From the sequence record PZ154896.1: a DNA stretch of 64,000 bases; one strand, written 5' to 3'. The position numbers and the translations under genes were made by a program. The DNA is from a phage. Positions 1 through 64,000 of the stretch are shown one piece after another; position 1 is the stretch's first letter; each line of letters starts with the position of its first letter. The notes below the pieces were generated by a model. It made no database searches. It was not told the DNA's origin and saw only the letters and a list, made by a program, of their open reading frames with translations.

Positions 1-177
1 CTTGAATGTTTCATGGTCATACGCAGGCAGAATACATTCATCAATGGAAGAAGGACGATATTTCTGTTCTAGAATGTGTTCTTTAGGATTGATAGTAATC
101 ATGTAATTTTCCTCATTATCATTAAACTGGAGGATTTCTCCTCCATAATCGTATCACAATAAACGTAAAGCTTTGAC

Positions 178-864
178 TTAGAAGTCGTGAGTAGAATCGG
201 CTTCCATCGCAATAACATAACTTACTTGAGAGCTTTCAAACTTGGCTGCAACTTTATCACCAGCTCCCCACAACATTACTTTATAATTACCTGGCTGGAT
301 TTTCATATTAGCCATATTGATTACGAAGTTAAAGTTGTTAGAACCATCATAATCGGTAAGAGTCAAAGAATACTTAGGACGAGTTAGTCCAGAATCTTCA
401 ACTTTATTGTAACCATTGATAACAATTTTACCATCTTTATTTGTAATAGCAATTGTATCAATCTGAAGACCACGTGAAACTCGAAGCAATTGTTGAAGGT
501 CTTCGGCTTTAATTTCAGTAATCACAGAAGCCACTGGGAATTGAATTGGCTTATTAGGAAAAACAATGGTGCTCTTGTCAGCGGCAGGCCAATAAACTGT
601 GGAACGTGTATCTGCAATTTTAATATTGCCATCGGTGTGCATTGAAATTTCGGCATCATCAGACACTAGACTCAAAATGCTTAAGAAGCTATTCAAATCA
701 TAAAGTGCTACGTCAAAATCAATTTCATCAGAGATATTTGCTTCCGCATAAGTGGTGCCATTAACTGCACGAGTCATAATAAATTTACCTTGACTCAGCA
801 GAATGCCGGAGTTAATAGAGGCAAAGTTTTTCAGAATAGCGATAGTATCTTTAGACAGTTTCAT
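178..864 (-). CDS. 45: DNA polymerase sliding clamp (T4 gp45-like)
   Basis: 228 aa with start at MKLSKDT; near-colinear by recall with T4 gp45, including C-terminal ALEADSTHDF-type tail. Confidence 0.9.
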   Translation of the reverse strand: MKLSKDTIAILKNFASINSGILLSQGKFIMTRAVNGTTYAEANISDEIDFDVALYDLNSFLSILSLVSDDAEISMHTDGNIKIADTRSTVYWPAADKSTIVFPNKPIQFPVASVITEIKAEDLQQLLRVSRGLQIDTIAITNKDGKIVINGYNKVEDSGLTRPKYSLTLTDYDGSNNFNFVINMANMKIQPGNYKVMLWGAGDKVAAKFESSQVSYVIAMEADSTHDF

Positions 865-906
865 TTTATTTCCTTTCAAGACAATTCAAAGTTTATAACA
901 AATTTA

Positions 907-1323
907 TTATGCAGCAACCATTTGCTTTTTAATAGCTTCAGGCAGTGATTCAATATATTCTGGAATTTTAGAAGCAACAATTTCGCCAGCTGCAATTAGC
1001 TGTTCGTCGGCATCAACACAGTAGAAATCTTCCAGACGCTCAGAACCATCTTTATCAAGAACGATTTTTCCGCCGGCTTCAATAGAATCTTTATAGTGCT
1101 TACGCATCAGATGAATCCACATATCAGATACATCGTTATCAATAAAACCATAAATCATAAAACGAGTTTCTTGTGGCAAAGATTGGAGTTTTTTAGCACT
1201 TGCGTCATCACAATGCAGGACCCATGCTTTACGAACACGATTATGGTTATGCGGGTTAGCGTCAGTACGGATAGAAGTAACTTTCAGATCAGCAGCAGTG
1301 AAACCTTTAGCAGTAGTAAACAT
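907..1323 (-). CDS. hypothetical protein at the rpbA (45.1) position
   Basis: 138-aa ORF between genes 45 and 46; synteny only. Confidence 0.4.
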   Translation of the reverse strand: MFTTAKGFTAADLKVTSIRTDANPHNHNRVRKAWVLHCDDASAKKLQSLPQETRFMIYGFIDNDVSDMWIHLMRKHYKDSIEAGGKIVLDKDGSERLEDFYCVDADEQLIAAGEIVASKIPEYIESLPEAIKKQMVAA

Positions 1324-1335
1324 ATTATTTCTCTC

Positions 1336-1536
1336 TTATTCGTAGAAGTCGGTAACTGTCCATGCGGAATTGCGATTAGACATTATTTTATTATACTCAT
1401 CTTTAAAAGCAGATTTGAGCATTTGTTCAGTAACAATATGTTCTTCACCTGAAAACGTATTGGTCAAAACATATTTTTTAATTTCAGGGACAACGAGAAG
1501 ATGTTGGCCGGTTGAATACTCCATGTTGTTCTCCAT
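1336..1536 (-). CDS. hypothetical small protein (45.2 position)
   Basis: 66-aa ORF, same strand as and directly upstream of the rpbA-position ORF (gap 12 nt); synteny only. Confidence 0.35.
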   Translation of the reverse strand: MENNMEYSTGQHLLVVPEIKKYVLTNTFSGEEHIVTEQMLKSAFKDEYNKIMSNRNSAWTVTDFYE

Positions 1537-1578
1537 TTAATTTGATGTGGTCATTATAACCACATCGTGTTAAAGCGT

Positions 1579-3267
1579 TTATGAAACAGTCATTACAGTA
1601 AATCGTCCAACTTTGCTCATTTGAAGATGTTGTCCATAAGCTTGTGGGTCATGGTCTCTGTGACTAATTATAAACACGTTTGCATCGGTTAGAGAGTTAA
1701 GAATTGTTGAAATAGCTTTAATACCTTCAGAATCAGTCGCGGAATCCATGACTTCGTCCATAATTAATGTATTGATTCTAACACCAGAGACCTTTTCAGC
1801 AATATCTCGCCATGTAAACAACAATGCGATATCGATACGCGCTTTTTCGCCTTGACTAAATGAAGCATAACTGAACTCTTCACGGCCACGTGATTTTATA
1901 GATTCATTGAATTCTTCATCAATAGAAAACACGTAATCAGCTTCCATGATTTTAAGATAATGGTTAATCTGCTTGTTGAACAGAGGCACATATTTTTTAA
2001 TGATAGCACCTTTAATACCGGAATCTTTTAACATATCTGTGATAATACCACGATGGTATTTTTCAAGAACGATATCTGATTTTGTTTTAATGATTTTATC
2101 AAGTTCTTTTTGAAGCAAAGCTATCTCATCAGCGTGGTCGATAAATTCCGCCGAGGCTTGTTCTATTGCAGCTTTAACTTTCTTAGCTTTATCAATAGTG
2201 GCAATCATTGCTTGTTTCTTGGTACGAATATCAGATGCAAGGTCCTGTTTAGTCTTAACATTAGCTCTATATTCGTCCACTAGGACACTCAGATTATCTC
2301 TGTGGCATGTAAGTTGCTCGAATGAGTGATTACATTCATGAAGCTTATCGGTAATCTTAGTGACAATAGGATCACCCTGGTGCAACTGTGATGCACAAGT
2401 AGGACATGTACCACCATCATGATACATCTTAATAACTTTGTTATACGAGTCAATTTTAGATTTAATCAAGAATGCTTCTTGTCCTATCTTGTTGAATGCC
2501 TCAGTAGGGTCTTCGTCAAGAACGATATTAAGTAGACGCTCATTAGCTTCTTCGATTTCTGCTTTTAATGAACGAGCTTCTTTGGCTAGGTCGTCATACA
2601 TGTTCTGTAGACGCGCTACGTTATCACCAGATAATTTCTTTTGACGTTCGATATTCTCGTTATAAATCTTAATTTGTTGGATAATACCATCTTTCTTGGC
2701 ATCGAGAACTTGACCCTGGGAATTAAGTTCTCGAACTTGAGACTTATTGATTTTATCCATTTCGGCGAGTGTGCCGACTTCTAAAAGGTCTTCGACAAGT
2801 TTTCTACGAGCAGGGGTGCTAAGAGCCATGAAAGGGGTATACCCTGCCGTCCCAAGCACAACGATTTGTTTAAAAGACGCGTATGACATTCCGATGCTAC
2901 GTTCAAATTCTTCTTGGAAGTCACGACTGCTGGCAGATTCATCAAGACGAACACCGTCAACGGAGATTTCGAAAATATTGGGCTTTTGGCCACGTTTAAT
3001 GAAGTATTTTTTACCATCGAATTCCATCCAAAGCTCAACTAAGAGCTCTTTCTTGTTCGTGCTATTAATGATTTGCCCTTTCTTAACATCACGAAATGGT
3101 TTACCGAAAAGTCCGAAAGTAATGGCTTCTAACATCGTAGATTTACCACCACCATTTTTACCTGTGATTAAGGTCTTTTGGACTTTATCTAATTGGATAT
3201 CGATAAAATTTTGCCCAACAGACATTATATTTTTATAACGAACACGATTTAATTTAAATGATTTCAT
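1579..3267 (-). CDS. 46: recombination endonuclease ATPase subunit, SbcC/Rad50-like (gp46)
   Basis: 562 aa; N-terminal Walker A GKNGGGKST, long coiled-coil with CPTC hook, C-terminal LIMDEV Walker B. Confidence 0.9.
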   Translation of the reverse strand: MKSFKLNRVRYKNIMSVGQNFIDIQLDKVQKTLITGKNGGGKSTMLEAITFGLFGKPFRDVKKGQIINSTNKKELLVELWMEFDGKKYFIKRGQKPNIFEISVDGVRLDESASSRDFQEEFERSIGMSYASFKQIVVLGTAGYTPFMALSTPARRKLVEDLLEVGTLAEMDKINKSQVRELNSQGQVLDAKKDGIIQQIKIYNENIERQKKLSGDNVARLQNMYDDLAKEARSLKAEIEEANERLLNIVLDEDPTEAFNKIGQEAFLIKSKIDSYNKVIKMYHDGGTCPTCASQLHQGDPIVTKITDKLHECNHSFEQLTCHRDNLSVLVDEYRANVKTKQDLASDIRTKKQAMIATIDKAKKVKAAIEQASAEFIDHADEIALLQKELDKIIKTKSDIVLEKYHRGIITDMLKDSGIKGAIIKKYVPLFNKQINHYLKIMEADYVFSIDEEFNESIKSRGREEFSYASFSQGEKARIDIALLFTWRDIAEKVSGVRINTLIMDEVMDSATDSEGIKAISTILNSLTDANVFIISHRDHDPQAYGQHLQMSKVGRFTVMTVS

Positions 3268-3518
3268 ATGTATTCTCTTCGAATGAAGTCCTCTACATAT
3301 TTTAACATGTCATCTCTATCAGCAAAATATTCATCTAGTTCTGCGTACATAACAACACCCGGTGCGTACTCACAGGTAACATACATTGTTCCAAAGAAAC
3401 GAGGAGTTGATTCCTCGTAATTCTCAGTCCATTCAACGATACCAATATAACCGTCACCAATACTAAATTCATGACGATGGATTTCGTAATCAGTCTTCGT
3501 CATTATACGCGTCCTCAA
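3264..3518 (-). CDS. hypothetical protein (46.1 position)
   Basis: 84-aa acidic ORF between 46 and 47, overlapping stop/start. Confidence 0.45.
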   Translation of the reverse strand: MRTRIMTKTDYEIHRHEFSIGDGYIGIVEWTENYEESTPRFFGTMYVTCEYAPGVVMYAELDEYFADRDDMLKYVEDFIRREYI

Positions 3519-3747
3519 TACACGCTTCAGCCATTTTAAGAATAGAGCCAGGAGTATCGTCGTCCATTATATTAAAGCTAAATTCAATAGCCCAGTCGGT
3601 GCAGACATGAACTGCTTTAACTTCATTGCCTTCAACGCGTAATGGCTCAATCCAATACTTGATAGTGTTCTCAAATCCATCATCGTCTTTAACGTCCATT
3701 TCAACTTCAAGCCTGAGTCCAGCATTGTTAAATTCATCTAAAGTCAT
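3490..3747 (-). CDS. hypothetical protein (46.2 position)
   Basis: 85-aa acidic ORF between 46 and 47. Confidence 0.45.
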   Translation of the reverse strand: MTLDEFNNAGLRLEVEMDVKDDDGFENTIKYWIEPLRVEGNEVKAVHVCTDWAIEFSFNIMDDDTPGSILKMAEACIEDAYNDED

Positions 3748-4763
3748 TGTGTTGCCTCAATATAAAGTTCGTTGGAATATTTGACCAGCGCTTCTCTGTC
3801 TTCGTCTGAGATATCTGGAATCGCGTCAATATATTCTTTAATGATATCTTGAAGTGATTTAATCTCGATTTCCTGGTCATCATCAGATTCAACACTGTTA
3901 TCAACTTTAGAAACCATACGAAGAGAGTGAACTACTTTTTCAAGTTCAGATTCAAACTTAGTCAACTCTGAATCAATTTCTGATACTATAACACGTAAGG
4001 CTAGATTAGTATAATCAGAATAATTGATTTTGCCTTTAAACGGATAAGTGATTCGTCGATGCCATGTTGTTTCATTAGGAATAAATTCCATACGTTCAAC
4101 ATCAGTGTCAAATACCCAGAATCCGCGCGGGTCGTTCTCATCACCTGCAGTAAGTGTCCATGGTGTCCCAATATATTTAACGTTAGCAGCTTCAGAGATT
4201 GTGTGGAAGTGGCCGGACCAGACTTGTTTATAGGTCTTTAAGAAATCAGGTTCAAGCCCATGAGACTTCATTCCTTTATAGAAATAAAAGCCGTTCAGTT
4301 CCCAGTGACCAACACAATACGCGGCAGAAGAAGTCTTGATGTGCTCTAAGATTTCACCTGTATTTTCTTCACACATCCATGGAACGATATCAATTAGACA
4401 TCCGTCAAAATCTACAGTAGTTGGATGCTCATAAATAGTAAAGTTTTCAAATTGAGTTAACAATTCAGAAACAGTGTTAGGTGTTATTGTATTCTTGAAC
4501 GCCATGTCATGGTTTCCTATCGTGACATGAACGTGAATGCCTGCTTTAGAAATCATATCAACGATTTCACGATTGAATTCCATTGTACGATGTGTTATTG
4601 CTTTACGGACGTCAAACCAATCACCGTACTGAATCCAAGTTTTAATCCCGTGTTTCTTAGAGTATTCAATTGCTTGACGAATACCATCACGTTGAATATC
4701 TTGAACCCATGGGTCGTCTTGTTTGACTCCGATATGGAAGTCGCCTAAGTGCAAAATTTTCAT
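3744..4763 (-). CDS. 47: recombination nuclease subunit, SbcD/Mre11-like phosphoesterase (gp47)
   Basis: 339 aa; N-terminal MKILHLGDFH metallophosphatase motif, GNHD motif; size matches T4 gp47. Confidence 0.9.
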   Translation of the reverse strand: MKILHLGDFHIGVKQDDPWVQDIQRDGIRQAIEYSKKHGIKTWIQYGDWFDVRKAITHRTMEFNREIVDMISKAGIHVHVTIGNHDMAFKNTITPNTVSELLTQFENFTIYEHPTTVDFDGCLIDIVPWMCEENTGEILEHIKTSSAAYCVGHWELNGFYFYKGMKSHGLEPDFLKTYKQVWSGHFHTISEAANVKYIGTPWTLTAGDENDPRGFWVFDTDVERMEFIPNETTWHRRITYPFKGKINYSDYTNLALRVIVSEIDSELTKFESELEKVVHSLRMVSKVDNSVESDDDQEIEIKSLQDIIKEYIDAIPDISDEDREALVKYSNELYIEATQ

Positions 4764-4807
4764 ATTATTTCCTCATTAGTTAATTCATTCTATCATCCGT
4801 TTATAAA

Positions 4808-4835
4808 GCAAAAAAAAGGAACTCCGAAGAGTTCC
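4808..4835 (-). terminator. rho-independent terminator
   Basis: minus-strand hairpin GGAACTC-ttcg-GAGTTCC followed by U9 tract; overlaps stop of the small ORF upstream of gene 47. Confidence 0.6.
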
Positions 4836-4837
4836 TA

Positions 4838-5008
4838 TCCACATAGTACACCGTACAAAGGCTCATTTGAACTTTTAAATCGAATGGGCTTGTATGTAAT
4901 AGTTCCTTCGGCTTTAGCTTTATCATAAGACTCTTTAAAACGTCTCATTCTTTCTGCTTTGCCTTTACGGATTTTATCGAAATTTTCAGAGGTCAGGTCG
5001 TTCGTCAT
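4838..5008 (-). CDS. small hypothetical protein (56 aa), below ORF-track cutoff
   Basis: hand-translated ORF MTNDLTSENFDKIRKG... with SD GAGGTGA 8 nt upstream, ending at the terminator. Confidence 0.3.
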
Positions 5009-5047
5009 GCACAATCACCTCTCAGAAAATACCTAAATCGATTTCTC

Positions 5048-5269
5048 TCATCGTTTCCACCATTTCTTAACTTGAAATGAATCAACCCACACGAGTTGTT
5101 TTGGGTCTGCCTTTACAATAGGTGGACAAATTTCTGTAATAGAACTGTCGTGATATTCCTTTTCAGAGATTTTAACACAAAGAGGACCTCCCAATTTAAG
5201 GGTGAACCCTGCGTTCAGCTTCAGACGTTTAAACTTTGTTTGAACTAGCGCCATTAATGATGTCCTCAA
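5048..5269 (-). CDS. hypothetical protein
   Basis: 73-aa ORF between 47 and 55. Confidence 0.35.
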   Translation of the reverse strand: MRTSLMALVQTKFKRLKLNAGFTLKLGGPLCVKISEKEYHDSSITEICPPIVKADPKQLVWVDSFQVKKWWKR

Positions 5270-5552
5270 TAGCCTGACGAGTAGTAACCCACTGGATTTT
5301 AATTAACTTGTCATTATATGGTTGTCGTAGAATATCCCGAGATTTCTTAATAGCATATTCGTAAGCTTCGAAGTTGTTTTGAATTGCTGCTTCTTGAGCA
5401 TGAGCATAAAGACGGTTTAGTTCAAAACGATTCTTTTTAAGAATCTTTTCGGATTTTTTACGTGCTTCAGCTTCATTTTTCTTTTGGATTTCTTGTAGCA
5501 TTTTAGCTACTGCATCTTCTGCTTCTTTATTTTCAATAATCTCGGTAGTCAT
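5229..5552 (-). CDS. hypothetical coiled-coil protein
   Basis: 107-aa ORF, Lys/Glu-rich helical. Confidence 0.45.
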   Translation of the reverse strand: MTTEIIENKEAEDAVAKMLQEIQKKNEAEARKKSEKILKKNRFELNRLYAHAQEAAIQNNFEAYEYAIKKSRDILRQPYNDKLIKIQWVTTRQAIEDIINGASSNKV

Positions 5553-5553
5553 A

Positions 5554-5763
5554 TTATCTCATTAAATTAAAATAAAAACGTCCATCCTCTTCAATACAGA
5601 ACTCATACTCAACTGGAGTCCCATTTATCGAAAATGACACGTCATGTGGGTTCAAAGGGTCGATGTCAAAATTAATTTTAAATTCACGACCCAACAGTTT
5701 TACCAAATAAGGGATTGCTTCGTCAAAAGGTTCTTCTAAGTAGTTAGAGATGTCAATTGTCAT
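5554..5763 (-). CDS. hypothetical protein
   Basis: ORF shortened to an internal Met to avoid overlap with gene 55 3' end. Confidence 0.3.
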
Positions 5764-6310
5764 CCTCATATAAAAAATCCAAACTAGGCGAATCGCTAAC
5801 AACTTCCTTCTTTTCAGCCCCAGGAGCTTTATAAGCGGATTCTTCATAATGCGTCATTTTATCGTAGATGTCTTGAATAAACGTTTCATCTACCAACGCT
5901 ACCATATCATCGTCATGACTGTCGTAGACATTATGAACGAAGTAACTATATTTCTTTGCAACTTCCTTACGTTCTTTTTTGATACGTTGGACAAAAGCAT
6001 TAAAACAAGCTCGAGTTATGTATGCATGTGGGTTATTGTACTTAGTTTCGTCGAAATTATGAAGTCCCTTAATAGAGGCTTCAATCCCATCTGCAATCAT
6101 CTCCTGCTTCCAAGACTGGGTATATCCTGAAAAGTTGAAACGTTTGGACAGGCCTTCGGCGATAAGCATAATTGCTAAACCGATGGTATCATTCTGACGA
6201 ATAATTTTGTTTGGGTCTTTATTATTTAAGAGCTCCTTTTTCCACTCGATTATAGCGGCGAGAAGCTCTTTATTATTCACATAATTATTTTTAGGTTTTT
6301 GTTCAGTCAT
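5753..6310 (-). CDS. 55: late-transcription sigma factor gp55
   Basis: 185 aa, size and recalled sequence match T4 gp55. Confidence 0.88.
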
Positions 6311-6465
6311 AAGTACCTCTTAGCTCAATTCATAGGTCTATTATATCATAATATTTAGAGACCTATCTTAAAGCACGAGATACTATCAAAGATACGTAAC
6401 TTTCATAAAGTTGTCGACTTAAAATTCACCAAACTTTTCTTCGGTTATAGCGATTCAAGATAGTT

Positions 6466-6693
6466 TCATTCTATTTCCTTTGCTGCAAATAAGGCAGCAT
6501 CCAACGAATCAAATTGGTCAACGAAATCAATATTCAACGCATCGTCAACCGTAGCATATAACCACCATTGTTTGAATTCATATTCTAGGATAAATCCAGG
6601 CCCTTCAATCTGAGGAAGACCTAGGCTATTTGTACCAACTTCGTAACCAGCTAGACGCAGGTCATTAATCAAAGTTTCTGTTAATACGCTCAT
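6466..6693 (-). CDS. hypothetical protein
   Basis: 75-aa ORF, 55.x accessory block. Confidence 0.4.
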   Translation of the reverse strand: MSVLTETLINDLRLAGYEVGTNSLGLPQIEGPGFILEYEFKQWWLYATVDDALNIDFVDQFDSLDAALFAAKEIE

Positions 6694-7022
6694 TTTACCG
6701 CCTTAACAATTTTCAGGTCAACGAATTTTTTCTTACGTTGATTTTTCATACGACGGATAGTTTTTTCAGAGATTTCATGTTTCTGATAAGCTTTAGATTC
6801 AACACCAAATGCAGCAACGTCAAATTCAGAAAGAATATATTGTACTAGAATTTCGCGAATAGAATTACGTCCAATTTTCTGGTCGTGTTTTTGCATGATT
6901 TCATAAAGACGGAATTCCCACGCGTCAAGAACTTGAGGAGTAACAATATTGCCGGATTCAAGAAGAGCAACAACTTTATCGAAAGCGAAAGAATTAACTA
7001 CATTTTTGATTTTAGTAGACAT
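6690..7022 (-). CDS. hypothetical protein
   Basis: start at MSTKIKN preceded by GAGGAAAATAAT; promoter cassette upstream. Confidence 0.45.
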   Translation of the reverse strand: MSTKIKNVVNSFAFDKVVALLESGNIVTPQVLDAWEFRLYEIMQKHDQKIGRNSIREILVQYILSEFDVAAFGVESKAYQKHEISEKTIRRMKNQRKKKFVDLKIVKAVK

Positions 7023-7048
7023 ATTATTTTCCTCGGTTGTTTTATTAT

Positions 7049-7093
7049 CCAATGAGAGCATTATACTCTGCTCTCAAGAGTTTGTGCATTATT
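7049..7093 (-). promoter_or_regulatory. early-promoter cassette with inverted repeat around -10 (PeSL-like)
   Basis: rc reads TGCACA-N17-TATAAT with TGAGAGCA/TGCTCTCA inverted repeat flanking -10; near-identical copy at 37682-37722. Confidence 0.5.
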
Positions 7094-7328
7094 TCGTGAT
7101 AAGATAATGTAAATAGTTTGCTTGACGAACACTGATATCAACACCCATATCAAAGATACCTTTATAGAACGGGTATTTGTTTTCAGTAGAATCTAGACTA
7201 AAAGCCTTTCCACCACAACTAACGGTAATAGCATCAGTTAAAGTGTCATATACAAACTTAATAGTTGAACCATTCACTACGACTTCAAGACGTTTTTTCG
7301 ATGTAGTAATGTCTAATTCTTGTTCCAT
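7089..7328 (-). CDS. hypothetical protein
   Basis: 79-aa ORF. Confidence 0.4.
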   Translation of the reverse strand: MEQELDITTSKKRLEVVVNGSTIKFVYDTLTDAITVSCGGKAFSLDSTENKYPFYKGIFDMGVDISVRQANYLHYLITK

Positions 7329-7350
7329 GATATTTTCCTCATTTTAAGAT

Positions 7351-7390
7351 GATAGGAAGATAATAACATGTCTTCCTATCGTTGTACATT
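7351..7390 (-). promoter_or_regulatory. PeSL-like early promoter plus stem-loop cassette
   Basis: rc: TGTACA -35-like, perfect 10-bp inverted repeat GATAGGAAGA/TCTTCCTATC around a TTATTAT -10-like element. Confidence 0.5.
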
Positions 7391-7391
7391 A

Positions 7392-7604
7392 TTAACCGAA
7401 CTTTTTAGCGCCTTTCCAGCCTTCGTACATAACTGCACAAGTCAGTAGTACAGCGTGCTGGCATTCTTTGTATTTGTAAATCCAGAACCAACGTAAAAAG
7501 TCTTCATCATCAACACCGTTGAGTTTCATATTGGCAAAGAATTCGGCACGTTCTTCACGAAGTTGCCATGACACAATATTTTCAGGATTCATTTTGTGTT
7601 CCAC
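7392..7604 (-). CDS. hypothetical protein
   Basis: 70-aa ORF. Confidence 0.4.
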   Translation of the reverse strand: MEHKMNPENIVSWQLREERAEFFANMKLNGVDDEDFLRWFWIYKYKECQHAVLLTCAVMYEGWKGAKKFG

Positions 7605-7723
7605 GCCCCATTTTCATCGATGAACTTAATCCAGTCATTTACAGACCATTTAGTTGTATCACCCTTTGGATTAGCATTTAAAGTATATAATCCCTGCTTA
7701 AAAAGCATTCGTTTGATATTCAT
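7589..7723 (-). CDS. hypothetical small protein
   Basis: ORF trimmed to an internal Met; low confidence. Confidence 0.25.
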   Translation of the reverse strand: MNIKRMLFKQGLYTLNANPKGDTTKWSVNDWIKFIDENGAWNTK

Positions 7724-7730
7724 AATTTCC

Positions 7731-8051
7731 TCAACTGTAACGATAACATTCGTTAGCTTTACGTTTGGCTTCAGTATGAGAAGTATTATAATCATAATCT
7801 TCTTTACTGTAAACATCTTTTTTCAACTTACGAACTTCTTTGCGAAGTTGTCGATTCATTTCATTCTTGACTTCAGAATCAACGCCTTTCATACGTTTCC
7901 ATTTATCTGAGCGGAAAATGTTTTCAACCATGTCTTTGTGGCTAACACCGTCAGGAGCTTTACGTTTACCAAAATAGTCGTAATCACGAACTTTCAAATC
8001 TTTACGACGATACGTTTTACCCATAAGTACCTCAGAGGTTGATTGATACAA
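7731..8051 (-). CDS. hypothetical basic protein
   Basis: 106-aa Lys/Arg-rich ORF. Confidence 0.45.
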   Translation of the reverse strand: MYQSTSEVLMGKTYRRKDLKVRDYDYFGKRKAPDGVSHKDMVENIFRSDKWKRMKGVDSEVKNEMNRQLRKEVRKLKKDVYSKEDYDYNTSHTEAKRKANECYRYS

Positions 8052-8280
8052 TGCGTTTGATAAAATTCACTTCACTTACTGAAAGGTCTTTAAGACCGAT
8101 TGATTCTAAACGCTGAGTAAGCGTCAACATTGGGATATAGTCCCAGTGTGTTTTAGACGTTTGATAAGTATGGACGCCATTAGCAATTTCAACATGCAAA
8201 TCGGAAATGGTAACGAATACTGGACGCTCATCATTAACTTTAAGGGTTAGAACAACTTTCTTTGAATCTAAACTAATCAT
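8032..8280 (-). CDS. hypothetical protein
   Basis: 82-aa ORF. Confidence 0.4.
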   Translation of the reverse strand: MISLDSKKVVLTLKVNDERPVFVTISDLHVEIANGVHTYQTSKTHWDYIPMLTLTQRLESIGLKDLSVSEVNFIKRIVSINL

Positions 8281-8459
8281 GGCTTAATTTCCTTCGCAAT
8301 TGAACAGAAGATACCGCGGTCACAAAGCGTTTCACCAATTTCTGGATATTTGATTGAACGGTACCAAACATCCAGGCTTGAAACTCTGGTTATCTGTACT
8401 GCATTACCATTGACAGAATAGTACTGGTCGACCTTAATTTCTTTATCTTCAATTGTCAT
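8277..8459 (-). CDS. hypothetical protein
   Basis: ORF trimmed to the Met downstream of the promoter cassette at 8469-8518. Confidence 0.35.
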   Translation of the reverse strand: MTIEDKEIKVDQYYSVNGNAVQITRVSSLDVWYRSIKYPEIGETLCDRGIFCSIAKEIKP

Positions 8460-8468
8460 TTTATTTTC

Positions 8469-8518
8469 CTCTATAGTAGATGGTTTAATCTTAACACATC
8501 TATTGAGGATGTAAACTG
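8469..8518 (-). promoter_or_regulatory. PeSL-like early promoter cassette
   Basis: rc: GTTTAC, inverted repeat, TATAGA -10-like, then GGAAAATAAA-ATG. Confidence 0.5.
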
Positions 8519-8597
8519 TTTTATGAAAATATTTTCGATTTGAGAGGGGCACAAGGAGATAGTGAAGTGAAGATTCCAATGGATTATATTAGAAATG

Positions 8598-8626
8598 AGA
8601 TAAAGAAGACCAGGCGGCACCTGGTC
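8598..8626 (-). terminator. terminator-like hairpin at the nrdH 3' end
   Basis: 7-bp stem GACCAGG/CCTGGTC with U-rich 3' flank on the minus strand. Confidence 0.4.
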
Positions 8627-8948
8627 AATCTTCTATGATATCAGAGTCATATCCTAATGAAATCAAGGACTTTTTAAACTCTGCAATATTCTTTTGTTTC
8701 TTATCATTTAAAAATATGACAGGATAACGAATATTAAGTGAAGTGAATCCTGCACGTTTAGCAAGAGATACGATTAAAGGACGGTCATATTCAATCTTAC
8801 CATTATTAGTGAGGACTTTATAAAATGTATAAGGAGCATTGAGCTCCTTTAAAAGTTTTGTAACAGTATAACATCCCGGACAACGTCCTACTTCTTCAGG
8901 GATGCCATAAATTTCAATCTTGTTCTTTAAGTTCGAGTTTTGTTCCAC
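8625..8948 (-). CDS. nrdH: glutaredoxin-like protein (NrdH-like)
   Basis: CPGC redox motif; no in-frame ATG, so start assigned to GTG with AAGGA upstream; position just downstream of nrdG as in T4. Confidence 0.55.
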   Translation of the reverse strand: MEQNSNLKNKIEIYGIPEEVGRCPGCYTVTKLLKELNAPYTFYKVLTNNGKIEYDRPLIVSLAKRAGFTSLNIRYPVIFLNDKKQKNIAEFKKSLISLGYDSDIIED

Positions 8949-9231
8949 GAGAAATAATTCCTTGGTAAGCCCAATAAGGAGGATTAACAGAATCCTCACC
9001 AGAGTTTTCTTCAGGAAAATAAACCTGGATAACAAATCCGGATGCATCAAAGGTAAAATAAACCGTAGGTAATTCACCTAACAATTCGGCATGAGCATTA
9101 ATTTCTTCGAGATCTCGTTCACGCCCAGCCCAAAAACTAGGATTTAGACTACATTCATAGAAATAATAGTCATTACCGAACATATCAAAACCTTTCCAAC
9201 TCTCTACCACATACTGCTCAAAACTAATCAT
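8914..9231 (-). CDS. hypothetical acidic protein
   Basis: 105-aa ORF overlapping the nrdH-like start by about 35 nt. Confidence 0.45.
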   Translation of the reverse strand: MISFEQYVVESWKGFDMFGNDYYFYECSLNPSFWAGRERDLEEINAHAELLGELPTVYFTFDASGFVIQVYFPEENSGEDSVNPPYWAYQGIISRGTKLELKEQD

Positions 9232-9233
9232 AA

Positions 9234-9449
9234 TTAAGCCTTTTTATCAAGAACAGAATTCAGTTTATTAGTAATTTTGTCCAAACGTTCATTGAATTCG
9301 CTGGAGGATAAACCCTTTTCCGGAGAAATTAAACTAATCAAGAAAAATACAACAGTAAAAGGAATAAGAAAAATAGCTCCAACTGCCATAAACAGAAAGA
9401 ATGTTACAGTTGTAAGAAAATCAGCTAAACCTTTACGAAATTTATACAT
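9234..9449 (-). CDS. small membrane protein
   Basis: 71 aa with hydrophobic N-terminal segment. Confidence 0.45.
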   Translation of the reverse strand: MYKFRKGLADFLTTVTFFLFMAVGAIFLIPFTVVFFLISLISPEKGLSSSEFNERLDKITNKLNSVLDKKA

Positions 9450-9559
9450 ATTTACCCTTAATTAACTAAGCATTGATAAGCACTAAACTATATTGCGAAT
9501 AAAATTCTGGACCAAAACGAAAAATCATGTCATTTATAGTATCCATAATGTAATTCAAT

Positions 9560-10030
9560 TTAATCATGTTTCCACACCCCATCGGTATTTGACCAAAGTC
9601 GCTGATTATCTGATCCTCGCCACAGCTTTTTAGTCGGAAGATTTTTCTCGTACTTCCCATCAATAATAACATCAACATATTTAAGCATTTCTAGTTGTTT
9701 AATATCTTCAAACTTATATCCTGTCCACAACCAAATGCTTTTATTGGGATAAAGATTTTTTACTGTTTGAACGATGCAATGAACAACATCTCTGTTGTCA
9801 GGATAGAGAGGGTCACCTCCGGTTATAGTCAATCCTTCTATATAATCATTATTCAAACATTCAATTAATTGTTCTAGTGTCTCTCCAGTGAATGGAATGC
9901 CATTTCTAGCATTCCATGTTGATTTATTATAACACCCTTCGCATTTATGCAAACAACCTGTAACGAAAAGAACGACCCTGCATCCAGAGCCATTCACAAA
10001 ATCGCAGGGATAAAATCTATCGTAATTCAT
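9560..10030 (-). CDS. nrdG: anaerobic ribonucleotide reductase activating protein (radical SAM)
   Basis: 156 aa; CxxxCxxC cluster (CLHKCEGC); overlaps nrdD stop. Confidence 0.88.
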   Translation of the reverse strand: MNYDRFYPCDFVNGSGCRVVLFVTGCLHKCEGCYNKSTWNARNGIPFTGETLEQLIECLNNDYIEGLTITGGDPLYPDNRDVVHCIVQTVKNLYPNKSIWLWTGYKFEDIKQLEMLKYVDVIIDGKYEKNLPTKKLWRGSDNQRLWSNTDGVWKHD

Positions 10031-11844
10031 TGGTGTTTAACCCTATGCATGATTTCTTTATTTTTACCGAGATTAAATCCGCGTTCGTTCGGATTTCCCA
10101 AATAACCGCATGTTCTTCTTATAGTATTCATCTTTTTAGGATCAGTTTCTCCACAAACTGAACAAACAAATCCGTTTTCAGTAGGAGTCATTTCATGAGT
10201 ACTTCCGCATGTAAAACATTTATCTACTGGCATATTAACACCAAAATAATCTAAATGTTGCGCAGCATAATCCCATACAGCCTCAAGACCTTTTAGGTTA
10301 TTTTTCATATCAGGAAGTTCAACATAAGAAATGTGACCGCCTGTTGCAATGAAATGATATGGGGCTTCGCGAGAAATCTTTTCAAATGGAGTAATATTTT
10401 CTTCTACTGAAACGTGGAAACTGTTAGTGTACCAGCCTTTATCGGTGACATCTTTTACACTTCCATATTTTTCTGTATCAAGTTTACAGAAGCGATAACA
10501 AAGGTTTTCAGCAGGAGTAGAATATAAACTAAAAGCAAATCCAGTTCTTTCAGACCACTGTTTAAGATGAGCATTCATTTTAGTTAAAATTTCTTGTCCA
10601 ATATCACGACCGACAAGAATATTCAATTCGTGAATACCAATGTATCCCAAAGACACTGAACTTCTACCATTTTTAAATAACTCAATTATATCGTCATCAG
10701 GTTTAAGACGAACCCCGAATGCACCTTCTTGGTAAAGAATAGGAGCTACAGTTGCTTTAACACCCTTTAAAGAACTAATTCTACACATCAAAGCTTCAAA
10801 ACACAGATCCATTCGTTCATTAAATAGCTCAACAAATTTCTGTTCATTGAATTGTGTTCCAATATAAGAATCTAATGCAATACGAGGAAGATTCAGTGTT
10901 ACAACACCAAGATTATTACGTCCATCAAGAATTTCATTACCAGTCGAATCTTTCCATACACTCAAGAAACTACGACAACCCATTGGAGAAACAGGAATAG
11001 ATGAACCGGTGATAGCTTTATTATTCTTAACTGAAATAATATCAGGATACATTCTTTTGCTTGCACACTCTAGAGCAAGCTGCTTAATATCATAGTTCGG
11101 ATCATCTTTATAAAGATTAACACCTTCTTCAACAAACATAACAAGTTTAGGAAAAATAGGAGTTATCCCATCGCGTCCAAGGCCTTTAATACGATTTTTC
11201 AGAATTGCTTTCTGAATCATTCGTTCAGCCCAGTCAGTTCCCATACCAAACGTAATTGTTACAAAAGGCGTTTGTCCGTTTGAACTAAAGAGAGTATTTA
11301 CTTCATATTCATAAGCTTGGAATGCATCGTATACGTCTTTTTCTGTTTTAGATTGGGCATAATTCAACGCATCAGCGATTTGCCATTTTTCTGCATCTTC
11401 AACATGTTTAGCGTATGTGCGTTTAACATAAGGAGAAAGAACTTTATCGACATTCGCAAATGTAGTTCCGCCGTACTGGTGTGAAGCAACCTGTGCGGTA
11501 ATTTGTGCCATAATTGCAGTAGCAACGCCAATAGATTTAGGCGTTTCAATTTGAGCATTACCTAGCTTAAATCCATTCTCAAGCATCCCCTTTAAATCGA
11601 CTAAACAGCAATTAGTAAATGGAAGAGCAGGAGAATAATCAATATCATGCATGTGAATGATTCCGCTTTCATGCGCATTCATAATAAAAGACGGGACCAT
11701 ATTTTTGGCAATGTGCTTAGACACAATACCAGCCATAAGGTCCCGTTGAGTTGGAAAAACACGAGAATCTTTATTAGCATTCTCGTTCAAAAGATCTTTA
11801 TTAGTTTTATGAATTAATCCTTCAATTTCTTTTTCAATTTTCAT
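10027..11844 (-). CDS. nrdD: anaerobic ribonucleoside-triphosphate reductase
   Basis: 605 aa uninterrupted; C-terminal zinc ribbon CxxC...CxxC and glycyl-radical region (TCGYLG). Confidence 0.9.
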   Translation of the reverse strand: MKIEKEIEGLIHKTNKDLLNENANKDSRVFPTQRDLMAGIVSKHIAKNMVPSFIMNAHESGIIHMHDIDYSPALPFTNCCLVDLKGMLENGFKLGNAQIETPKSIGVATAIMAQITAQVASHQYGGTTFANVDKVLSPYVKRTYAKHVEDAEKWQIADALNYAQSKTEKDVYDAFQAYEYEVNTLFSSNGQTPFVTITFGMGTDWAERMIQKAILKNRIKGLGRDGITPIFPKLVMFVEEGVNLYKDDPNYDIKQLALECASKRMYPDIISVKNNKAITGSSIPVSPMGCRSFLSVWKDSTGNEILDGRNNLGVVTLNLPRIALDSYIGTQFNEQKFVELFNERMDLCFEALMCRISSLKGVKATVAPILYQEGAFGVRLKPDDDIIELFKNGRSSVSLGYIGIHELNILVGRDIGQEILTKMNAHLKQWSERTGFAFSLYSTPAENLCYRFCKLDTEKYGSVKDVTDKGWYTNSFHVSVEENITPFEKISREAPYHFIATGGHISYVELPDMKNNLKGLEAVWDYAAQHLDYFGVNMPVDKCFTCGSTHEMTPTENGFVCSVCGETDPKKMNTIRRTCGYLGNPNERGFNLGKNKEIMHRVKHQ

Positions 11845-12314
11845 TTTAAACTCTTTCTAAGCTGCTTTTTGAATGAAGCTATTAATTGTGTTTTGGTATC
11901 AGATTCATTATATTCAAATCCTCTTTGAAGCATCTCAGCCATCATTTCCTCTTTACCTAGTCTTGAGAACTCTTTAGTTTTGTCTGGAACAAAATTAGGA
12001 TGGATATTATTATCAGAATAATCTTGTTTCAAATAAGCAAGAAGAGCTTCAAGCCATTCGAGGTAGTCGACATCACGTCCTTTAAGACCGGAACGGTTGA
12101 ACTTATGCTTCATTTGGCCTTCTGCTGCGTTGCACAGATTACAGAGTAATCCACGAACTCTACCGGCTTTTGGCCCGTTTAATTCATGGTCGTGGTCAAG
12201 ATGGTTACCTTGAACATCAGGGTCTAATTCACGGTGGCAAATAGGACACTTACCATTCTGTGCATCATAAAATTTTTGTTTTTCTTCTTTATATTTTGCG
12301 CCTGATAATAACAT
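11841..12314 (-). CDS. 49: recombination endonuclease VII (gp49)
   Basis: 157 aa; N-terminal CPIC...HLDHDHE motif; size identical to T4 gp49. Confidence 0.88.
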   Translation of the reverse strand: MLLSGAKYKEEKQKFYDAQNGKCPICHRELDPDVQGNHLDHDHELNGPKAGRVRGLLCNLCNAAEGQMKHKFNRSGLKGRDVDYLEWLEALLAYLKQDYSDNNIHPNFVPDKTKEFSRLGKEEMMAEMLQRGFEYNESDTKTQLIASFKKQLRKSLK

Positions 12315-12319
12315 GATAA

Positions 12320-12362
12320 ACCCTTACCTTAAATAGATAAGGGTATTTATAATTTAGTAAAC
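12320..12362 (-). promoter_or_regulatory. gene 49 promoter region: GTTTAC early-type element plus TATAAATA late promoter and inverted repeat
   Basis: rc: GTTTAC...TATAAATACCC; inverted repeat ACCCTTA/TAAGGGT; T4 gene 49 is known to have early and late promoters. Confidence 0.55.
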
Positions 12363-12533
12363 GTTATAAAAGTCTCGATGAAAACGTTTATATTGTCGAA
12401 TCATTTTCTTAGTAGGACGTGTTACTGAAATAATTGAAGTAGTCATAGTCGGATTGTTTGGAGCACCAGTCATAACAAATTTCCAGGATTTTTGTCCATT
12501 TTTTCTTTCACCATAAAATAATTCAGTTTTCAT
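12354..12533 (-). CDS. small hypothetical protein (59 aa), below ORF-track cutoff
   Basis: hand-translated MKTELFYGERKNG... with AAAGG SD. Confidence 0.3.
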   Translation of the reverse strand: MKTELFYGERKNGQKSWKFVMTGAPNNPTMTTSIISVTRPTKKMIRQYKRFHRDFYNVY

Positions 12534-12542
12534 AATAAACCT

Positions 12543-12971
12543 TTAACTTAAACGTCTTTCTAAATATTCAATGTATTCCGCTGCTGCTTGCATCAGATTA
12601 CCTTCATAGCCGTCATTATTTTCTTGTGCGGCTAATTTAGCTAAAGCATAAGAAATACGTTCCCCTTCGAATTCACCAAGTTCACTGTCACAAACTACTT
12701 GGTCAATTTCTTCGAGTTCATCTATTGAATTGGATTCCCAGAAACACCAAAAACTGATATCACGGTCGTGGATGCAAAGTTTCTCGCCTGTAGACAACAT
12801 TACTTCAACGATGCCACCCGACAGGTCAGCCGTTGTTGAAATACCAATTACCTTGATGATTGTTCCTTTCTTTAATTCAGGAAACTTGACTTGTAGTTCT
12901 TCATCTTCTTTAACAATCTTGAACCATTTACCGCGAGTTTCAGAAATATTCATAACCATACTCCATATCAA
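12543..12971 (-). CDS. hypothetical protein (pin/49.x region)
   Basis: 142-aa ORF. Confidence 0.45.
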   Translation of the reverse strand: MIWSMVMNISETRGKWFKIVKEDEELQVKFPELKKGTIIKVIGISTTADLSGGIVEVMLSTGEKLCIHDRDISFWCFWESNSIDELEEIDQVVCDSELGEFEGERISYALAKLAAQENNDGYEGNLMQAAAEYIEYLERRLS

Positions 12972-13072
12972 TTAATTCATTTATTGAAGGTTCATCATAA
13001 CACGTTTCTTCGTCATTGTAAACTGTTTCGACGTCTGGCTCGACTGTCTCCCATCGAGCCGAATACCACGGT

Positions 13073-13408
13073 TTAACCGCGGAGCTTATTGAGCTCTTCA
13101 TAATCAATCCAGGATTCTAGCCCAGATGGCAAATCAGATTCAACGTTCCACAGAAGCTCTTCGATGGCTTGTAGGCGATTATATTCTTCAACAGTAATAG
13201 TAACCATTGTTTCAGGCTTTTTAACCATCATGTCATTCATCAGAATGTACAGGTCTTCACAAACAGCCGGGTCGTCCCATGTCCATATTTCAGCATCTCG
13301 AACCAATGAAGTCGGAATCGAATTTAAAACTTCAAGCTTAGTAGGAGCGTCAGGGCCGAGAAGAGTTGCTACAAATTTATACGCTTTGGCGAAATCAATA
13401 TCGTTCAT
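13073..13408 (-). CDS. hypothetical acidic protein
   Basis: 111-aa ORF. Confidence 0.45.
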   Translation of the reverse strand: MNDIDFAKAYKFVATLLGPDAPTKLEVLNSIPTSLVRDAEIWTWDDPAVCEDLYILMNDMMVKKPETMVTITVEEYNRLQAIEELLWNVESDLPSGLESWIDYEELNKLRG

Positions 13409-13668
13409 TTAAAATATTCTCGCAGTTGGTCAAATCCACCAATGTGACTTCCGTCAGGAGCAAACACTTGAGGCATAGTCAATCCGACTTGTGATTCACG
13501 TCCAAGCTTAACCAGAAGCTCAGCAATTTTCTCATCATCGAACACACCTTTTTCTGGCATAACATTAATGAATTCGAATGGCTGTTTCTTAACAGTCAGC
13601 AATCGTTTCGCATTATCACAATAAATGCATTTATGAATAGTAGAGTCATACCCGTACACTTTAAACAT
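13405..13668 (-). CDS. nrdC: thioredoxin/glutaredoxin NrdC
   Basis: start at MFKVYGY; CIYC redox motif; 87 aa as in T4. Confidence 0.8.
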   Translation of the reverse strand: MFKVYGYDSTIHKCIYCDNAKRLLTVKKQPFEFINVMPEKGVFDDEKIAELLVKLGRESQVGLTMPQVFAPDGSHIGGFDQLREYFK

Positions 13669-14074
13669 TATTTTTCCTTTCATCAATTAAATATGCAACG
13701 CCAAATACAATACATGTAATAAAACCTGTGATACAGATAGAAACCAACAACACTGTACCAAAGAACCAAATCAAGTTATCTTTAGTAGTTTGTTTGATAT
13801 CCATCTCACGAATTTCTATAGCTATCGTATCACCTTTATTAAGAAGCGTATAAAACGATGGTGATACATGCCTGTCAAAAACTCGACCTTGTTCATCTTT
13901 ATAAACTGCAATAAATTCCAATTTAGAATATTTTCCTGTAGATTGACCTGAAATTAATTCCACTACCTCCACAGGAATTACTTTAGTTTCCATGTAAGTA
14001 TTCTGGCTGTTCCAAATGAATGGAATGACGGCAAAAACTAAAGCTGCAATAAAACAACGAAGGCTATATCTCAT
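13661..14074 (-). CDS. membrane protein
   Basis: 137 aa with N- and C-terminal hydrophobic segments. Confidence 0.45.
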   Translation of the reverse strand: MRYSLRCFIAALVFAVIPFIWNSQNTYMETKVIPVEVVELISGQSTGKYSKLEFIAVYKDEQGRVFDRHVSPSFYTLLNKGDTIAIEIREMDIKQTTKDNLIWFFGTVLLVSICITGFITCIVFGVAYLIDERKNNV

Positions 14075-14379
14075 TATAATGTTCTCTCAAATTTGTGGAA
14101 GCATTTACGGCATTTCAATTTCAAGTTATCAGTGGTCCAGTTAACCAGTTGGACTTGGATAGTTCCACATTCCGGACATGGATGTTTTGCTGCCGATTTG
14201 GCAGCATTTTCACGTCGTTCAACCATTTTCATGATTTCGTTCCATGCCGGAGTAACGAACTCTTCTTCACCGTGGATTTTATCTCGCTGAACAAATTCAA
14301 TCTTTGAACTATCGTCAATAAACTTAACCAAGCTGTGATTAGTGCTCATGTCAATATCCTCTAAAAGACGTAGTTTCAT
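14074..14379 (-). CDS. zinc-ribbon protein
   Basis: 101 aa; CPECG...CRKC four-cysteine motif. Confidence 0.5.
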   Translation of the reverse strand: MKLRLLEDIDMSTNHSLVKFIDDSSKIEFVQRDKIHGEEEFVTPAWNEIMKMVERRENAAKSAAKHPCPECGTIQVQLVNWTTDNLKLKCRKCFHKFERTL

Positions 14380-15329
14380 TATAAAACCTCAATGGCATTT
14401 CGTAAACCATCAGCTTTTGCATTCAGAGCTTTTAATGATTTAGTTTGTTCTGCAATCTGGACTTCGACTTCTTTCAGACGAGATTTGAGATATTCGCGTT
14501 CTTCTCTTAAGTTATCAACTTTTTCTACTTTAGGTTCTTTAATAGGCTTAGGCTTATACGTATTAGGGTTCTTCAGCTTAATTTGAATACGAGAACTGTA
14601 TAACATTGAACCGTTATCTTCGGATTCGTCGAACGTTTCAACAACATCCATAGTCTCTAACAATGTAATAAGTTTATAAGACAACGAACGAACGGTTTTG
14701 TTATGCTTATTAATTTCTTCAGCTTTCATGGTACCGAGATTACGTGAGTAGTAATAAGGAACCTGGATATCAATTGACAATGATGCGTTACCATTACCAG
14801 TTGGTTTGAATACTGCAGTAACCCAATCTTTAACATGAACTTTATTTGTACGACCATCACCGCCTGTGAATAATTTACGTGAATGTTTAAAAAGCATATT
14901 CACTTGATTATTAAATTCACAAGCAAATTTATCAGCAAATTTAGTTTCAGGAATGGTAGATAACCAATCAGCTAAATGAGTCTTTTTAACATCGTTAATA
15001 ATAGTAAATTCAACCAAATCAGTTTTAGATGTCACAGATTTAATAAAGCTCGGCTTCATAAAGTTTTTAATGTTATCGCGAGCTACAGTAGAAGATAATA
15101 AACGAGAACGTTTGAACCATTGAAGCAGTGTCCCTAATGAATGAGAATACGCATTCTGAGTATCTTTACAGATATGATTTTCTTGACCTGTGTATGTACC
15201 AAAATCTCGAAGAATACCACTTACTACAACTCGGTGTGGAACATCAAATCCTAATGAACCAGAAGCACGTTGGGCATGAACGTTAGCGATAAGACCTGCA
15301 AAATAATCAATGTAATGTGAACGTGTCAT
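14379..15329 (-). CDS. hypothetical protein with C-terminal coiled-coil
   Basis: 316 aa; heptad-rich C-terminus. Confidence 0.5.
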   Translation of the reverse strand: MTRSHYIDYFAGLIANVHAQRASGSLGFDVPHRVVVSGILRDFGTYTGQENHICKDTQNAYSHSLGTLLQWFKRSRLLSSTVARDNIKNFMKPSFIKSVTSKTDLVEFTIINDVKKTHLADWLSTIPETKFADKFACEFNNQVNMLFKHSRKLFTGGDGRTNKVHVKDWVTAVFKPTGNGNASLSIDIQVPYYYSRNLGTMKAEEINKHNKTVRSLSYKLITLLETMDVVETFDESEDNGSMLYSSRIQIKLKNPNTYKPKPIKEPKVEKVDNLREEREYLKSRLKEVEVQIAEQTKSLKALNAKADGLRNAIEVL

Positions 15330-15357
15330 AATATTTTCCTCTCGTTAAGATAAAAAG

Positions 15358-15387
15358 ATTATACTCCAACCATCCTTGGTTGTAAAC
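15358..15387 (-). promoter_or_regulatory. PeSL-like early promoter cassette
   Basis: rc: GTTTAC-N18-TATAAT with AACCA/TGGTT inverted repeat in spacer. Confidence 0.55.
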
Positions 15388-15391
15388 TGAT

Positions 15392-16324
15392 TTATGATTT
15401 TAATGCATTCATTGCGTTAAAAAGTTTAGAGTACTGCAACTGGAGCTTAGTAACTACTTGTTGAGCATCACGAAGCTTAGCTTGTGCTTTGTCAAGTTCA
15501 ACAGACAGTTGGTCCACAGTGGCTTTGATTTGATTATAATAGTAATCTTCGGCAGGAAGAAGTCCGTTAGAGATTTCCAGTTTAGTCGACGGTGTGCCGT
15601 TAAACATAACAGGTTGTGCTGAAGCTGAATTAATCTTACCGATAGTCGGGGCGACAATAATTGACGCTTCGAACGTTGCATTTTCCTTTTTAAGATTTTT
15701 ATAATATTCAGAGTCTTTGTGCCACCATGGCGCAGGAACCTTTTTACCAATAGATACACGAGCCTGGATAGCGATATGGCCCTTATTCTTGATAATGTCT
15801 ATAATATTAAGCTCACGAGAATAAATTGCTTTAATCTGGTGAATATTATCACCTAACACTTCCAACGCTTGGTGGAATACACGAGCAACGTTATCATTCT
15901 TAGGTTTATACGTAAGAGTGAACTCGTTCTCACTGATAACCATGATTTCTAACTTATCGTAAGTATATTTCAAATGTTTCATGTTAATTGCTTGAGGACG
16001 AATACGAGAAGCAATGGCCATCAGATTGTTAAGGTTATTTCTGAACTGTTTAGCAAAATATTGTCCATAACCGCCGATACAAAAATTACGAAGTTTCTGT
16101 TTGGCTAATAAACGGCTGAACTCACCATTTTTAATGAACTCTTTAACGGGTGTGTTAGTAACGCATTCAAATTGAGTAAACTTACGAGAATTAATCCCAT
16201 AATATGAACAGATTTCCTCAATCTCTTCAGGAGTCTTTACAGGCATACGGATAGGATTAGGACCTGGGGTATATGCGTTCGAGGTAAATTCTTTGATAAG
16301 TTCTCTACGTGTAATAGAAGCCAT
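15392..16324 (-). CDS. hypothetical protein with C-terminal coiled-coil
   Basis: 310 aa. Confidence 0.5.
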   Translation of the reverse strand: MASITRRELIKEFTSNAYTPGPNPIRMPVKTPEEIEEICSYYGINSRKFTQFECVTNTPVKEFIKNGEFSRLLAKQKLRNFCIGGYGQYFAKQFRNNLNNLMAIASRIRPQAINMKHLKYTYDKLEIMVISENEFTLTYKPKNDNVARVFHQALEVLGDNIHQIKAIYSRELNIIDIIKNKGHIAIQARVSIGKKVPAPWWHKDSEYYKNLKKENATFEASIIVAPTIGKINSASAQPVMFNGTPSTKLEISNGLLPAEDYYYNQIKATVDQLSVELDKAQAKLRDAQQVVTKLQLQYSKLFNAMNALKS

Positions 16325-16350
16325 TTTATATTCCTCATGTTGAAAAATTT

Positions 16351-16379
16351 ATTATACTCCAACCATCCTTGGTTGTACA
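16351..16379 (-). promoter_or_regulatory. PeSL-like promoter cassette (degenerate -35)
   Basis: rc: GTACAA...TATAAT; spacer almost identical to the 15358-15387 copy. Confidence 0.45.
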
Positions 16380-17375
16380 TCATTCCTTAAGAAGTTTTAC
16401 TACTTGAATAAGATTAGCTCGTTCTGTTTTATTTTTACTGTTTAAGCCTGCTAATCGTGAGATTTCATCATCAGTCTGTTGAATAGTTACATTAAGTTCG
16501 TTAATCAAAGCTTCAAAGTATTTGATTTGCTCAGCATGTTTTGATTCAAATTTCTGAACCGGAATAACGTCTTGGTTTAGTTCATCAATAAGGTCTTTAA
16601 GAGCATCTTCTTGGTTGATATCATATTCAACTTCTTTTATTTCTTCAACGAGCTCGTCTTTATATCTAACGTCTTTTAGTCCTGGTGCTGGTCCTGAAAT
16701 CTCTTCTTTAAGAGTACAAACATATCCAATACGGTATCCAATGCCGTCTCGCTTGATATCAACTTCGTCAATAAATCCACAATGTTTAAGACCAGAGCCG
16801 ATTAGGTCAAAATATCCTTGACGTCGTCCTTCAAACGTTACACGAACTACTAAGACAGTTTTACCTGCAACCTTTTGAAGCTCACATTTATAAAAGTCTG
16901 TTGAACCTGAATAACGTGGATGAGTTTTAAAGTTCATCTGACGATCTAGGCCCATTTGTAAACGTGCTGATACAGCCAGAAAACGTGTTTGGTTCTCGTT
17001 AAGATGAGCAACAATCCATTTCAAAGGCATTTTACACTGTTCACGACCGAACAAATCAGTACGTCCTAGATTACGCAGGATGTTGTTAGAGTTAATCATC
17101 GACAGAACGTTAAGTTTATTCAGCGCGCTGAAGATTCCATCGGCCATTGATTTTCCGTAACCTTTACACGCTTTAATAAGCGCTCGCGGTAGATTAGTAT
17201 AGATTTCAGACGGCATATGAAAATCAAATTTACTAGTCAGTAATTGATGAACTTGGATAGCAATTTGCTCATAATTAAGTGCTCTGCGATCATTATGGTC
17301 TTTAAACCACACTTTAATCTGTGAAGCACATAAACCGTTAATTTCATGTTTTACCGCATCAGATGTAATGCTCAT
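16380..17375 (-). CDS. hypothetical protein with C-terminal coiled-coil
   Basis: 331 aa. Confidence 0.5.
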   Translation of the reverse strand: MSITSDAVKHEINGLCASQIKVWFKDHNDRRALNYEQIAIQVHQLLTSKFDFHMPSEIYTNLPRALIKACKGYGKSMADGIFSALNKLNVLSMINSNNILRNLGRTDLFGREQCKMPLKWIVAHLNENQTRFLAVSARLQMGLDRQMNFKTHPRYSGSTDFYKCELQKVAGKTVLVVRVTFEGRRQGYFDLIGSGLKHCGFIDEVDIKRDGIGYRIGYVCTLKEEISGPAPGLKDVRYKDELVEEIKEVEYDINQEDALKDLIDELNQDVIPVQKFESKHAEQIKYFEALINELNVTIQQTDDEISRLAGLNSKNKTERANLIQVVKLLKE

Positions 17376-17410
17376 AACTATTTCCTCAGATTGAATTGGA
17401 ACTCAAAACC

Positions 17411-17436
17411 ATTATAACCCGTCCTTGGGTAAAGCG
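17411..17436 (-). promoter_or_regulatory. candidate MotA-dependent middle promoter
   Basis: rc: CGCTTTA (MotA-box-like) about 13 nt upstream of TATAAT. Confidence 0.35.
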
Positions 17437-17437
17437 T

Positions 17438-17965
17438 TTATGCGTGAACCGTCTTTAAACGTTCTTCAAATTTACGAAGAGTACTAATACGTTCTGATTT
17501 CTGTTTTGTATAGTTTGCAATACGTTCTGAAGTGAGAGCGTATCGTTCGTTTACTGTTTCTTTCATGAAGTCAGGGATTTCACGAGAAGCTTTAATTTCA
17601 TCAAACTTATCGAGTACTGCCTGGTCTTCAGCGATTAAATTTTCGTACATCTCGATATCTTTCTTGATAAACTCGATATCTTCCTGGGTTACTTTGGATA
17701 AACGAGATGCTTTATCCTTTTTGTACTGCTCGTTAGTTTCACGAGACCAGAATAATGTACGTTTTTTGTTAGTGTTTTTGTAGACTTCCACAATTCCAAC
17801 TGAATCGATGATAGCAATCCAATTCCAGCGAGATTTGAAAATCTGACCTCCGTCCACGGTAATCTCGTTACCATAAGCAACGTCATTAAAGAACTTGCTT
17901 TGTGCTTCAGATTTAAATTTACCGTCGTTATAATTTACCAGGTTGAAAATATCTTTAGCGTTCAT
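17438..17965 (-). CDS. hypothetical protein
   Basis: 175-aa ORF. Confidence 0.5.
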   Translation of the reverse strand: MNAKDIFNLVNYNDGKFKSEAQSKFFNDVAYGNEITVDGGQIFKSRWNWIAIIDSVGIVEVYKNTNKKRTLFWSRETNEQYKKDKASRLSKVTQEDIEFIKKDIEMYENLIAEDQAVLDKFDEIKASREIPDFMKETVNERYALTSERIANYTKQKSERISTLRKFEERLKTVHA

Positions 17966-17984
17966 GTTTTACCTCCAGTAGTTG

Positions 17985-18021
17985 ATAGGTCTATAATAAC
18001 ACAACCATAGACCTTGTAAAC
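17985..18021 (-). promoter_or_regulatory. PeSL-like early promoter cassette
   Basis: rc: GTTTAC, inverted repeat GGTCTAT/ATAGACC around TTATTAT. Confidence 0.55.
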
Positions 18022-18023
18022 AA

Positions 18024-18311
18024 CTAAAAGAAACTTTTTTCGGTATTTTTTCCACTGAACCAAACCGATTTCGGAATTTTCTGTAATTTTTCAGATTTAA
18101 GTTTCTCTTCCTGTTCTTTCTTATATGCATCCTTGTCGTACTGGAACAACTCTAGGGCATTCTTTTGTAGACGGTCTAAGGTAATTAAGGCTTTAGTTTT
18201 TCCTTTCAAGGAAGAGTCCTGGCGAACCTCCTCGCTATATTGCATCGTAGAACTAACCATACGATGAGCATACAGTTCTACTGCTGCTTTAATTTTTTGC
18301 ATAAAATCCAT
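18024..18311 (-). CDS. hypothetical protein
   Basis: 95-aa ORF. Confidence 0.45.
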   Translation of the reverse strand: MDFMQKIKAAVELYAHRMVSSTMQYSEEVRQDSSLKGKTKALITLDRLQKNALELFQYDKDAYKKEQEEKLKSEKLQKIPKSVWFSGKNTEKSFF

Positions 18312-18449
18312 AACATATCCTCTTTGATTTGTACAACATTATTTTTAAATAGTTCTATGCCCTCAGTAGGTTCCTGGTGTCCTTCTTTGAGGTAAGCCAT
18401 ATGATTATTCATCTTTATGGCTTTTGTTACCTCAGAACTTCCTATAAGC

Positions 18450-19451
18450 TTATTTCAGTAAAGTTACTTCAGAGATTTCCTCCCAACCATCTTTATCAGT
18501 TGAAATAAAATCTGCTACATAAAGAGCCGTACGTAATGATACATTGCGAAGACGAGATACGTTAGCCTTCATCCAGGACAATGCTTTATACGTTTCTGCA
18601 TCTGTCAGACCACGTTTCTGCATCATGTCAGTAGATAATATTACGTCTTCAACTCGAACCATAATCTCTTCATTAGAGTGTACTCCAAGGTCGAGATACA
18701 CTGAACGAGATACTAAAGCTTGAAGGTGTGGGGCAAGTTTCGAACCGCGTTCTAACTCTTTATCGATATCAACGTTTGTAATGAAAACGATAGTACCTTC
18801 AAACTCAAATTCTTTATCAATACCCTTATCATCGAGATAAGATGACGCAGTGCTCCAGCAAACTTTGCGTTTATCTCCAGTATCTAATGCTGCTTTAAGA
18901 AGGTTCAAGATGTCCATATCTGAGAATACGTCAACGTCGTCGATTAAGAGAACGCTGTCTGCATCACGGTTGAGCCAAAGTTGTTCGTAAAGGCCGATAC
19001 CAGAGATTTTACCATTAATGCTTTTATATTTGATGAAACCGTTATCATTAGCATTATTAAGTGCTTTATCCAGAGAATACGTCTTACCAATACCAGCTGC
19101 ACCTGAAATAATGAGTGAACGAATTTTACCATCGATAATGCCATTCGTCATCATGTTCATTACTTTAAAGCGTTTGTTGATACGAGTTTTCATATCTTCA
19201 GTGCTTTCAACGACTGCAACCGGTGACGTCTCAACTCCTTCCATTACGATGTCTGATTTGAAGACCCATACTCCACGTTCAGAACCATCAATCATAACGA
19301 AAATTTTACCATCACCTAAGTGGGAACATTCAGGATTAAGCTTTGCTGGGAACCATGTCTTTGTGGCAACATAAGAACCAGAGATTTCGTTATTACGATA
19401 GATACCTTTTTTGATTTGAACGTTGAACATTTTATTCTCCAATTTACTCAT
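18450..19451 (-). CDS. P-loop ATPase
   Basis: 333 aa; Walker A GAAGIGKT and Walker B LLIDDVD. Confidence 0.6.
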   Translation of the reverse strand: MSKLENKMFNVQIKKGIYRNNEISGSYVATKTWFPAKLNPECSHLGDGKIFVMIDGSERGVWVFKSDIVMEGVETSPVAVVESTEDMKTRINKRFKVMNMMTNGIIDGKIRSLIISGAAGIGKTYSLDKALNNANDNGFIKYKSINGKISGIGLYEQLWLNRDADSVLLIDDVDVFSDMDILNLLKAALDTGDKRKVCWSTASSYLDDKGIDKEFEFEGTIVFITNVDIDKELERGSKLAPHLQALVSRSVYLDLGVHSNEEIMVRVEDVILSTDMMQKRGLTDAETYKALSWMKANVSRLRNVSLRTALYVADFISTDKDGWEEISEVTLLK

Positions 19452-19460
19452 TTCGTTTCG

Positions 19461-19497
19461 ATAGGTCTATAATAACATGTTTAAAGCAAAAGTAAAC
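19461..19497 (-). promoter_or_regulatory. PeSL-like early promoter cassette
   Basis: rc: GTTTAC-N17-TTATTATAGACCTATC. Confidence 0.55.
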
Positions 19498-19499
19498 AA

Positions 19500-19718
19500 T
19501 TATTTGAGACGAGATTTTTTGGTAAGAGGTTGAAAGAACACTGCTTTACCGGCTGGGGTTAAGGTGACTCGTAATGCATTACCGATTCCTAAGGATGCTT
19601 TAACTAAACCTTTAGCTTTCAGTTCACCGAATGCTTGACGTTGGTCTGCATCACGAGTGTTAACCATAAGACCTTTATCACCTGCTTCACGAATCATTTC
19701 TAACATTTTGGTTTTCAT
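19500..19718 (-). CDS. hypothetical small protein
   Basis: start set at MKTKMLEMIRE downstream of promoter cassette. Confidence 0.4.
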   Translation of the reverse strand: MKTKMLEMIREAGDKGLMVNTRDADQRQAFGELKAKGLVKASLGIGNALRVTLTPAGKAVFFQPLTKKSRLK

Positions 19719-19738
19719 TTTGTTCTCCTCTTGTTTTG

Positions 19739-19775
19739 ATAGGTCTATAATAACATATCCTAAAAGCATGTACAC
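19739..19775 (-). promoter_or_regulatory. promoter cassette (early or MotA-type)
   Basis: rc: TGCTTTTA/GTACAT followed by TTATTATAGACCTATC. Confidence 0.45.
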
Positions 19776-19805
19776 TACTTTTTAAAAATATTTTAACCCC
19801 CTAAA

Positions 19806-19821
19806 GGGACCCGAAGGTCCC
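19806..19821 (-). other. UUCG-tetraloop hairpin just 3' of a stop codon
   Basis: GGGACC-UUCG-GGUCCC on minus strand, 5 nt after stop of 19827-20108; no U tract. Confidence 0.45.
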
Positions 19822-19826
19822 CACAT

Positions 19827-20108
19827 TTACTTATCGCACTTAGCAACATAATTAGGCATATCACAGAATACGGAGCGAGTAACTACTCGGCCCTTTGACC
19901 ATGCTTCAGTTGCTTGTCCGGCTGTGCTATTAATATAGCTTGATCTAATGTTCTCAATACCCTGAGAATGTGATGCGTTTACCGAACCATTAGAAGACCC
20001 AGAAGTCTGGTTACCACCAGCTCCTGTACTACCGCTGGCTGCACCCGTGGTAGCACCAACAGAGAATGCCATCATTACTGCGAATAAACCAATTACTAAT
20101 TTTTTCAT
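19827..20108 (-). CDS. small secreted Gly/Ser-rich protein
   Basis: 93 aa; N-terminal signal-peptide-like segment; two C-terminal Cys. Confidence 0.5.
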   Translation of the reverse strand: MKKLVIGLFAVMMAFSVGATTGAASGSTGAGGNQTSGSSNGSVNASHSQGIENIRSSYINSTAGQATEAWSKGRVVTRSVFCDMPNYVAKCDK

Positions 20109-20139
20109 ATTTACCTCAAGTTAATGGTTATTTATCTAC

Positions 20140-21129
20140 TTATTTATAGTAAGAATTATGATTTTCGAGATAGACTTGTTCAAGGAAGTCATCCCAGAAA
20201 CTCATATCTACTTTTTGTTGCATACCGTTCTTGGCAGCTTGTTCTGACGCATGTTCAACTTGGTCAACGATATCTTCTAGGAATTCTTGTACAGTTTTAA
20301 ACGTATGTTTACCAAGCTTAACATCGAGAATAAATGGAGCATCCTGAAGTGGGTAAACCAGGTCGCCTGTTTTGTAAATTTCCAATAATTGAAGTCCACC
20401 ACGACATGCATGACTCAATGCTTTCCAGTCAATACCTTCGTTAGCTTCTGCCTTACGAGCACGTTCACCATAGTTCTCTTCTAGTTTAACCAGGATGGCA
20501 TTGAACTCTTTATTGGTTAATGTGTCTTGGAATTTACGGTCCAACAGATTATAGAATGTTTGCTTACCTGTTTTCTCGTTTTCGGTTTCAACCCATGAAG
20601 CAAATTCACCTACAGGCAGAACATTCTTCATATGGGATAAACGAATTACTGCACCATTATCAAAGTATTGTCCCCATTCATTAGAACGTTTAAGGGCTTG
20701 ACGAAGAACAGCCAGTCGAGAACCCTTGACACCGTATTTAGAAGCTTGCTTACGGACATACCCTAAATAAGATTTCATGTTAGTGGTATAGAAACGAGAC
20801 CTGTTATCTTGAATATACTTCCATACATCAGGCAAATCAGATTTAACTACTAAACTTGGTGGAGTGTGAAGCATATCTAATGCGACGGTTTCACCATCCG
20901 CAGCTAGTTTAAAGAAATATTTGAGACTATACAACTCATGGTCCACGTCGTCTTTTGTGTTCTTAGAAGATGTGTTATTCGTGTTTTTGCTCATATGTTC
21001 TTTAACGTTACCGGTCAAAATATCACGAGCATGAGGGACATAAATTTCTTTAAAATCAACGTCAGATTCAGGAGTAGACGTTCCATAAAGGTGGCTACCA
21101 AAGTAAGCCTTAACAATCGTTTTCATCAT
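20140..21129 (-). CDS. Pol-beta-superfamily nucleotidyltransferase-fold protein
   Basis: 329 aa; N-terminal GSHLYGTSTPESDVDF matches GS-x(9-13)-DxD NTase motif. Confidence 0.5.
   Translation of the reverse strand: MMKTIVKAYFGSHLYGTSTPESDVDFKEIYVPHARDILTGNVKEHMSKNTNNTSSKNTKDDVDHELYSLKYFFKLAADGETVALDMLHTPPSLVVKSDLPDVWKYIQDNRSRFYTTNMKSYLGYVRKQASKYGVKGSRLAVLRQALKRSNEWGQYFDNGAVIRLSHMKNVLPVGEFASWVETENEKTGKQTFYNLLDRKFQDTLTNKEFNAILVKLEENYGERARKAEANEGIDWKALSHACRGGLQLLEIYKTGDLVYPLQDAPFILDVKLGKHTFKTVQEFLEDIVDQVEHASEQAAKNGMQQKVDMSFWDDFLEQVYLENHNSYYK
20141..20148 (-). promoter_or_regulatory. late promoter (TATAAATA)
   Basis: exact T4 late promoter octamer on minus strand, about 35 nt upstream of the 19827-20108 start. 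Confidence 0.5.
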
Positions 21130-21141
21130 TTAGCCTTATAT

Positions 21142-21600
21142 TCAAGAGTAGGACAGATTTTTTTCTTTACGAGCTTTAAGGTATTCACCTATTAATGATT
21201 TCTTACGTTCAATAGGCTCAAGTCCATTTTTAATTCGTTCTTGGTTTTGCGCAATGAGCTCAATTTCTTTATAATATTTTCTGTCGTTATATTTGTCTAA
21301 CAACCAAGACGGACCAATTACCAACCCGGTAGCAATAAAAGCCATGACTGCTACCATTAAAATGCCTACACCAATTGAGGCCGGAACTAATGTCCATAGA
21401 CTGCTAAAAACAAAGAATCTAGTTAAAATTTCCTGGCCAATGATTACGACTGCTGCTAAAATCGCAAATCCAATAATTGAAACAGACAATACTGGGATTA
21501 ACGTTTTCCAAAAATAAGCACACAACGTTTTCGGGCGATTCCATGTACTATTGAACGCGGCATAAATTTTAAAGTGCCAAGAGTTTTCATTGATAATCAT
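21142..21600 (-). CDS. membrane protein
   Basis: 152 aa with several hydrophobic segments. Confidence 0.45.
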   Translation of the reverse strand: MIINENSWHFKIYAAFNSTWNRPKTLCAYFWKTLIPVLSVSIIGFAILAAVVIIGQEILTRFFVFSSLWTLVPASIGVGILMVAVMAFIATGLVIGPSWLLDKYNDRKYYKEIELIAQNQERIKNGLEPIERKKSLIGEYLKARKEKNLSYS

Positions 21601-21609
21601 AATAATTCC

Positions 21610-22152
21610 TTATTTCAAAGTCGGGATAATAGAATCAAGATAAGCTTTAAGAGCAACTGCTTCATCTTTGTCTAATGTAACGATATGTTGACGAAGGTCA
21701 TCAATTTGACGAATAACTACGACATCACCATCTTCATAAGAAGGATTAACGCCTAGGACTGTTGTATAGTCAGGGCGGTCCTGACTTGTAATAAAAGCAT
21801 TACGGCATTTAGCCCATTGAAGTTTGGCCTTTTTGGCTGTTTCAGATTCCATGAATTCTTTCACTTTAGCGACGAATGTTTTCCAATTATTAATAGAAAA
21901 ACATTCGTCTTCAGTTTCGATATTAACCCCACTATAAAGTCCATGATAAAAACGAACTTGAAGGTCTTCACCAATGTTAATTACAGATGCATGTCCTGGT
22001 GGATTGAGTTTCAAAATCTTGTCCAGTTCCATAGGAAGAATAGTAGCAGCATCATCTTCTTGTGTCAGAACATACACATAACCACGTTTTTCGATACATA
22101 AATCACCAAACAACTCGGTTGTTTCAATTACAGTTTTCATATTATTCACCAA
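21610..22152 (-). CDS. hypothetical protein
   Basis: 180-aa ORF. Confidence 0.5.
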   Translation of the reverse strand: MVNNMKTVIETTELFGDLCIEKRGYVYVLTQEDDAATILPMELDKILKLNPPGHASVINIGEDLQVRFYHGLYSGVNIETEDECFSINNWKTFVAKVKEFMESETAKKAKLQWAKCRNAFITSQDRPDYTTVLGVNPSYEDGDVVVIRQIDDLRQHIVTLDKDEAVALKAYLDSIIPTLK

Positions 22153-22317
22153 TTAAAGTTTCAACAAAATTCACCAAAGCATTCTGGCAAGCATCAACCT
22201 GATTTTCATAAAAGTCTTCGTTATCATTTACCGCATGATAAGCTACATCATTCAAATCTGAATCGGCTTCACGTAAGTCACGGATAAGGTCCATCAATTT
22301 ATTAGCTTGTTCACGGG
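22142..22317 (-). CDS. small acidic protein (58 aa), below ORF-track cutoff
   Basis: hand-translated MTREQANKLMDLIRDLREAD...; start overlaps stop of an upstream 40-aa ORF (ATGA). Confidence 0.25.
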
Positions 22318-22448
22318 TCATTTTACCATACTCGTTTCAATAAGATTCACTATGCCGTTTACCATGTTATAAGTAAACATCGGATAATTGTATTGTACTA
22401 CAACATAAGCGATAAGCAAAAGTTTCATTTTGTTCTCCATTTGTTTTG

Positions 22449-22486
22449 GTAGGATTACTATATCATAGTCCTACCAAGACGTAAAC
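22449..22486 (-). promoter_or_regulatory. PeSL-like early promoter cassette
   Basis: rc: GTTTAC, inverted repeat GGTAGGACTA/TAATCCTACC around TGATATAG. Confidence 0.55.
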
Positions 22487-22719
22487 TACCGATTGTGTTT
22501 TAAATGTTGATAAAGTTCTTCAACTTGTTTAGGGTCCAAAACAATTAAGTCATTTTCTTGGCGAAGATAAATCAATCCCTTATCCCCAGGGCCATTTTTA
22601 CAAAACATCGCCACCATATCATCGTCTTCAGCGCTTTCAGGTAAAAGTTCAAGTACACCGTCTTCAGATTTTCCAGTATAATCGTAAAGCATAATGTCCT
22701 CACATAATCTCGTTAACAT
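22486..22719 (-). CDS. hypothetical acidic protein
   Basis: 77-aa ORF. Confidence 0.45.
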   Translation of the reverse strand: MLTRLCEDIMLYDYTGKSEDGVLELLPESAEDDDMVAMFCKNGPGDKGLIYLRQENDLIVLDPKQVEELYQHLKHNR

Positions 22720-22879
22720 ACATTTGCAATTCGGTGTGGGCGTCGGCCATCTTTTTCATAGCTCTGTTAATGTCGATGTCTCCATCTTCGCAACCATGAG
22801 CATTTTCCCAATCAGATACCGCATTAGCGTACTCTTCAATCAAAAACATCAACTTAGAAATCTTTTCTTTACGTGTCAT
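22700..22879 (-). CDS. hypothetical protein (rI.-1 position)
   Basis: start set at MTRKEK with GGAGAA SD; the track's TTG-initiated extension lies inside promoter/terminator. Confidence 0.4.
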   Translation of the reverse strand: MTRKEKISKLMFLIEEYANAVSDWENAHGCEDGDIDINRAMKKMADAHTELQMYVNEIM

Positions 22880-22884
22880 AACGT

Positions 22885-22935
22885 TCTCCTCTAGTAAGTA
22901 AGGACTACTATAACACAACCTGAGGAGAAGTAAAC
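22885..22935 (-). promoter_or_regulatory. PeSL-like early promoter cassette
   Basis: rc: GTTTAC, CTCCTC/GAGGAG inverted repeat whose 3' arm is the SD of the next gene. Confidence 0.5.
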
Positions 22936-22945
22936 TGATAGATGC

Positions 22946-22975
22946 CAAAAAGCCCCAACCGTAAGGAAGGGGCTA
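22946..22975 (-). terminator. rho-independent terminator after rI
   Basis: AGCCCCUUCC-loop-GGUUGGGGCU followed by U5; stem identical to the terminator at 39505-39535. Confidence 0.65.
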
Positions 22976-22980
22976 GTAAA

Positions 22981-23283
22981 TTAGATAGATGTAGGCTCTA
23001 ATTTTATTTTCATGAACTCGGCAAATTGTCTGGCAGTTTTTATGCCTTGTTCATGACATTCAAATGCATCATCACAGGGGCTATTTTTGTAATGCTTTAC
23101 CATATACTTATAGAATTTTTCAGAATTCTCGACATTTTGAATTTCAAACAAAGTATATACGTTTTTAATCCCTGATTCCATAAAGTTATCAAAATATGGG
23201 TCGGTGTACGCAGTACCAACGATAGGAGTTGTTGCTGCAAAAAACCCCAGCATCGCCATGACAGCTATCGCTCTTAAGGCCAT
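22981..23283 (-). CDS. rI: lysis-inhibition regulator rI (antiholin-binding periplasmic protein)
   Basis: 100 aa; signal-anchor N-terminus; recalled T4 rI motifs DPxFDxFMESGI and KNxPC. Confidence 0.85.
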   Translation of the reverse strand: MALRAIAVMAMLGFFAATTPIVGTAYTDPYFDNFMESGIKNVYTLFEIQNVENSEKFYKYMVKHYKNSPCDDAFECHEQGIKTARQFAEFMKIKLEPTSI

Positions 23284-23295
23284 ATAGGCCTCCTG

Positions 23296-23508
23296 TTAAT
23301 TTTGGCCAGTATTTATTTTTCGCCTTTGGACGGCCTTAACATCTGTGAGGTATTTTTCCAGCTTGCGCTTGCGTGTATAATCAGCTTTAGAACCAGTTTG
23401 ACGGATATCCTCGTTTAAATGAGAAATAGAATGTCCTAATTCTCTTCGGATTTCATCCAATTGGGTTACAGTAAGATTACGAAGTTGTCTTTCGTTTAAT
23501 TGCTGCAT
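23296..23508 (-). CDS. hypothetical protein (rI.1 position)
   Basis: 70-aa ORF. Confidence 0.45.
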
Positions 23509-23533
23509 ATATACCTCTTGGTTAGATATTAGT

Positions 23534-23541
23534 ATTTATAA
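23534..23541 (-). promoter_or_regulatory. late promoter (TATAAATA)
   Basis: exact octamer on minus strand inside tk 3' end, upstream of rI.1/rI. Confidence 0.45.
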
Positions 23542-24117
23542 CAACCCTGTCAAATCGTTCCAATGCTTCCGGCATAATGACACATATCTATCGGTGTCAC
23601 CAATTTCAATTTGACTGCCATCTGTAATTGGAAGTCCGTCTTCCGTGACTCTAGCTACCATTGTGGCTTTTTTACCACAATGACAGACACCTTTAAGTTC
23701 AACAAGCTTATCGGCAATAGCCATTAATGCTTGAGAACCTTCAAATAGATTACCTTTAAAATCTGTTCGTAGTCCATATGCCATTACCGGCACATTGTAT
23801 ACGTCAACAATACGACTAAGTTGATACACCTTTTCAGTAGTTAAGAACTGAGCTTCGTCAACAAATACACAATGAATATCCTTTTGTGCTGCAGCCCATT
23901 TATAGAATTCAAAGATATCCATGTCTTTTGTAATTATATTGGCGTCCTGACGAATACCAATACGAGAGACTATTTCACCTTTTGAATCGCGAGTATCAAT
24001 AGCCGGTTTAAGAACTAATACACCCATGCCACGTTCTTTATAGTTATGGGCGGCAGTCAAAAGAGAAGCAGATTTTCCAGCATTCATTGCTGCATAAGTA
24101 AAAATTAAACTCGCCAT
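23536..24117 (-). CDS. tk: thymidine kinase
   Basis: 193 aa; P-loop AAMNAGKS; C-terminal zinc-binding Cys pairs; size identical to T4 Tk. Confidence 0.9.
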   Translation of the reverse strand: MASLIFTYAAMNAGKSASLLTAAHNYKERGMGVLVLKPAIDTRDSKGEIVSRIGIRQDANIITKDMDIFEFYKWAAAQKDIHCVFVDEAQFLTTEKVYQLSRIVDVYNVPVMAYGLRTDFKGNLFEGSQALMAIADKLVELKGVCHCGKKATMVARVTEDGLPITDGSQIEIGDTDRYVSLCRKHWNDLTGLL

Positions 24118-24118
24118 C

Positions 24119-24307
24119 TTAGTCCTTAGTTAAATTTTCTAAATATGTTTCTAAATCATTTTCAGCTTTATCGATAGATTTTACTAATTCGTAGTATGTT
24201 TCAGCATCTCCATAATCCGAAGCCAATTCAAAAGATAAATCTCGTTCTAAACTAATAATTTCGCTGATTAAAAATCGTATTTCATTCTTTTGTTCGCGAG
24301 TAATCAT
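24119..24307 (-). CDS. hypothetical small acidic protein (tk.x)
   Basis: 62-aa ORF. Confidence 0.4.
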   Translation of the reverse strand: MITREQKNEIRFLISEIISLERDLSFELASDYGDAETYYELVKSIDKAENDLETYLENLTKD

Positions 24308-24510
24308 AAGGAATTTATATAATCAATAAGTTCTTGTTCTTTATCGTCGAAATCTTTACACAGTTCTTCGTATTCGTCGGTATTAAAAGGACCGCATTCA
24401 TCGCAAACTTTTTCCAATTCACTATTTTTATCCATAACTTCGTGAATAAGAGAAAACAGTCTGTCTTTTTGTTCTTTACTTAAACTCATAACCATGTCAC
24501 CTTTAAGCAA
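24304..24510 (-). CDS. hypothetical small acidic protein (tk.x)
   Basis: 68-aa ORF. Confidence 0.4.
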   Translation of the reverse strand: MLKGDMVMSLSKEQKDRLFSLIHEVMDKNSELEKVCDECGPFNTDEYEELCKDFDDKEQELIDYINSL

Positions 24511-24698
24511 TATTCTTCTACATGTTGTTTACGGCCTTTCTTATCGATAAAAGTATATTCAACGAATGTTCCGATGTAGTCTTTATCTACATCATGTGGA
24601 CTATTAATTGGGCATTTGGTACGACAAATGCGTTCCCATTGACGAATAATTACTGCCTTATTCTTTGGGTCATATGGATGTGGATAATGTATATTCAT
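24486..24698 (-). CDS. hypothetical small protein (tk.x)
   Basis: ORF trimmed to MNIHYPHP. Confidence 0.35.
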   Translation of the reverse strand: MNIHYPHPYDPKNKAVIIRQWERICRTKCPINSPHDVDKDYIGTFVEYTFIDKKGRKQHVEEYCLKVTWL

Positions 24699-25192
24699 AA
24701 TAATGGTTCCCAATCAACAATCACAATTTCTAGTTTAGTGGAATACGTATCTAAAATCTCTTCGATGATATCCCAGTTTCCGCCACCGATACCTGCACCA
24801 ATTCTTGGCATATAAATTACAGGCTTTGTTATCTTATTCTTTCCGAATTCATTTAATTCTATTATACAATTCATTAAAGCATAGTACTCAAAATTAGGTC
24901 CCGGCTCAAACTGCGTATAAAGATTAAAGCAATAAGCTTTATGGGTCTTAAAATATTTTTCATAAACCGAATAAGTCCCGAGTTTAGACTCGTCTCCGAA
25001 TTCGGTTTGAAGTTTATCGGCTTCTAAAATTTTTGGATAAGCCTTTGCTAATTGTCCTGCCACACCGGCGCCCATTGTATGAAAACAATTACACCCGTGA
25101 GCAATATTATTACCTTTAGAAAACAGGGCGACAATATCGCCCTTGATATAGTTTTTAATCACTTGCTGCAAGTCCTCTAGTATAAGAGTCAA
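24695..25192 (-). CDS. macro-domain (ADP-ribose binding/processing) protein
   Basis: 165 aa; glycine-rich macro-like motifs HGCNCFHTMGAGVAGQL and PRIGAGIGGG. Confidence 0.55.
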   Translation of the reverse strand: MTLILEDLQQVIKNYIKGDIVALFSKGNNIAHGCNCFHTMGAGVAGQLAKAYPKILEADKLQTEFGDESKLGTYSVYEKYFKTHKAYCFNLYTQFEPGPNFEYYALMNCIIELNEFGKNKITKPVIYMPRIGAGIGGGNWDIIEEILDTYSTKLEIVIVDWEPLL

Positions 25193-25502
25193 CTAGACGG
25201 TCCACCATAGAATTGCATGCTGCCTTATCTTTAGGTTCCGCCACCGAGCATTCTAATATTTGCCATTTTTTATAGTATCTTTTAATTAAGGTAGACGCCT
25301 TGAACCTACTAGACGCCCCATCTTTTTCTCCGTCTTTATACGCATATAACAATTTTTGTGAAAAATCTACTTTACACTCTTGACTTTTACCACAATAATC
25401 AGACGCCGTTCTGTTTGTATACTCCGTTACATCAGTATATGTAGTATTAGCAAGAGCGCTAAATGAAACCAAGCCAACTATTAAAGCCAACATTTTGGTC
25501 AT
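25155..25502 (-). CDS. small periplasmic Cys-containing protein (vs position)
   Basis: 115 aa; signal peptide ending ...SALA; four Cys. Confidence 0.45.
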   Translation of the reverse strand: MTKMLALIVGLVSFSALANTTYTDVTEYTNRTASDYCGKSQECKVDFSQKLLYAYKDGEKDGASSRFKASTLIKRYYKKWQILECSVAEPKDKAACNSMVDRLVDSYTRGLAASD

Positions 25503-26041
25503 TCTTTTATTTCCAGTAGTTTATTTGATTTAAGGTAATTAGCCTTTTCTAGGACTTCAGAAGCATATTTACTTCCAGCACTTGTCTTCCATCCCGCATT
25601 ATATGAGGATATAGCTTTTCTTATATCCCCGTTATGTATATTTAACCAATAAGAAAATTCGATATAAGCCCATCTGGCTGAATTAGACCGCTTAGATAGC
25701 ATTTTCTTAATTTGGGCATCAGTCATATTATAACCAAGCTGGTTAATTCTTGCCCTCATTGTTGGTAGATAATTTTGGAACATTCCATACGCATGGTGAC
25801 CTTTCTTATTTTTAAGATTAATACCGGCAGATGATTCCTGCCATAGTATTGCGGCCATTATGTATCCAAGTCCTTTCTTATGCATATTTTCATGCGTTTT
25901 AAATTTTCCATCCTTAGAAAACTGTTCCCCAAACTGATAAGCATAATTCAAGTTATCGAGTTGGACATTACTAAAAGTATGCTCGGAGCTATGTGCTGAT
26001 AACGAAAGAGCAAATAGACCAGCGAGTAGTGCTTTTCTCAT
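25499..26041 (-). CDS. periplasmic lytic-transglycosylase-like protein (vs.1-like)
   Basis: 180 aa; signal peptide; ES...GMFQ and YNAG motifs typical of the SLT/lysozyme-like fold. Confidence 0.55.
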   Translation of the reverse strand: MRKALLAGLFALSLSAHSSEHTFSNVQLDNLNYAYQFGEQFSKDGKFKTHENMHKKGLGYIMAAILWQESSAGINLKNKKGHHAYGMFQNYLPTMRARINQLGYNMTDAQIKKMLSKRSNSARWAYIEFSYWLNIHNGDIRKAISSYNAGWKTSAGSKYASEVLEKANYLKSNKLLEIKE

Positions 26042-26049
26042 GTTTACCT

Positions 26050-26508
26050 CTAGATTTTAATCACTGCTTTAGAAGCTTTTCCTGGTAGTCGTTTACTGTT
26101 AATAATAGCCATTCTGCATTGAAGAGTCTTCATTTTGAATGCTGGATTTTCGCGACAAACTGTAAGTCCTAACCAAAGATTTCCATCAGTTATTTCTAAA
26201 CGGCCTGGGCGATATTCGACACCTTCGACAAAATCTTCATCAACATCCGGACGTGCCGGCATTGATAAAAATTCTGCAACTTCTTTAACATGATTTTTTA
26301 CTTTACGAAATAATTCAAAAACGTAGTTCTCATCTATTTCTCTCTGGATGGCACGATCTAAGAGATGTTGAGAATACTTGATATGAAAGCCTGGTAGCCC
26401 AAGAGACTTTGCAGCATCTTTTACACCGGCATTTATTTTGCGGAACTCCGTTTCAAAGATTCGACGGAGTTTATTACGGCGGATAAAAACGTCAGAATTG
26501 ATAGTCAT
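26050..26508 (-). CDS. regB: endoribonuclease RegB
   Basis: 152 aa; near-colinear by recall with T4 RegB (MTIN...FIRRNKLRR...EYRPGRLEITDGNLWLG...). Confidence 0.9.
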   Translation of the reverse strand: MTINSDVFIRRNKLRRIFETEFRKINAGVKDAAKSLGLPGFHIKYSQHLLDRAIQREIDENYVFELFRKVKNHVKEVAEFLSMPARPDVDEDFVEGVEYRPGRLEITDGNLWLGLTVCRENPAFKMKTLQCRMAIINSKRLPGKASKAVIKI

Positions 26509-26520
26509 TTTTGATTTCTC

Positions 26521-26566
26521 CTCTAGTTGACAGGTCTATAGTAACACATCTAGAGGAGAAGTAAAC
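26521..26566 (-). promoter_or_regulatory. PeSL-like early promoter cassette upstream of regB
   Basis: rc: GTTGTTTAC, CTCTAG/CTAGAG inverted repeat around TACTATAG. Confidence 0.55.
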
Positions 26567-26570
26567 AACT

Positions 26571-26786
26571 TTATTGATAAAATGGAGTTAAAGCCCAAGA
26601 TTCTTTAGATACCATATCGGCGAAATGCCTCATCTCTTCGATTTGGCGACGACGTTGGTCAGCATAGTCTTCTTCGCCTTCTTCCTTACAATCTTCAAGG
26701 TCTTCTTCAAGATACTTTAAGTATTCACTACAAATTTTGTTGACCTTTTCTTGAAAGTCCAATAACCCAGTAATAGTAGAAGCCAT
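26571..26786 (-). CDS. hypothetical acidic protein (vs.3 position)
   Basis: 71-aa ORF. Confidence 0.45.
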   Translation of the reverse strand: MASTITGLLDFQEKVNKICSEYLKYLEEDLEDCKEEGEEDYADQRRRQIEEMRHFADMVSKESWALTPFYQ

Positions 26787-27052
26787 TAGTATTTTTCCTC
26801 AGGTCGAAATACTGCACGACATGCCCACATGCTGGCTTCTTTTAGATGTTGCTTAGCATACTTAAGAGCCTGCACTGCATCCATATCTTCTTTGGTTTGT
26901 TGCTCTGATTCATTTTCTTTCAAGATATATGCTTCTTCAATCAGAGCATCAAACATCAATCCAAGACGGACTTCTGCATCTTTAATAGCGTTCACTTTAC
27001 TGATTTTATCATCGGTATGCGGCTTGTAGCCTTTGATGTCTTCAATCGACAT
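26786..27052 (-). CDS. small protein at vs.4 position (candidate Acb2-like cyclic-nucleotide sponge)
   Basis: 88 aa from MSIEDIKGYK; assignment by synteny (regB, vs.3, vs.4) only. Confidence 0.35.
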   Translation of the reverse strand: MSIEDIKGYKPHTDDKISKVNAIKDAEVRLGLMFDALIEEAYILKENESEQQTKEDMDAVQALKYAKQHLKEASMWACRAVFRPEEKY

Positions 27053-27266
27053 AAGGAATTTCCTCATCGGTGGCAAGGTCATATTCGACCAATTGGATAG
27101 GCTCATTAATATCATATCCGCGTACAGTGATATCGGTTGACGGATATTTTCCAGTAATATCACCCGTTCTAAATGCTTCAATGAATGATTGCTCGCCTGA
27201 GCAACCAAACCAGGCGGCAAAACATTTTAAAACATCTTCAGACCCTTCTATAATCAATTTAGCCAT
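27042..27266 (-). CDS. hypothetical acidic protein (vs.5 position)
   Basis: 74-aa ORF. Confidence 0.45.
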   Translation of the reverse strand: MAKLIIEGSEDVLKCFAAWFGCSGEQSFIEAFRTGDITGKYPSTDITVRGYDINEPIQLVEYDLATDEEIPYVD

Positions 27267-27628
27267 TATAGACTCTCAGTAAAGGTACGAGCTATAACGT
27301 CGCGCTGTTGTTCTGGAGTCAGAGAGTTAAAGCGAACTGCATAACCAGATACACGGATGGTCAGCTGCGGATATTTTTCAGGATGCTTAACTGCATCTTC
27401 CAGAGTTTCACGACGCAGAACGTTAACGTTCAGGTGTTGACCACCTTCAATTTTAACTTTAGGTTGATGTTCAATTTCAATTTCACGGGCATTCAAACCG
27501 TAGAAAATTTCCGGGTCTACAATAGCGTCTTCTTTAAAAGTCTTAGAGACGATAATCCGGGCTTGAGTACCATCTTCAAAATAAATAGTGCCTTTATGTG
27601 CACCTTCAAGAATTTGATATGCTTTCAT
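27266..27628 (-). CDS. autonomous glycyl-radical cofactor (GrcA/YfiD-like)
   Basis: 120 aa; C-terminus carries glycyl-radical motif RVSGYAVRF and matches recalled E. coli GrcA/PFL C-terminus. Confidence 0.8.
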
Positions 27629-27634
27629 ATAACC

Positions 27635-27943
27635 TCAATTAGAAAATAAATTTATCCAAGTTTTTTCTTTAATCAAAAATGGGTCGGAATTAAACGCCAT
27701 TAAACTTTGGGTGATTAATCCCTTAAATGGCCCATCAATAAATTCCATTTTGAAATGCGGAATACTAGTCATCAACCGTGCATTAGGAGCAGTACAAAGA
27801 ACCTGTTGACCTGCGAACGGACCTTTAGTCAAACGATATCGTTTAGGTTTAAAATGGTAAATCTCGTAATTTTCTACAAGAGCCCTTTTATTGCATACTG
27901 GGCTGTTATAACAATACTCAAAAACTTCAATAGTGGTCATCAT
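27635..27943 (-). CDS. hypothetical protein (vs.7 position)
   Basis: ORF trimmed to MMTTIEVF. Confidence 0.4.
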   Translation of the reverse strand: MMTTIEVFEYCYNSPVCNKRALVENYEIYHFKPKRYRLTKGPFAGQQVLCTAPNARLMTSIPHFKMEFIDGPFKGLITQSLMAFNSDPFLIKEKTWINLFSN

Positions 27944-28479
27944 TGCATTCCAATCACAAAAAATTGAGGACGAGCAATACCGCCGATGCAATATTTGCTT
28001 TTGCAGCAGTGCTGTACTGATTTAATATGGACATTGTAAATCTTATCCATATCAGGAGCTTTAATAGGCTCGTCAATTATATACAGAATACGAGAAAGCG
28101 TTAATCCACGGAATTTAGAACCTTCATTACCAATAAAACTACGGACAGAATCAGTAAATAAACGGAATCGAATATCATCGCTAGAATAACGAGAAAATTC
28201 TTTTTTAATGTTGCCAGCAGAAATTTTAGCATAAGCTGAAGTATTAGAAAGAACAATAACTGTTCCACCATCGAGCAGCCAATTAGCGGCAAAATTAGTT
28301 ACTGCAGTTGATTTACCAGATTGTCTGCCACCATCTAAACGAAGTGTACAGTACTGCTTGAGTACGTCTTCAAATGGTGGGGCATAACCGTTCTTACAAA
28401 TTTCTTCTACTCTAGCATCAGAATGGTGTGTAAAAGCATTCATCAGGGATAGATAAGGTCCAGTTAAAAATGTTCTCAT
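27940..28479 (-). CDS. small P-loop NTPase
   Basis: 179 aa; Walker A GGRQSGKST and Walker B ILYIIDEP. Confidence 0.5.
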   Translation of the reverse strand: MRTFLTGPYLSLMNAFTHHSDARVEEICKNGYAPPFEDVLKQYCTLRLDGGRQSGKSTAVTNFAANWLLDGGTVIVLSNTSAYAKISAGNIKKEFSRYSSDDIRFRLFTDSVRSFIGNEGSKFRGLTLSRILYIIDEPIKAPDMDKIYNVHIKSVQHCCKSKYCIGGIARPQFFVIGMQ

Positions 28480-28652
28480 TTAGTTTCTCTTAAGGTTGGG
28501 GCCATTCCGTGGCACATGTTAGGTCCTTCGACTCGCTATGTAAACCCATTACCGCACTTGGGCTCGACCTTATTACAGGTTGGAAAAGGTACATCACTTA
28601 GAAGACTCGAGGTTCATAAGGAGAGGTTGCGTTTCCCTTTATTAGGCAAGAA

Positions 28653-28982
28653 TTATACTCTAGGCTTTTGAGCTTGTTTGGTATTGGATTCCCATGCGGC
28701 TTTGGTAATTTTGTTAGCGGCATAACCAAAGGCATTAGATAGAACACCTTTAGAGTTGAATACATCCAATCCAATAAGTACACCTGCTGTGTTAAATTTA
28801 GGAGCAAAGTACGCATTAGTTTTAGAAAGAGCTTTTTTCAATTCAGGGTCTTGAACCAAGCCATCAAAAACGCCTTTACCATTTACTTTATATGTTACTT
28901 TGGGATTTTTAGCTTCTTCGATAGCAGCTTTCTGTTCCGCAGATAGTGTAACTTCAGTAATAAATTCTTGATAGGTTTTCAT
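28653..28982 (-). CDS. internal-protein-like capsid-targeted protein (IP family)
   Basis: starts MKTYQEFITE (capsid targeting sequence, IxE cleavage motif); 109 aa. Confidence 0.65.
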   Translation of the reverse strand: MKTYQEFITEVTLSAEQKAAIEEAKNPKVTYKVNGKGVFDGLVQDPELKKALSKTNAYFAPKFNTAGVLIGLDVFNSKGVLSNAFGYAANKITKAAWESNTKQAQKPRV

Positions 28983-29043
28983 TTTGTTCTCTCTAGGTTT
29001 AGACCATTCCATGGCCCATGAATTGTCCATTTTCCGTATTTAC

Positions 29044-29093
29044 CACTCCAAGTAATTATGAATATACTATCACAATTCTAGGAGAAAGTAAAC
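29044..29093 (-). promoter_or_regulatory. PeSL-like early promoter cassette
   Basis: rc: GTTTAC, CTCC/GGAG inverted repeat around TAGTAT. Confidence 0.5.
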
Positions 29094-29095
29094 TG

Positions 29096-29398
29096 TTATT
29101 TACCTTTAATTACTTTAGCTGCTTCGATAGCCGCTTGCTGAAGGTCGTCCATAGACATACCGAATTTAGAAGCAAAGTTATCAATTTTCTTTTCGACCGC
29201 ATTCAAAGGCTTGGCCTGTTTACCTTCATTAGCGCCTGGAAGAGCGAGAATACGCTCTTTGTCAATATAAAGGCTTACAAGTTTCTTACGGTCTTTATCG
29301 GACAAATCATGAAATGAATGGGCCTTTTTATTTATAGCGGCTTCTAATTTACCTGCGCTCACTCGCGCTTCAGTAATAAATTCTTGATATGTTTTCAT
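29096..29398 (-). CDS. ipII: internal protein II-like
   Basis: 100 aa; starts MKTYQEFITEA; size matches T4 IPII. Confidence 0.6.
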   Translation of the reverse strand: MKTYQEFITEARVSAGKLEAAINKKAHSFHDLSDKDRKKLVSLYIDKERILALPGANEGKQAKPLNAVEKKIDNFASKFGMSMDDLQQAAIEAAKVIKGK

Positions 29399-29439
29399 AT
29401 GTTTCCTTTAAATGTAAATAGGCCTAAATATAGGCCTTA

Positions 29440-30018
29440 TTAATTACCACGGGCTGCATTAGCAACGGCATAAGCGTACTGAACATTAGCGTCTTTAAAC
29501 GTACCTTTAGAGGTATCTATTTCTGCCTTAAAGCCGCCTTTAGCCATAACATCGGCAAATTCTTTACGGAAAGCCATTGCATCAAGACCTTTCCATGATG
29601 ATTTGTGCTTGGCGAATTCAAGACCAGCGTAGTTGACAGCCTTAGCTAATTTATTATCAATAACCCATTTACCGGCTTTAGGCACAAACTTCGGTCCTTT
29701 TTGTTTAGAGAACAGTTTTAAATTCCAGCGACGAAGATCACTGTCGGCTTTAACAAAAGCTGCATCTAAGTTACTAGCAACAACATCTTCAATATGAGCA
29801 AATTTAAGTCCGTCAACTTCAATATTTAGATCGTTACGCCAGCGAAGTCCTTCCCAAGCGAAGGCTTTAAAATCAGAAGCTTTTGTGGCTAGATATCGTT
29901 CAAGTGGAGCAGTTTTAGGGTCAAAGCCGTTTCCGCCACGATAAGTCCACTCGTCCTTATTAATGCCTTGAGCTTTTCCTGCAAAGGCCTCGGCGATAAA
30001 TTCTTTATATGTTTTCAT
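29440..30018 (-). CDS. ipIII: internal protein III-like
   Basis: 192 aa; starts MKTYKEFIAEA; size matches T4 IPIII. Confidence 0.6.
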   Translation of the reverse strand: MKTYKEFIAEAFAGKAQGINKDEWTYRGGNGFDPKTAPLERYLATKASDFKAFAWEGLRWRNDLNIEVDGLKFAHIEDVVASNLDAAFVKADSDLRRWNLKLFSKQKGPKFVPKAGKWVIDNKLAKAVNYAGLEFAKHKSSWKGLDAMAFRKEFADVMAKGGFKAEIDTSKGTFKDANVQYAYAVANAARGN

Positions 30019-30036
30019 TTTTGTTTCCTTGTTTGT

Positions 30037-30078
30037 TTTGATAGAGTAATTATACCATATTAATACTTAAGCGTAAAC
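30037..30078 (-). promoter_or_regulatory. early promoter cassette
   Basis: rc: GTTTAC-N18-TATAAT. Confidence 0.55.
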
Positions 30079-30081
30079 TGT

Positions 30082-30342
30082 TTAAGCTTTACCGCCGGAA
30101 ATAATTCCGAAGTTGTTAAAATCGTATCCAATATCGTCAACATCTACTTTAGGGCTTGCTACAACATAAGCAATTTCACTACGTTTTGCATAGGTGTTGA
30201 TTTCTTTACCATCGCCACCTAAGAAAAAATACCCATTACGTTTTAATGAGCCAAAGTCTTCCGCATCACCAATGAAAGCTTTAACTTTAAATTTAGGACC
30301 TTTGGCATCTGCTTCAGCGATAAATTCTTGATACATTTTCAT
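30082..30342 (-). CDS. internal-protein-like capsid-targeted protein
   Basis: 86 aa; starts MKMYQEFIAEA. Confidence 0.6.
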   Translation of the reverse strand: MKMYQEFIAEADAKGPKFKVKAFIGDAEDFGSLKRNGYFFLGGDGKEINTYAKRSEIAYVVASPKVDVDDIGYDFNNFGIISGGKA

Positions 30343-30348
30343 TTTTCC

Positions 30349-30762
30349 TTAGTAAATTGATTTACCATAGTATTTGTACCAAGTAGGGCGCTGAGCAATT
30401 TTTTCATCTAAGCGTGCTTGACTTATCGCAATGGACGCTTCGGACGGGACATAATTATTACGAAATTCGGCAGGGATGTCGGAAATATCTTGGACAGTTG
30501 TGTCCTTGATTTTGAAACCACGTTTCAAGCATTCAGCGATTAACTCGATTTGACGTAAACGTAAAAATTCGAGTTTGTCGTAAAAGAATGTTACATGACC
30601 TGTGCCTAAGATAAATGTTGGAGAGATTTTAAAATCCTTTACACGTTTACCGTTTTGAACATGTTTACGGACTGCACCAAATACGCGTGGTAATTCACGA
30701 TACTCTGCCATAAGATGTTGGTCGGTCAGTTCAGAAACAAGTGTTAAATTGATACGAGTCAT
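30349..30762 (-). CDS. denV: endonuclease V (pyrimidine-dimer DNA glycosylase)
   Basis: start [12 protein letters not shown]; near-colinear by recall with T4 DenV; 137 aa. Confidence 0.9.
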
Positions 30763-30766
30763 AATT

Positions 30767-30819
30767 TCCTCCAAGTAGTTGATGAATGTATAGTATCAAA
30801 GTCCTTGGAGGAAGTAAAC
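30767..30819 (-). promoter_or_regulatory. PeSL-like cassette upstream of denV
   Basis: rc: GTTTAC; inverted repeat CCTCCAAGG/CTTGGAGG, 3' arm contains the denV SD. Confidence 0.55.
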
Positions 30820-30820
30820 A

Positions 30821-31102
30821 CTATTTTTCTGAAGCGCCTGAAATATATTTTTCAAGACGTTGTTTCATCAGCGAGCCGTTCTTAGCGATTTCTTCCGGTT
30901 TATCGCACATACGTAACAAGGCTTCAAGCTTAACGATATCACTGGTGCGCTCAAATTTGCGAGTATCTATCTTACTAGCAAGTTCAGAAATACGTGCTAA
31001 TAGACTTTCAGCTTCAACCAAAGCTGCACCTAGCTTAGTTGCAAATGTGTCAGTAGCTTCGTTAAGAATAGATTCTGATAAAAATTCACTATATGTTTTC
31101 AT
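30821..31102 (-). CDS. internal-protein-like capsid-targeted protein
   Basis: starts [10 protein letters not shown]; ATG overlaps gene e stop (ATGA). Confidence 0.6.
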
Positions 31103-31587
31103 ATATACGCTTTCCAAGTTCCTGTTTTAAATGTTGAGATTACGCGTTTCGCGCGATTAGGTGTCTGACGATACCATTTAGATTGGGCTAGATTTACTGC
31201 CGCTTCGTCCCAACGTTTCTGTTGAAGCATACGAAGAGAATTAGTAAAACCAGCGACGCCTGCTACACCCATTTGGAAGACCATATTGACCAATGCACAT
31301 CGACGAACTGCATCTAAAGAATCATATACCGGTTTAAGTTTAGCATTACCCAAGATTCCGCGTACGGCTTTATCAACGTCTTCATTAAATAACTTTTCGG
31401 CCTCATCAAGGGTAATTGTACCGTTGCATTTACGTCCGATCATTCTGTCAAGTTCAGCTTTAGCTACGGCTAAAGACGGGTTCTTTGTTACTAAATGGCC
31501 TATGCCAATCGTCCAAAAGCCTTCAGTGTCTTTGTATAAAGTCAGTCTAAGACCTTCGTCATTACGAAGCATTTCAAATATATTCAT
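31099..31587 (-). CDS. e: endolysin (T4 lysozyme)
   Basis: start MNIFEMLR; catalytic region ...DEGLRL.IYKDTEG...TIGIGHL; 162 aa. Confidence 0.92.
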
Positions 31588-31589
31588 AA

Positions 31590-31613
31590 TACCTCCCACA
31601 TTTATAGGAGGTA
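31590..31613 (-). promoter_or_regulatory. gene e late promoter inside an SD-sequestering hairpin
   Basis: minus strand reads ACCTCC-TATAAATG-tg-GGAGGT-att-ATG. Confidence 0.6.
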
Positions 31614-31621
31614 TTTATTAC

Positions 31622-32080
31622 TTATAGAAGGGTAGTGAGCACCTTATATAATGATTTGCCCATTACATATTCCCATTGAGAAGGTTTAATTAAAGCGAAT
31701 GCATCAAATTCAGGAATCTGTCGTCCGTCTGGGAACGTATGATAGGAATTACAAACACTGTTTCTGAATTGCTCGTGCTCTACAGGGATGGTATATAGGA
31801 ACAGATGAATATTCTTATTGTCTGAGTAATGATGTTCACCTAGGTCTTTCAGGAAGGCAGGGTCATATTGTGTAAACCCAGTTTCTTCTTCGCATTCACG
31901 AATAGCTGCTTCAATAGGAGATTCACCGGGCTCGACACGACCTTTAGGAATATCCCACCGATGAGCTAAAGAACCTTTAGGACGAGAACCAGTTACACGG
32001 CCCATGAATAACTCTTTATCTTTTGTCATGAAGATAATACCAGCTGATAGCTCTTTCACTTTATTTTTCTTACTCATCAT
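31622..32080 (-). CDS. nudE: Nudix hydrolase
   Basis: Nudix box GRVEPGESPIEAAIRECEEETGF; start taken at MMSKKNK. Confidence 0.75.
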   Translation of the reverse strand: MMSKKNKVKELSAGIIFMTKDKELFMGRVTGSRPKGSLAHRWDIPKGRVEPGESPIEAAIRECEEETGFTQYDPAFLKDLGEHHYSDNKNIHLFLYTIPVEHEQFRNSVCNSYHTFPDGRQIPEFDAFALIKPSQWEYVMGKSLYKVLTTLL

Positions 32081-32568
32081 CTCAAATTCCTGCATTCGGT
32101 AATAAAACGTTCAACTTCATTATTCTTGGCTTTTATCTTGTCTTTATGTTCTTGTAAACTACTTTTAATAAGATTAATAATGATGGCGGCGGTACCGCCG
32201 CCAATGATGCCACCAACAACACTTATGATACTAGATGCTAATAAGATAGCAATAATATCAACAAAACCGAAAGAACTCACCTTAGTACTGAAAAACCATA
32301 TAGACGGTACAAATATAATCCATCCTGTTATCCATTGGCACTTATTGAAAAACCTTTCAAGCTCAGCTTGAGTTGTTCGTATTACTTCATCGATAGGTTG
32401 ATATCCATTAATGTATCTGTTCACGATAATACCTGCTGGCTGGTCGATTTTAAATTCTTGGCAAATATTTTTCACTAAGTAGGATGGACATCCTGTCCAA
32501 TCTACTGAATAGTATGAAATACCTTCATTGCCATCGTCTATATTAGACCAATATGTTTTGTTAATCAT
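32077..32568 (-). CDS. membrane protein with C-terminal ERFITECR tail (FIKECR family)
   Basis: 163 aa; hydrophobic segments; conserved C-terminal tail. Confidence 0.5.
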   Translation of the reverse strand: MINKTYWSNIDDGNEGISYYSVDWTGCPSYLVKNICQEFKIDQPAGIIVNRYINGYQPIDEVIRTTQAELERFFNKCQWITGWIIFVPSIWFFSTKVSSFGFVDIIAILLASSIISVVGGIIGGGTAAIIINLIKSSLQEHKDKIKAKNNEVERFITECRNLR

Positions 32569-33254
32569 TACCAGCCTTCCATAGGAAATTCCAGATAAAC
32601 TTGAGCATTGACACGAATTTCATTGGTAATCTTTTTAACTCGGTCTGTATTACGAGATACACGTCCGAACCAACGCCATCCATTACTAATTGCACGAGAA
32701 CCAGTGTGCCATGTTTGCCAATCAAACTGAAGAAGAGTACGATCTGGAGCTTCCCATTTCTCTAGTTCACCTTTTTCAATTTTTTCGAGGACTTCTTTGT
32801 GCCACTGGCGATAGATAAGTTCGCCATCAGGAATCTGACTGAACTCTGCAGTTCCTGTTGCAAAATGAGTAGGACACACATCAGCGTTAACAAGACCAAG
32901 AATATGTTCAGAATAGTAACGAGGGTTGTCATAATCAGGTTGTCCTGCAGTAATAAAGTGTTGACCAACTGGAATATCAGGGCGTGGTACGTCATCATGG
33001 TGATATCCAGGAATAGCAGGATACCAACCAGGCATCAGCATGTGAACTCGTGAATCAAATACTACATCCGAGTCTTTCCAATCGTCAGGAAGATTTTGGA
33101 TAAAGCTACGAGTAATTGGGCCGCCATTATCAAAAGCAAAATTCAAATCGCAGTTAAAAAACATAGGCTCGTTTTTAATCTGGTCGTTTTTAATCGCATG
33201 AGCAAAACCACCTACTGCACGAGCTTGACTATTAAACACTTTAGAACTATTCAT
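32568..33254 (-). CDS. hypothetical protein
   Basis: 228 aa; Trp/His-rich. Confidence 0.5.
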   Translation of the reverse strand: MNSSKVFNSQARAVGGFAHAIKNDQIKNEPMFFNCDLNFAFDNGGPITRSFIQNLPDDWKDSDVVFDSRVHMLMPGWYPAIPGYHHDDVPRPDIPVGQHFITAGQPDYDNPRYYSEHILGLVNADVCPTHFATGTAEFSQIPDGELIYRQWHKEVLEKIEKGELEKWEAPDRTLLQFDWQTWHTGSRAISNGWRWFGRVSRNTDRVKKITNEIRVNAQVYLEFPMEGW

Positions 33255-33255
33255 A

Positions 33256-33561
33256 TTATTTTCCTCGACATTCTTTAATGAAATTTTCTAGATTGGTAGA
33301 TTCAATAGCTTTTTTACGAGCTTCCGCGTGTTCTTCTTCAGACAATTTACATTTATAATTGACCCAGACATTATGGTCAAAACTAGTCGTGGCATATAAT
33401 AACAATGCTCCAACGAATAGCAAAAACGGTGATAAGAATACAAAACCAGGAACACCATCCATATCGTAAGCCTTTTGTAATACTGCAACAGAAAGGGCTG
33501 CGTAAAAAGGTGATGCAAATATTGTTAAAAGACCAATTCGGTTGGTTTCGCCTAATTTCAT
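33256..33561 (-). CDS. membrane protein with C-terminal ENFIKECR tail
   Basis: 101 aa; two hydrophobic segments; tail ...LENFIKECRGK. Confidence 0.5.
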   Translation of the reverse strand: MKLGETNRIGLLTIFASPFYAALSVAVLQKAYDMDGVPGFVFLSPFLLFVGALLLYATTSFDHNVWVNYKCKLSEEEHAEARKKAIESTNLENFIKECRGK

Positions 33562-33580
33562 ACTATTCTCCTCATGTTTT

Positions 33581-33620
33581 AATAGGACTACTATAACATA
33601 GTCCCTATAATTATGTAAAC
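33581..33620 (-). promoter_or_regulatory. PeSL-like early promoter cassette
   Basis: rc: GTTTAC, near-perfect inverted repeat ATAGGGACTA/TAGTCCTAT around TGTTATAG. Confidence 0.55.
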
Positions 33621-33632
33621 AGTTTTGCGAAA

Positions 33633-34589
33633 TTATTTGAAAGGTTTTACCATATGGAAATTTTGTTTGAAACGTTTGACGTAATCATCATGTCCTAAGC
33701 TTTGGTACATACTTACTACTTTGCTGTAGTTTTCCCAGGCATACTCACGGAACCAACCAGAGGTGATGCTTGTACAGACTTTTTCTAATGCCATCATAAA
33801 ACTGGCTTCAGGGTTAATTTTAAAGTCATTAGGAATCTGAGAACGTTCTAATGCTAGTACACATGATTCTTCGTATACACCGGCCAATTTGACCATTTCT
33901 GGTAATGATTCGAACTTCTCACGTGAGGTCATGACTTCAGAACCGTCTTTCATATAAAATGTATACGCTGGACGGTCTGTTAGTGCAATGGCTTCATGAA
34001 TAGTATCATGGTCATATGTATAGATATCATCTTTAAAGAACGCACTTTTAGAAGTGTCAAGAACCGGGTGAGCATAGTTCAAGGTTTCTTTCTGGCGTTT
34101 CAGCATAATTTCAGTAAGTTCATCGTTCAGTGTAACACCTTTACCACGAAGATACTGAATATGGTTCATAGTCTTTAAAAAGAACGGATTATTTTTCTTG
34201 AAACGATGAGACATCTTAATTGCAAGACATATCTCAGGAGTTGCCCAGTAAAACCCATTCAAACGGTCTTTAGACAAATGTTTCTTGGCGTATTTTAAAA
34301 GGTCATAAGAAGACGTGAAATCTTCAGGAGTGAGTTCACCGACTAATTCACGGACATTAGTGATTGCCGGAACAATATACGCTTCAAAATGAGTTTCGCG
34401 TCCATTATGGAAGCATTTGAAAACTTGGACATCAGGGTTATCTTGATGAACATATACACCCATCATTTGATTTTTGAATGTATTCCAAGAACCTTGGTCT
34501 GCAATAAAGTCCCAGTCACTATTTTTGATAGCGTTAGAATCAATAAGACCATGATAGTGAAGTGCACGAGAACCAATAACTAACATCAT
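33633..34589 (-). CDS. nucleotidyltransferase-fold protein (putative)
   Basis: 318 aa; N-terminal IGSRALHYHGLIDSNAIKNSDWDF fits GS...DxD motif. Confidence 0.4.
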   Translation of the reverse strand: MMLVIGSRALHYHGLIDSNAIKNSDWDFIADQGSWNTFKNQMMGVYVHQDNPDVQVFKCFHNGRETHFEAYIVPAITNVRELVGELTPEDFTSSYDLLKYAKKHLSKDRLNGFYWATPEICLAIKMSHRFKKNNPFFLKTMNHIQYLRGKGVTLNDELTEIMLKRQKETLNYAHPVLDTSKSAFFKDDIYTYDHDTIHEAIALTDRPAYTFYMKDGSEVMTSREKFESLPEMVKLAGVYEESCVLALERSQIPNDFKINPEASFMMALEKVCTSITSGWFREYAWENYSKVVSMYQSLGHDDYVKRFKQNFHMVKPFK

Positions 34590-34617
34590 AATATTTTCCT
34601 CGGATTAATTCATTAAC

Positions 34618-34857
34618 TTAAATTTCACGACATGCGATATCATATTCATCCCAGAGGTCATCGTGTGAAGCCTCTACCAATGGAACGATTGTACCATTTA
34701 TGTCTTCATTATAAGGGCAAATTGTACAGTGCGCATCTTCGAATCGAATGCCTTTGTGTTCAGATTTTTTATAACGCATATCGAATATCTTTGCAAACTT
34801 TTCACGAGTAATGGTTTTAGCAACCACTTCGGTTCCAACACTTTCGTAATAAATCAT
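34618..34857 (-). CDS. hypothetical Cys-containing protein
   Basis: 79-aa ORF. Confidence 0.45.
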   Translation of the reverse strand: MIYYESVGTEVVAKTITREKFAKIFDMRYKKSEHKGIRFEDAHCTICPYNEDINGTIVPLVEASHDDLWDEYDIACREI

Positions 34858-34875
34858 TGTGGACTCCGTTTAATT

Positions 34876-34915
34876 TGATAGGACTACTATAACATAGCCC
34901 TATCTTGTTGTAAAC
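34876..34915 (-). promoter_or_regulatory. PeSL-like early promoter cassette
   Basis: rc: GTTTAC, inverted repeat GATAGGGCTA/TAGTCCTATC. Confidence 0.55.
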
Positions 34916-34919
34916 TGTT

Positions 34920-35117
34920 TTAGCAAGAATAACTAGATGATACCCAGCCTTGAACAGTAATACTATTATTTGATACCGAGATCGCGTTCTGGAGATTCAG
35001 ACCTGCGTTATCTTCAATCCATAATGTAACTTCTTCGCGTTCTTCTGTTGCAATTTGGAACAGGTTTTCCAGGGCAGCTACTGCCGTACGTACAGCACAA
35101 TCTAATTCACGAGACAT
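34920..35117 (-). CDS. small protein, WxSSxxC-tail family member 1
   Basis: 65 aa; ends ...GWVSSSYSC. Confidence 0.5.
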   Translation of the reverse strand: MSRELDCAVRTAVAALENLFQIATEEREEVTLWIEDNAGLNLQNAISVSNNSITVQGWVSSSYSC

Positions 35118-35126
35118 ATGATTTCC

Positions 35127-35399
35127 TTAGCAAGTGTGAGAAGATGCAATCCAACCACCAGTTTCGAGGCTCAGATTGTAGTCGTATTGGTAAACGTCAG
35201 CCCATTCAGCATAGCCGTTTTTTGTACAACGTTCAAGATCGGCTTTAAGATGTCCGGGTGAATGATAGGTTCCACCCATACCATAAGCTGGACACAAGTC
35301 GAATGTTGTGTTTTGTTTATCAGCAATTTCTTTGGCAGCCTCAATAGCTGCATAGATTTTTGCTACAGCTTCAGCCAGTTCGGTTTGTTCTTTAGACAT
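35127..35399 (-). CDS. small protein, WxSSxxC-tail family member 2
   Basis: 90 aa; ends ...GGWIASSHTC. Confidence 0.5.
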   Translation of the reverse strand: MSKEQTELAEAVAKIYAAIEAAKEIADKQNTTFDLCPAYGMGGTYHSPGHLKADLERCTKNGYAEWADVYQYDYNLSLETGGWIASSHTC

Positions 35400-35408
35400 A
35401 GTGATTCC

Positions 35409-35714
35409 TTAGCACAACGCAGAAGACGAAACCCAAGCACCTTCAGTAATAACGTAACCATTACCTTCACGCTTAACATCGCCACCATTATTTTCAATTT
35501 CATTTTTCATCCACTGGGATACGATTTCACCCTTAGGATAATAAGTACGACCGCTACCATAATCACCTACAGAAAATGATACGGCGTATTGGTCTGCGAT
35601 CTTTGTTGCTTCTTCTTCGATACGTTCAGCTTGATTCAGAAGTTTATAAATTGCATCTGAAGCGGATTTGGCATCATTAAACTCTGGTACTTTAATTTCA
35701 ATAATCTTACTCAT
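35409..35714 (-). CDS. small protein, WxSSxxC-tail family member 3
   Basis: 101 aa; ends ...GAWVSSSALC. Confidence 0.5.
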   Translation of the reverse strand: MSKIIEIKVPEFNDAKSASDAIYKLLNQAERIEEEATKIADQYAVSFSVGDYGSGRTYYPKGEIVSQWMKNEIENNGGDVKREGNGYVITEGAWVSSSALC

Positions 35715-36070
35715 TTTCTACATTCCTTAATAAAGTTTTCTATTGTTTCATTTTCACGTCTAGCTAGGAGTTCATTATAACTAATCATTTGAGAAGCGTA
35801 AACCTTTTTATTTTTCTTGTTATGGTTTATAAAATCGTAGTAAAAATAGACTACAGTACAAAATGATGCGATGGATGCAAAGGCTTGGGTATACCGTAAG
35901 TCCTGCCATTGGTCTGTGAATCCACCAGTGTTCCCTATAAATCCTAACACAACGCCGTCAATAAGAAATCCAACTAATCCAAAGGCAAATCCCATGCCAA
36001 TACTCATAATAAAAATTAGAATGTTCTCACCAAGAGAAGGCCATACGGTTAAGAGTTGAGGCTTTTGCAT
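35711..36070 (-). CDS. membrane protein with C-terminal ENFIKECRK tail
   Basis: 119 aa; hydrophobic segments; stop overlaps next start (ATGA). Confidence 0.5.
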   Translation of the reverse strand: MQKPQLLTVWPSLGENILIFIMSIGMGFAFGLVGFLIDGVVLGFIGNTGGFTDQWQDLRYTQAFASIASFCTVVYFYYDFINHNKKNKKVYASQMISYNELLARRENETIENFIKECRK

Positions 36071-36444
36071 CTTATTTCCTTAACGAATTCCATAGCTTCT
36101 TCATATTCATACTTTTTAACAGCTTCATCATACTGAGCTTGGGCTTTTGCGCACTGAACTTTCCATTCTCTTAATCGGGCTCTGTGATGACGTCCTTGGT
36201 ACCAATATCCCACCCAGTTAATAGGCATTAATAAAAATGGTACAATAAACGACCCGGCTATAATAAGTAAAAACACTGCATCAGACGATATAACTTCACT
36301 AGAATCTAAAACAGCTCCTATAATCATAAAGATTAAAAATGCTAAAGCTAAAATAGGGCCAAATAGTACTTCATTTGGGATTAATTTACGCTTGTATTCG
36401 TATGCCCAGGGCTTAATTGGCATGTACAGGGTTGGCTTTGACAT
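36049..36444 (-). CDS. membrane protein with EFVKEIRCK tail variant
   Basis: start set at MSKPTLY; two TM-like segments. Confidence 0.45.
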   Translation of the reverse strand: MSKPTLYMPIKPWAYEYKRKLIPNEVLFGPILALAFLIFMIIGAVLDSSEVISSDAVFLLIIAGSFIVPFLLMPINWVGYWYQGRHHRARLREWKVQCAKAQAQYDEAVKKYEYEEAMEFVKEIRCKSLNS

Positions 36445-37009
36445 ATTCTCTACATTCCATAATAAATTGCTCAAGGATTAAATTGTTAGTGAAATTAGGA
36501 CTAACAACCATGGTTTCATAAAGCGCATCAATAGCACTTAAAGCATCAACTCTTTTAAGCAAAGGCTTGCCTTCATACATAGTTTCAGAATCGACGATTA
36601 ACGTAAAGTAATATTTTTTATTATCGACTAGAACTTCAGTATCGATATAAAACATGTTAGACCTTAAGAGCTTATCTCTAAAACCATAATAATCTTCAGA
36701 GCGTTCGCTGATATATTCCCATTCAGTGTTTAAACAACAAACAGACCATGTAGGAGCAACGAAATCAGTGAATCTAATATCATGGTCTGCAACTAGTTTA
36801 GCAATAGCTCCGATATCATGAATCATAATACCTGGGGCTAATAAAGATTTTCGGTTATTTGCATATTCAGTTGTCTCATAAGAAGACGACCAGTACCATT
36901 TACGTCCAGTTGCAACATATCGTAATGAATCAACTAAAGACGTAGGTGGATTTACCTTATTTCGGAACTCTTCGAACATTGAGTCAATATCATTATTTTG
37001 GTTTCGCAT
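36413..37009 (-). CDS. hypothetical protein with FIMECR motif near C-terminus
   Basis: about 198 aa from MRNQNND. Confidence 0.45.
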   Translation of the reverse strand: MRNQNNDIDSMFEEFRNKVNPPTSLVDSLRYVATGRKWYWSSSYETTEYANNRKSLLAPGIMIHDIGAIAKLVADHDIRFTDFVAPTWSVCCLNTEWEYISERSEDYYGFRDKLLRSNMFYIDTEVLVDNKKYYFTLIVDSETMYEGKPLLKRVDALSAIDALYETMVVSPNFTNNLILEQFIMECREYVKANPVHAN

Positions 37010-37058
37010 GTTAACTCCTTTATTATCCAAAAGGAGGACCTGAGTCCTCCGTATTATT

Positions 37059-37652
37059 TTATTTCAAAGAGTTAATATATTCTTGTACATCGGCAGAAGT
37101 GGTTTCGACACCAGCTGGAGTGCCATTGAACGTTTCAACACGAGTCAGAGTGTCTTCGATATCAACCTTAGTCAGTGCAGCGATTTCAATTACATCATCA
37201 GCCGTAGAGATACCAAGGGCATTAGCTGCTCGAGTTTCACGAATGTATTCGAGTTTGATTGCCAGATTCTGACGAGCATCGTCAAGTTCAACCACCTTAC
37301 GAGCAATTTCAATTCGCATAGCGGCATACCCGTCAGCTTTTGTATTAAGTTGTTCGGCAGTTCGACGATACAGAAGACCAAGCTTGGCATGCATGGTAAC
37401 ATCTTGACCTTCAGCCAGGAGCTTACGAATTTCACGTTCCTTAGAAGCGGCTTGCTTATTCTTTTCATTAACAAGTTCGCGAATACGTTTTTCTTCATTA
37501 ATAGATTTAACAGAAGCCGTTTTTAGTTCTTTGATTTGGGTAATCAACTTATCTGCAGCTGCGTTATACTGTTCTTCGACAGTCAGATTTTTAGCCATAG
37601 CAGTACCCAGTTTAGTGCGGATGAATTCAACAAGTTTCTTCAGTGTGTTCAT
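37059..37652 (-). CDS. coiled-coil protein, possibly PspA/IM30-like
   Basis: 197 aa from MNTLKKL; continuous heptad pattern; weak recalled resemblance to PspA N-terminal region. Confidence 0.35.
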
Positions 37653-37681
37653 ATTATTACCTTTCAATTGGTGGTTTATTA

Positions 37682-37722
37682 TCCAACGAGAGCATTATAC
37701 TCTGCTCTCAAGAGTTTGTACA
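37682..37722 (-). promoter_or_regulatory. early-promoter cassette, near-identical copy of 7049-7093
   Basis: about 45 bp with 2 mismatches versus the 7049-7093 element. Confidence 0.5.
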
Positions 37723-37950
37723 TTATTTTTTAATCAAGTTGACATAAAATTCTGCATCTTCAGGGTGCATGCCTTCGCAGTATTCTTCAACCATGAACTT
37801 CTTAACAGCTTCATAAGGGCCGCTCAGATTAAGTTCAGTTGTCCAGAACTTGGAATCTTGGACTGAATCGATACGAACTTCAGGGTGACGGTTGCGAATA
37901 ACTTCTTCAGTGTATTCATAATCAACGACATCAATACTAACTTTAGCCAT
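37723..37950 (-). CDS. hypothetical acidic protein
   Basis: 75-aa ORF. Confidence 0.45.
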   Translation of the reverse strand: MAKVSIDVVDYEYTEEVIRNRHPEVRIDSVQDSKFWTTELNLSGPYEAVKKFMVEEYCEGMHPEDAEFYVNLIKK

Positions 37951-37967
37951 TTTGTGTTCCTCTTGTT

Positions 37968-38007
37968 TTGATAGGACTACTATACCATAAACTTACTTAG
38001 ATGTAAA
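37968..38007 (-). promoter_or_regulatory. early promoter cassette
   Basis: rc: TTTACA-N17-TATAGT followed by AGTCCTATC. Confidence 0.5.
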
Positions 38008-38161
38008 TTATTTCAACGTCACCTTTAGCTGCTTTATAACCTTCAGCCCAAGATACAACAGAGTTTTTATCCGAGGATTCAAATTCAGGCATTGGGCTTT
38101 CACCAATATTCACACAGTATGTTTCTTCATTTTCATCGAACCAAATAATTAAAGTAGTCAT
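37997..38161 (-). CDS. hypothetical small protein
   Basis: start at MTTLIIWF downstream of promoter cassette. Confidence 0.35.
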   Translation of the reverse strand: MTTLIIWFDENEETYCVNIGESPMPEFESSDKNSVVSWAEGYKAAKGDVEIIYI

Positions 38162-38182
38162 TTTGTTTACTCCTCTGTAGTT

Positions 38183-38220
38183 GATAAGTCTATAGTAACA
38201 CCGTCCTTGGTGCTTGTACA
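38183..38220 (-). promoter_or_regulatory. promoter cassette (degenerate -35)
   Basis: rc: GTACAA...TACTATAGACTTATC. Confidence 0.45.
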
Positions 38221-38724
38221 TCATTTATTTTTAATTTTGCAAATTTTTTCTGCTTCAGCAATTGCAGCGTCAATGATGCTTTGTGCAATTTTATTACTAG
38301 TTGACCTGGCAATCACACTAAGAACAATTTCTTTTTCTTCACCACCCCAACCCCAAGTCCTTTGTTCGTGGGTACCTTTAACTACAGCTGAAACTTCAAC
38401 AGAACGTCCACCATCAGAAGTTTTAACATCTACAACCCAATCACCGTCTTTCTCTTCTACCCTTGATTTATCCCAAGAAATACTAATATATGATTCACTG
38501 TCAATAGAAGTCGCCGGGTTTTTCTCTACCGTAAGACCTTCACTTTCCAGCCATTCAATTGTATTTGCGCATAAATCCGAAGAACACCTAATCGGAAACC
38601 GGCAAGATTTTTCACCTTTAGCTGCAGCGTTATACATCTTTTCTAAAATACGCTTTTGCACGTTTTTAAAAATAGTTTCAGCAGATTCTTCAGATTTTTT
38701 ATTCAGTTCAGTGTAAAGACTCAT
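38221..38724 (-). CDS. hypothetical protein
   Basis: 167-aa ORF with GGGGAG SD. Confidence 0.5.
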   Translation of the reverse strand: MSLYTELNKKSEESAETIFKNVQKRILEKMYNAAAKGEKSCRFPIRCSSDLCANTIEWLESEGLTVEKNPATSIDSESYISISWDKSRVEEKDGDWVVDVKTSDGGRSVEVSAVVKGTHEQRTWGWGGEEKEIVLSVIARSTSNKIAQSIIDAAIAEAEKICKIKNK

Positions 38725-38744
38725 AATATTCTCCCCATGTTTTG

Positions 38745-38781
38745 ATAGGTCTATAGTAACACATCTAGGGAAGAAGTAAAC
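38745..38781 (-). promoter_or_regulatory. PeSL-like early promoter cassette
   Basis: rc: GTTGTTTAC-N-TACTATAGACCTATC; same core as the regB cassette. Confidence 0.55.
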
Positions 38782-38812
38782 AACTTTTTCAGTAAGTTAT
38801 AGACCCCCTAAT

Positions 38813-38828
38813 GGGGACCGAAGTCCCC
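38813..38828 (-). other. UUCG-tetraloop hairpin just 3' of a stop codon
   Basis: GGGGAC-UUCG-GUCCCC, 6 nt after the 38834-39460 stop; same flanking motif as 19806-19821. Confidence 0.45.
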
Positions 38829-38833
38829 ATTCT

Positions 38834-39460
38834 TTACTTACGAGTTTTTGCATACTGAGCAGCGTCAGCAGCCAAACGACCTGCCTGACGAAGTTTTTCT
38901 TTAATCGCATCGTGAAGTGGTTGAGTATACTTCAAACCTTCGATAGTCAAATAAAGACGATAAAGGTCTGGGGTATCAAGGTTGTTGATATGTTGGCCAT
39001 TACGAAGACTGTTGAATTCACGAACGAGTGAAGATGTATCGGATTCAATATCGCGAACAAGCGAAGATAGTTGTTTATATTTTTTTTCCAGGCTAGAAGT
39101 ATCAAACTTAAGAGCAGGAGCTTTAGGAGTTGCTTTTACTTCCGGCTTAGGCTCAGGTTTTGCTATTGCTTTAGGGGTCGCAGGTTTAGGAACGGTAGGA
39201 GCAGGTTTTACTTTAGGCGAACCCGATTTAGCAGAAACACCGCCACTAACAATATCTTTGAACGCTTTAGAAGCTCTGTAATATTCTTTTTGGCTGGAAG
39301 TGTCGATACCATACATGGCTTGAACGTTTTTGAAAAACTCTGTACTAGTTTTTGTACCAGAAATAGCATCGTAAGCAGCTTGCCATTTCTCTTTTGTCAT
39401 ACGTACACCGGCTTCGGTGATTACTTCCGTTTCGGCTAAAAATTCATTAAAAGTATACAT
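38834..39460 (-). CDS. capsid-targeting-sequence protein with Pro/Lys-rich linker
   Basis: 208 aa; N-terminus MYTFNEFLAE resembles IP capsid targeting sequence; central PKPxxP low-complexity region. Confidence 0.5.
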   Translation of the reverse strand: MYTFNEFLAETEVITEAGVRMTKEKWQAAYDAISGTKTSTEFFKNVQAMYGIDTSSQKEYYRASKAFKDIVSGGVSAKSGSPKVKPAPTVPKPATPKAIAKPEPKPEVKATPKAPALKFDTSSLEKKYKQLSSLVRDIESDTSSLVREFNSLRNGQHINNLDTPDLYRLYLTIEGLKYTQPLHDAIKEKLRQAGRLAADAAQYAKTRK

Positions 39461-39504
39461 TGATGGTCCTTAGAAAGTAGGTTTATTGTTTACTATATTT
39501 ATAC

Positions 39505-39535
39505 AAAAAAGCCCCAACCTTTCGGAAGGGGCTAT
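39505..39535 (-). terminator. rho-independent terminator
   Basis: stem as at 22946-22975 with GAAA loop, followed by U6. Confidence 0.65.
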
Positions 39536-39574
39536 ATACCTTGTCGGGGTTTCCACCTACTAAGGCAAGTGTTT

Positions 39575-39670
39575 GTACGAAACGCCGGGATTCGAACCCG
39601 GTTATTAAGCAGTTGACGCTACTCAATATTTTTAAAAGGCCATATCTCGACCATATCCGAACGTTCCGTC
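39575..39670 (-). ncRNA. candidate tRNA-like stable RNA (possibly an RNA C/D analog)
   Basis: tRNA-like T-arm CCGGG-UUCGAAU-CCCGG and acceptor-like pairing CGGAACG/CGUUUCG about 90 nt apart, but no canonical D or anticodon arms. Confidence 0.25.
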
Positions 39671-39836
39671 AAAAACGCTACTCGGCTTACGGCAAAGATA
39701 TTTCCTCGAATCGATAATTCTTTGCGCCGTTTCTGCTGTGATGTAAGGGGATATTAACAAATCATAAAGATTTATTAAGACCAGTCCTTACTCAGGGAAC
39801 ATCAGTCCGACGACTTGCCGGTAGCGACCCGGCTTC

Positions 39837-40181
39837 TTATTTTGACATATCATCAATTTGTTCTCTACGTCTACGCCATAGATTAATTACTTCATCAACA
39901 CATTCAGCATTTGGTATATGACGACAATAGTATAGTGATTCGCGTTTCTGGAACCGATGTTGTAATGGAATTTCGTTTAAAAGGTCTTTACGGTCAAAGT
40001 ATTCAAAACTAGTTAACCCGGAACGGTTTTTAAGAAACTTCCAATGTCCGAATTCATTTTGAAAATAAACATAATCAGCGTGTTGATATAACGAATTAAT
40101 CAACCGGTCGGAAATAACTGTATCCTGTTCATTAAAATAAAACGTTAAATCATGAACTACCAGATAAATATTACCTTTCAT
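39837..40181 (-). CDS. hypothetical protein embedded in the tRNA region
   Basis: 114 aa from MKGNIYLVV with GAGGAA SD; occupies the position of segB in T4. Confidence 0.45.
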   Translation of the reverse strand: MKGNIYLVVHDLTFYFNEQDTVISDRLINSLYQHADYVYFQNEFGHWKFLKNRSGLTSFEYFDRKDLLNEIPLQHRFQKRESLYYCRHIPNAECVDEVINLWRRRREQIDDMSK

Positions 40182-40199
40182 ATTTTCCTCACTTAAAGT

Positions 40200-40276
<77 letters not shown>

Positions 40277-40279
40277 GAT

Positions 40280-40354
40280 TGGTGACCCTGGCTGGTTTCG
40301 ATCCAGCTACCTATCAGTTATGAGCTGACAGCTCTCCCATTGAGCTACAGGGCC
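40280..40354 (-). tRNA. tRNA-Met/Ile (anticodon CAT)
   Basis: hand-folded cloverleaf: acceptor GGCCCTG/CAGGGTC, D-arm GCTCAATGGGAGAGC, anticodon loop CTCATAA, encoded CCA; 3 nt from tRNA-Arg. Confidence 0.7.
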
Positions 40355-40433
40355 TTAATAACTTTCTATTATGAAAGGCACTTTAGAGCACCTTTGGTAA
40401 TAGAGGGTATGAATTAATAATAACACATAATTC

Positions 40434-40949
40434 TTAAAGCAAATCAATCATTTTAACAGTCGGCAAAACGATTTCTTCTTCAATATAAGCAAATTCAACA
40501 CATTCAACTACACGCAAGAAATCATAATCATAATATTCAGAAGCATGGCCAAGAATATCAATGAGACCTTCTGATACTAAATATCCATTCTCATGGAACA
40601 GGTCAAATACACGCGATTCGTCTTCTTCAGATTTATTACCAAGGTCGACTTCAATATCAAAGACCTTTTTAATGAATTCTGGATAAAGCTGGTCTGAGAA
40701 CAATCCTTCAACCAAGTATTCATAGATTAAAAGCGAACAATCACTGAATAGTGTATTACCACAGTAACGTTCAGCTTTAGTGCTGGAATGACGGCTCTTA
40801 AATTTCTTCAAAAGATATTTAAACTGTTGGAGCTCATGCTCTTCTACACCAAATAATGTTTTGGTTTTATAGTTGTCGCCGTCATTTTCCCAAGTAGTGA
40901 CATCAATTACGTAACCTTTAGGAATTGTACTGCCTAAACAAATATTCAT
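40434..40949 (-). CDS. hypothetical protein
   Basis: 171-aa ORF. Confidence 0.5.
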   Translation of the reverse strand: MNICLGSTIPKGYVIDVTTWENDGDNYKTKTLFGVEEHELQQFKYLLKKFKSRHSSTKAERYCGNTLFSDCSLLIYEYLVEGLFSDQLYPEFIKKVFDIEVDLGNKSEEDESRVFDLFHENGYLVSEGLIDILGHASEYYDYDFLRVVECVEFAYIEEEIVLPTVKMIDLL

Positions 40950-40953
40950 TTAC

Positions 40954-41244
40954 TCACCGTACCATATTAATGTAATTATATTCAATGCAACATAATTTCA
41001 AAGGATTCTTGAAAATATCATATTCAAGAGGACCTTTTTCTGTTTCAATAAAGAAATCAAAGTTCACACTATTAAATTTGCGGTCTTCCCAAAGTAATTT
41101 AACCTGTGAAGATGAACGGTCGACGTAAACCTTTTCAACTTCAAAGTGGGTCAAAATACCATAGTAATCGACTAGTGCTTTAGCTGCAGCTCGGTCGCTT
41201 TCATATCCATTCTCAACGGATTTTACCTTAGCATAAAGAATCAT
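40954..41244 (-). CDS. hypothetical protein
   Basis: 96-aa ORF. Confidence 0.45.
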   Translation of the reverse strand: MILYAKVKSVENGYESDRAAAKALVDYYGILTHFEVEKVYVDRSSSQVKLLWEDRKFNSVNFDFFIETEKGPLEYDIFKNPLKLCCIEYNYINMVR

Positions 41245-41246
41245 TA

Positions 41247-41630
41247 TTAACCTTTATCAACAATAGTATGTGTATGGGCATTTACGATTTGCCACCAGTC
41301 AAAACTATCGCCAAATCGTTTTGATTTATTGTCTTCAATAATTTGGCGTAATTCATCTTCAGTAGCGGCTTTCGCGATTAAATCAGCATATCCACCACGA
41401 GGATAATAATTATCACCTGCAAAAAGTAAAAAGTTTGGTTTAATATTATTAAACTCTTCAAGAGTAATAACTGTTCCACCAGGTTGAACAATATCTACAT
41501 AACTATATCCTAATTTTTGAGCAGCATCTACTGCTTCAAGCAGGGTATCATGAGCCCATCCAATTTGGCAATCTGGCTTTTCAGATGGATTAGCCTGATA
41601 ATCCGCGTACACTTTATACATTCTATTCAC
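41247..41630 (-). CDS. hypothetical protein
   Basis: 127-aa ORF. Confidence 0.45.
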   Translation of the reverse strand: MNRMYKVYADYQANPSEKPDCQIGWAHDTLLEAVDAAQKLGYSYVDIVQPGGTVITLEEFNNIKPNFLLFAGDNYYPRGGYADLIAKAATEDELRQIIEDNKSKRFGDSFDWWQIVNAHTHTIVDKG

Positions 41631-41808
41631 CTTTAGAAATTTTATCCATAACGATAGCGATTAAACCGATTAGAAATGCTACTACCAATGAGATAGAATT
41701 TTCTGTTGTTGTCAGTAGTCCACAAATGAATCCTACAAACATCGAAAAACTAAAAGCCATTGAAGCAATTACTACAGCAACATTACGAATCAGTTCAGCG
41801 CGTTTCAT
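41623..41808 (-). CDS. small membrane protein
   Basis: 61 aa, largely hydrophobic. Confidence 0.4.
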   Translation of the reverse strand: MKRAELIRNVAVVIASMAFSFSMFVGFICGLLTTTENSISLVVAFLIGLIAIVMDKISKGE

Positions 41809-41828
41809 TTTATTCTCCTCAGTAGTTG

Positions 41829-41866
41829 ATAGGGTAATAGTATCACTACCCTATCTAAAAGTAAAC
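41829..41866 (-). promoter_or_regulatory. PeSL-like early promoter cassette
   Basis: rc: GTTTAC, perfect inverted repeat ATAGGGTA/TACCCTAT around GTGATACTAT. Confidence 0.55.
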
Positions 41867-41877
41867 GGTTTTATAAA

Positions 41878-42186
41878 CTATTTTATTCCACGTGATGCAA
41901 TCGTATTCTGCCGTTTAACGCCAGTTTGTTTAAAGTCATGACTGTCGATTTGATCGGTACGAGCAACTCCGAACGATGATTTAATCTTAGCTTTAGATCC
42001 TTTAGTTATAGAAATAAACATCTCAGAGGACCCTTTCTTAAAGTCTGATGCAGATACTTCAACGCCGTTCTTAGCAAGTGACCTCAGAATTGCATCTGCG
42101 TACTCATCATCAAGACTCGCTTGAGTATTAATAACGAATGTCTTTGGCGCAGCTGCTTCACAGATAAATTCTTTAAATGTTTTCAT
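41878..42186 (-). CDS. internal protein at the ipI locus (IPI-like, divergent)
   Basis: 102 aa; starts MKTFKEFICEA; immediately upstream of 57B as ipI is in T4. Confidence 0.6.
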   Translation of the reverse strand: MKTFKEFICEAAAPKTFVINTQASLDDEYADAILRSLAKNGVEVSASDFKKGSSEMFISITKGSKAKIKSSFGVARTDQIDSHDFKQTGVKRQNTIASRGIK

Positions 42187-42206
42187 TTTATTTTCCTAAT
42201 TAATTT

Positions 42207-42246
42207 TGATAGGACTACTATAACATAGTCCTATCAGCATGTAAAC
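42207..42246 (-). promoter_or_regulatory. PeSL-like early promoter cassette upstream of the ipI-locus gene
   Basis: rc: GTTTAC, perfect 10-bp inverted repeat GATAGGACTA/TAGTCCTATC around TGTTATAG. Confidence 0.55.
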
Positions 42247-42259
42247 TGTTTTGTGAAAA

Positions 42260-42945
<686 letters not shown>

Positions 42946-42949
42946 TTTA

Positions 42950-43684
42950 TTACCTTAAGATTGTTTCAATTTTAGAATAAAGCTCTTCTAAAGAGCCGTC
43001 GTTTGTAATAACTAAATCGCCTTCTTCAATAGGCAACCCAGCTTCTGTAATATGTTTATCAGTGGATTCCGTACCAGAGCGAACCACATGAATAACTGTA
43101 GCACCCATCGCTCTAGCGGTTTCCATTTCATGGACTTGGCGTGTATCGGTTACAACATAGTAATCGAAATCACTTCCAATATAATCCATATAGTTTAATG
43201 CAAAAAGTTTAACCCAATACATACGGTCAAATAAATTAACGACAACATCCGTACCGAGGGCTTGCATAAGACGGCGGATTGACCATGTGTCGTTGATATT
43301 ATTTATAGCTTCACGCAGGGCTTCATATGGTTTAATATCTAGATATGAATACCCACCTTCTAATGATGATAATACTTTAACATTATTAATTGGTAAATAT
43401 TGACTTTGTAAATAAATTAGCGCTTCTTCCAATAATTCAATAACATCCAACTTATTGAGATTTAATGGTGTTTCACGGTCGTATCCAACACCTTCGAAGT
43501 ATTCATATTTCAACTCAGTGAATACATCAGGATTTTCAGCATGCCTACGTCCCCAGGCTATTGCTAGAGCGTCTTTAATCGGATATGCCAATTGGTATTT
43601 TACGGATTTAAAGTTTGAATTGATGTAATCGGCAGTAGTGTCTTTACCACTACGTTTGATGCCGCTTAAAAAGATTAGCTCCAT
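42950..43684 (-). CDS. 1: deoxynucleoside monophosphate kinase (gp1)
   Basis: 244 aa; P-loop GIKRSGKDT; size and position as T4 gene 1. Confidence 0.85.
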   Translation of the reverse strand: MELIFLSGIKRSGKDTTADYINSNFKSVKYQLAYPIKDALAIAWGRRHAENPDVFTELKYEYFEGVGYDRETPLNLNKLDVIELLEEALIYLQSQYLPINNVKVLSSLEGGYSYLDIKPYEALREAINNINDTWSIRRLMQALGTDVVVNLFDRMYWVKLFALNYMDYIGSDFDYYVVTDTRQVHEMETARAMGATVIHVVRSGTESTDKHITEAGLPIEEGDLVITNDGSLEELYSKIETILR

Positions 43685-43737
43685 AGGTTTTCCTCATATA
43701 ATTTATGAATGATTATAACATACGGAGCTAGAAGCGA

Positions 43738-44328
43738 TTAACGCAAGGAAGGGTGTCTAGAAATGGATTTAGATTCGACCGCTTGACGTGGCTGTTGAGA
43801 TACAATGACTTCGCCATCCTTTTCTATCGTCATATACGCGTAGTGAATAGTTGCTACGCACGTAACGGCAGGGTCAGAGTCTTCGGTGTAACTAAATTCA
43901 ATTTCACTCAAATCAGAAATCCATGGTTTATAGAAATTTGCCGTCAAAACTACTTCGGTCTTATTGTTGTTTAAAATGTGCAAAGTAACAAACTCAGGAC
44001 CATCTGAGTGGGCCGTATTATGTCCGGTTATATAGTTATTAGTGCTGAGCATCCATTTATACATGTTCATCCAGGACGTCATGTCTTCATCAACTATAAA
44101 TCGTACAACAAAAGGGTCATATTCAAATGTGGTGCCTGCACGCATTGCACGTCCTAACCCCATTGTGCCTGTCACAGTTTCAACAACAGGAATTCTCACA
44201 CCTGGCAATGGTGCCGTTTGGGCATTGAGCACAAAACCTGAAGTTCGTGTACTATCTGGGATATCCACAACAAAGTTTGTTATATTTGTTTGGTTAAAAA
44301 TCTGTCTCGTTGGACGAGTCATAAGCAC
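43738..44328 (-). CDS. 3: tail completion/sheath stabiliser protein (gp3)
   Basis: position between genes 1 and 2; start uncertain. Confidence 0.6.
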   Translation of the reverse strand: MLMTRPTRQIFNQTNITNFVVDIPDSTRTSGFVLNAQTAPLPGVRIPVVETVTGTMGLGRAMRAGTTFEYDPFVVRFIVDEDMTSWMNMYKWMLSTNNYITGHNTAHSDGPEFVTLHILNNNKTEVVLTANFYKPWISDLSEIEFSYTEDSDPAVTCVATIHYAYMTIEKDGEVIVSQQPRQAVESKSISRHPSLR

Positions 44329-44424
44329 CTCAAAAACGCTTTAATAAAAATGCAGTATAATGGTTTTAGGTCTCTTCCATTAATCTGGTTCAACAGAATA
44401 TCAGAAGAACGGAAGAGAATAGAA

Positions 44425-45246
44425 TTAAGATTTCCAAACAGTATTCGCAGAGAAACGTTTTCCTTTTGACATAAACTGCTGAGTAGGTAACATGATTATG
44501 TTAGCCCAGTCTTTAGGAGCGATTTCTGTTATTGTTCCTCTAATGTGGCCTGGCAGGTATGCTTTAATCATTTTGTCAGCACCTTGAAATCCTTTCACCT
44601 TGCTCCAGTCTATCTTCAACTTTGTGTTATTAGTAATAGTAGTTGTGCTAGCATATTGCTTCAGCAATTCTTCAAGAAACTGTTGTCGTGCTTTAGGTGG
44701 GATATAGTGCAAGTTTAACCCATACATCAAATTATGTTTACCTAATCCTAAATAAATAATCAAAGGATATCGGTCCCAGTATGGCAGAGTATCTTTATGT
44801 TTAGCATCATACACGTAGGTATAAATTTTGCCTGGCGTAGGCTTGACTACTTTATGACCTTTTACACTTTTCTTAATTGTTTCAACAAACCACTTAGATG
44901 ATTTGTTGTTTACTGCTGCACCTTCATTTCTAATCTTTTCTCGTATTGAACTGCGAAACGAGTTTATCATCAGAAGTTGACGTTCTTGCTTATTGAGTTT
45001 ATTTTTAGGTTTAGATTCAAGTGTTTCAATTTTCTGTGCAGTCTTAATAGATGATGCATATCTAGACATTGCAGATGTAAACGACGAGTATTTTATTCCT
45101 TTTGATTCTGCAAATGCTTTTGCAGTGATTCCTTTCTCTTTAGCTTTCTTGTATTCTAATCCTATCTCAATCCATTTTCTTTCATTCATAGACTGAGCAA
45201 TCTTAGGGGCTTGTACGCCTTCAGATATAATTTGGAATATGCTCAT
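44425..45246 (-). CDS. 2: DNA end protector protein (gp2)
   Basis: 273 aa; size and position as T4 gp2. Confidence 0.7.
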
Positions 45247-45248
45247 AA

Positions 45249-45701
45249 TTACCCCTTGTATCCGAGTTTTCTAAGACCATCCTCGGTTAGAACTCGGAAT
45301 TTTATATTTCTCTTTTCAGCAACAGCTGAGGCAGCTTTCCATTTATCACAGTTCACAGACCAGGTATATATTTCATTCATATAACGTTTCTTTGCTGCAG
45401 TCGTAAGATTTGCAGGCTTAATAGGCGGTTGAGTTTCTTTCTTTGGTTTTATTTCTACAAAGAACTCTTGACCTGATGCATCCTTCATCCATATATCCAT
45501 AAAGTATCGACGTTTTTTACCTTCTGCGTTACAGAAATATGGAATTACTGCTGTTTCACTACCCCATGCAATAATTTCTGGATTTTTATCCAACCATTCG
45601 AAAAAGAATTTTTCCCAGTTTGAACGATACGTTATTTTGGTATGGTCTCCACGGTATTTTTTTAAATTTTTTGGGACCCATTTACCAGAGTAGGCCATGT
45701 T
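45249..45701 (-). CDS. 4: head completion protein (gp4)
   Basis: 150 aa from MAYSGKW; size identical to T4 gp4. Confidence 0.7.
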
Positions 45702-45710
45702 GTCCTCCTT

Positions 45711-45718
45711 ATAAATAG
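45711..45718 (+). promoter_or_regulatory. late promoter (TATAAATA) for gene 53
   Basis: exact octamer on plus strand about 40 nt upstream of gene 53 start. Confidence 0.6.
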
Positions 45719-45724
45719 TATTAT

Positions 45725-45732
45725 TATTTATA
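45725..45732 (-). promoter_or_regulatory. late promoter (TATAAATA) for gene 4
   Basis: exact octamer on minus strand about 25 nt upstream of gene 4 start. Confidence 0.55.
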
Positions 45733-45759
45733 CCAATTTCATATTGGAAGGAGACTATC

Positions 45760-46335
45760 TTGTTATTTACATTCTTCGACCCAATAGGATATAGTGCTAA
45801 AACAGTTAATAAGAATGCACCTACTATTCCTATGACAGACATATTTCGTAACTATAAAGAGTACTTTAAGCGTGTTGCTGCCAATTATAGATTACGTTCT
45901 TATTATATTAAAGGCTCTCCGCGTCCTGAAGAACTAGCAAACATAATTTATGGCAACCCTCAATTATACTGGGTCCTTTTGATGTGTAATGACAACTATG
46001 ATCCGTATTATGGTTGGATTACATCTCAGGAAGCAGCGTATCAAGCTTCTATTCAGAAATATGCTAATGCTGGCGGCGACCAAGTTCTTTATCATATTAA
46101 TGAAAATCGTGAGAAATTTTACAATTTGGTTTCATATCCGGACGAGCCTTTAGTGTGGTACGATAAAGGTGATGAAGCTCGTAAGTATCCGCAATATAAA
46201 GGACCTTTAGCTGCAGTAGATACTTATGAAGCGGCAGTATTAGATAATGAAAAACTTCGTAAAATAAAAATTGTTGCAAAAGAAGATATAAACTCGTTTA
46301 TCACAGATTTGATTCGTGAGATGGAGATTGCATAA
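45760..46335 (+). CDS. 53: baseplate wedge protein gp53
   Basis: 191 aa, TTG start with AAGGAG SD; near-colinear by recall with T4 gp53. Confidence 0.85.
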   Translation: MLFTFFDPIGYSAKTVNKNAPTIPMTDIFRNYKEYFKRVAANYRLRSYYIKGSPRPEELANIIYGNPQLYWVLLMCNDNYDPYYGWITSQEAAYQASIQKYANAGGDQVLYHINENREKFYNLVSYPDEPLVWYDKGDEARKYPQYKGPLAAVDTYEAAVLDNEKLRKIKIVAKEDINSFITDLIREMEIA

Positions 46336-48068
46336 TGGAAATGATTAGCAGTAGCCTTAATTGGTTCGTGGGTGTTGTCGAGGATAGAATGGACCCATTA
46401 AAACAAGGGCGAGTTCGAGTTCGAGTCGTTGGTCTTCATCCGGCGCAGAGAACACAAGGTGATGTACAAGGTATTCCTACAGAAAAACTTCCATGGATGA
46501 CTGTTATTCAACCTATTACGTCTGCATCAATGTCAGGTATTGGTGGTTCTGTTACAGGTCCTGTTGAAGGAACTCGAGTATATGGTCATTTCTTAGACAA
46601 ATGGAAAACAAACGGGATTGTACTTGGTACATACGGTGGAATAGTACGTGAAAAGCCTAATAGACTTGAAGGTTTTTCAGACCCGACAGGTCAGTATCCG
46701 CGACGTTTAGGTAATGATACGAACGTACTAAACCAAGGTGGTGAAGCTGGTTATTATTCAAACTCTAACGTAATTCAAGATAACAACTTGGATTATGGTA
46801 TAAACCCAGATGATACAGATTTAGCAAATATTCCAGAAGATGATGACCCTAATTTTACAATAACAGAAATGTTACGTCGTGACGAAGGTCTTCGTGATAA
46901 AGTGTATTGGGACCATCTCGGATATCCTACAGTAGGTATTGGACACCTTATAGTAATGGAAAAAACCCGAGATATGTCTCGAATTAATAAATTGTTATCT
47001 GATCAAGTAGGGCGTGAAGTAACAGGAAATCCGGGAACTATTACATTAGAAGAAGCAACAGCGTTATTTGAGAAGGACCTTGCTAAGATGCAGAAAGCCA
47101 TTCGTTCTAATTCTAAAGTAGGTCCTGTTTATGCTAAAATGAACAGATCTCGCCAAATGGCATTAGAAAACATGTGCTTCCAGATGGGTGTTGGTGGTGT
47201 AGCAAAATTCAATACTATGCTTAAAGCAATGGCCACAGGTGATTGGAAAACCGCATACAAATCTGGACGCGATTCATTATGGTTCCAACAGACTAAAGGG
47301 CGTGCTTCACGTGTAACAACAATTATTTTAACTGGTAACATGGAATCATATGGCGTTCCTGTTAAAACACCACCTTCACCAGGAGTTGGTGCTGATTTAG
47401 TTACTAGAAATACCGATCCAGAAGACCCGGCTGGTCCTCCTGTTCCTTTAGATTCACGCATCCTTTTTAAAGAACCGGAATCAAGTTATCGTGGTGAGTA
47501 TCCATACGTTCATGCTATGGAAACAGAAAGTGGTCATATCCAAGAATTTGACGATACTCCAGGTAATGAACGTTATCGCTTAGTTCATCCAACAGGGTCA
47601 TATGAGGAAGTTTCTCCGTCTGGGCGTCGTACTCGTAAAACTGTAGAAGACCTTTTTGACATCACTAATGGCGATGGGAACTTCTTGATTTCTGGTGATA
47701 AGCTTGTTAACGTTGGTGCTAACGAAATATATTATAACATGGCAGACCGCCTCCATCAAATAGATGGCAATGACACAATCTTTATTCGCGGTAACCAATC
47801 TAAAACTGTTGAAGGCGATGGAACTCTTTATGTTAAGGGTAATATCAAAATAGTTGTTGACGGAAATGCAGATATTCTTGTTAAAGGTGATGCTAAAACT
47901 CAGGTCGAAGGGAATCATGATTACACCGTCAACGGAAACGTTAAATGGACTGTTAATGGTAATGTTGATATGACTGTTGCCGGGGATTGGGCAGAAACAA
48001 TGTCTACAATGAGCTCAGTAGCTTCAGGACAATACACTGTTGACGGATCTCGTATTGATATTGGGTAA
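46335..48068 (+). CDS. 5: baseplate hub plus tail lysozyme (gp5)
   Basis: 577 aa; OB-fold N-terminus, lysozyme domain (DEGLRDKVYWDHLGYPTVGIGHL), C-terminal VxGxxxxx beta-helix repeats. Confidence 0.92.
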   Translation: MEMISSSLNWFVGVVEDRMDPLKQGRVRVRVVGLHPAQRTQGDVQGIPTEKLPWMTVIQPITSASMSGIGGSVTGPVEGTRVYGHFLDKWKTNGIVLGTYGGIVREKPNRLEGFSDPTGQYPRRLGNDTNVLNQGGEAGYYSNSNVIQDNNLDYGINPDDTDLANIPEDDDPNFTITEMLRRDEGLRDKVYWDHLGYPTVGIGHLIVMEKTRDMSRINKLLSDQVGREVTGNPGTITLEEATALFEKDLAKMQKAIRSNSKVGPVYAKMNRSRQMALENMCFQMGVGGVAKFNTMLKAMATGDWKTAYKSGRDSLWFQQTKGRASRVTTIILTGNMESYGVPVKTPPSPGVGADLVTRNTDPEDPAGPPVPLDSRILFKEPESSYRGEYPYVHAMETESGHIQEFDDTPGNERYRLVHPTGSYEEVSPSGRRTRKTVEDLFDITNGDGNFLISGDKLVNVGANEIYYNMADRLHQIDGNDTIFIRGNQSKTVEGDGTLYVKGNIKIVVDGNADILVKGDAKTQVEGNHDYTVNGNVKWTVNGNVDMTVAGDWAETMSTMSSVASGQYTVDGSRIDIG

Positions 48069-48071
48069 TAT

Positions 48072-48587
48072 ATGGCACAAATACTTCCTTTAAATACCGA
48101 CTTAGGAGAAGACATGGAAGGGGCGTCTATTGACGTCCTTTTTACTCCACAGTTAGAAACAACCGAAACTTTAGTGTCAATAAATATAACAGATTATGAA
48201 CCGACACAAGGCATTACGGTAGACGGTAATCGTTTATATGGAACATATGAAAGTGTGTTTAGCTTTTCTTCGGATGCATTGAAATACCGATTAAATGATA
48301 ATTTTGAAACCGCATCTTCATGGGATGATTTACCGAAAGATGAATCCACACAGTTATATTTGTGGAGAGCTCCTCAGAATCTTCGTAAAGTGTTTAGTTA
48401 TACGGTTGAAATGATTTATAACTACCAAGAAGAAAGTTCATCAGGCGGTTCTAGAAGTGACTCTGGTACAGAACCTCCACCGGCTCCAGTACAAAAAACT
48501 CTTACTAAGGTTTATACAAAAACTATAGTAGGAAATTGGAGCAAATGGGCTCAACAATTACGAAACTATGTTTATGTGAGGCCGTGA
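48072..48587 (+). CDS. 5.1: gp5.1-like protein
   Basis: 171 aa directly after gene 5. Confidence 0.6.
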
Positions 48588-48589
48588 AA

Positions 48590-48883
48590 ATGTCTGGTTT
48601 AAGTTACGACAAGTGCGTTACAACAGGTCATGAAGCATGGCCTCCTACTGTAATAAATGCTTCCCAATCTAAAGTATTCACCGGCGGTATTCCTGTTCTT
48701 GTGGCAGGAGACCAAATAACACCTCATACAGAAATTAAAAAACCATACGAGACTCATGGAGGTGTTACTGAACCTCGTACATCTAAAGTATACGTCACCG
48801 GTAAAAAGGCTGTTCAAATGGCTGACCCAATTTCATGCGGGGATACTGTTTCTCAGGCCTCGTCAAAAGTCTTTATAAAATAG
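48590..48883 (+). CDS. 5.4: PAAR-repeat spike tip protein (gp5.4)
   Basis: 97 aa from MSGLSYD; size and position as T4 gp5.4. Confidence 0.7.
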
Positions 48884-48891
48884 GAATTAAA

Positions 48892-50865
48892 ATGGCAAAC
48901 ACTCCTGTAAATTATCAATTAACCCGAACAGCGAATGCTATTCCCGAGATTTTTATCGGGGGCACATTTGCCGAAATCAAACAGAATATTATCGAATGGC
49001 TCAATGGACAGAATGAATTTCTTGATTATGATTTTGAAGGTTCGCGTTTAAACGTATTGTGTGACCTTTTAGCATATAACACTCTTTACATCCAACAGTT
49101 CAGTAATAGTGCAGTGTACGAAAGTTTTATGCGTACTGCAAACTTGCGTAGTTCTGTTGTACAAGCGGCTCAAGATAACGGATATCTGCCTTCATCTAAA
49201 TCAGCAGCACAAACAGAAATTATGCTCACATGTACTGATGCATTAAATAGAAACTATATCACCATTCCACGTGGCACTCGTTTCTTAGCATACGCTAAAG
49301 ATACTTCTGTTAACCCGTATAACTTTGTTTCTACTGAAGATGTCATTGTAGTTAAAGACAAAAATAACCAATATTTTCCACGTCTTCGATTAGCTCAAGG
49401 ACGTATTGTTCGCACTGAATTAACATTTGATAGATTAAAACCTATCATTATTCGCGATAAGAATATTGACCGTAATTTGGTTAAGTTGTATGTTGACGGA
49501 GCAGAATGGATTAACTGGACTCGTAAGTCGATGGTTCACGCTGGTTCTACGTCAACAATCTATTATATGCGTGAAACAGTTGATGGGAACACCGAATTTT
49601 ATTTTGGTGAAGGCGAAATCTCTATTAACACATCAGAAGGTGCGTTAACATCTAACTATATTGGTGGCCTTAAACCTGTTCAGGGTTCTAAAATCGTAAT
49701 TGAGTATATTTCTACTAATGGCGCAGATGCTAACGGTGCTGTAGGATTTTCTTATGCTGATACATTAGCTAATATCACGGTAATCGGTATTAACGAGAAC
49801 CCTAGCAATAACCCAGACTTTGTTGGGGCCGATGGCGGCGGTGACCCTGAAGATATTGAACGTATCCGCGAATTAGGCACAATTAAACGCGAAACTCAAC
49901 AACGTTGTGTAACCGCTTCCGACTATGACACATTCGTCTCTGAGAGGTTTGGTTCTATTATTCAAGCGGTTCAAACATTCACGGATTCATCTAAACCAGG
50001 GTACGCATTTATTGCTGCTAAACCTAAGTCTGGGTTATATTTGACTTCAGTCCAACGTGATGATATCAAAAACTATTTGAATGATTATAACTTAGGGACT
50101 ATTACACCTGTTGTTATTTCGCCTGATTATTTGTTTATCAAAATGAATATCAAAGTTACGTACGCGTTGAATAAACTCCAGGAATCAGAACAATATCTTG
50201 AAGGGCAGATTATTAATAAAATAGACCGTTATTATATTGAAGATGTAGAAATTTTTAACTCATCATTTGCAAAATCTAAAATGCTAACTTATGTCGATGA
50301 TGCAGATATTTCTATTATTGGTTCTTCAGCTACTATTCAAATGGTTCGCGAAGTACAAAACTTCTATAAAACGCCTGAGGCCGGTATTAAATACAATAAT
50401 CAGATTAAAGATAGATCGATGGAATCTAATATATTCTCGTTTGATTCGCACAGACCTAATCCAGAAAATGCAAACGAAACTATTAAATACGGTGTTCGCA
50501 TAGTATCTTCTGACCGTAATGACCGTGGCATAGGTCAAGTTATTATTGGTCCATTTGCAGACGGTGATGTTGTTGAAAACGAAAATATACAACCTTATAC
50601 AGGTAATGATTTTAATAAACTTACTGTTACTGACGGACGAAACAAATACTATTCAATTGGTGAAGTGAATTATCCTGCCGATTCGATTTATTGGAACATT
50701 GCTAAAATTGACCTCACTTCAGACCGTTTTGAAGTTCAAACAATTGAACTTTATTCCGACCCTGCAGATGATATTATTTTTACAAAGGATGGTTCTTTAA
50801 TCGTATTCGAAAATGACTTACGTCCTCAGTACTTAACTATAGATTTGGAGCCTATTTCACAATGA
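48892..50865 (+). CDS. 6: baseplate wedge protein gp6
   Basis: 657 aa from MANTPVNYQ; size and position match T4 gp6. Confidence 0.85.
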   Translation: MANTPVNYQLTRTANAIPEIFIGGTFAEIKQNIIEWLNGQNEFLDYDFEGSRLNVLCDLLAYNTLYIQQFSNSAVYESFMRTANLRSSVVQAAQDNGYLPSSKSAAQTEIMLTCTDALNRNYITIPRGTRFLAYAKDTSVNPYNFVSTEDVIVVKDKNNQYFPRLRLAQGRIVRTELTFDRLKPIIIRDKNIDRNLVKLYVDGAEWINWTRKSMVHAGSTSTIYYMRETVDGNTEFYFGEGEISINTSEGALTSNYIGGLKPVQGSKIVIEYISTNGADANGAVGFSYADTLANITVIGINENPSNNPDFVGADGGGDPEDIERIRELGTIKRETQQRCVTASDYDTFVSERFGSIIQAVQTFTDSSKPGYAFIAAKPKSGLYLTSVQRDDIKNYLNDYNLGTITPVVISPDYLFIKMNIKVTYALNKLQESEQYLEGQIINKIDRYYIEDVEIFNSSFAKSKMLTYVDDADISIIGSSATIQMVREVQNFYKTPEAGIKYNNQIKDRSMESNIFSFDSHRPNPENANETIKYGVRIVSSDRNDRGIGQVIIGPFADGDVVENENIQPYTGNDFNKLTVTDGRNKYYSIGEVNYPADSIYWNIAKIDLTSDRFEVQTIELYSDPADDIIFTKDGSLIVFENDLRPQYLTIDLEPISQ

Positions 50866-53800
50866 CAGTAAAAGCGCCAGCAGTCACAAGTCTCAGAATA
50901 TCCAAGTTGTCCGCTAACCAAGTTCAAATACGCTGGGATGACGTTGGTGCTAATTTCTACTATTTTGTAGAAATCGCTGAGACTAAAACGGCAGACGGGG
51001 AAATAATTCCCCCTGCCAGCTACAGATGGACAAATTTAGGATATACTCCTAATAGCAACTGGTTCGAAAGTAGCTTAGACCCATTAACTTCTTATATTAT
51101 TCGTGTATCAACTGCCGCTGAAGGCTTCGAGAGATCTGATTGGGTATATACCGAAATATTTGAATCATTTCAGACTAACGCGTATACATTTCAACATATG
51201 ATTGAAATGCAATTGGCTAATACTTTTATTAGAGAAAAATTTACAAATAACAACACGGCTTATGTCGATTTTAATAACGACACTATAATGGCAGCTCTAA
51301 TGAATGAATCGTTCCAATTTAGCCCTGCTTATGCGGATATTTCATCTATTAAAAATTTCATTATTGGTGAAAATGAGTATCATGAAATTCAAGGTTCGAT
51401 TCAACAGGTGTGTCATGATATAAACCGTGTTTATTTGATGGAATCCGAAGGAATTCTTTATTTGTTTGAACGGTATCAGCCTGTGGTTAAAGTCTCTAAT
51501 GATAAGGGACAAACCTGGAAATCGGTTAAATTGTTTAATGACCGTGTAGGGTACCCTGTATCAAGAACAGTGTATTACCAGACAGATTACACCACGTATG
51601 TTCTTGGGTATGATAAATTATTTTACGGCCGTAAATCAACTGACGTTCGTTGGTCTGCTGATGATGTGAGATTTAGTTCTCAAGATATAACATTTGCTAA
51701 AATTGGTGACCAGTTAAATTTAGGATTTGATGTAGAAATATTTGGTAACTACGCATCATTACCTGCTAACGTATCACGTATTGCAGAAGCTATCGTTTGC
51801 AATGACGATTATGTATATGTTGCTGCTCGAGATAAAGTCCGTTTTATTAAAACTAGTAATGCCCCTATTGATTCAGACCCATTATCTCCGACATATTCCG
51901 AACGTTTGTTTGAACAAGAAACATTTAACATCACAGGTAACCCTAAGGCAGTTTGCTATAAAATGGATTCTGTCGGTGGTAAAATATTTGCACTGATTAT
52001 CGGTGAAGTTGTTAATCTTAATGACGACCCGAGGACCACTCCTATTGTTGATTCTGCTGATAAAGGTGTTTACGTTCTAGACCATGATGCTGGCACATTT
52101 AAACGTGTGTTTGGTAATACTGAAGAAGAACGCCGTCGTATTGAACCTGGGTACACCAGTATGTCTACTGATGGTGTTGAGTTATCTATTTCATCTAGTA
52201 ATTTTAAATTTTTAGAATCAGATATTGTTGATGACCAAAAAACACAAACCAAGTACGGTTTAATCGGTGCTGTTAAATACGAGTATCCTCGCGAATGGTT
52301 GGCTGATAAACATTATCATATGATGTCATTTATTTCAACTGAAGACTCTCAATGGGAATCGTTCACTCCTCAACCGATGGAATACTATGCTGAGCCATTC
52401 TTTAGTTATTCTAGAAAGTCTGGTACTCGTTGTTGGATTAATAACTCAGACAAGGCCGTTGTAATTTATTCTGATTTACTTTACACTAAGGTTATTGAGA
52501 GTCATCCACTTAGTTCTCCAGACCGTGAAGTTCATGAATATTGGAAGGACGGTGACTGTACAATAGTGATGCCTAACGTAGATTTCACCGGATTTAAAAA
52601 ATATGCATCCGGCATGATTTTCTATAAAGCATCAGGTGAGATTATTTCTTATTATGATTTTAGTTACCGTGTTAGAGATAATGTTTCTATAATTTGGAAG
52701 CCTACTAATGTATTCTTAACAGCATCGTTACAAAACCAAGAAAAAGATACCACATGGGCTCCTGTGGAAGAGAATGGTATTGCGGACCCAGATTTACGAC
52801 CATTGCTCACTACAATGATGCCGGAGTCTTATCTTTTAGATAATACAAACTTCGAAGCATTCTGCGAGGCTTATATTCAGTATCTTTCTGACGGTTATGG
52901 GACCCATTATAACAACCTTTTAAATCTTATTAAAAATCAATATCCACGAGAAGAACATGCGTGGGAATATTTATGGTCTGAGATTTATAAACGAAACATT
53001 TACTTAAACGCCGAAAAACGCGATTTAGTGTCTCGTTTCTTTGAATCAAGAAGTTATGACTTCTATTCAACTAAAGGAACTGAAGCATCATATAAATTCT
53101 TGTTTAAAGTGCTTTATAATGAAGATGTTGAAATTGAAATTGAATCTAGTTCCGGGACCGAATATGATATCATCATTGAATCTGATTCGTTGACAGAAGA
53201 TTTGGTCGGACAAACCATATACACCGCTACAGGACGTTGTAATGTGACGTATATCGAGAGAAGTTACTCTAAAGGTAAATTACAATGGGCTGTAACAATT
53301 CACAACCTCTTAGGTCGTTTAATCCAAGGACAGGAAGTTAAAGCTGAAAGACTCCCTGGTTTTGAAGGTGAAATTGTTCGTGGTATTAAAGGTAAAGAGC
53401 TTTCTCAGAACAACATCGATTACATAAATCGTGGTAGAGCATACTACGTAATGAAGATTAAATCTAAACTTCCATCATCTCGTTGGAAATCAGACGTATT
53501 ACGTTTTGTTCATCCGGTTGGATTTGGATTTATCGCAATTACCCTTCTCACAATGTTTATTAACACTGGATTAACACTTAAACATGTTGAAACCATTATT
53601 AATAAATACAAAAACTATAAGTGGGATTCTGGATTACCGACTAAATATGCAGACCGAGTGGCTAAATTAGACCCACAAGGAAATGTTGAGTTTGACCCTA
53701 TTACAGGTAAAGCGATATATGAAATAGGCCCTATGGCTGGTCAAGATTATCCATTGCCTGAAGATTATAACGCTGAAAACAATAACTCCATATTTCAAGG

Positions 53801-53960
53801 TCAACTTCCATCGGAACGACGTAAACTGATGAGCCCATTATTTGATGCGTCTGGAACAACATTCTCTAGATTTAGAGATTTGGTTGAACAGCGGTTAATC
53901 GATAATGTAGGAAATCCAAGAGACCCCGTGAATCCACCACAGGTTAAATTAGATGAATGA
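50862..53960 (+). CDS. 7: baseplate wedge initiator gp7
   Basis: 1032 aa, identical length to T4 gp7. Confidence 0.88.
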   Translation: MTVKAPAVTSLRISKLSANQVQIRWDDVGANFYYFVEIAETKTADGEIIPPASYRWTNLGYTPNSNWFESSLDPLTSYIIRVSTAAEGFERSDWVYTEIFESFQTNAYTFQHMIEMQLANTFIREKFTNNNTAYVDFNNDTIMAALMNESFQFSPAYADISSIKNFIIGENEYHEIQGSIQQVCHDINRVYLMESEGILYLFERYQPVVKVSNDKGQTWKSVKLFNDRVGYPVSRTVYYQTDYTTYVLGYDKLFYGRKSTDVRWSADDVRFSSQDITFAKIGDQLNLGFDVEIFGNYASLPANVSRIAEAIVCNDDYVYVAARDKVRFIKTSNAPIDSDPLSPTYSERLFEQETFNITGNPKAVCYKMDSVGGKIFALIIGEVVNLNDDPRTTPIVDSADKGVYVLDHDAGTFKRVFGNTEEERRRIEPGYTSMSTDGVELSISSSNFKFLESDIVDDQKTQTKYGLIGAVKYEYPREWLADKHYHMMSFISTEDSQWESFTPQPMEYYAEPFFSYSRKSGTRCWINNSDKAVVIYSDLLYTKVIESHPLSSPDREVHEYWKDGDCTIVMPNVDFTGFKKYASGMIFYKASGEIISYYDFSYRVRDNVSIIWKPTNVFLTASLQNQEKDTTWAPVEENGIADPDLRPLLTTMMPESYLLDNTNFEAFCEAYIQYLSDGYGTHYNNLLNLIKNQYPREEHAWEYLWSEIYKRNIYLNAEKRDLVSRFFESRSYDFYSTKGTEASYKFLFKVLYNEDVEIEIESSSGTEYDIIIESDSLTEDLVGQTIYTATGRCNVTYIERSYSKGKLQWAVTIHNLLGRLIQGQEVKAERLPGFEGEIVRGIKGKELSQNNIDYINRGRAYYVMKIKSKLPSSRWKSDVLRFVHPVGFGFIAITLLTMFINTGLTLKHVETIINKYKNYKWDSGLPTKYADRVAKLDPQGNVEFDPITGKAIYEIGPMAGQDYPLPEDYNAENNNSIFQGQLPSERRKLMSPLFDASGTTFSRFRDLVEQRLIDNVGNPRDPVNPPQVKLDE

Positions 53961-54957
53961 TTCAAGTGTTATCTATCGTGCAATAGTTACATCAAAATTT
54001 AGAACAGAGAAAATGCTGAATTTTTATAATTCAGTTGGGGATGGAGATGATAAGAACTCCATTTATATTACGTTTGGACGTTCAGAGCCTTGGGCGTCAA
54101 ATGAAAATGAGGTGGGCTTCGCCCCACCTTATCCTACAGATTCTGTTCTTGGTGTTACTGATATGTGGTCCCATATGATGGGTACCGTTAAAGTTTTACC
54201 TTCAATGTTAGATTCTGTTATTCCTAGACGTGATTGGGGAGATGTGCGATATCCAGACCCTTACACGTTTAGAATTAACGATATAGTCGCATGTAATACT
54301 GCTCCGTACAACGCGACAGAAGTTGGAGCTGGTTGGTTAATTTACCGTTGTTTAGATGTCCCTGACGTAGGGCTCTGTTCAATAGAATCTTTAGATAATA
54401 AAGATGAATGTCTTAAATTAGGTGGTAAATGGACTCCGTCTGTTCGTTCTATGTCTCCTCCTGAAGGCAGAGGCGATGCTAATGGGGTTATCGAAACCGG
54501 TGATGGATATATTTGGGAATACCTTTATGAGATTCCTGCCGATGTGTCAATTAACCGTTGCACTAATGAATATCTTGTAGTTCCATGGCCAGAAGAAATT
54601 AAAGAAGACCCCGCCCGTTGGGGATATGAAAATAACTTAACTTGGCAACAAGATGACTACGGCTTGATTTACCGTGTTAAAGCCAATACGATGCGGTTTA
54701 AAGCATATTTTGATTCTGTTTATTTCCCTGAGGCAGCTTTGCCTGGTAACAAGGGTTTTAGACAGATATCAATTATCACAAACCCGTTAGAAGCTAAGAA
54801 AAATCCAAATGACCCTAATGTTAAAGCAGAAAAGGATTATTACGACCCTAGAGACCTGCAGCGTCATTCCGGTGAAATGATTTATATGGAAAACCGACCA
54901 CCTGTTATTATGGCAATGGACCAAACAGAAGAAATTAACATTTTGTTTATGTTTTAA
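53953..54957 (+). CDS. 8: baseplate wedge protein gp8
   Basis: 334 aa, identical length to T4 gp8. Confidence 0.88.
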   Translation: MNDSSVIYRAIVTSKFRTEKMLNFYNSVGDGDDKNSIYITFGRSEPWASNENEVGFAPPYPTDSVLGVTDMWSHMMGTVKVLPSMLDSVIPRRDWGDVRYPDPYTFRINDIVACNTAPYNATEVGAGWLIYRCLDVPDVGLCSIESLDNKDECLKLGGKWTPSVRSMSPPEGRGDANGVIETGDGYIWEYLYEIPADVSINRCTNEYLVVPWPEEIKEDPARWGYENNLTWQQDDYGLIYRVKANTMRFKAYFDSVYFPEAALPGNKGFRQISIITNPLEAKKNPNDPNVKAEKDYYDPRDLQRHSGEMIYMENRPPVIMAMDQTEEINILFMF

Positions 54958-54958
54958 T

Positions 54959-54986
54959 TAGGGAGCCTTCGGGCTCCCATTTTTGT
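54959..54986 (+). terminator. rho-independent terminator after gene 8
   Basis: GGGAGCC-ttcg-GGCTCCC followed by ATTTTTGT. Confidence 0.65.
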
Positions 54987-54989
54987 ATC

Positions 54990-54997
54990 TATAAATA
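54990..54997 (+). promoter_or_regulatory. late promoter (TATAAATA) for gene 9
   Basis: exact octamer immediately after the terminator, about 35 nt upstream of gene 9 ATG. Confidence 0.6.
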
Positions 54998-55029
54998 GAA
55001 TATAATATCGGACAACAAAAGGCAGAATT

Positions 55030-55902
55030 ATGGCATTTTTTAAGCAAACTCCTAAACAATTAATCGATACCGGCGAAATTGGTAATGCCTCAACAGGTGA
55101 TATCTTATTCGACGGTGGTAATAAAATAAATGACGATATCAACGCTATTTACAATGCATTTGGCGATCAACGTAAAATGGCCATAGCAGATGGAACCGGA
55201 CCAACAGGTCAAACTATTCATGCCACAGGCTATTATCAAAAAGGAAAGGCTGTCGATTATCAAACTCCTATTAAACCTGGCACCATGCATGATATTGATG
55301 CTTCTGATGGCGGTGTGATTGTTATTATTGACCGTCCTGAATTAGGTGACTCTGTAGAATTCATAAACTCTAATGGGTCTATTTCTGTTAACAATCCTTT
55401 AAGTATCCAAGTAACTGATGGTTCAATTAAAGGCGTTCTTAATAATCTTGTTATTTCCACCCCTTATACCCATGTTGTTCTTCGTTGTATTGAAATTAAT
55501 GGGCCAACTTCAGTATGGAATTATTCTACTGATAGCATGTTTGGGCAGAAAGAATCTCCTGTCGATGGGACTTGGAGTCTTACAGGAAACACAGTTTCTA
55601 TTCCTCTGTTTTATCGCACAGATTATAACATGGCTAAATTGCTTGTTACATGCCAATCCGCAGACGGTAGAAAAATAAAAACATGCGAAATAAATATTCT
55701 AATAGATACAATTAACTCAGAAGTTCTTTCTACCGAATTTGCAGTAATGCGAGTTGGTAATGTAGATGAAACCGACGAGATTGCTAATATTAGCTTTAGT
55801 ATTATTAACAACTTTGTTACTATGACGATTACATCTGATATTATTGGATTACGTTCGGCAGTTAAAATTATCTCAACTCAGAAAATTGGGGTCGCTCAAT
55901 AA
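55030..55902 (+). CDS. 9: baseplate wedge / long-tail-fibre socket protein gp9
   Basis: 290 aa; size and order as T4 gp9. Confidence 0.85.
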   Translation: MAFFKQTPKQLIDTGEIGNASTGDILFDGGNKINDDINAIYNAFGDQRKMAIADGTGPTGQTIHATGYYQKGKAVDYQTPIKPGTMHDIDASDGGVIVIIDRPELGDSVEFINSNGSISVNNPLSIQVTDGSIKGVLNNLVISTPYTHVVLRCIEINGPTSVWNYSTDSMFGQKESPVDGTWSLTGNTVSIPLFYRTDYNMAKLLVTCQSADGRKIKTCEINILIDTINSEVLSTEFAVMRVGNVDETDEIANISFSIINNFVTMTITSDIIGLRSAVKIISTQKIGVAQ

Positions 55903-57707
55903 TGAAACAAAATATTAAAATTGGTAACGTCGTTGATGACGGACAAGGCGATTACCTTCGTCGAGGTGGTGAAAAAATAAATGAGAACTTTGACGAAATC
56001 TATTATGAATTAGGTGATGGTGAAGTTCCTTATTCCGCTGGCGCATGGAAGACTTATGATGCGGCTGATGGTCTTAATCTTAAGGCGGCTTGGGGTAAAT
56101 CTTATGCAATTAATACTACTTCTGGCCGGGTTTCGGTAAATCTTCCTAAAGGGACAATTGCAGACTATAATAAAGTTATTCGTGCTCGTGACGTATTTGC
56201 AACTTGGAACATTAACCCTGTTACTTTAATTCCAGCAAACGGAGACACGATTAAAGGTTCTTCATCTCCGGTAGAAATTAACGTTCAGTTCTCTGATTTA
56301 GAATTAGTTTATTGTGCTCCTGGACGTTGGGAATACATCAAGAACAAACAAATTGATAAAATAGTTAGCTCTGACATTAGTAATGTTGCTCGTAGAGAAT
56401 ATCTGGTTGAAACCCAAGGTCAGACCGATTTCATGGATGTTTTTAACGGGACCTCTTATAACGTTAACAACATTCGTGTAAAACATCGTGGCAACGAATT
56501 GTATTATGGTGATGTATTCAGTGATAATAGCGATTTTGGTTCGCCAGGCGCTAATCCTGGTGAACTGGTTGCACTTGATGGATTTAATATTAGATTACGC
56601 CAACCATGTAATGTTGGTGACACCGTACAAATTGAGACATTCCTAGATGGTGTTTCTCAGTGGCGTAGTTCATATACTCGTCGCCAAGTTCGCATTTTAG
56701 ATAGTAAATTGACTGCTAAAAAGTCTATTGATGGAAGTATTTACGTCACTGATTTGAGTACGTTCCGGTCTATTCCATTTACAGCATTTGGTATTAATCC
56801 TACGGAACCACCTAACCCGAATTCGTTAGAAGTTCGCTTCAATGGTATTCTCCAAGAATTAGCTGGTACTGTTGGAACTCCTATTTTCCGCTGTGAAGGT
56901 GTGGATGCTGACTCTGAAGAGTCATGCGCTAATCTCGGTGGGACATGGACTCAATCGTATACAGATTATGCGATTGAATATACTGATAATATCCCTAGCG
57001 CAATTCTGTTTGACCGTCAATTTGAAGACCAAGACATTATTACCATCACATGGTTTAATAACGATTTAGGAACTCTTCTTGAAATGGACGAAATCCTTGA
57101 TGTCGCTGATGAGAAATATGTTTCTCAAGGGTCTAACATTGAAATTACTGGTGACGTTGCATTAACCGATTTCGATAAAATTGGATGGCCTAATGTAGAA
57201 CCTGTTCCTAAGTATGAACGTGAATTCTCGACTATCTCAGCAATATTTGATACAATTTATCCTGTCGGGACTATTTACGAAAATGCGGTTAACCCTAATA
57301 ATCCGGCCACTTATTTAGGTTTTGGTTCGTGGAAAATTTGGGGACAAGGCAAAGTATTAGCAGGTTGGAATGACGACGCGTCGGATCCTAATTTTGCATT
57401 AAATAATAATGACCTTGACGTCAATGGTAACCCTACTCATACCGCAGGTGGTACCGTTGGTGTAACAACCATCACATTAGAAAATGCTGATTTACCAGCT
57501 ACGCAAACCGATGAAAAGGTTCTTATTTCTGATGATAATGGTACAGTAATTATAGGCGGTTGCCAATATGACCCAGATGAAGAAGGTCCTATTTACACTA
57601 AATATCGTGAAGACCATGCAAAGACTAACGGATCTCATGTTCCAGCGCGTTCTATAACTAATATTCAGCCATCTATAACTGTATACCGTTGGGTAAGGAT
57701 TGCATAA
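55902..57707 (+). CDS. 10: baseplate wedge protein gp10
   Basis: 601 aa; size and order as T4 gp10. Confidence 0.88.
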
Positions 57708-58366
57708 TGACTGTACTTAATACAAAGGCGGGAGTTATTTCCCGTCATGCTGATTTTTTGAATTACAGAAAAAATCCAGCTCAAATTGATGTTTTAAACA
57801 ACCAAGCTGTAGGTTCAGTGACTATTTCTCAGTTAGCTCGCGGTTTTTATGATGCTAACGTAGAATCTGCAATAAATGATGTCCATAATATGGCACGAGC
57901 TGATATTGGTACTGTTGTCACAAACACTTCAGGCGTATCGCCTGAAGGTACAGCACAAGTTGATTATTGGACTTTTTCTGGTGATGTTCTCGACGATACT
58001 TTGACCCCTGGAACGCCGGTCGTTATTAACGTATTTGGACTTGCTGTTAAAGCAACAATCGGTATGACTGATAACGAATTAACGGCACAAGTTCGTATAG
58101 CTTTACAAGAAGCCATTGCTAATCAAATCGCTATTTCTTCTTATAAAGACCATCCTACCGAAGGTAATAAACTTCAGGTGACATATTTAGATAACCAACG
58201 TCATGTGTTGCCAACATATGCTTCGTTTGGTGTAACAATTTCGCAAGAAATTTTGTCTGAAGCAAAATCCGGATACGGAACATGGAATTTATTGGGTGCC
58301 CAAACGGTTACTCTTGATAACCATAGCACTCCTACCGTTTTCTACCACTTTGTGAGAGCCTCATGA
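57707..58366 (+). CDS. 11: baseplate wedge / short-tail-fibre attachment protein gp11
   Basis: 219 aa from [12 protein letters not shown]; near-colinear by recall with T4 gp11. Confidence 0.88.
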
Positions 58367-59946
58367 GTAATAACAATACATACCAACACGTTTCAAACGA
58401 ATCCGTTTACGTTGAATTCGACCCTACGGGGTCGAATTTTCCAGATACAGTCACTAATGTCCAAGCCGCATTAGCTGCTATTTCTCCTTCAGGTGTTAAT
58501 GGCGTACCGGAAGCAACAACTACTACACCAGGAATTATTCAAATAGCTACTCCACAAGAAGTTATTGATGGATTAGATAATAGTAAAGCTGTTACTCCGG
58601 CAACACTGAATGCTCGTCTACAATATCCTAATGCAACCGAAACTCAATATGGCTTAACTCGTTATGCTACTGAAGACGAAGCAGTAACCGGAGCTATTGA
58701 CGATGCATCAATTACTCCGCTTAAATTGAATCAAAAAATAGACAATGTATTTCAGACAAAAGTGTCAACAGAAGCAACAAATGGTGTAATTAAAATTTCA
58801 ACTTCTGCCGCGGCATTAGCTGGTTCTGACGATACAACAGCAATGACTCCGTTAAAAACGCAACAATTAGCAATTAAACTTATTTCGCAAATTGCTCCAA
58901 ATAATAGTGACGCCACCGAATCTATTACAGGTGTTGTTCGTTTGGCTACAGTAGCTCAAGCACAACAAGGCACCCTGCGTGAAGGCTATGCAATTTCACC
59001 TTATACCTTTATGAATTCAGTAGCATCAGAAACTAATAAAGGTGTCGTTAAACTAGGGACACAGACTGAAGTAAATAGTAACAACTCTTCAGCTGTAGTG
59101 ACAGGCGCAACATTAAACGGGCGTGGGGCTACAACTTCTTTACGTGGAGTTGTTCGTTTAACTACACAAGCTGGTAGCCAATCAGGTGGTGATGGTTCTT
59201 CTGCCCTTGCTTGGAATGCTGATGTTATCCACCAACGAGGTGGACAAACTATTAACGGCACGCTTCGCATTAATAATACGTTGACGGTTGGTTCTGGTGG
59301 CGCTAATATAACGGGTAATGTCAATATGACCGGCGGTTATATTCAAGGCAATCGTATTGTGACTCAAAATGAATTAGACCGAATTCTTCCAGTTGGCGCT
59401 ATTACAATGTGGGCTGCAGATAGTTTACCGAGTTCTGACTGGCGCTTCTGTCATGGTGGGACTGTTTCTGCTTCAGAATGTCCGGTATATGCTTCCAGAA
59501 TTGGGACACGATATGGTGGTAGTTCTTCTAACCCAGGCTTGCCTGATATGCGTGGATTATTTGTTCGCGGCTCAGGTCGTGGTAATCATTTAACTAACCC
59601 TAATGTTAATGGTAATGACCAATTTGGTAAGCCTCGTCTGGCGGTAGGTTGTACCGGTGGGTATGTCGGTGAAGTGCAAAAACAACAGATGTCATATCAT
59701 AAGCATGCTGGCGGTTTTGGTGAACATGACGATTCCGGTGCATTTGGTAATACTCGTCGTTCAAACTTTGTTGGTACACGTAAAGGACTTGACTGGGATA
59801 ACCGTTCGTATTTTACTAACGAGGGATATGAAATTGATCCAGCGTCTCAGCGTAACTCTAAATATACCATGAATCGTCCAGAATTAATTGGAAATGAAAC
59901 TCGCCCATGGAATATTTCTTTAAACTATATCATTAAGGTAAAATAA
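58363..59946 (+). CDS. 12: short tail fibre protein gp12
   Basis: 527 aa, identical length to T4 gp12. Confidence 0.88.
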
Positions 59947-61394
59947 TGACTGATATAACTCTGGTAGATTTACCATATGTTGACGGCCCGCCAGACGCGG
60001 GTCAGAGTCGTATTGAATGGATTAAAAACGATGAAGAAATAACAGGTGCTGACACAAAATACGGTTCTGAAGGTGTAATGAACCGTCCTATTGTTGAAGT
60101 TCAACGTAACGTAGAAGCGTTAGATGTTAATATTAAAACTATAGCATCTTCTCTGAATACAGCCAATAAAGATATCAAAGTTATTCAAGGTATTTTAGAT
60201 GTTTCTGGGGATGTTGATGCTCTTGCGCAGATAGGCCAGAACACCCAAGATATCGATGTCATTAAAGTCACAGTTCAAACCCATGCTAGTGAATTGAATG
60301 ATTTGAATAAACATATTGATGCGAATACTGATGATATTGGCGTTTATAATCAGGAAACAGATTCAGTTTATAGAACGGTTCGTAACGACCTGCTTTGGAT
60401 TAAAAATGAATTAGGACAATATACCGGTCAAGATATTAATGGGGTTCCTACTCCAGGAAATGATAGCACTGGTATGAAACGCCGTATTATGACTAATAGC
60501 TCCGTGATTGTTGACCACGGTGTTCGATTAACTGATTTAGAAACTAAATTTGCTGATTCTGACGTCGGCTCTTTAACTAATGAAGTCGAACACTTACGCG
60601 AAGAAATGGGACCTCGCACTTCTTTCACTACTCCAGTATTTAGTCGTCTTTCCGGTATTGATTTAACTTTGTCGCGTCAAAATGCTGACTTAGATGGCAT
60701 TAAACGGTCTATTGGGTATCCTAATACGACTTCTATTATTACTACAACTAATGCGAATAGTTCAGCAATAAACGACATTAATCTTGAGCTCAATCAATCG
60801 GGTGGTATTAAACCTCGTTTGACCACAGTAGAAACTGCCATTGGCGCCGATGATTTGCCTACTACAATCCAAGGACGTATTAAACTCAATACTGATGCTA
60901 TCGGAGCATTGAACACTGTTGTCGGCTCTGATTCTTCGTCAGGATTGCGTTTTAATGTGTCATGGTTAAATAACGTAGTTGGTGTTGACGCTTCAGGTGG
61001 GAAACCGGAACCAGACGGCTCTTTGCTTTATCGTACTAGAGCGCTTGAAGGATCTATCGGTGAGATGAGTAACGACATTCAGAACATTCAAACTGATGTT
61101 GGGACTAATACCACAGGGGTTAAGGGTTCTGTAAACACATTAAATACTCTTATAAACGGCACCAACCCAAATGGTTCGACTGTTGAAGAACGTGGTATAT
61201 TGCCTACAGTTAAAAGTCATGATACGACAATTAATGGTTTAACTTCTAGAATTGCTACTCTTGAAACTGATTTGGCCGCTGCAGAAGCTGAAATCCAAAC
61301 TCTTAAGGACGCTGGATATATTGAAGATGCTCCTTCAGACGGTAAATTCTATGTTCGCAAAGACGGTGCATGGGTTGAACTTCCTACAGCTTAA
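59946..61394 (+). CDS. wac: fibritin (whisker/neck protein)
   Basis: 482 aa; coiled-coil repeats; C-terminal foldon GYIEDAPSDGKFYVRKDGAWVELP. Confidence 0.9.
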   Translation: MTDITLVDLPYVDGPPDAGQSRIEWIKNDEEITGADTKYGSEGVMNRPIVEVQRNVEALDVNIKTIASSLNTANKDIKVIQGILDVSGDVDALAQIGQNTQDIDVIKVTVQTHASELNDLNKHIDANTDDIGVYNQETDSVYRTVRNDLLWIKNELGQYTGQDINGVPTPGNDSTGMKRRIMTNSSVIVDHGVRLTDLETKFADSDVGSLTNEVEHLREEMGPRTSFTTPVFSRLSGIDLTLSRQNADLDGIKRSIGYPNTTSIITTTNANSSAINDINLELNQSGGIKPRLTTVETAIGADDLPTTIQGRIKLNTDAIGALNTVVGSDSSSGLRFNVSWLNNVVGVDASGGKPEPDGSLLYRTRALEGSIGEMSNDIQNIQTDVGTNTTGVKGSVNTLNTLINGTNPNGSTVEERGILPTVKSHDTTINGLTSRIATLETDLAAAEAEIQTLKDAGYIEDAPSDGKFYVRKDGAWVELPTA

Positions 61395-61401
61395 TGAAAA
61401 G

Positions 61402-61416
61402 GGCCTTCGGGCCCTA
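61402..61416 (+). other. UUCG-tetraloop hairpin between wac and gene 13
   Basis: GGGCC-ttcg-GGCCC just before AAGGA SD of gene 13; no U tract. Confidence 0.4.
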
Positions 61417-61426
61417 AAGGATTTAT

Positions 61427-62353
61427 ATGTCAGGTTATAATGCACAAAACCCTAAAGAATTAAAGGACGTAATATTACGTCGTTTAGGCGCTCCTATTGT
61501 AAATGTTGAATTAACTACAGATCAAATTTATGATTGTATTTCACGAGCGTTAGAACTTTACGGCGAATACCATTTTGACGGGTTGAATAAAGGTTTCCAT
61601 GTATTTTTTGTTGATGACGAAGAAAAATACCGTCACGGCGTATTTGATATGCGTGGTTCTAACGTATTTGCTGTAACAAGAATTATAAGAACAAACGTTG
61701 GCTCTATTACTTCAATGGATGGTAATGCAACTTATCCATGGTTCACTGATTTCCTTTTAGGAATGGCCGGTGTTTCAGGTGGTATGGGTAGTAATTGCGG
61801 TAAATTCTACGGCCCGAACGCTTTTGGCGCTGATCTCGGGTATTATTCTCAATTAGTATCTTATATGGGTATGCTTCAAGATATGATTGCTCCTCTTCCA
61901 GATTTTTGGTTTAACTCTGCAAACGAGCAATTAAAAGTAATGGGTAACTTTAGACAGAAAGATGTCATTATCGTTGAATCGTATGTTCGCTCTTATATCG
62001 AGACCCATAAGATGGTAGGAAATACAGTAGGGTACGGACAAGTAGGTCCTCGTGATTCATGGTCTATTTCTGAACGTTATGATAATCCAGACCATAATTT
62101 GGTCGGACGTCGAGTTGGTGAAGATCCTGCAACTAAACAAGGCGCATATAACAACCGCTGGGTTAAAGATTATGCAACTGCATTAGCTAAAGAGCTTAAC
62201 GGACAAATTCTTGCTAGACATCAAGGTATGATGTTACCTGGTGGCGTCACTGTTGATGGTGTTCGATTAATTGAAGAAGCTCGTTTAGAGAAAGAAGCTT
62301 TACGAGAAGAGTTATATTTACTGGACCCTCCTGCAGGTATTTTGGTAGGTTAA
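61427..62353 (+). CDS. 13: neck protein gp13
   Basis: 308 aa; size and order as T4 gp13. Confidence 0.85.
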
Positions 62354-62354
62354 T

Positions 62355-63119
62355 ATGGCAACTTATGATAAAAATCTTTTCGCCAAACTAGAAAATCGTG
62401 GTGGGTATTCTCAGACAAATGAAACCGAAATCCTCAACCCATTTGTCAATTTTAATAACTATGAGAATAGTCAGACATTAGCCGATGTTCTAGTGGCAGA
62501 AAGCATACAGATGCGCGGTATTGAATGTTTTTATGTTCCACGTGAATATGTTGCCGCGGACCTTATCTTTGGTGAGGACCTTAAAAATAAATTTACTAAA
62601 GCATGGAAATTTGCTGCATATCTGAACTCTTTTGAAGGTTATGAAGGAGCGAAATCGTTCTTCAGCAACTTCGGAATGCAAGTTCAAGACGAAGTTACAT
62701 TATCTATTAACCCGGGTCTTTTCAAACACCAGGTCAACAATCAGGAGCCCAAGGAAGGTGATTTAATATACTTCCCAATGGATAACAGTTTGTTTGAGAT
62801 TAACTGGGTTGAACCATATGACCCATTCTATCAAGTAGGTAAAAATGCGATTCGTAAAATTACTGCAGGCAAGTTTATTTACTCTGGCGAAGAAATCAAT
62901 CCGGTGCTTCAGAAAAATGAAGGTATCAATATACCTGAATTTAGTGACTTGGAACTTAACCCTGTTAGAAATCTTGACGGTATCCATGACATTAATATCG
63001 ATGAATATTCTGAAGTTGAGCAAATCAATTCAGAGGCAAGTGAATACGTTGAGCCGTATGTAGTAGTTAACAACCGTGGTAGACAAAATTCACCATTTGA
63101 CGATGGGTTTATGAATTAA
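62355..63119 (+). CDS. 14: neck protein gp14
   Basis: 254 aa; size and order as T4 gp14. Confidence 0.85.
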
Positions 63120-63171
63120 TAAATAGATAAGATAAAGCAAACACCGGTCGAAAGGCCGGTTAGGAGAAATG

Positions 63172-63993
63172 ATGTTTGGTTATTTTTACAACTCGTCGTT
63201 CAGGCGATATATCACAATGATGGGCGATTTGTTTTCAAATATCCAAGTTAACCGTCAATTGTCTACAGGCAATAAATTAATTAGAGTTCCTATTACGTAT
63301 GCATCTAAAGAGCACTTTATGATGAAACTTAATAAATGGACCTCTATAAACTCACAAGAAGATGTGGCTAAAGTCGAAACTATTCTACCGCGTATAAATC
63401 TTCAAATGGTAGATTTCGTTTATAACCCAACGTTTAAAACGAATATATTGAATAACTCTCTTTTGAGTAAATCGACTAAGGATATTGTAGACCAATACAA
63501 CCCATCACCAATTAAAATGATTTTTGAACTGAGCATCTTTACTCGTTATGAAGATGATATGTTCCAAATCGTTGAGCAAATTATTCCATATTTTCAGCCG
63601 CATTTTAATACGACTATGATTGAGCAATATGGGCAGGATATTCCATTTGAAAGGGATATTAAAGTCGTATGGATGTCAGCAGCAATGGATGAACAAATAG
63701 ACGGTGATAATTTATCCCGTCGACGTTTAGAGTGGTCATTAACATTTGAAGTAAATGGATGGATGTATCCTCCGGTAGGCGCAGCAGAAGGCCTTATTAA
63801 AACGACTTATCTTGATTTTCATGCTAATGAACGAGACCTTCAAACGGCCGCCAGTGTTTTTGAATCAGTTGATACAGAAATTAAACCGAGAGACGTTGAA
63901 GCACAAGATTGGAATGGCGAAGTTGAACAAACTTATACTCATGATATTCCAATCCCGACTCCACCAACCCCTCCTGGTCCTAGAAAACAATAA
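63172..63993 (+). CDS. 15: tail sheath stabiliser / tail terminator gp15
   Basis: 273 aa from MFGYFYNSSF; size and order as T4 gp15. Confidence 0.85.
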   Translation: MFGYFYNSSFRRYITMMGDLFSNIQVNRQLSTGNKLIRVPITYASKEHFMMKLNKWTSINSQEDVAKVETILPRINLQMVDFVYNPTFKTNILNNSLLSKSTKDIVDQYNPSPIKMIFELSIFTRYEDDMFQIVEQIIPYFQPHFNTTMIEQYGQDIPFERDIKVVWMSAAMDEQIDGDNLSRRRLEWSLTFEVNGWMYPPVGAAEGLIKTTYLDFHANERDLQTAASVFESVDTEIKPRDVEAQDWNGEVEQTYTHDIPIPTPPTPPGPRKQ

Positions 63994-64000
63994 GAGGTAA

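Follow-up and report, generated by a model that had tools for sequence, protein, structure and literature searches.

Three tandem nrdC.x genes with coiled-coil tails in a Mosigvirus, a putative array of counter-defence proteins

Three consecutive genes of similar size lie between positions 14379 and 17375 of a 64,000-nucleotide phage sequence (PZ154896.1); this whole stretch is called the window below. From the letters alone they had been described as three proteins with coiled-coil C-termini and their own promoters, either paralogues or functional analogues. The locus raises three questions: which genes are they, are they related to each other, and what do they do for the phage?

Identity and divergence of the three genes

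The window belongs to a Mosigvirus, i.e. an RB69/JS09-type T4-like phage. The three open reading frames are all on the minus strand at the positions first proposed. Each starts with ATG and is preceded by a GAGG-type ribosome-binding site. They are nrdC.x genes, already known as a family but uncharacterised, and we refer to them as A, B and C.

14379-15329, minus strand: gene A, 316 aa, orthologue of T4 NrdC.3 (phrog_1435)
15392-16324, minus strand: gene B, 310 aa, DUF7235 (PF23882), the Mosigvirus counterpart of T4 NrdC.5
16380-17375, minus strand: gene C, 331 aa, NrdC.6 family (PF26899, phrog_2257)

Gene A is 57% identical to T4 NrdC.3 (E 2e-122) and 76% to RB9 NrdC.3, and matches phrog_1435 at 1.3e-103. 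It is located directly upstream of an NrdC.2-like ORF (14074-14379), i.e. sequence and position agree on the orthology. B matches the DUF7235 profile with 367.9 bits (cut-off 30), covering positions 1-307 of 307. Using BLASTP it is 24% identical to T4 NrdC.5 over 308 aa (E 6e-10); tblastn with B reaches T4-type nrdC.5 at E 1e-4, and B and T4 NrdC.5 also align jointly. C is 29-34% identical to the NrdC.6 proteins of T4, T2 and RB9 in both body and tail (E 1e-18 to 9e-34), and PF26899 is present in 108 of its 108 database relatives. In RB69, the counterparts of B and C are annotated as NrdC.5 and nrdC.6.

A comparison with the T4 nrdC.x genes, one of the checks suggested at the outset, shows a conserved gene order in which A and C are orthologous to NrdC.3 and NrdC.6. 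B is found in the same block as T4 nrdC.5, between nrdC.6 and nrdC.3/4. In T4, NrdC.3, NrdC.4 and NrdC.6 (phrog_1435, PF26897 and PF26899) are conserved hypothetical proteins. However, NrdC.4 is absent from the window phage, nrdC.7 has been relocated to 13661-14074, and T4 nrdC.5 directly follows nrdC.6 without a promoter of its own, while B has an early-type one. In many records the genes carry "thioredoxin" product names. We consider these a spill-over from nrdC, as there is no thioredoxin-fold Pfam match.

B and C have diverged much faster than their surroundings. Their identity to RB9 is 24% and 33%, respectively, compared with 78-92% for endo VII, NrdC, nrdC.8 and nrdC.10. A is not unusually divergent in this comparison, its 76% being similar to that of its neighbours. 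Within the genus the identity is 78-87%, versus 97-100% for the flanking genes. In other genera the positional counterparts can barely be aligned, while their neighbours are 49-84% identical. Gene content also differs between phages, with two to four copies per phage; one copy in HY03 is broken, one in T4 is frameshifted, and Manna contains a natural body/tail chimera. When B alone was the query, a word-indexed search yielded no relatives below 78% identity, and database searching with B returned essentially Mosigvirus sequences only. A search with a combined alignment found NrdC.4 and B-type proteins only, missing NrdC.3 and the T4-type NrdC.5, and a search of viral contigs for related loci found only four close ones.

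Architecture and relatedness of the proteins

A, B and C have one architecture in common, an alpha+beta body of about 230-260 aa joined by a variable linker to a coiled-coil tail at the C-terminus.

14382-14495, minus strand: C-terminal heptad-rich helix of A, aa 279-316 (heptad score above threshold)
15395-15553, minus strand: C-terminal heptad-rich helix of B, aa 258-310 (heptad score 0.90, threshold 0.70)
16383-16535, minus strand: C-terminal helices of C, helix-break-helix, aa 281-331 (heptad score and AF2)
16605-16703, minus strand: acidic disordered linker of C, aa 225-257 (pLDDT below 50)
14868-14927, minus strand: conserved core helix of A, FACEFNNQVNMLFKHSRKLF, aa 135-154 (BLAST and hhalign)
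15998-16057, minus strand: conserved core helix of B, FAKQFRNNLNNLMAIASRIR, aa 90-109 (same aligned region as the core helix of A)
16947-17006, minus strand: invariant core helix of C, HLNENQTRFLAVSARLQMGL, aa 124-143 (NrdC.6 family alignment)

Only at the C-termini does the heptad-register score exceed the 95% shuffle threshold (A 279-316, B 258-310, C 281-310), and in two neighbouring control proteins the threshold was not exceeded. All three tails combine heptad periodicity with a long proline-free helix, as expected for coiled coils. The terminal helix of 40-60 residues described earlier is thus present in each protein, but its length is closer to 38-53 residues and that of A is slightly below 40. 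The AlphaFold2 (AF2) model of C (pLDDT 73 overall) contains helices at 281-307 and 313-330 with a pLDDT of 75-86, and these C-terminal helices are the best-conserved part of the NrdC.6 family. A low-confidence model of B shows one helix at 257-309; with its starved input alignment and a pLDDT of 38.5, the model was used for no claim about the fold. The model of C together with database models suggests that the trio may have the same fold. The tail of A ends in LRNAIEVL, as does that of T4 NrdC.3. The tail endings of B and T4 NrdC.5 are alike (LNNALNALN against LFNAMNALKS), and these two proteins also have the same architecture and can be aligned over about 300 residues in spite of the very high divergence. 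Tail motif and architecture are common to the families and genera. The linker of C is a 33-residue acidic insertion, located at an alignment gap in the NrdC.6 proteins of Tequatrovirus and Dhakavirus; T4 NrdC.6 is in addition frameshifted and lacks the tail.

Direct BLASTP gives no matches among A, B and C. This silence is no argument against remote homology, since profile comparisons later found a link between A and B. By hhalign, NrdC.3 and NrdC.4 are related with 97-99% probability, and a bridged comparison of the NrdC.3/4 group with the NrdC.5/B group reaches 94-95% (E 2e-8). Using the bodies only, i.e. outside the coiled coil, the probability is 93.7% with an E-value of 1.9e-7 over 188 columns; all 12 control pairs have E-values of 0.046 or higher. 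The core helix FACEFNNQVNMLFKHSRKLF of A is in the region that aligns among NrdC.3, NrdC.4 and NrdC.5/B. Judged by these profiles, the A and B families are genuine distant paralogues. The link of Yen9 gp111 to the B family is within the body, and that of X20_346 is mostly driven by the tail and was down-weighted.

For C, the paralogy proposed in the sequence-only reading is not shown at the sequence level. The C family aligns to the others with hhalign E-values between 0.0011 and 0.23, marginal or non-significant, and even the best of these, about 0.001, is only suggestive of a link. The invariant residues of its core helix (N128, Q129, R131, A134, A137, R138, L139 and G142) are inside the stretch where C-family profiles weakly align to the B family. 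C could be of separate origin, resembling A and B in size, a convergent coiled-coil tail and neighbourhood, and an analogue at most. In favour of this, a body-only profile of C recovered nothing but NrdC.6 from 1.84 billion proteins, and body-only iterative HMM searches keep the NrdC.3/4 and NrdC.6 groups apart when the chimera is removed and the tails are trimmed. An apparent merge of these groups was an artefact bridged by the Manna chimera, which has an NrdC.6 body and an NrdC.4 tail. However, the same chimera joins body and tail at equivalent positions, and Yen9_292 matches the NrdC.3/4 and NrdC.6 profiles alike (E about 0.001-0.002; controls 0.025 or higher). In Foldseek, the model of C matches full-length proteins of about 300-345 aa from other T4-like genera (E 7e-8 to 1e-4, TM 0.40-0.46). 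One of these, Mineola_080 (326 aa), occupies the NrdC.3 position and is 43% identical to KpV477_324, itself a match to the NrdC.3/4 profile with a probability of 90%. Against this chain and the other BFVD matches, we regard a separate origin of C as doubtful. C is probably a functional analogue or a very remote paralogue, tied to A and B only by modelled fold-level matches and the common architecture.

Promoters and repeats

A promoter-like cassette is found upstream of each gene, as first described, and for C it is also backed by orthology to a mapped T4 promoter.

15358-15386, minus strand: sigma-70/T4-early-type promoter-like cassette ahead of A, TTTACA-N17-TATAAT (11/12 of the sigma-70 consensus)
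16351-16379, minus strand: sigma-70/T4-early-type promoter-like cassette ahead of B, TGTACA-N17-TATAAT (10/12 of the consensus)
17411-17439, minus strand: Mot-box-type middle-promoter-like cassette ahead of C (sequence and position orthologous to T4 PnrdC.7)
15349-15384, unstranded: direct repeat, copy 1, 36 nt, containing a 27-nt exact block
16342-16377, unstranded: direct repeat, copy 2, 89% identical to copy 1 and 993 nt away

The near-identity noticed between the cassettes of A and B is real; they have the 27-nt exact block TACAACCAAGGATGGTTGGAGTATAAT in common, of which none is expected by chance. Neither contains a TGn extension, and the stop codon of C overlaps the -35 region of the B cassette. 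The cassette of A recurs in moha and IME08, and a variant form is located upstream of T4 nrdC.3 and nrdC.4. Region-wide, 17 promoter-like sites were found with 22 expected from shuffles. As such sites are no commoner than in shuffled sequences, the case for the A and B promoters rests on position, quality and conservation.

The MotA-like assignment ahead of C also agrees with the sequence, aaaCGCTTTA followed after 13 nt by TATAAT. The MotA box consensus is (a/t)(a/t)(a/t)TGCTTtA, 12+/-1 bp from a good -10, and nine of its ten positions are matched. We predict a MotA-dependent middle promoter from this sequence. T4 PnrdC.7 is an experimentally mapped middle promoter with its start site at 53325 (Hinton 2010, PMC2988021); the GenBank and RefSeq records of T4 contain no promoter features for the nrdC.x block. 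Both promoters immediately follow nrdC.8 and are alike in GCTTTA, the CCAAGGA(T/C)GG core and TATAAT. In contrast to T4, where PnrdC.7 drives nrdC.7, nrdC.6 and nrdC.5, the cassette here abuts C directly, nrdC.7 having moved; its spacing is 13 instead of 12 nt and GCTT is preceded by C instead of T.

The genes had also been called independently regulated. This is overstated, as A and B have the same type of promoter and no coding-strand terminator-like site is found between the genes, and read-through transcription is therefore expected. The repeats resemble the promoter-early stem-loop (PeSL) shuffling cassettes of T4-type phages (Arbiol 2010; Comeau 2014, PMC4122927). As in those, early-promoter cassettes are repeated in a hyperplastic region, and the promoter of A fits the T4-type PeSL consensus TTTACW-N17-TAYWAT. 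The repeats, 36 nt long here and 65 nt in moha, also flank indels between close relatives; moha has one additional ORF together with an orphan remnant of 3' coding sequence. Unlike in PeSLs, no stem-loop of the terminator type precedes the -35 on the coding strand in the three spacers. The sole palindrome (CAACC-AAGGAT-GGTTG, with a 5-bp stem) is inside the promoter spacer, within the 27-nt block, and the spacer core CCAAGGATGG is present in a middle-type promoter as well.

Putative function of the trio

The sequence-only reading recognised no enzymatic motif, and Pfam, NCBIfam, PADLOC and PDB sequence searches likewise gave nothing functional. Neither an enzymatic nor a structural-virion signal was found in A, B or C, and Pfam, PADLOC and PDB sequence searches identified no solved-structure relative or defence-related domain. 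The only protein of these families with a known role is T4 NrdC.5. Expressed alone, T4 nrdC.5 restores infection of a host carrying Dsr1, counteracting this sirtuin defence (Srikant et al. 2022, eLife, PMC9391042). Since one of the three genes is the counterpart of a T4 protein that defeats a bacterial immune enzyme, anti-immunity is the most likely function of the trio. On balance, we think that A, B and C probably form a diversifying array of putative counter-defence proteins in the known hyperplastic nrdC.x region.

The three would be non-enzymatic, fast-diversifying accessory proteins of this block, all made ahead of the late proteins. Transcription of A and B would start at early sigma-70-type promoters, that of C at a MotA-type middle promoter, with read-through in addition. 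What the Dsr1 sensor recognises is the major capsid protein, which is made late (PMC12803255); an inhibitor expressed in the early or middle phase would fit this. Each of the three would neutralise an immune protein of the host by binding it, B as the counterpart of NrdC.5, which counteracts the SIR2-domain NADase Dsr1, and A (NrdC.3) and C (NrdC.6) with other targets. The variable body may give target specificity and the conserved tail oligomerisation or avidity. That NrdC.5-type proteins bind directly is an assumption modelled on DSAD1 and DSR2. DSAD1, from an SPbeta-type phage, binds the sensor region of DSR2 and thereby blocks this SIR2 NADase defence. The likeness is only a functional analogy between phage proteins acting on SIR2 NADase defences; the phage group and the target differ, and the solved mechanism is that of DSAD1. 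Whether B, with 24% sequence identity to T4 NrdC.5, has anti-Dsr1 specificity is uncertain.

Other roles in host takeover would also be consistent with fast evolution and an accessory status. The trio might act on non-immune targets, such as host transcription, the nucleoid, proteolysis or nucleotide metabolism, with the NrdC.5-Dsr1 phenotype a special case or indirect. Most T4 early genes do have host-takeover functions, the block is located among the nucleotide-metabolism genes nrdD and nrdC, and besides the lack of a defence-related domain in the searches above, A is fairly conserved relative to RB9. However, the one experimental result on a member of these families concerns counter-defence, and the extreme divergence, the variable copy number and the dispensability are more in line with arms-race genes than with housekeeping takeover functions. 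Anti-defence genes also lie nearby, e.g. the neighbouring Gp49.2 inhibits OLD (PMC13096335). We find such non-immune roles rather improbable, and it is very unlikely that the bodies have an H-NOX/V4R-like alpha+beta fold and bind small molecules, working as sponges or sensors of a metabolite or immune signal and not as protein-protein inhibitors.

A broader version of the counter-defence reading is tentative, and we would not expect it to hold in full. NrdC.3, NrdC.4, NrdC.5 and NrdC.6 could belong to a single modular superfamily of immune antagonists that spans the Straboviridae and includes the hyper-divergent genes of about 300-350 aa found in the same place in Jiaodavirus, Winklervirus, Tegunavirus, Karamvirus-like and Acinetobacter phages. 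Their rapidly diversifying bodies would recognise different host sensors, the coiled-coil tails would be shared and exchangeable, and promoter-plus-tail junctions would be the recombination points that shuffle the modules. In that case, two or three inhibitors of distinct defence systems, all uncharacterised, would be encoded in the window.

Across many T4-like genera, the syntenic slot changes much faster than the genes around it. Given this, the homology between NrdC.3/4 and NrdC.5-type proteins and the architecture in common with NrdC.6, a set of genes labelled "conserved hypothetical", and in many records wrongly named thioredoxin, becomes a short list of counter-defence candidates. As the loss of such genes narrows the host range (PMC9391042), they may have a bearing on the host range of phages used in therapy.

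Identity and setting of the three genes

Over the 6.5 kb around the trio, many Mosigvirus genomes (RB69, JS09, phi25-307 type) share 95-98% identity with the window, and the genes are flanked by endonuclease VII / nrdC and by the P-loop gene nrdC.10. The three tandem ORFs of similar size described in the sequence-only reading were all found:

A: 14379-15329, minus strand, ORF of 316 aa
B: 15392-16324, minus strand, ORF of 310 aa
C: 16380-17375, minus strand, ORF of 331 aa

The trio was named by comparison with the T4 reference annotation, which identifies A, B and C as the counterparts of NrdC.3 (57% identity, E 2e-122), NrdC.5 (24% identity over 308 aa, E 6e-10) and NrdC.6 (29-34% identity, E 1e-18 to 9e-34). 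The T4 match of B is NrdC.5, although NrdC.4 is its positional equivalent. B is Pfam DUF7235, precomputed database labels assign NrdC.4 to PF26897 and NrdC.6 to PF26899, and PHROGs places A, B and C in three separate families of unknown function. Many GenBank records label the three as "thioredoxin", but no thioredoxin domain is detectable in any; the names are spill-over from the gene name nrdC. Entire nrdC.x runs, nrdC.10 included, are called "thioredoxin" in many GenBank phage records. An NrdC.7-like membrane protein (137 aa, window 13661-14074, minus strand, 40% identical to RB9 NrdC.7) is encoded between nrdC and the nrdC.2-like gene, whereas in T4 nrdC.7 lies between nrdC.8 and nrdC.6.

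Relationship of the families and predicted fold of C

The three proteins had been suggested to be paralogs or functional analogs. BLASTP among A, B and C gives no match. A set of T4-like phages supplied the family profiles for comparison by hhalign. NrdC.3 and NrdC.4 match at 97-99% probability (E 1e-11 to 4e-17), NrdC.4 and NrdC.5/B at 69-77% (E 2e-5). When KpV477_324, X20_346 and Yen9_313 are used as bridging sequences, NrdC.3/4 and NrdC.5/B match at 94-95% (E 2e-8), and without the C-terminal 75 residues at E 1.9e-7 over 188 columns. Judged from the profiles, A and B are true, very distant paralogues, because the bridged E values are far below those of 12 unrelated control family pairs (E >= 0.046).

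For C, paralogy is not shown by sequence: the best link to other families has E 0.0011 over 71 columns around a conserved core helix. A body-only C-family profile retrieved only NrdC.6 proteins from 1.84 billion representatives, and under body-only iteration the groups stay separate. An iterative HMM search did merge the C family with NrdC.3/4; this was discarded as an artefact, since the search was misled by a natural chimera in Salmonella phage Manna. There, Manna_094 (locus L008:5501-6538) is an in-frame fusion of an NrdC.6 body (residues 1-258, 93% identical to T4 NrdC.6) and an NrdC.4 tail (residues 263-345, 96% identical to that of T4), with nrdC.5 and most of nrdC.4 deleted.

Only at the C-termini (A 279-316, B 258-310, C 281-310) does the heptad-register score rise above the 95% shuffle threshold; in two neighbouring control proteins it stays below, which bears out the heptad-rich C-terminal helices. 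Structure prediction was informative for C; the AlphaFold2 model of B is unusable (pLDDT 38.5). The model of C (mean pLDDT 73, 80-92 at residues 1-140) has seven predicted helices, a putative unit of beta-hairpin, helix and beta-hairpin (162-222), an acidic insertion predicted to be disordered (225-257) and modelled terminal helices (281-307 and 313-330). A Foldseek search of predicted structures of viral proteins gives full-length matches (12-16% identity, E 7e-8 to 1e-4, TM 0.40-0.46) to uncharacterised 300-345-aa proteins of T4-like phages of Pectobacterium, Acinetobacter, Enterobacter, Klebsiella, Yersinia and Serratia. One is a Mineola protein of 326 aa, the length of CPT_Mineola_080, which adjoins the NrdC.2-like gene on its upstream side, i.e. 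occupies the NrdC.3 slot. The Mineola protein is 43% identical to KpV477_324, for which the match to the NrdC.3/4 profile has 90% probability. This chain of predicted fold and profile from C to the family of A is suggestive, not proof. In the comparison of the C body with solved structures, several H-NOX domains (of soluble guanylate cyclase beta, Nostoc and K. algicida) turn up repeatedly among matches that are weak and not significant.

Promoters and repeats

By sequence, a promoter-like cassette precedes each gene, near-identical in type for A (TTTACA-N17-TATAAT) and B (TGTACA-N17-TATAAT) and MotA-type for C (aaaCGCTTTA, 13 nt, TATAAT), as had been proposed. The A and B cassettes have a 27-nt exact block in common, within a 36-nt direct repeat. 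The C cassette fits the MotA-box rule, (a/t)(a/t)(a/t)TGCTTtA at 12+/-1 bp from the -10, and its counterpart in sequence and position is the T4 middle promoter PnrdC.7, whose start site has been mapped to 53325. The PnrdC.7-type promoter probably drives C directly here, since the NrdC.7-like gene sits elsewhere in the window, unlike in T4. The coding strand between the trio genes has no terminator-like site, therefore read-through is expected as well.

The spacer core CCAAGGATGG is common to the three cassettes and their counterparts in T4, T2, RB9, IME08 and moha, and elsewhere in the whole window it occurs at one further promoter-like site only. This fourth site (38161-38215, minus strand, TGTACAagcaCCAAGGACGGtgTTACTATA) is upstream of a small ORF of ~55 aa starting at 38161 (MTTLIIWFDENEE...); the TATAGAC(T/C)TATCAACTAC 3' of its -10 is common to the nrdC.8 and nrdC.10 promoters. 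The trio cassettes are like PeSL shuffling elements in their promoter consensus and in their setting in the genome, but lack the upstream stem-loop. Escherichia phage moha has a 65-nt repeat (95% identity) that includes an orphan 3' end of B-type coding sequence ("...MNALKS*"), the trace of an earlier recombination event where a tail end meets a promoter. An additional 66-aa ORF, moha_89, lies between C and B (moha locus L010:6475-6759).

Divergence of the slot and a possible role in counter-defence

Against RB9, the flanking endonuclease VII, NrdC, nrdC.8 and nrdC.10 are 78-92% identical, A 76%, B 24% and C 33%; against moha, of the same genus, the values are 97-100%, 94%, 78% and 87%. In other genera the ~320-350-aa slot gene is barely alignable from genus to genus; nrdC.10, nrdC.11 and a ~260-aa gene next to the slot keep 49-84% identity. 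Compared in X20 (L015), KpV477 (L016), id4496 (L018), Ursula (L021) and fHe-Yen9-01 (L013), the ~260-aa gene (49-75% between genera) is directly upstream of the hyper-divergent gene in four of the five phages; in fHe-Yen9-01 its homologue is elsewhere in the block.

Each phage has two to four copies, and some are broken. nrdC.5 of Escherichia phage HY03 (L011:5420-6443) is split into two annotated ORFs, one recovering only residues 146-340, and appears to be a pseudogene. The annotated T4 NrdC.6 (275 aa) follows the T2/RB9 proteins (295-296 aa) as far as residue 259 and then diverges; T4 nrdC.6 looks frameshifted and without its tail, because the "gap" before nrdC.5 in NC_000866 (L002:7997-8066) holds the coding sequence of the missing ...SGLSSKAKSEREKLIKIVDLLKS* tail, in a different frame. 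The NrdC.6 homologue of Shigella phage Sf25 (P0060, 378 aa) has an internal tandem duplication of ~50 residues, with IRAHSTDYVNMGHHLCLAFEVLKEAGTLEYSSGAKCPIGSSCILIYRPDE twice. The pattern of divergence, copy number and breakage is typical of diversifying, host-specific selection.

We lean slightly towards A, B and C being early/middle counter-defence proteins. They would bind host immune proteins ahead of late-trigger build-up, with specificity from the body and oligomerisation from the tail. This is the best-supported model because T4 nrdC.5 by itself allows a deletion mutant to plate again on cells with Dsr1, a SIR2-domain defence (PMC9391042), Gp49.2, encoded a few genes away, inhibits OLD (PMC13096335), and the major capsid protein is reported to be recognised by the TPR sensor of Dsr1 (PMC12803255). 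B has stronger support than A or C; activity, targets and tail role are what we infer for all three.

Both the genes and the region are already known, and a phenotype has been published for one relative, so this is not a new system. The A-B (NrdC.3/4-NrdC.5) homology, the architecture in common with NrdC.6 and the hypervariable slot across Straboviridae may be new. As genome content the trio is unremarkable, but its genes are cheap, useful candidates for anti-defence screening.

Follow-up and report, generated by a model that had tools for sequence, protein, structure and literature searches.

T4 Pnk and Rnl1 constitute the first RNA repair pathway to have been discovered, and they counter the PrrC anticodon nuclease. 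Nucleases of the RloC type excise a nucleotide, a loss that simple religation cannot reverse. The enzyme considered here belongs to the RlaP family, named by Burroughs and Aravind in 2016 (as cited in PMC12776372 and PMC7824862). According to a December 2025 preprint, two Pseudomonas members, PfRlaP and PaRlaP, add one or two NMPs onto the 3'-OH of RNA, leave DNA and protein unmodified, favour Mn2+ and restore the aminoacylation of a tRNA missing one anticodon-loop nucleotide (PMC12776372). The same work places T4 NrdC.11 within the family, in cluster 5 of its SSN (PMC12776372), and a role in RNA repair has also been predicted for the phage RlaPs elsewhere (PMC7824862). The nrdC.11-mobD.3 segment of T4 can be deleted (PMC9825161). 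Databases and literature thus already contain this gene, the family it belongs to and the role predicted for it, the T4 gene nrdC.11 being named and catalogued.

We report a computational analysis of a gene of this type from a Mosigvirus, an RB69-like relative of T4, in a window of 64,000 nucleotides, by which we mean the whole stretch of DNA that was analysed. The coding sequence for the nucleotidyltransferase (NTase) occupies positions 20140-21129 of the minus strand, stop codon included, and reads from an ATG through 329 amino acids in the ORF list and its translation. A preliminary description had given a 329-residue ORF at this position with the start MMKTIVKAYFGSHLYGTSTPESDVDFKEIYV, and translation returns exactly this, although from the minus strand; the plus-strand frame over the same interval holds many stops. 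The strand, the T4 gene name nrdC.11 and the RlaP (PF10127) family had all escaped that description. A second ATG at 21126, the start used by RefSeq relatives, yields 328 residues, and a Shine-Dalgarno-like AAGG at 21134-21137 (minus strand), 4 and 7 nt 5' of the first and the second ATG respectively, is compatible with either.

Upstream lies a membrane-protein gene (21142-21600) whose stop is only 12 nt away from the NTase ORF, and because this gap is so short the two are probably co-transcribed. The next gene downstream is a 93-residue ORF (19827-20108) with a signal-peptide-like N-terminus, and 32 nt upstream of it, at 20141-20148 on the minus strand, is the T4 late-promoter consensus TATAAATA, which runs over the final codons of the NTase ORF and its stop and is not a part of the enzyme. 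The late-promoted secreted neighbour of the preliminary description is therefore borne out; the octamer itself is not enriched, occurring 9 times in the whole window against 8.1 expected. A GC hairpin with a TTCG loop lies 3' of the 93-residue ORF. The position of tk at 23536-24117 and the preserved synteny with RB51 nrdC.10/nrdC.11 place the gene, as had been proposed, within the accessory block that runs from nrdC to rI/tk.

Assignment of the ORF began, in the preliminary description, with a GS-x(9-13)-Dh[DE] motif. The motif is present and its residues are conserved, but it is weak evidence by itself, since the expression GS.{9,13}D.[DE] matches 4 of the 375 open stretches of at least 50 amino acids in the window. 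By profile, the ORF matches the Pfam family PF10127, RlaP (labelled 'RNA ligase-associating Pol-beta'), with E=7e-13 and 49.2 bits against a cut-off of 23, over residues 7-152 (20674-21111, minus strand; model positions 23-148 of 249), a stretch that takes in the Pol-beta NTase core together with the first helices; PHROG 388, 'nucleotidyltransferase', matches along the whole ORF (E=5e-126); and homologs of the ORF fill 3247 clusters (50% identity) at E<=1e-3, 750 of them at E<=1e-30. The NTase call is therefore secure. PF10127 is also matched by 121 of 122 diverse homologs of the NrdC.11 clade. Many Mosigvirus proteins in the databases share 99-100% identity with it, the RB51 nrdC.11 product shares 78%, and NrdC.11 homologs are present in 1547 phage records. 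On these sequence comparisons, the ORF is the Mosigvirus ortholog of T4 NrdC.11 and a member of the RlaP family.

Searches of PDB sequences, with the single protein and with a 122-sequence profile, returned no match, not even the PfRlaP crystal structure that the preprint describes, and neither NCBIfam nor PADLOC has a model that matches the NTase, the NrdC.10-like ATPase or a canonical short RlaP. No second RlaP-like gene was found within the window. In many GenBank records the NrdC.11 protein carries the label 'thioredoxin'; we reject this label, which is a spill-over from the gene name, as no thioredoxin family matches in Pfam.

The superfamily motif, hG[GS] with [DE]h[DE]h on the strand after it, is present as G11-S12 and D23-V-D25. 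To judge conservation we used a profile of 122 diverse homologs, 34-52% identical to the query. The 'GS' pair of the NTase fold (G11-S12; 21094-21099, minus strand) is invariant among them. D23-V-D25 (21055-21063, minus strand), at the start of a modelled strand spanning residues 24-31, supplies the first two catalytic carboxylates; it is 99% conserved and falls in alignment on D39/D41, which are invariant in canonical RlaP. A K56-N57-T loop specific to the clade comes just before D61-V-D63 (20941-20949, minus strand; strand 62-68), in which D61 is 95% and D63 97% conserved. In hhalign D63 pairs with D72, a residue invariant in canonical RlaP, and it probably serves as the third catalytic carboxylate. 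Finally, D85 (20875-20877, minus strand; 98% conserved) aligns to canonical RlaP's invariant E94. All five acidic residues are thus at least 95% conserved and, besides these, about 35 positions are conserved at 90% or above, for which reasons the predicted enzyme is probably active. The same conservation across homologs of such divergence leads us to reject a pseudo-enzyme, and the loss of the acidic triad that would have counted against the original assignment has not occurred, D23, D25 and D63 all being kept.

The AlphaFold model of the ORF product (pLDDT 94.3) consists of an NTase domain and a helical domain, and the significant matches amongst solved structures (1kny, 6un8, 3c18, 9dbh/9dbj and 3jyy) are all NTases, though with modest scores; the nearest folds are 3c18, the Hailong protein HalB and kanamycin NTase. 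As modelled, the product has the alpha-beta, palm-like NTase fold. The Pol-beta-type fold of the preliminary description accordingly stands, upheld by PF10127, PHROG 388, the confident model and the correspondence of its conserved acids to those of canonical RlaP; the best solved matches are all Pol-beta-fold NTases. Between the core and the C-terminal helices the model has a poorly conserved beta-hairpin subdomain (residues 160-205; 20515-20652, minus strand; strands 177-184, 188-195 and 198-201). The C-terminal helical domain (residues 206-329; 20143-20514, minus strand) bears a signature of the clade, Y220-G-x-R223, D234-W-K-A-x-S-H-A-x-R243, P260 and K271-x-G273, whose residues probably line the NTP/RNA cleft.

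Comparison with the canonical short RlaPs by hhalign aligns residues 1-131 with a probability of 93.7%, and the hairpin subdomain has no aligned counterpart in these proteins of about 250 residues. In the C-terminal halves, K236..R243 pairs with K149..R156 at E=0.06, which is not significant. Since only the N-terminal 135 or so residues align significantly, substrate choice could differ between the two. In a Foldseek search of BFVD, canonical-length phage NTases align with NrdC.11 over some 320 columns (TMq 0.4-0.6), and these models suggest a common domain plan.

The cellular members of the clade, bacterial and archaeal (35-52% identical), provide a functional context. Their Pfam-confirmed neighbours include RtcB, Pnkp (a kinase-phosphatase-RNA ligase), Hen1, Ro60 and a T4-type Pnk. 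At least one repair gene of this set lies within 6 kb in 13 of the 49 loci with full flanks, and about half of the bacterial loci are without a recognised repair neighbour. At 18 of 71 loci the gene that comes next downstream, in the same orientation, is a canonical short RlaP. Neither NrdC.10 nor any other neighbour from the window has homologs in the 80 bacterial loci.

The phage gene keeps different company. In T4-like phages nrdC.11 is not adjacent to pseT, rnlA or rnlB. The phage phi25-307, 97.7% identical to the present one, encodes rnlB, pseT and rnlA (Rnl2, Pnk and Rnl1), and with the ligase and kinase genes 55-85 kb away in the phage genome there is no operon linkage within the window. 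No conserved neighbours of nrdC.11 were found in the distant T4-like phages Aeh1 and VH7D, for which reason we dropped a functional module of NrdC.11 and NrdC.10.

The reading that we favour, with a rough probability of 55%, is that NrdC.11 is a catalytically intact, template-independent NTase that adds one or two NMPs to broken RNA in the service of tRNA repair. The activity has been measured for the two Pseudomonas RlaPs, which belong to another clade, and it is by analogy that the NrdC.11 clade, too, would add NMPs to RNA 3' ends; the tRNA substrate and a counter-defence role are what we infer for the phage protein. Speaking for this reading are the family membership, the conserved active site, the repair genes beside cellular clade members and the kinase and ligase genes of phi25-307; speaking against it are the different sequence cluster of the Pseudomonas enzymes, the limitation of the significant alignment with canonical RlaP to the N-terminal part, the tandem pairs of long and short forms in bacteria, the separation of the phage gene from pseT, rnlA and rnlB, its unconserved neighbours in Aeh1 and VH7D, and the bacterial loci that lack a recognised repair neighbour. 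The 'modify nucleic acids' of the preliminary description fits such an activity. The enzyme would be made from early or middle transcripts along with the upstream accessory genes. With two metal ions held on D23, D25 and D63, it would transfer one or two NMPs from NTPs to the 3'-OH of a broken RNA, the main substrate probably being the tRNA 5' half left after an RloC-type host anticodon nuclease has cut the anticodon loop and then trimmed it. The phage's polynucleotide kinase/phosphatase PseT and its RNA ligases Rnl1 and Rnl2, encoded elsewhere in the genome, could then heal the ends and seal the loop at its normal length, some functional tRNA would be regained and late translation would go on. 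The dispensability of the nrdC.11-mobD.3 segment in T4 is to be expected of a conditional counter-defence gene. Should NrdC.11 indeed restore the missing nucleotide, the phage's part in the arms race would be complete, and the retention of the gene by nearly all T4-like phages, although they can do without it under laboratory conditions, would be accounted for.

A more specific proposal is that the long NrdC.11 clade is a functionally distinct partner of the short RlaP, and that the phages have kept only this specialised half for use against RloC-type nucleases. The frequent tandem arrangement of long and short RlaPs in bacteria argues against functional redundancy, and the basis offered for a distinct partner is the position upstream of short RlaP in operons of Pnkp/Hen1 and RtcB/Ro60, together with the invariant C-terminal signature and the beta-hairpin insert. 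The long enzyme might bring in a specificity not present in the promiscuous short one, for instance by recognising the trimmed anticodon stem-loop, by selecting the nucleotide, by restricting addition to exactly one residue or by leaving an end that RtcB can use. We hold this proposal tentatively, with the odds against it. Were it true, a third component would be added to the classic tRNA repair pathway of T4 Pnk and Rnl1.

An enzyme with the properties of the RlaPs could also act at the other end of the tRNA, restoring a nucleotide or two where the 3' CCA of host or phage tRNAs has been trimmed. RlaPs put one or two NMPs on any RNA 3'-OH, show little selectivity among NTPs and label full-length tRNAs in total RNA (PMC12776372). 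T4-like phages have tRNAs of their own, two of them in the window, and no CCA-adding enzyme was seen there. Against these points, both tRNA genes of the window encode their own CCA, Deutscher, Foulds and McClain reportedly found in 1974 that T4 tRNA maturation needs the host cca gene, so that the phage would not provide that activity, and the bacterial members of the clade adjoin ligases, Pnkp and Hen1, which are enzymes of internal breaks. The PolyA_pol/CCA head-domain family does not match the ORF, Pfam returning PF10127 only, and the highest-ranking structural matches include neither a CCA-adding enzyme nor a PAP, except for Cid1 with a probability of 0.11. PfRlaP, moreover, when given a nicked tRNA mimic, favours the 5' half above the 3' acceptor end (PMC12776372). 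We regard repair of the acceptor end as unlikely.

The chemistry of the superfamily, which NrdC.11 shares, could instead be turned to offence, with nucleotides added to the 3' ends of host tRNA, mRNA or sRNA so as to disable or destabilise them, in the manner of NTase toxins of the MenT/AbiEii type and as a part of host shut-off. The gene does lie among host-takeover accessory genes, and the authors of the Pseudomonas study note in their discussion that RlaP acting on a simply nicked tRNA lowers the pool of active tRNA (PMC12776372). The cellular clade members, however, are found in repair operons and not in toxin-antitoxin pairs, the defence and toxin models of PADLOC are unmatched, and nrdC.11 is dispensable in T4, with no toxicity reported in the literature found. 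Such tailing strikes us as decidedly unlikely.

Transfer to an acceptor other than RNA, whether a small molecule or a protein, has its precedents in the kanamycin and lincosamide NTases and in the AMPylation of HEPN partners by MNT, yet the matches to these precedents are weak and at the level of the superfamily (8-11% identity, TM about 0.3), sequence profiles lead to RlaP and not to the ANT or MNT families, and the genomic partners are RNA-end enzymes. Canonical RlaPs also leave proteins unlabelled (PMC12776372), and we consider a non-RNA acceptor quite improbable. Least probable of all, to the point of being far-fetched, is a nucleotide or oligonucleotide signal or decoy of the cGAS/DncV kind (in one version, a HalB-like protein-primed synthesis of oligo(dA) that keeps a Hailong-type channel closed), since the likeness is limited to the generic NTase core, which is also as far as the 'nucleotide signals' of the preliminary description find support, PADLOC and the CD-NTase and defence NTase models give no match by sequence or fold, the gene has no linked effector or receptor partner, and both its place in PF10127 and the company of repair operons speak for something else.

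Amongst known systems, the kanamycin nucleotidyltransferase ANT(4') (1kny) and the structural-genomics NTase-like protein 3c18 share with NrdC.11 the succession of a Pol-beta NTase domain and a helical domain. Hailong HalB (9dbh/9dbj) is a tyrosine-primed oligo(dA) synthase of about 217 residues that is paired with the HalA channel; NrdC.11 differs in having no HalA-type partner and no PADLOC model match, and it belongs to another Pfam family. Canonical RlaP, which in Pseudomonas fluorescens and P. aeruginosa is encoded between rtcB and rtcA (PMC12776372), has in common with NrdC.11 the PF10127 family, the GS pair, the DxD, the third Asp and the acidic residue that follows it, apparently the plan of NTase and helical domains, and the association in cellular genomes with genes for RNA ligase, Pnkp, Hen1, RtcB and Ro60. 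Unlike canonical RlaP, NrdC.11 is longer by about 75 residues and has the K-N-T loop before the third Asp, the beta-hairpin insert (residues ~160-205) and the C-terminal DWKAxSHAxR, and whereas it falls into SSN cluster 5 the Pseudomonas RlaPs fall into cluster 1a (PMC12776372). The closest counterpart is T4 NrdC.11 itself (synonym tk.-11; 'uncharacterized 38.9 kDa protein in nrdC-mobD intergenic region'), an ortholog, with further orthologs across the Straboviridae. The Tequatrovirus form, RB51 nrdC.11, is of equal length and has the same place, upstream of nrdC.10, within the nrdC-tk block; RB51 has the two genes side by side, whereas in the present phage the 93-residue signal-peptide ORF and a 91-residue ORF lie between them. 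Nothing essential separates the NrdC.11 of the window from the T4-type protein.

Translation of the window, together with its ORF list, gives an ATG-start ORF of 329 amino acids at 20140..21129 on the minus strand. The preliminary description had placed this ORF correctly and the N-terminus that it quoted, MMKTIVKAYFGSHLYGTSTPESDVDFKEIYV, is borne out by the translation, but the strand needed correcting to minus; on the plus strand, the reading frame at 20140..21129 is riddled with stops. The second Met is the annotated start in close RefSeq relatives, giving 328 amino acids, and an AAGG lies 4 nt ahead of the first ATG and 7 nt ahead of the second. The upstream membrane-protein gene (21142-21600) ends just 12 nt before the ORF, so the two are probably co-transcribed, along with other upstream neighbours. 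A 180-amino-acid minus-strand ORF at 21610-22152, for which the ORF finder gives a TTG start, matches the Pfam families T4_y05I_N (E=9e-40) and T4_y05I_C (E=4e-19), described as 'y05I-like putative transcription factor'.

The region is 97-98% identical to genomes of Mosigvirus (RB69-like Tevenvirinae) such as Shigella phage phi25-307 and Escherichia phage AV112, and many database proteins are 99-100% identical to ours. The nrdC.11 product of the Tequatrovirus RB51 (synonym tk.-11; 'nucleotidyltransferase') is 78% identical, with conserved synteny: nrdC.10 downstream and mobD/rI/tk upstream. Homologs were found by tblastn in 1547 phage records that span essentially the whole range of T4-like phages, mainly those of Escherichia, Klebsiella, Shigella, Aeromonas, Acinetobacter and Vibrio. 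The gene is already known, being named in T4, called 'nucleotidyltransferase' in RefSeq, represented in Pfam and PHROGs and treated in the literature. Many GenBank and UniRef entries (e.g. phages FL18, ZQ3, AV110 and mobillu) label it 'thioredoxin'; we reject this identity, as there is no thioredoxin family match in Pfam and the label is a spill-over of the gene name.

The sole Pfam match of the ORF is PF10127 (RlaP, 'RNA repair pathway DNA polymerase beta family'; E=7e-13, 49.2 bits, gathering score 23), in which residues 7-152 align with model positions 23-148 of 249, and PHROG 388 'nucleotidyltransferase' is matched over its full length (E=5e-126). The case for a nucleotidyltransferase (NTase) depends on such profiles; the short GS/DxD motif from which the preliminary description argued is weak taken alone, the expression GS.{9,13}D.[DE] being present in 4 of 375 open stretches of the window. 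An exhaustive HMMER search over 1.84 billion cluster representatives returned 3247 clusters at E<=1e-3, of which 750 reached E<=1e-30; almost all are full length at 300-350 amino acids. Among 122 aligned homologs, 34-52% identical to the query and all but one (121/122) also matching PF10127, residues G11, S12, Y132, R243 and G273 are invariant, and D23, D25, K27, N57, D61, D63, D85, Y124, Q128, K131, R138, Y220, G221, R223, D234, W235, K236, S239, H240, P260 and K271 are at least 90% conserved.

An AlphaFold2 model built on this alignment (mean pLDDT 94.3, pTM 0.86) comprises an N-terminal alpha/beta domain (strands 3-10, 24-31, 45-49 and 62-68, with a helix at 12-15 after the GS motif), a helical region, a three-stranded beta insert (residues 177-201) and a C-terminal helical bundle. 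Neither a single-protein nor a profile query picks up a PDB entry by sequence; by structure, the best solved matches are without exception Pol-beta-fold NTases, Foldseek returning the kanamycin NTase structures 1kny/6un8 (E about 2e-3), an NTase-like protein (3c18) and HalB of the Hailong system (9dbj/9dbh). In BFVD, a set of structures predicted for viral proteins, the model aligns over ~320 columns, with TMq up to 0.76, to many proteins of phages and giant viruses labelled 'nucleotidyltransferases'. Because neither absence of the palm fold nor loss of the acidic triad (D23, D25 and D63) is seen, the Pol-beta NTase assignment holds for the superfamily and can be narrowed to RlaP/NrdC.11.

The surroundings of the gene in phages are variable. 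Small, unrelated ORFs flank nrdC.11 in the distant T4-like phages Aeh1 and VH7D, and we reject a conserved module of nrdC.11 with NrdC.10 or any other window neighbour. The NrdC.10-like protein of 333 amino acids at 18450-19451 (minus strand) has a Walker A motif, GAAGIGKT, only sub-threshold AAA/STAND Pfam matches and a place in PHROG 1250, a group of unknown function; no homolog of it lies close to the NrdC.11-like genes of bacteria, nor is it linked to nrdC.11 in Aeh1 or VH7D. Directly after the NTase gene, a late-promoter consensus, TATAAATA (20141-20148, minus strand), opens a compact cassette (19795-20148) that is closed by a GC hairpin with a TTCG loop. Its minus-strand ORF (19827-20108) encodes 93 amino acids that start much like a signal peptide and include a Gly/Ser-rich region, and belongs to PHROG 2243 with a sub-threshold YbgS-like Pfam match. 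The nrdC.11-nrdC.10 interval of RB51 is without this cassette and without the small ORF at 19500-19775, and in several relatives coverage of the region falls to 89%, as two pieces. The octamer occurs nine times in the window (12344, 20141, 23533, 29329, 39496, 43300, 45710, 45725 and 54990) against 8.1 expected from shuffled sequence, and so is not enriched; most copies lie on the long-ORF strand of their own region (six minus-strand copies at 12.3-43.3 kb, and 54990 on the plus strand), while the pair 45710(+)/45725(-) falls at the point where the long ORFs pass from one strand to the other.

To place the clade outside phages, 185,579 species genomes were scanned with its signature DWKAxSHAxR, yielding 80 loci from bacteria and archaea (33-52% identity to the query); their neighbouring ORFs were clustered and checked against Pfam. 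Recurrent neighbours are RtcB, Hen1, Ro60 (TROVE/vWA), T4-type Pnk and bacterial Pnkp, which joins P-loop kinase, metallophosphatase and T4-type RNA ligase domains; the window neighbours of the NTase gene have no homolog within these loci. Counted with HMMs built from the ORF clusters, at least one repair gene lies within 6 kb in 13 of the 49 loci whose flanks extend for at least 3 kb in each direction. These neighbours are direct evidence that the NrdC.11 clade itself, beyond PF10127 at large, is RNA-ligase-associated. Furthermore, a canonical, short RlaP follows immediately downstream on the same strand in 18 of the 71 loci that extend far enough downstream, frequently with overlap at the stop codon. 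The pair is situated within Pnkp/Hen1 or RtcB/Ro60 operons: locus L031 (1558-13383) reads Ro60 - RtcB - long RlaP - short RlaP - Hen1 - ... - Pnkp, and the long-then-short order recurs at loci L056, L079, L066, L037, L025 and others. Such tandem pairs suggest that the long and short RlaPs are two non-redundant NTases within one repair pathway. In the window there is no second RlaP-like gene.

Carruthers, Fatma and Huang (bioRxiv, December 2025) characterised the RlaPs of P. fluorescens and P. aeruginosa, whose genes lie between rtcB and rtcA, and counted T4 NrdC.11 as a family member (PMC12776372). Among E. coli macromolecules these enzymes labelled only RNA, adding one or two NMPs (or dNMPs) to the 3'-OH with little NTP specificity and preferring the 5' half of a nicked tRNA mimic and Mn2+ or Co2+; tRNA-Asp lacking one anticodon-loop nucleotide partly regained aminoacylation if RlaP acted before ligation (PMC12776372). 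The crystal structure has an N-terminal NTase domain and a C-terminal helical domain with a cleft between them, and the authors propose RlaP as an antidote to 'smart' ribotoxins, RloC among them, that remove a nucleotide once they have cut (PMC12776372), a prediction that Iyer et al. (2021) made for phage RlaPs (PMC7824862).

The analysis establishes which gene this is, its family and fold, the conservation of its active site, the repair setting of clade members and the existence of the partner genes; the activity, substrate and biological role of the NrdC.11 clade we infer. At a probability of roughly 55%, the ORF encodes an active RlaP-family NTase that extends damaged RNA 3'-OH ends for tRNA resealing. 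The predicted enzyme would add one or two nucleotides to such ends, after which the phage Pnk and Rnl enzymes would reseal the tRNA at its normal length once an anticodon nuclease has cut it and excised a nucleotide. Partners for healing and sealing are present in trans, since the near-identical phi25-307 encodes RNA ligase 2 (90228-91226), polynucleotide kinase (115808-116707) and RNA ligase 1/gp63 (118661-119785) 55-85 kb away from its nrdC.11 (35121-36107). The T4 nrdC.11-mobD.3 segment can be deleted with viability kept (PMC9825161), which is matched by the genome-reduced Escherichia phage T4 record OL964745.1 (159,752 bp), where only the last ~40 codons of nrdC.11 remain (12% coverage).

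Repair of the tRNA acceptor (CCA) end is an unlikely role: T4 depends on host cca, and the two tRNA genes of the window, adjacent at 40200-40354 on the minus strand (tRNA-Arg(TCT) and tRNA-Met(CAT)), both already encode the CCA end. That the enzyme tails host RNA offensively we consider improbable, and that it nucleotidylylates a small molecule or protein distinctly so. Synthesis of a signal or decoy, of the HalB or cGAS kind, is very improbable, its sole basis being generic core similarity to HalB, with no match among PADLOC models. The extension of damaged RNA ends as RloC counter-defence and the long/short tandem of bacteria are both directly testable.

How the phage protein relates to characterised RlaPs was examined with a profile of 16 canonical short RlaPs, each matching PF10127 over its full length (e.g. 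E=6e-81). Against the clade profile, hhalign gives 93.7% probability only over the first ~135 residues. In this alignment G11-S12 falls on the ESGSRAWG motif, and the acidic residues have invariant counterparts: D39/D41 for D23/D25, D72 for D63 and E94 for D85. For the C-terminal halves alone the best local alignment (K236-x6-R243 with K149-x6-R156) is not significant (E=0.06). On these alignments, the query, which passes the PF10127 threshold, appears to be a member of a distinct 'long' subfamily whose C-terminal domain has diverged. This reading agrees with the published similarity clustering, in which T4 NrdC.11 falls in cluster 5 and the characterised RlaPs in cluster 1a (PMC12776372). Compared with canonical RlaP, the NrdC.11 clade has an additional K56-N57-T loop ahead of the third Asp.

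What the first reader, a model, noticed from the sequence alone, without database searches (positions are those of the whole stretch)
24695..25192. Macro-domain protein downstream of tk
The 165-aa ORF has the glycine-rich signatures of macro domains (HGCNCFHTMGAGVAGQL and PRIGAGIGGG). Macro domains bind or hydrolyse ADP-ribose conjugates; in a phage this could reverse host ADP-ribosylation-based defence such as DarT-type DNA ADP-ribosylation, or process products of the phage's own ADP-ribosyltransferases.
Basis: partly seen in the sequence, partly recalled or inferred. Interest (0 to 1): 0.55.

Follow-up and report, generated by a model that had tools for sequence, protein, structure and literature searches.

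The report
Phage tk.4/AdfM macrodomain gene

Summary
The ORF is real. It is the tk.4 orthologue of a Mosigvirus (RB69-like T-even phage): 98.8% nucleotide identity to records annotated "macro domain protein"/"phosphatase", 84-85% protein identity to T4 Tk.4, and T4-like gene order. The likely start is the GTG at 25162 (155 aa), not the TTG at 25192. On the coding strand the gene lies upstream of tk, not downstream.

Three points add to that:
- The DarG/TARG1 catalytic lysine is an invariant glutamine here (67/67 homologues). S. coelicolor SCO6735 has the same glutamine and is shown to cleave thymidine-linked ADP-ribose.
- The closest biochemically characterised relative is Vibrio phage Gary Adpp (35% identity), an ADP-ribose-1''-phosphate phosphatase. 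That activity is a live rival or a second function.
- PhiKZ "AdfM" (gp104) is a different, lysine-type DarG-like subfamily.

Novelty: already known. Interest: low to moderate.

The parts
24695..25162 (-). tk.4 / adfM coding sequence, 155 aa, GTG start, TGA stop; single macrodomain
   Evidence: ORF. Annotated 468-nt CDS in 98.8%-identical Mosigvirus records and in T4. Start aligned with the T4 ATG. Pfam Macro 27.7 bits. AF2 pLDDT 94.9.
25163..25192 (-). 10-codon upstream extension of the maximal ORF (TTG start), probably not translated; it lies inside the 3' end of vs
   Evidence: T4 has an in-frame TAG at the equivalent position directly before its ATG. tblastn matches to T4-type phages begin at residue 11 of the 165-aa ORF.
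25173..25177 (-). Shine-Dalgarno-like GAGGA, 10 nt upstream of the GTG start
   Evidence: Read from the sequence. T4 has the same GAGGA 11 nt before its ATG.
25049..25099 (-). Loop 1 motif HGCNCFHTMGAGVAGQL (residues 22-38 of the 155-aa protein). It holds invariant G23, N25 and G33, and H22 conserved in 65 of 67 homologues. N25 corresponds to DarG N22, PhiKZ gp104 N23 and SCO6735 N27.
   Evidence: Column counts over 67 homologues. Alignments. N23A reduces gp104 activity. N27S nearly abolishes SCO6735 activity.
25016..25018 (-). Asp49, invariant in the family and shared with Poa1p and the NARP1-linked Adpp proteins; Tyr or Leu in DarG, BT1257 and TARG1
24911..24925 (-). NLYTQ (residues 80-84). 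Q84 occupies the position of the catalytic Lys of DarG (K80) and TARG1 (K84). N80, Y82, T83 and Q84 are invariant in 67/67 homologues.
   Evidence: hhalign against Taq DarG and TARG1. MAFFT. HMM alignment to TARG1 and BT1257. Column counts. SCO6735 Gln85 precedent.
24773..24808 (-). Loop 2 motif PRIGAGIGGGNW (residues 119-130), the diphosphate-binding glycine loop. The TARG1 D125 position is Gly here.
25155..25502 (-). vs (valyl-tRNA synthetase modifier), the gene immediately upstream; its TAA stop overlaps the tk.4 GTG (GTGATTAA)
   Evidence: ORF. Annotation of the syntenic gene in NC_041863 and T4. Sequence.
24486..24698 (-). tk.3 (70 aa from the ATG at 24698), the gene immediately downstream; its ATG overlaps the tk.4 TGA (ATGA)
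   Evidence: ORF. A 213-nt CDS follows tk.4 with a 4-nt overlap in relatives.
23536..24117 (-). tk (thymidine kinase), four genes downstream in the direction of transcription
   Evidence: ORF of 193 aa with a P-loop. Same size and position as the annotated tdk in relatives.

Best explanation
The ORF is the tk.4 (adfM) gene of a Mosigvirus, a T-even-type E. coli phage. It encodes a 155-aa stand-alone macrodomain of the TARG1/ALC1-like class, of the 'glutamine type': invariant Asn25 and Gln84, as in S. coelicolor SCO6735 and B. thetaiotaomicron BT1257.

Most likely mechanism. The protein binds the ADP-ribose moiety through its two glycine-rich loops. It then hydrolyses the bond at ribose C1'' that links ADP-ribose to N3 of thymidine in single-stranded phage DNA, the lesion made by the DarT2 toxin of DarTG2 defence systems. 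This restores replicable DNA. Gln84, held in place by Asn25, would position the distal ribose, and a water molecule would do the chemistry, as proposed for SCO6735. This differs from the lysine-dependent mechanism of DarG and TARG1.

Shown here: gene identity, orthology and synteny, fold, class, and active-site composition.
Taken from the literature: T4 lacking tk.4 becomes DarTG2-sensitive, and a Gln-type macrodomain (SCO6735) cleaves thymidine-linked ADP-ribose.
Inferred: this protein itself de-ADP-ribosylates DNA, and it uses the Gln/water mechanism.
For: Orthology:
- 98.8% nucleotide identity to Mosigvirus records annotated 'macro domain protein' or 'phosphatase'.
- 84% (tblastn) to 85% (alignment) protein identity to T4 Tk.4.
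- Same gene order, regB - vs.1 - vs - tk.4 - tk.3 - tk.2 - tk.1 - tk.

Fold and class:
- Pfam Macro is above threshold.
- AF2 gives pLDDT 94.9 and pTM 0.90.
- Foldseek top hits are TARG1, Poa1p, BT1257 and DarG.

Function of the orthologue:
- T4 tk.4 was the single significant HIDEN-SEQ hit under DarTG2, and a clean knockout was sensitised.
- All tested Tevenvirinae resist DarTG2, and the earlier-known factors AdfA and AdfN do not explain this.

Active site:
- N25 and Q84 are invariant in 67/67 homologues.
- Q84 aligns with DarG K80 and TARG1 K84.
- SCO6735 has Gln85 at that position, cleaves dT-ADPr on ssDNA and rescues E. coli from DarT. Q85A abolishes and N27S nearly abolishes its activity. 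It is also active on synthetic TCT-ADPr-C.
- The family profile matches SCO6735 (5E3B) at E 1.5e-14.

Expression: the T2 Tk.4 protein was detected in an infected-cell proteome.
Against: - No biochemistry exists for any Tk.4 protein. The T4 evidence is genetic, from a preprint, and the passages I read describe no complementation or catalytic mutant.
- The closest biochemically characterised relative is not a DNA hydrolase. It is Vibrio phage Gary Adpp (35% identity, E 1e-23 over the full length), which converts ADP-ribose-1''-phosphate to ADP-ribose. DarG is only 20-21% identical and PhiKZ AdfM 18%.
- The protein scores far below the DarG equivalog cut-off: 29.3 against 250 bits.
- Among the 80 best bacterial homologue loci, none has a DarT2 gene within 4 kb and there is no conserved neighbour. 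The family is therefore not generally a DarT partner.
- The protein is mildly acidic (pI 5.6). It also lacks the loop-1 lysine that helps SCO6735 bind DNA, although PhiKZ gp104, which is active on DNA, lacks it too.
- The residue-level correspondence rests on sequence and profile alignments. I could not superpose coordinates.
Confidence: 0.68

Rival explanations
1. The protein is primarily an ADP-ribose-1''-phosphate phosphatase of the Poa1p/Adpp type. It would dephosphorylate ADPR-1''P, the product of RES-domain NADases such as the aRES defence, or of Tpt1/KptA-type RNA 2'-phosphotransferases. It would act on a small molecule rather than on DNA. This may be its only activity, or a second activity alongside DNA de-ADP-ribosylation.
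For: - Gary Adpp, a purified ADPR-1P phosphatase, is 35% identical over the full length at E 1e-23.
- Adpp shares H22, N25, D49, the GD..KLG motif, x-Q84 and the IGxGxxGGDW loop with the window protein.
- Some NARP1-linked macro proteins, such as that of Acinetobacter phage Liucustia, even carry the same YTQ motif and are 38% identical. That is as close as many members of the Tk.4 homologue set.
- The long-standing 'phosphatase' (A1pp) annotation comes from the same similarity.
Against: - The gene is not in a NARP1 operon. Its neighbours are vs, vs.1, tk.3 and tk.2, small T4-type genes. Without Adps and Namat, turning ADPR-1P into ADPR would not rebuild NAD+.
- The only phenotype reported for the orthologue is DarTG2 sensitivity, which a small-molecule phosphatase does not obviously explain.
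- Most NARP1-linked proteins in the part of the table I read have YGQ where all 67 Tk.4-family members have YTQ.
Confidence: 0.17
2. The protein reverses or trims ADP-ribosylation or RNAylation written by the phage's own ADP-ribosyltransferases (Alt, ModA, ModB) on host proteins.
For: T-even phages encode Alt, ModA and ModB, so phage-made ADP-ribose conjugates exist in infected cells. TARG1-class enzymes, including SCO6735, can also de-modify proteins.
Against: - Alt and ModA modify arginine residues. From my own knowledge, arginine-linked ADP-ribose is removed by DraG/ARH-type enzymes, not by TARG1-class macrodomains, which act on Glu/Asp esters and nucleic acids.
- tk.4 was dispensable in T4 except under DarTG2.
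- No genomic linkage to alt or mod was seen near the gene.
Confidence: 0.04
3. The protein is a non-catalytic ADP-ribose binder. It would shield ADP-ribosylated DNA, sequester a signalling nucleotide, or inhibit DarT2 directly.
For: It lacks the DarG/TARG1 catalytic lysine. Some macrodomains are readers only.
Against: - Asn25 and Gln84 are invariant in 67/67 homologues, and D49 and T83 are also invariant. This argues for a conserved active site.
- The same Asn/Gln pair is required for catalysis in SCO6735.
- A close relative, Adpp, is an active enzyme.
Confidence: 0.06

Closest known systems
Phage T4 Tk.4 = AdfM (anti-DarT factor macrodomain), preprint 10.1101/2025.11.20.689424
   Same: Orthologue: 84-85% identical over all 155 residues, the same position between vs and tk.3, the same start context, and all invariant residues shared.
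   Different: Different genus (Mosigvirus against Tequatrovirus), a GTG instead of an ATG start, and minor substitutions such as GIGGGNW against GIGKGNW. The DarTG2 phenotype has been tested only in T4.
Streptomyces coelicolor SCO6735 (PDB 5E3B), a Gln-type ALC1/TARG1-like macrodomain that cleaves thymidine-linked ADP-ribose
   Same: Same macrodomain class and the same Asn/Gln pair at the catalytic-lysine position. It is a stand-alone protein not encoded next to DarT, and it rescues cells from DarT.
   Different: Only distant sequence similarity (phmmer E 7e-5, profile E 1.5e-14). SCO6735 has a longer, lysine-bearing mobile loop and K34 for DNA binding, which Tk.4 lacks. It is a bacterial DNA-damage-inducible gene, not a phage gene.
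Vibrio phage Gary Adpp (NARP1-AP ADP-ribose-1''-phosphate phosphatase), preprint 10.64898/2026.01.28.702374
   Same: The closest biochemically characterised homologue: 35% identity at E 1e-23, with the same length and motifs (HxCNCF, EAD, GD..KLG, NxYxQ, IGxGxxGGDW).
   Different: Adpp sits between Adps and Namat in a NARP1 operon and has YGQ rather than YTQ. Its shown substrate is a small molecule, and it counters aRES, not DarTG2.
DarG antitoxin macrodomain (T. aquaticus 5M31/5M3E, M. tuberculosis 5M3I) and PhiKZ gp104 'AdfM'
   Different: DarG and gp104 have the FPTK catalytic lysine, whereas Tk.4 has YTQ. Identity is only 18-21%. Tk.4 has no DarT-binding C-terminal domain and scores 29 bits against a 250-bit DarG cut-off, while gp104 scores 133 bits on the PADLOC DarG model against 31 for Tk.4. 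The two proteins called 'AdfM' therefore belong to different subfamilies.
Yeast Poa1p (6LFQ) and Bacteroides BT1257 (2FG1/2AFC)
   Different: Poa1p has Ser-Ser where Tk.4 has Thr-Gln, and it works in tRNA-splicing by-product clearance. BT1257 has no known function.

Membership tests
Macro domain superfamily (Pfam PF01661) | Profile score above Pfam's gathering threshold | tested here: met
   27.7 bits against a cut-off of 22, E 2.7e-6, covering profile positions 2-117 of 118.
Macro domain superfamily (Pfam PF01661) | Three-layer alpha/beta/alpha macro fold | tested here: met
Macro domain superfamily (Pfam PF01661) | Conserved Asn plus two glycine-rich ADP-ribose-binding loops | tested here: met
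   N25, G31-x-G33 and I121-G122-x-G124-x-x-G127-G128 are conserved or invariant in 67 homologues.
Macro domain superfamily (Pfam PF01661) | Binds ADP-ribose | not testable with these tools
   Needs ITC, thermal shift or a co-crystal.
T4 Tk.4 / AdfM orthologous group | High full-length identity to T4 Tk.4 | tested here: met
   83.9% by tblastn over residues 11-165 of the long ORF; 85% over 155 residues in the alignment.
T4 Tk.4 / AdfM orthologous group | Conserved position between vs and tk.3 in the regB-vs-tk block | tested here: met
   ORF order in the window matches NC_041863 and T4.
T4 Tk.4 / AdfM orthologous group | Required for growth on DarTG2-carrying hosts | not testable with these tools
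   Reported only for T4. Needs a knockout of this phage.
DarG antitoxin (NCBIfam NF048014; PADLOC DarG) | Score above the equivalog cut-off | tested here: not met
   29.3 bits against a cut-off of 250. PADLOC DarG gives 31 bits, against 133 for PhiKZ gp104.
DarG antitoxin (NCBIfam NF048014; PADLOC DarG) | Catalytic lysine in the (F)PTK motif (Taq DarG K80) | tested here: not met
   The aligned residue is Gln84, invariant in 67/67.
DarG antitoxin (NCBIfam NF048014; PADLOC DarG) | C-terminal DarT-binding domain and an adjacent darT gene | tested here: not met
   The protein is 155 aa with a single domain. Its neighbours are vs and tk.3. No DarT2 was found within 4 kb of 80 bacterial homologues.
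Gln-type ALC1/TARG1-like macrodomains (SCO6735-like dT-ADPr hydrolases) | Gln at the TARG1 K84 / DarG K80 position, supported by the conserved loop-1 Asn | tested here: met
   Q84 and N25 are invariant. The equivalence to K80/K84 comes from hhalign, MAFFT and HMM alignments. The SCO6735 Q85/N27 roles come from PMC9411070.
Gln-type ALC1/TARG1-like macrodomains (SCO6735-like dT-ADPr hydrolases) | Significant similarity to SCO6735 (5E3B) | tested here: met
   phmmer E 7.3e-5, family profile E 1.5e-14, Foldseek E 1.1e-6 with TM 0.71-0.74. The relationship is distant, at class level only.
Gln-type ALC1/TARG1-like macrodomains (SCO6735-like dT-ADPr hydrolases) | Hydrolyses thymidine-linked ADP-ribose on ssDNA | not testable with these tools
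   Needs a gel-shift or AMP-Glo assay on a DarT2-modified oligonucleotide.
Poa1p/Adpp-type ADP-ribose-1''-phosphate phosphatases | Full-length similarity to a characterised member | tested here: met
Poa1p/Adpp-type ADP-ribose-1''-phosphate phosphatases | Encoded within two genes of the NARP1 genes Adps and Namat (the preprint's definition of Adpp) | tested here: not met
   The two genes on each side are vs.1, vs, tk.3 and tk.2.
Poa1p/Adpp-type ADP-ribose-1''-phosphate phosphatases | Converts ADPR-1''P to ADPR | not testable with these tools
   Needs an LC-MS assay with purified ADPR-1P.

The most novel reading that the evidence does not exclude
The Tk.4-type glutamine macrodomain may be a dual-purpose counter-defence enzyme. 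A single active site that attacks whatever is attached to ribose C1'' would both strip DarT2-installed ADP-ribose from thymidine in phage DNA and dephosphorylate ADP-ribose-1''-phosphate made by RES-type NADases. The proteins published as AdfM (T4) and Adpp (Vibrio phage Gary) would then be one enzyme family serving two different anti-defence roles, by a lysine-independent mechanism distinct from that of DarG.
Probability: 0.2. Interest if true: 0.55.

Novelty: already known. Interest (0 to 1): 0.27.

Why it matters
The gene adds nothing new as a discovery. tk.4 has been recognised as an A1pp/macro-domain gene since 2006, and its T4 orthologue was tied to DarTG2 resistance in 2025.

Its value is as a pointer to an unresolved biochemical question. 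T-even phages resist DarTG2 with a macrodomain that lacks the DarG catalytic lysine, and whose nearest characterised relative is a small-molecule phosphatase. Settling which bond it cleaves would do three things:
- clarify how widely the glutamine-type mechanism described for SCO6735 is used;
- show whether the 2790 phage records in the collection with a homologue (about 5%) are countering DNA ADP-ribosylation, NAD+ depletion, or both;
- tidy a nomenclature in which two different subfamilies are both called AdfM.

Tried and rejected
- **The 165-aa TTG-initiated ORF as the true product.** Rejected in favour of the 155-aa GTG start. T4 has a stop codon directly upstream of the aligned ATG, and relatives are annotated at 155 aa.
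- **Tk.4 as the same kind of protein as PhiKZ AdfM (gp104).** Rejected. BLASTP aligns only 23 residues. gp104 is a true DarG-type protein with the FPTK motif: E 9e-25 to Mtb DarG and 133 bits on the PADLOC DarG model.
- **Tk.4 as an 'orphan DarG antitoxin' captured from a DarTG2 operon.** I scanned bacterial genomes and found at least 467 loci. I then searched the 80 best for DarT2 by tblastn with P. aeruginosa 505 DarT2, and clustered all neighbouring ORFs. There was no DarT hit below E=2 and no recurrent neighbour, only lineage-specific housekeeping genes. Sensitivity was limited to one DarT2 query and 4-kb flanks.
- **Net charge as a discriminator between DNA-acting and small-molecule-acting members.** Uninformative. 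pI ranges overlap, and PhiKZ gp104, which is active on DNA, is also acidic.
- **Promoter and terminator scan of 23400..26700.** Not above shuffled expectation: 8 promoters against 12.3 expected, 3 terminators against 1.7. I make no expression claim from it.
- **Residue-level 3D superposition of Q84 on DarG K80 or SCO6735 Q85.** I could not obtain it, because model coordinates are not exposed and the 5E3B alignment was never among the five printed. The equivalence rests on three independent sequence or profile alignments plus the published structural alignment.
- **The residues mutated in Adpp.** They are not given in the text held.

Full report
**Observation**

The window has an open frame at 24695..25192 on the minus strand, 165 aa from a TTG.

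Relatives annotate a shorter, 155-aa product. T4 starts at an ATG that aligns with the window's GTG at 25162, and T4 has an in-frame TAG directly before that ATG. Both phages carry GAGGA 10-11 nt upstream. tblastn matches to T4-type phages also begin at residue 11 of the long ORF.

I therefore take 24695..25162 as the gene. Its GTG overlaps the TAA of vs (GTGATTAA), and its TGA overlaps the ATG of tk.3 (ATGA).

All these genes lie on the minus strand. tk.4 is therefore transcribed before tk, so 'downstream of tk' holds only in plus-strand coordinates.

**Identity**

- The DNA is 98.8% identical to several Mosigvirus genomes, for example E. coli O157 typing phage 3. There the gene is annotated 'macro domain protein' in GenBank and 'phosphatase' in RefSeq.
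- The protein is 84-85% identical to T4 Tk.4.
- It sits in the same block: regB, vs.1, vs, tk.4, tk.3, tk.2, tk.1, tk.
- Homologues occur in 2790 of 50,697 phage records.
- The match of tk.4 orthologues to the A1pp (macro) domain was already published in 2006 (PMC1524935).

**Fold and class**

- Pfam Macro scores above threshold: 27.7 against 22 bits. PHROG 335 'phosphatase' matches at 2.6e-66.
- An AlphaFold2 model built on 67 homologues has pLDDT 94.9 and pTM 0.90.
- Foldseek against the PDB puts TARG1, Poa1p, BT1257 and DarG first.

The protein is thus a stand-alone macrodomain of the TARG1/ALC1-like class.

**What is known about function**

A November 2025 preprint (10.1101/2025.11.20.689424) screened a T4 transposon library on a DarTG2-expressing host. 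tk.4 was the single significant hit, and a clean deletion made T4 DarTG2-sensitive. The authors named the gene adfM and proposed, without biochemistry, that it removes ADP-ribose from DNA.

This filled a gap noted earlier. All tested Tevenvirinae resist DarTG2, yet neither AdfA nor AdfN accounts for it (PMC11257639).

**Active site**

Across 67 homologues down to 38% identity, the invariant residues include G23, N25, G33, A35, D49, G62, N80, Y82, T83, Q84, P119, I121, G122, G124 and W130.

Several independent alignments place NLYTQ opposite NFPTK of DarG and YLITK of TARG1:
- a MAFFT alignment;
- the HMM alignment to the TARG1 PDB chains.

Gln84 therefore replaces the catalytic Lys80/Lys84, and Gly replaces TARG1 Asp125. 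It is not, because there is a precedent.

S. coelicolor SCO6735 (PDB 5E3B) has Gln85 at exactly this position. It cleaves thymidine-linked ADP-ribose from ssDNA and rescues E. coli from DarT. Its activity is lost in Q85A and almost lost in N27S. A water-mediated, lysine-independent mechanism was proposed for it (PMC9411070; activity confirmed on synthetic substrates in PMC12879935).

The Tk.4 family profile matches 5E3B at E 1.5e-14. The Asn/Gln pair (N25/Q84) is invariant in the Tk.4 family.

**A rival activity**

A January 2026 preprint (10.64898/2026.01.28.702374) describes Adpp, a Poa1p-like macro protein encoded inside NARP1 operons. The purified protein from Vibrio phage Gary converts ADP-ribose-1''-phosphate to ADP-ribose. 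This lets NARP1 rebuild NAD+ in the face of the RES-domain defence aRES.

Its sequence, from the preprint's supplementary table, is 35% identical to the window protein over the full length at E 1e-23. It shares nearly all family motifs but has YGQ in place of YTQ.

Some NARP1-linked proteins, such as that of Acinetobacter phage Liucustia, have YTQ and are 38% identical. That is as close as many members of my homologue set.

So the nearest enzyme with demonstrated chemistry is a small-molecule phosphatase. By comparison, DarG is 20-21% identical and PhiKZ 'AdfM' (gp104) 18%.

gp104 removes DarT2 modifications in vitro (PMC13309987). It is a lysine-type DarG homologue: E 9e-25 to Mtb DarG, and 133 bits on the PADLOC DarG model against 31 for Tk.4. 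It is barely alignable with Tk.4 by BLASTP. Two different subfamilies therefore share the name AdfM.

Three points count against the phosphatase as the sole function here:
- The gene is not near any NARP1 genes.
- Dephosphorylating ADPR-1P without NARP1 would not restore NAD+.
- The only reported phenotype of the orthologue is DarTG2 sensitivity.

**Bacterial relatives**

A pattern scan of one genome per species found at least 467 loci that encode relatives. In the 80 best loci:
- no DarT2 homologue lies within 4 kb (tblastn with one DarT2 query, best E 2.2);
- no neighbour recurs beyond lineage-specific housekeeping genes.

The family is therefore a widespread stand-alone enzyme, not a DarG antitoxin that lost its toxin. 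The protein also fails the DarG equivalog threshold at 29 against 250 bits.

**Conclusion**

The feature is a real gene that is already known and annotated. The most likely mechanism is hydrolysis of DarT2-installed thymidine-ADP-ribose by a glutamine-type active site (confidence about 0.68). ADPR-1''-phosphate phosphatase activity is the main rival, or an additional activity.

I consider two other roles unlikely: reversing the phage's own arginine-directed ADP-ribosylation, and acting as a non-catalytic reader.

Decisive tests are in vitro assays on DarT2-modified oligonucleotides and on ADPR-1''P with N25A and Q84A mutants, and a knockout of this phage plated on DarTG2 and aRES hosts.

Noticed in passing
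window 25125..25143 (minus strand); T4 locus L002 about 3019..3037: A perfect 8-bp hairpin (AGGGCGAT-ATT-GTCGCCCT) followed by a T-run lies 19 nt inside the tk.4 coding sequence (codons for KGDIVALF). It is also present in T4. The terminator-like scan is not above chance (3 found against 1.7 expected), and the conservation could simply reflect the conserved peptide. A 2026 preprint reports RIL-seq contacts between the host sRNA ArcZ and the T2 tk.4 transcript.
   Followed up: partly
window 24695..24698 and 25155..25162 (minus strand): tk.4 is joined to both neighbours by overlapping stop and start codons: GTGATTAA with vs and ATGA with tk.3. T4 has ATGA at the vs/tk.4 junction. This suggests translational coupling through the vs-tk.4-tk.3 run.
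   Followed up: partly
literature: T4 Tk.4 versus PhiKZ gp104: Two groups independently named different proteins AdfM. T4 Tk.4 is a Gln-type, Poa1p/BT1257-like macrodomain. PhiKZ gp104 is a Lys-type DarG homologue. They share only about 18% identity.
   Followed up: yes
loci L003-L082 (bacterial genomes): The HGCNCF...NxYTQ...IGAGIAGGDW macrodomain family is common as a stand-alone gene in Rhodobacterales, Desulfobacter, Hymenobacter, Verrucomicrobia and others, with at least 467 loci. It has no conserved neighbour and no DarT nearby, and its cellular role is unknown.
   Followed up: partly
This looks like annotation carry-over. The 'phosphatase' product name for tk.4 is an old A1pp-derived label.
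   Followed up: no
window 25499..26041 and 26050..26508 (minus strand): Upstream of vs lie a 180-aa ORF matching the position of T4 vs.1 (annotated as SLT-domain transglycosylase in T4) and a 152-aa ORF at the position of regB. The block is collinear with T4.
   Followed up: no

Follow-up and report, generated by a model that had tools for sequence, protein, structure and literature searches.

The window, i.e., the whole stretch of 64,000 nucleotides of phage DNA analyzed in this study (sequence record PZ154896.1), contains an 88-codon open reading frame (ORF) that is the ortholog of the vs.4 (acb2) gene of phage T4. With a probability of about 90%, its product represents Acb2/Vs.4 in the form typical of Mosigvirus (RB69-type allele) and acts against host defence as a small sponge, the sponge activity itself being predicted. 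This ORF is a genuine gene and not a chance one, because its product matches the T4 protein structure 7UQ2 with an E-value of 7.9e-30, relatives of the protein were found in 1233 phage records, and its conserved parts are under strong purifying selection. As a gene, it is an ordinary and already known one, and it adds nothing new to Acb2 biology beyond annotation.

Homology, fold, and genomic setting of acb2

The acb2 gene is located on the minus strand, with the ATG start at position 27052 and the TAA stop at positions 26786-26788. Its translation of 88 aa is MSIEDIKGYKPHTDDKISKVNAIKDAEVRLGLMFDALIEEAYILKENESEQQTKEDMDAVQALKYAKQHLKEASMWACRAVFRPEEKY. In a phmmer search against all PDB chains, the sole significant match to this protein was 7UQ2_A, named "Vs.4", with residues 3-88 aligned to residues 3-89. 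BLASTP against T4 Vs.4 (NP_049728) gave 56 identities in 87 positions (64%, E 2e-37). The Pfam domain PF24729 (Acb2_Tad1_hairpin) was found at E 8.2e-18 and 64.8 bits, compared with a gathering score of 27, and the match covers profile positions 1-58 of 58. Additionally, a profile made from 38 homologs matched Acb2 of phage PaMx33 (p26; 8IXZ, 8H2J, and 8H2X) over the full length with E 5e-5. In this alignment IKGY falls on IKGY, K24 on K26, and P84 on P90. Neither the window protein nor its family profile retrieved Tad1 (Thoeris anti-defence 1) proteins from the PDB. Weak PDB matches to the haptoglobin-haemoglobin receptor, CnrX, and similar proteins were rejected as generic helical-hairpin or coiled-coil similarity.

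In total, 141 relatives at 90% clustering were found in a search of 5.8 billion proteins, and PF24729 was present in all 120 relatives listed of these 141. Nearly all of the 1233 phage records with a relative label it "hypothetical protein". In PHROGs, the window protein is assigned to phrog_717, which has no assigned function.

An AlphaFold2 (AF2) monomer model, built on the alignment of 38 homologs, has a pLDDT of 86, a pTM of 0.70, and helices at residues 13-42 and 50-81. According to this model, the window Acb2 is a two-helix hairpin, i.e., a small protomer with two long antiparallel helices. The only Foldseek matches in the PDB with E at or below 0.001 were chains D, A, and B of 7UQ2 (E 8e-7 to 5e-6, TM 0.69-0.72). 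The PaMx33 Acb2 structures 8H2X and 8H2J were found among the weak Foldseek matches, mixed with generic helical hairpins.

The phage belongs with the RB69 group by nucleotide similarity of the surrounding region. The 2.5 kb at positions 26000-28500 share 99.1% identity with Escherichia phage S143_2 and 98.4% with Shigella phage phi25-307, and phi25-307 is classified in Straboviridae, Tevenvirinae, Mosigvirus (RB69 group). The annotated order of genes in T4 (NC_000866) is tk, tk.1-4, vs, vs.1, regB, vs.3, vs.4, vs.5, and vs.6 (GrcA). In the window, the order in the tk-vs-regB-vs.3-vs.4-vs.5-vs.6 cluster is the same (Table 1); the annotation of Mosigvirus phi25-307 was also used for the comparison. 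The product of T4 vs.4 is likewise 88 aa long in the NC_000866 annotation, and the gene at the vs.6 position is annotated as grcA in both phi25-307 and T4.

The initial annotation had placed the 88-aa ORF at the vs.4 position by counting genes after regB, and the order regB, vs.3, vs.4, vs.5, vs.6 in NC_000866 bears out this count. The Acb2-like identity, which had been guessed from synteny alone, agrees with the matches to 7UQ2, NP_049728, and PF24729. The lack of detectable similarity to Acb2 had been named as the finding that would speak against this identity, and the similarity found is strong and full-length. It had also been stated that T4 vs.4 was reported as Acb2. This is correct, since T4 Vs.4 was described as a CBASS inhibitor, forming a hexamer that binds three cGAMP molecules, and was renamed Acb2 (PMC10449767; PMC10312549).

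Table 1. Coordinates of acb2, its elements, and other genes of the window considered in this study.
Feature	Position in the window	Strand	Basis
regB endoribonuclease	26050..26508	minus	Pfam REGB_T4, 229.6 bits; phrog_1323, endoribonuclease
vs.3-position gene, 71 aa	26571..26786	minus	phrog_2037, E 2.1e-29, no assigned function; T4 order
acb2 (vs.4 ortholog), 88 aa plus stop	26786..27052	minus	ORF and translation, homology
Variable hairpin centre, codons 38-64 of acb2	26861..26941	minus	Alignments
vs.5-position gene, 74 aa	27042..27266	minus	phrog_1986, E 2.3e-36, no assigned function; T4 order
Shine-Dalgarno-like GAGGAAA	27058..27065	minus	6 nt 5' of the acb2 ATG; pattern only
vs.6 / GrcA-like autonomous glycyl radical cofactor	27266..27628	minus	Pfam Gly_radical, 67.3 bits
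Tk.4-position ORF	24695..25192	minus	Annotation of Mosigvirus phi25-307
Acb1 (T4 57B) homolog	42263..42718	minus	tblastn, E 5e-90

The acb2 gene overlaps the upstream vs.5-like ORF by 11 nt and has a TAATG stop/start in common with the downstream vs.3-like ORF; thus, the vs.5-like, acb2, and vs.3-like genes are tightly packed. The Shine-Dalgarno-like sequence of acb2 is located within the 3' end of the vs.5-like gene; the reverse complement of positions 27052-27069, which gives this region in direct reading, is ATGAGGAAATTCCTTATG. The genes at the vs.3 and vs.5 positions are synteny context only and not components of the sponge. The vs.3-position protein has 71 aa, compared with 92 aa in T4, and the vs.5-position protein has 74 aa, compared with 58 aa in T4. 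The DNA identity to T4 over vs.3 is only about 30-60%. Given this low identity, the whole set of small genes around acb2 is variable, and the well-conserved vs.6/GrcA gene flanks it.

Two other ORFs overlapping acb2 were considered and rejected. The first, a 144-aa ORF with a TTG start (26786..27220) in the same frame as acb2, is a mechanical upstream extension, and its additional part covers the conserved vs.5-family ORF, which lies in another frame. Moreover, the sequence M(S)IEDIKGY is the start point in all homologs, including T4 Vs.4, which argues against the 144-aa form. The second, an antisense ORF of 66 aa (26829..27029, plus strand), was also taken as mechanical, in view of the strong minus-strand coding signal. 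Scans of positions 26000-29200 yielded 9 promoter-like sites, with 9.2 expected, and 4 terminator-like sites, with 2.2 expected. Farther along the cluster, the Tk.4-position ORF is annotated as "phosphatase" in Mosigvirus phi25-307, and the T4 annotation of Tk.4 reads "contains A1pp phosphatase motif" (macro-like).

Ligand pockets and predicted sponge activity

In PaMx33 Acb2, the cyclic dinucleotide is bound between the N-terminal parts of two protomers; Y11 provides pi-stacking, K26 forms salt bridges, and binding is abolished by the Y11A and K26A substitutions (PMC10312549). Hydrophobic contacts are made by L14 and P90 (PMC12393519). In T4 Acb2, F82 stacks on the dinucleotide, Y8A disrupts binding, and binding is poor in the escape allele F82C (PMC12657218). 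The corresponding residues of the window protein (Table 2) are 100% conserved in an alignment of 121 homologs. As all four residues are present and invariant, the dinucleotide pocket is intact.

Table 2. Pocket residues of the window Acb2 and their equivalents in T4 and PaMx33 Acb2.
Pocket	Window	T4	PaMx33
Dinucleotide	Y9	Y8	Y11
Dinucleotide	K24	K23	K26
Dinucleotide	F82	F82	not mapped here
Dinucleotide	P84	P84	P90
Trinucleotide	Q61	D61	R67
Trinucleotide	K64	T64	A70
Trinucleotide	Y65	I65	I71
Trinucleotide	Q68	T68	T74

By analogy with T4 Acb2, the 88-aa hairpins would assemble into an interlocked homohexamer with three pockets; two protomers would contribute their N- and C-terminal segments to each pocket, and each pocket would hold one cyclic dinucleotide. 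The ligands trapped in this way would be 3',3'-cGAMP and related CBASS/cGAS signals, as well as 2',3'-c-di-AMP. In such a pocket, stacking on the bases would come from Y9 and F82, K24 would contact the ligand, and P84 would pack against it. The signal would be sequestered and not degraded, so that CBASS effectors would stay inactive and the phage would replicate. The same sponge activity would make the phage a target of Panoptes. This bacterial system makes the decoy 2',3'-c-di-AMP and fires upon sequestration of the decoy, and T4 escapes from it by loss of acb2 (PMC12657218).

The second pocket of PaMx33 Acb2 is located on the three-fold axis and binds cA3 and cAAG via R67 and T74, together with A70 and I71 (PMC10312549). 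The Arg and Thr matching R67 and T74, which mark the broad-spectrum PaMx33/JBD67-like subtype, are absent from the window protein, and Q61 and Q68 were found instead. Because of these replacements, the window Acb2 is predicted from its sequence to be a dinucleotide-only sponge like T4 Acb2, binding neither cA3 nor cAAG. Both T4 Acb2 (D61, T68) and the Acb2 of CHI14 bind dinucleotides and not cA3, and each of them retains only one of the R67/T74 equivalents (PMC10312549). The D61R substitution in T4 Acb2 did not restore cA3 binding, as the pocket is opened by a kink that is absent from the T4 helix (PMC10312549).

The window Acb2 resembles PaMx33 Acb2 in the hairpin fold, the stacking Tyr of IKGY, the Lys (K26/K24), and the C-terminal Pro (P90/P84). 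The two proteins differ in that they share only about 17% identity in the Foldseek alignments to 8H2X and 8H2J, and cyclic trinucleotides are additional ligands of PaMx33 Acb2, bound via R67/T74, the positions of Q61/Q68 in the window protein. The phages differ as well: PaMx33 is a Pseudomonas siphophage, whereas the window phage is a lytic T4-like myophage.

Tad1 and the Acb2 homolog Acb2_43 share with the window protein the Pfam Acb2/Tad1 hairpin domain and sequestration of the signal without its cleavage; they differ in binding gcADPR or 3'cADPR, through other residues and extra strands (PMC12393519). The ligand of Acb2_43 is 3'cADPR, and CBASS is not inhibited by this homolog (PMC12393519). 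Since the ligand has switched in some Acb2 homologs, such as Acb2_43, specificity is not fixed by family membership alone. Nevertheless, a switch of the window Acb2 to a Thoeris (3'cADPR) sponge like Acb2_43, with loss of CBASS inhibition, is very unlikely. For its ligand, Acb2_43 uses additional N- and C-terminal β-strands and residues T4, H5, L6, V7, K19, and K55 (PMC12393519), and the absence of the dinucleotide Tyr is a further mark of Acb2_43-like proteins. Compared with Acb2_43 as described, the window protein retains the Tyr of IKGY and has a T4-like N-terminus; in its AF2 model no strand reaches three residues, positions 9 and 87 being lone bridge residues. Moreover, the window Acb2 retains the dinucleotide set Y9/K24/F82/P84 of T4 and PaMx33 Acb2, and over its first 37 and last 23 residues it is almost the same as the cGAMP-binding T4 Acb2.

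Conserved ends and variable centre of the hairpin

T4 Vs.4/Acb2 (NP_049728; 7UQ2, a hexamer with three cGAMP) is of the same 88-aa size, and its gene likewise lies downstream of regB, with vs.3 and vs.5 as its neighbours. Over the full length the two proteins are 64% identical, and in residues 3-37 and 66-88 the identity reaches about 90% or more. They have in common Y8/Y9, K23/K24, F82, the C-terminal motif KEASMWACRAVFxPEEKY, and the predicted hairpin fold. In contrast, residues 38-65, which form the hairpin tip and the distal half of both helices, are essentially unrelated, with a 1-residue indel. Additionally, the window Acb2 has one more N-terminal residue (MS- instead of M-) and carries Q61/K64/Y65/Q68 on the pocket face, compared with D61/T64/I65/T68 in T4. 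As residues 38-65 are nearly devoid of similarity to T4, hexamer packing and the properties of the three-fold pocket are not simply transferable from T4 to the window protein.

The same bipartite pattern was found across T4-like phages. Residues 3-37 and 66-88, the parts holding the dinucleotide pocket, are nearly invariant, with a column entropy mostly below 1 bit. The hairpin centre (residues 38-65) is hypervariable, with 2-3.5 bits and indels at residues 41-65. At the level of DNA, the two ends of acb2 are 76-87% identical to T4 and the middle of the gene about 38%.

Substitutions were counted by the Nei-Gojobori method in 40 distinct T4-like acb2 alleles. The pN/pS ratio of the flanks is about 0.05-0.2, with values down to about 0.03, and the flanks are under strong purifying selection. 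For the centre, comparisons between allele types yielded a pN of about 0.5 and a pS of about 0.65, i.e., a ratio of 0.7-0.8, with both site classes saturated; within an allele type, the ratio is 0.12-0.24. Taken together, the entropy and the pN/pS values point to the centre as a helical scaffold under weak constraint, of which there are discrete types. Relaxed constraint, exchange of cassettes, or adaptation may each underlie this pattern. Diversifying selection on the centre is neither claimed nor excluded for these 40 alleles, as the sites are saturated between types. There is a small chance that the centre may have a type-specific function.

One such function would be a change in ligands. 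The window protein could be an Acb2-fold sponge in which the diverged hairpin centre provides the three-fold pocket with an extra or different ligand (a cyclic trinucleotide, for example, or some other immune signal), so that its spectrum would be unlike that of T4 Acb2. This reading is unlikely. Residues 41-65 are indeed hypervariable between allele types (entropy 2-3.5 bits, indels) and are under purifying selection within a type (pN/pS 0.12-0.24), but the between-type ratio of about 0.7-0.8, with both site classes saturated, suits weak constraint as well as adaptation. With Q61, K64, Y65, and Q68 in place of D61, T64, I65, and T68 of T4, each protomer of the RB69-type allele contributes a Lys and a Tyr, and the ligand spectrum is known to differ among members of the Acb2 family. 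However, neither the R67 nor the T74 equivalent is conserved in the window Acb2, and the T4-like homologs that were tested, those of T4 and CHI14, do not bind cA3, nor was binding restored in T4 D61R, where the kink is absent (PMC10312549). In the AF2 model of the window protein, residues 50-81 also form one unbroken helix. It is similarly improbable that the RB69-type centre forms a second ligand site of its own specificity, through Q61, K64, Y65, and Q68 on the face that corresponds to the three-fold pocket of PaMx33. If it did, the types of the centre would represent alternative specificities, or escapes from Acb2-recognising host proteins, with cassettes being swapped between the conserved flanks.

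Copies of acb2 with a single frameshift were found in 3 of the 45 T4-like IMG/VR contigs (L044:1501-1800, L047:1501-1800, and L048:1498-1800). In these copies, the conserved C-terminus resumes in another frame. The frameshifts may stem from errors in sequencing or mark natural loss-of-function alleles, and the latter would fit the reported Panoptes selection against acb2. The window ORF itself might also be read as a decaying or non-functional remnant, retained only through its position in the operon, given such frameshifted copies in related contigs and the selection for acb2 loss that Panoptes exerts in T4 (PMC12657218). The probability of this reading is negligible, as the acb2 ORF of the window is intact and preceded by a good Shine-Dalgarno sequence, the identical protein was found on 79 contigs, the flank codons have the low pN/pS given above, and 28 columns are invariant in the 38-sequence alignment.

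Database status, the second anti-CBASS gene, and distant relatives

The exact window Acb2 has been deposited from Mosigvirus phages as AYD79319.1, QBP05731.1, QIG57591.1, and QWV60195.1, and the protein of phage F2 is 100% identical. In NCBI and UniRef, the identical sequence carries the name "Acb2/Tad1 hairpin domain-containing protein" (Mosigvirus). In most GenBank records of Mosigvirus acb2, the label is "hypothetical protein". RB69 Vs.4 (AAP76020.1, "Vs.4 conserved hypothetical protein") belongs to the same 90%-identity cluster and is essentially the same gene. In the searchable literature on the Mosigvirus/RB69 acb2 allele, no item joining Acb2 and RB69 was found, and the items mentioning both Acb2 and Mosigvirus contain no experiments on this allele. 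The name "hypothetical protein" can now be replaced by Acb2 in the window and in many unnamed Mosigvirus records.

The window also encodes a homolog of T4 57B, with 84% amino acid identity over all 152 residues (Table 1). T4 57B is Acb1, the cyclic-oligonucleotide phosphodiesterase. With this homolog and acb2, the phage carries both anti-CBASS proteins, as T4 does. For prediction of the host range, this means that the phage, having Acb1 as well, should evade CBASS systems that signal through cyclic dinucleotides. It should also be vulnerable to decoy guards of the Panoptes type.

According to the literature, Acb2 copies in bacterial genomes are located mostly in prophages. A second, distant group of Acb2 homologs of about 80 aa, with 31-40% identity, was found on IMG/VR contigs of about 4-55 kb (L049-L083). 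Where long enough to judge, these contigs are mostly of 24-55 kb, a size that would suit temperate phages or prophages.
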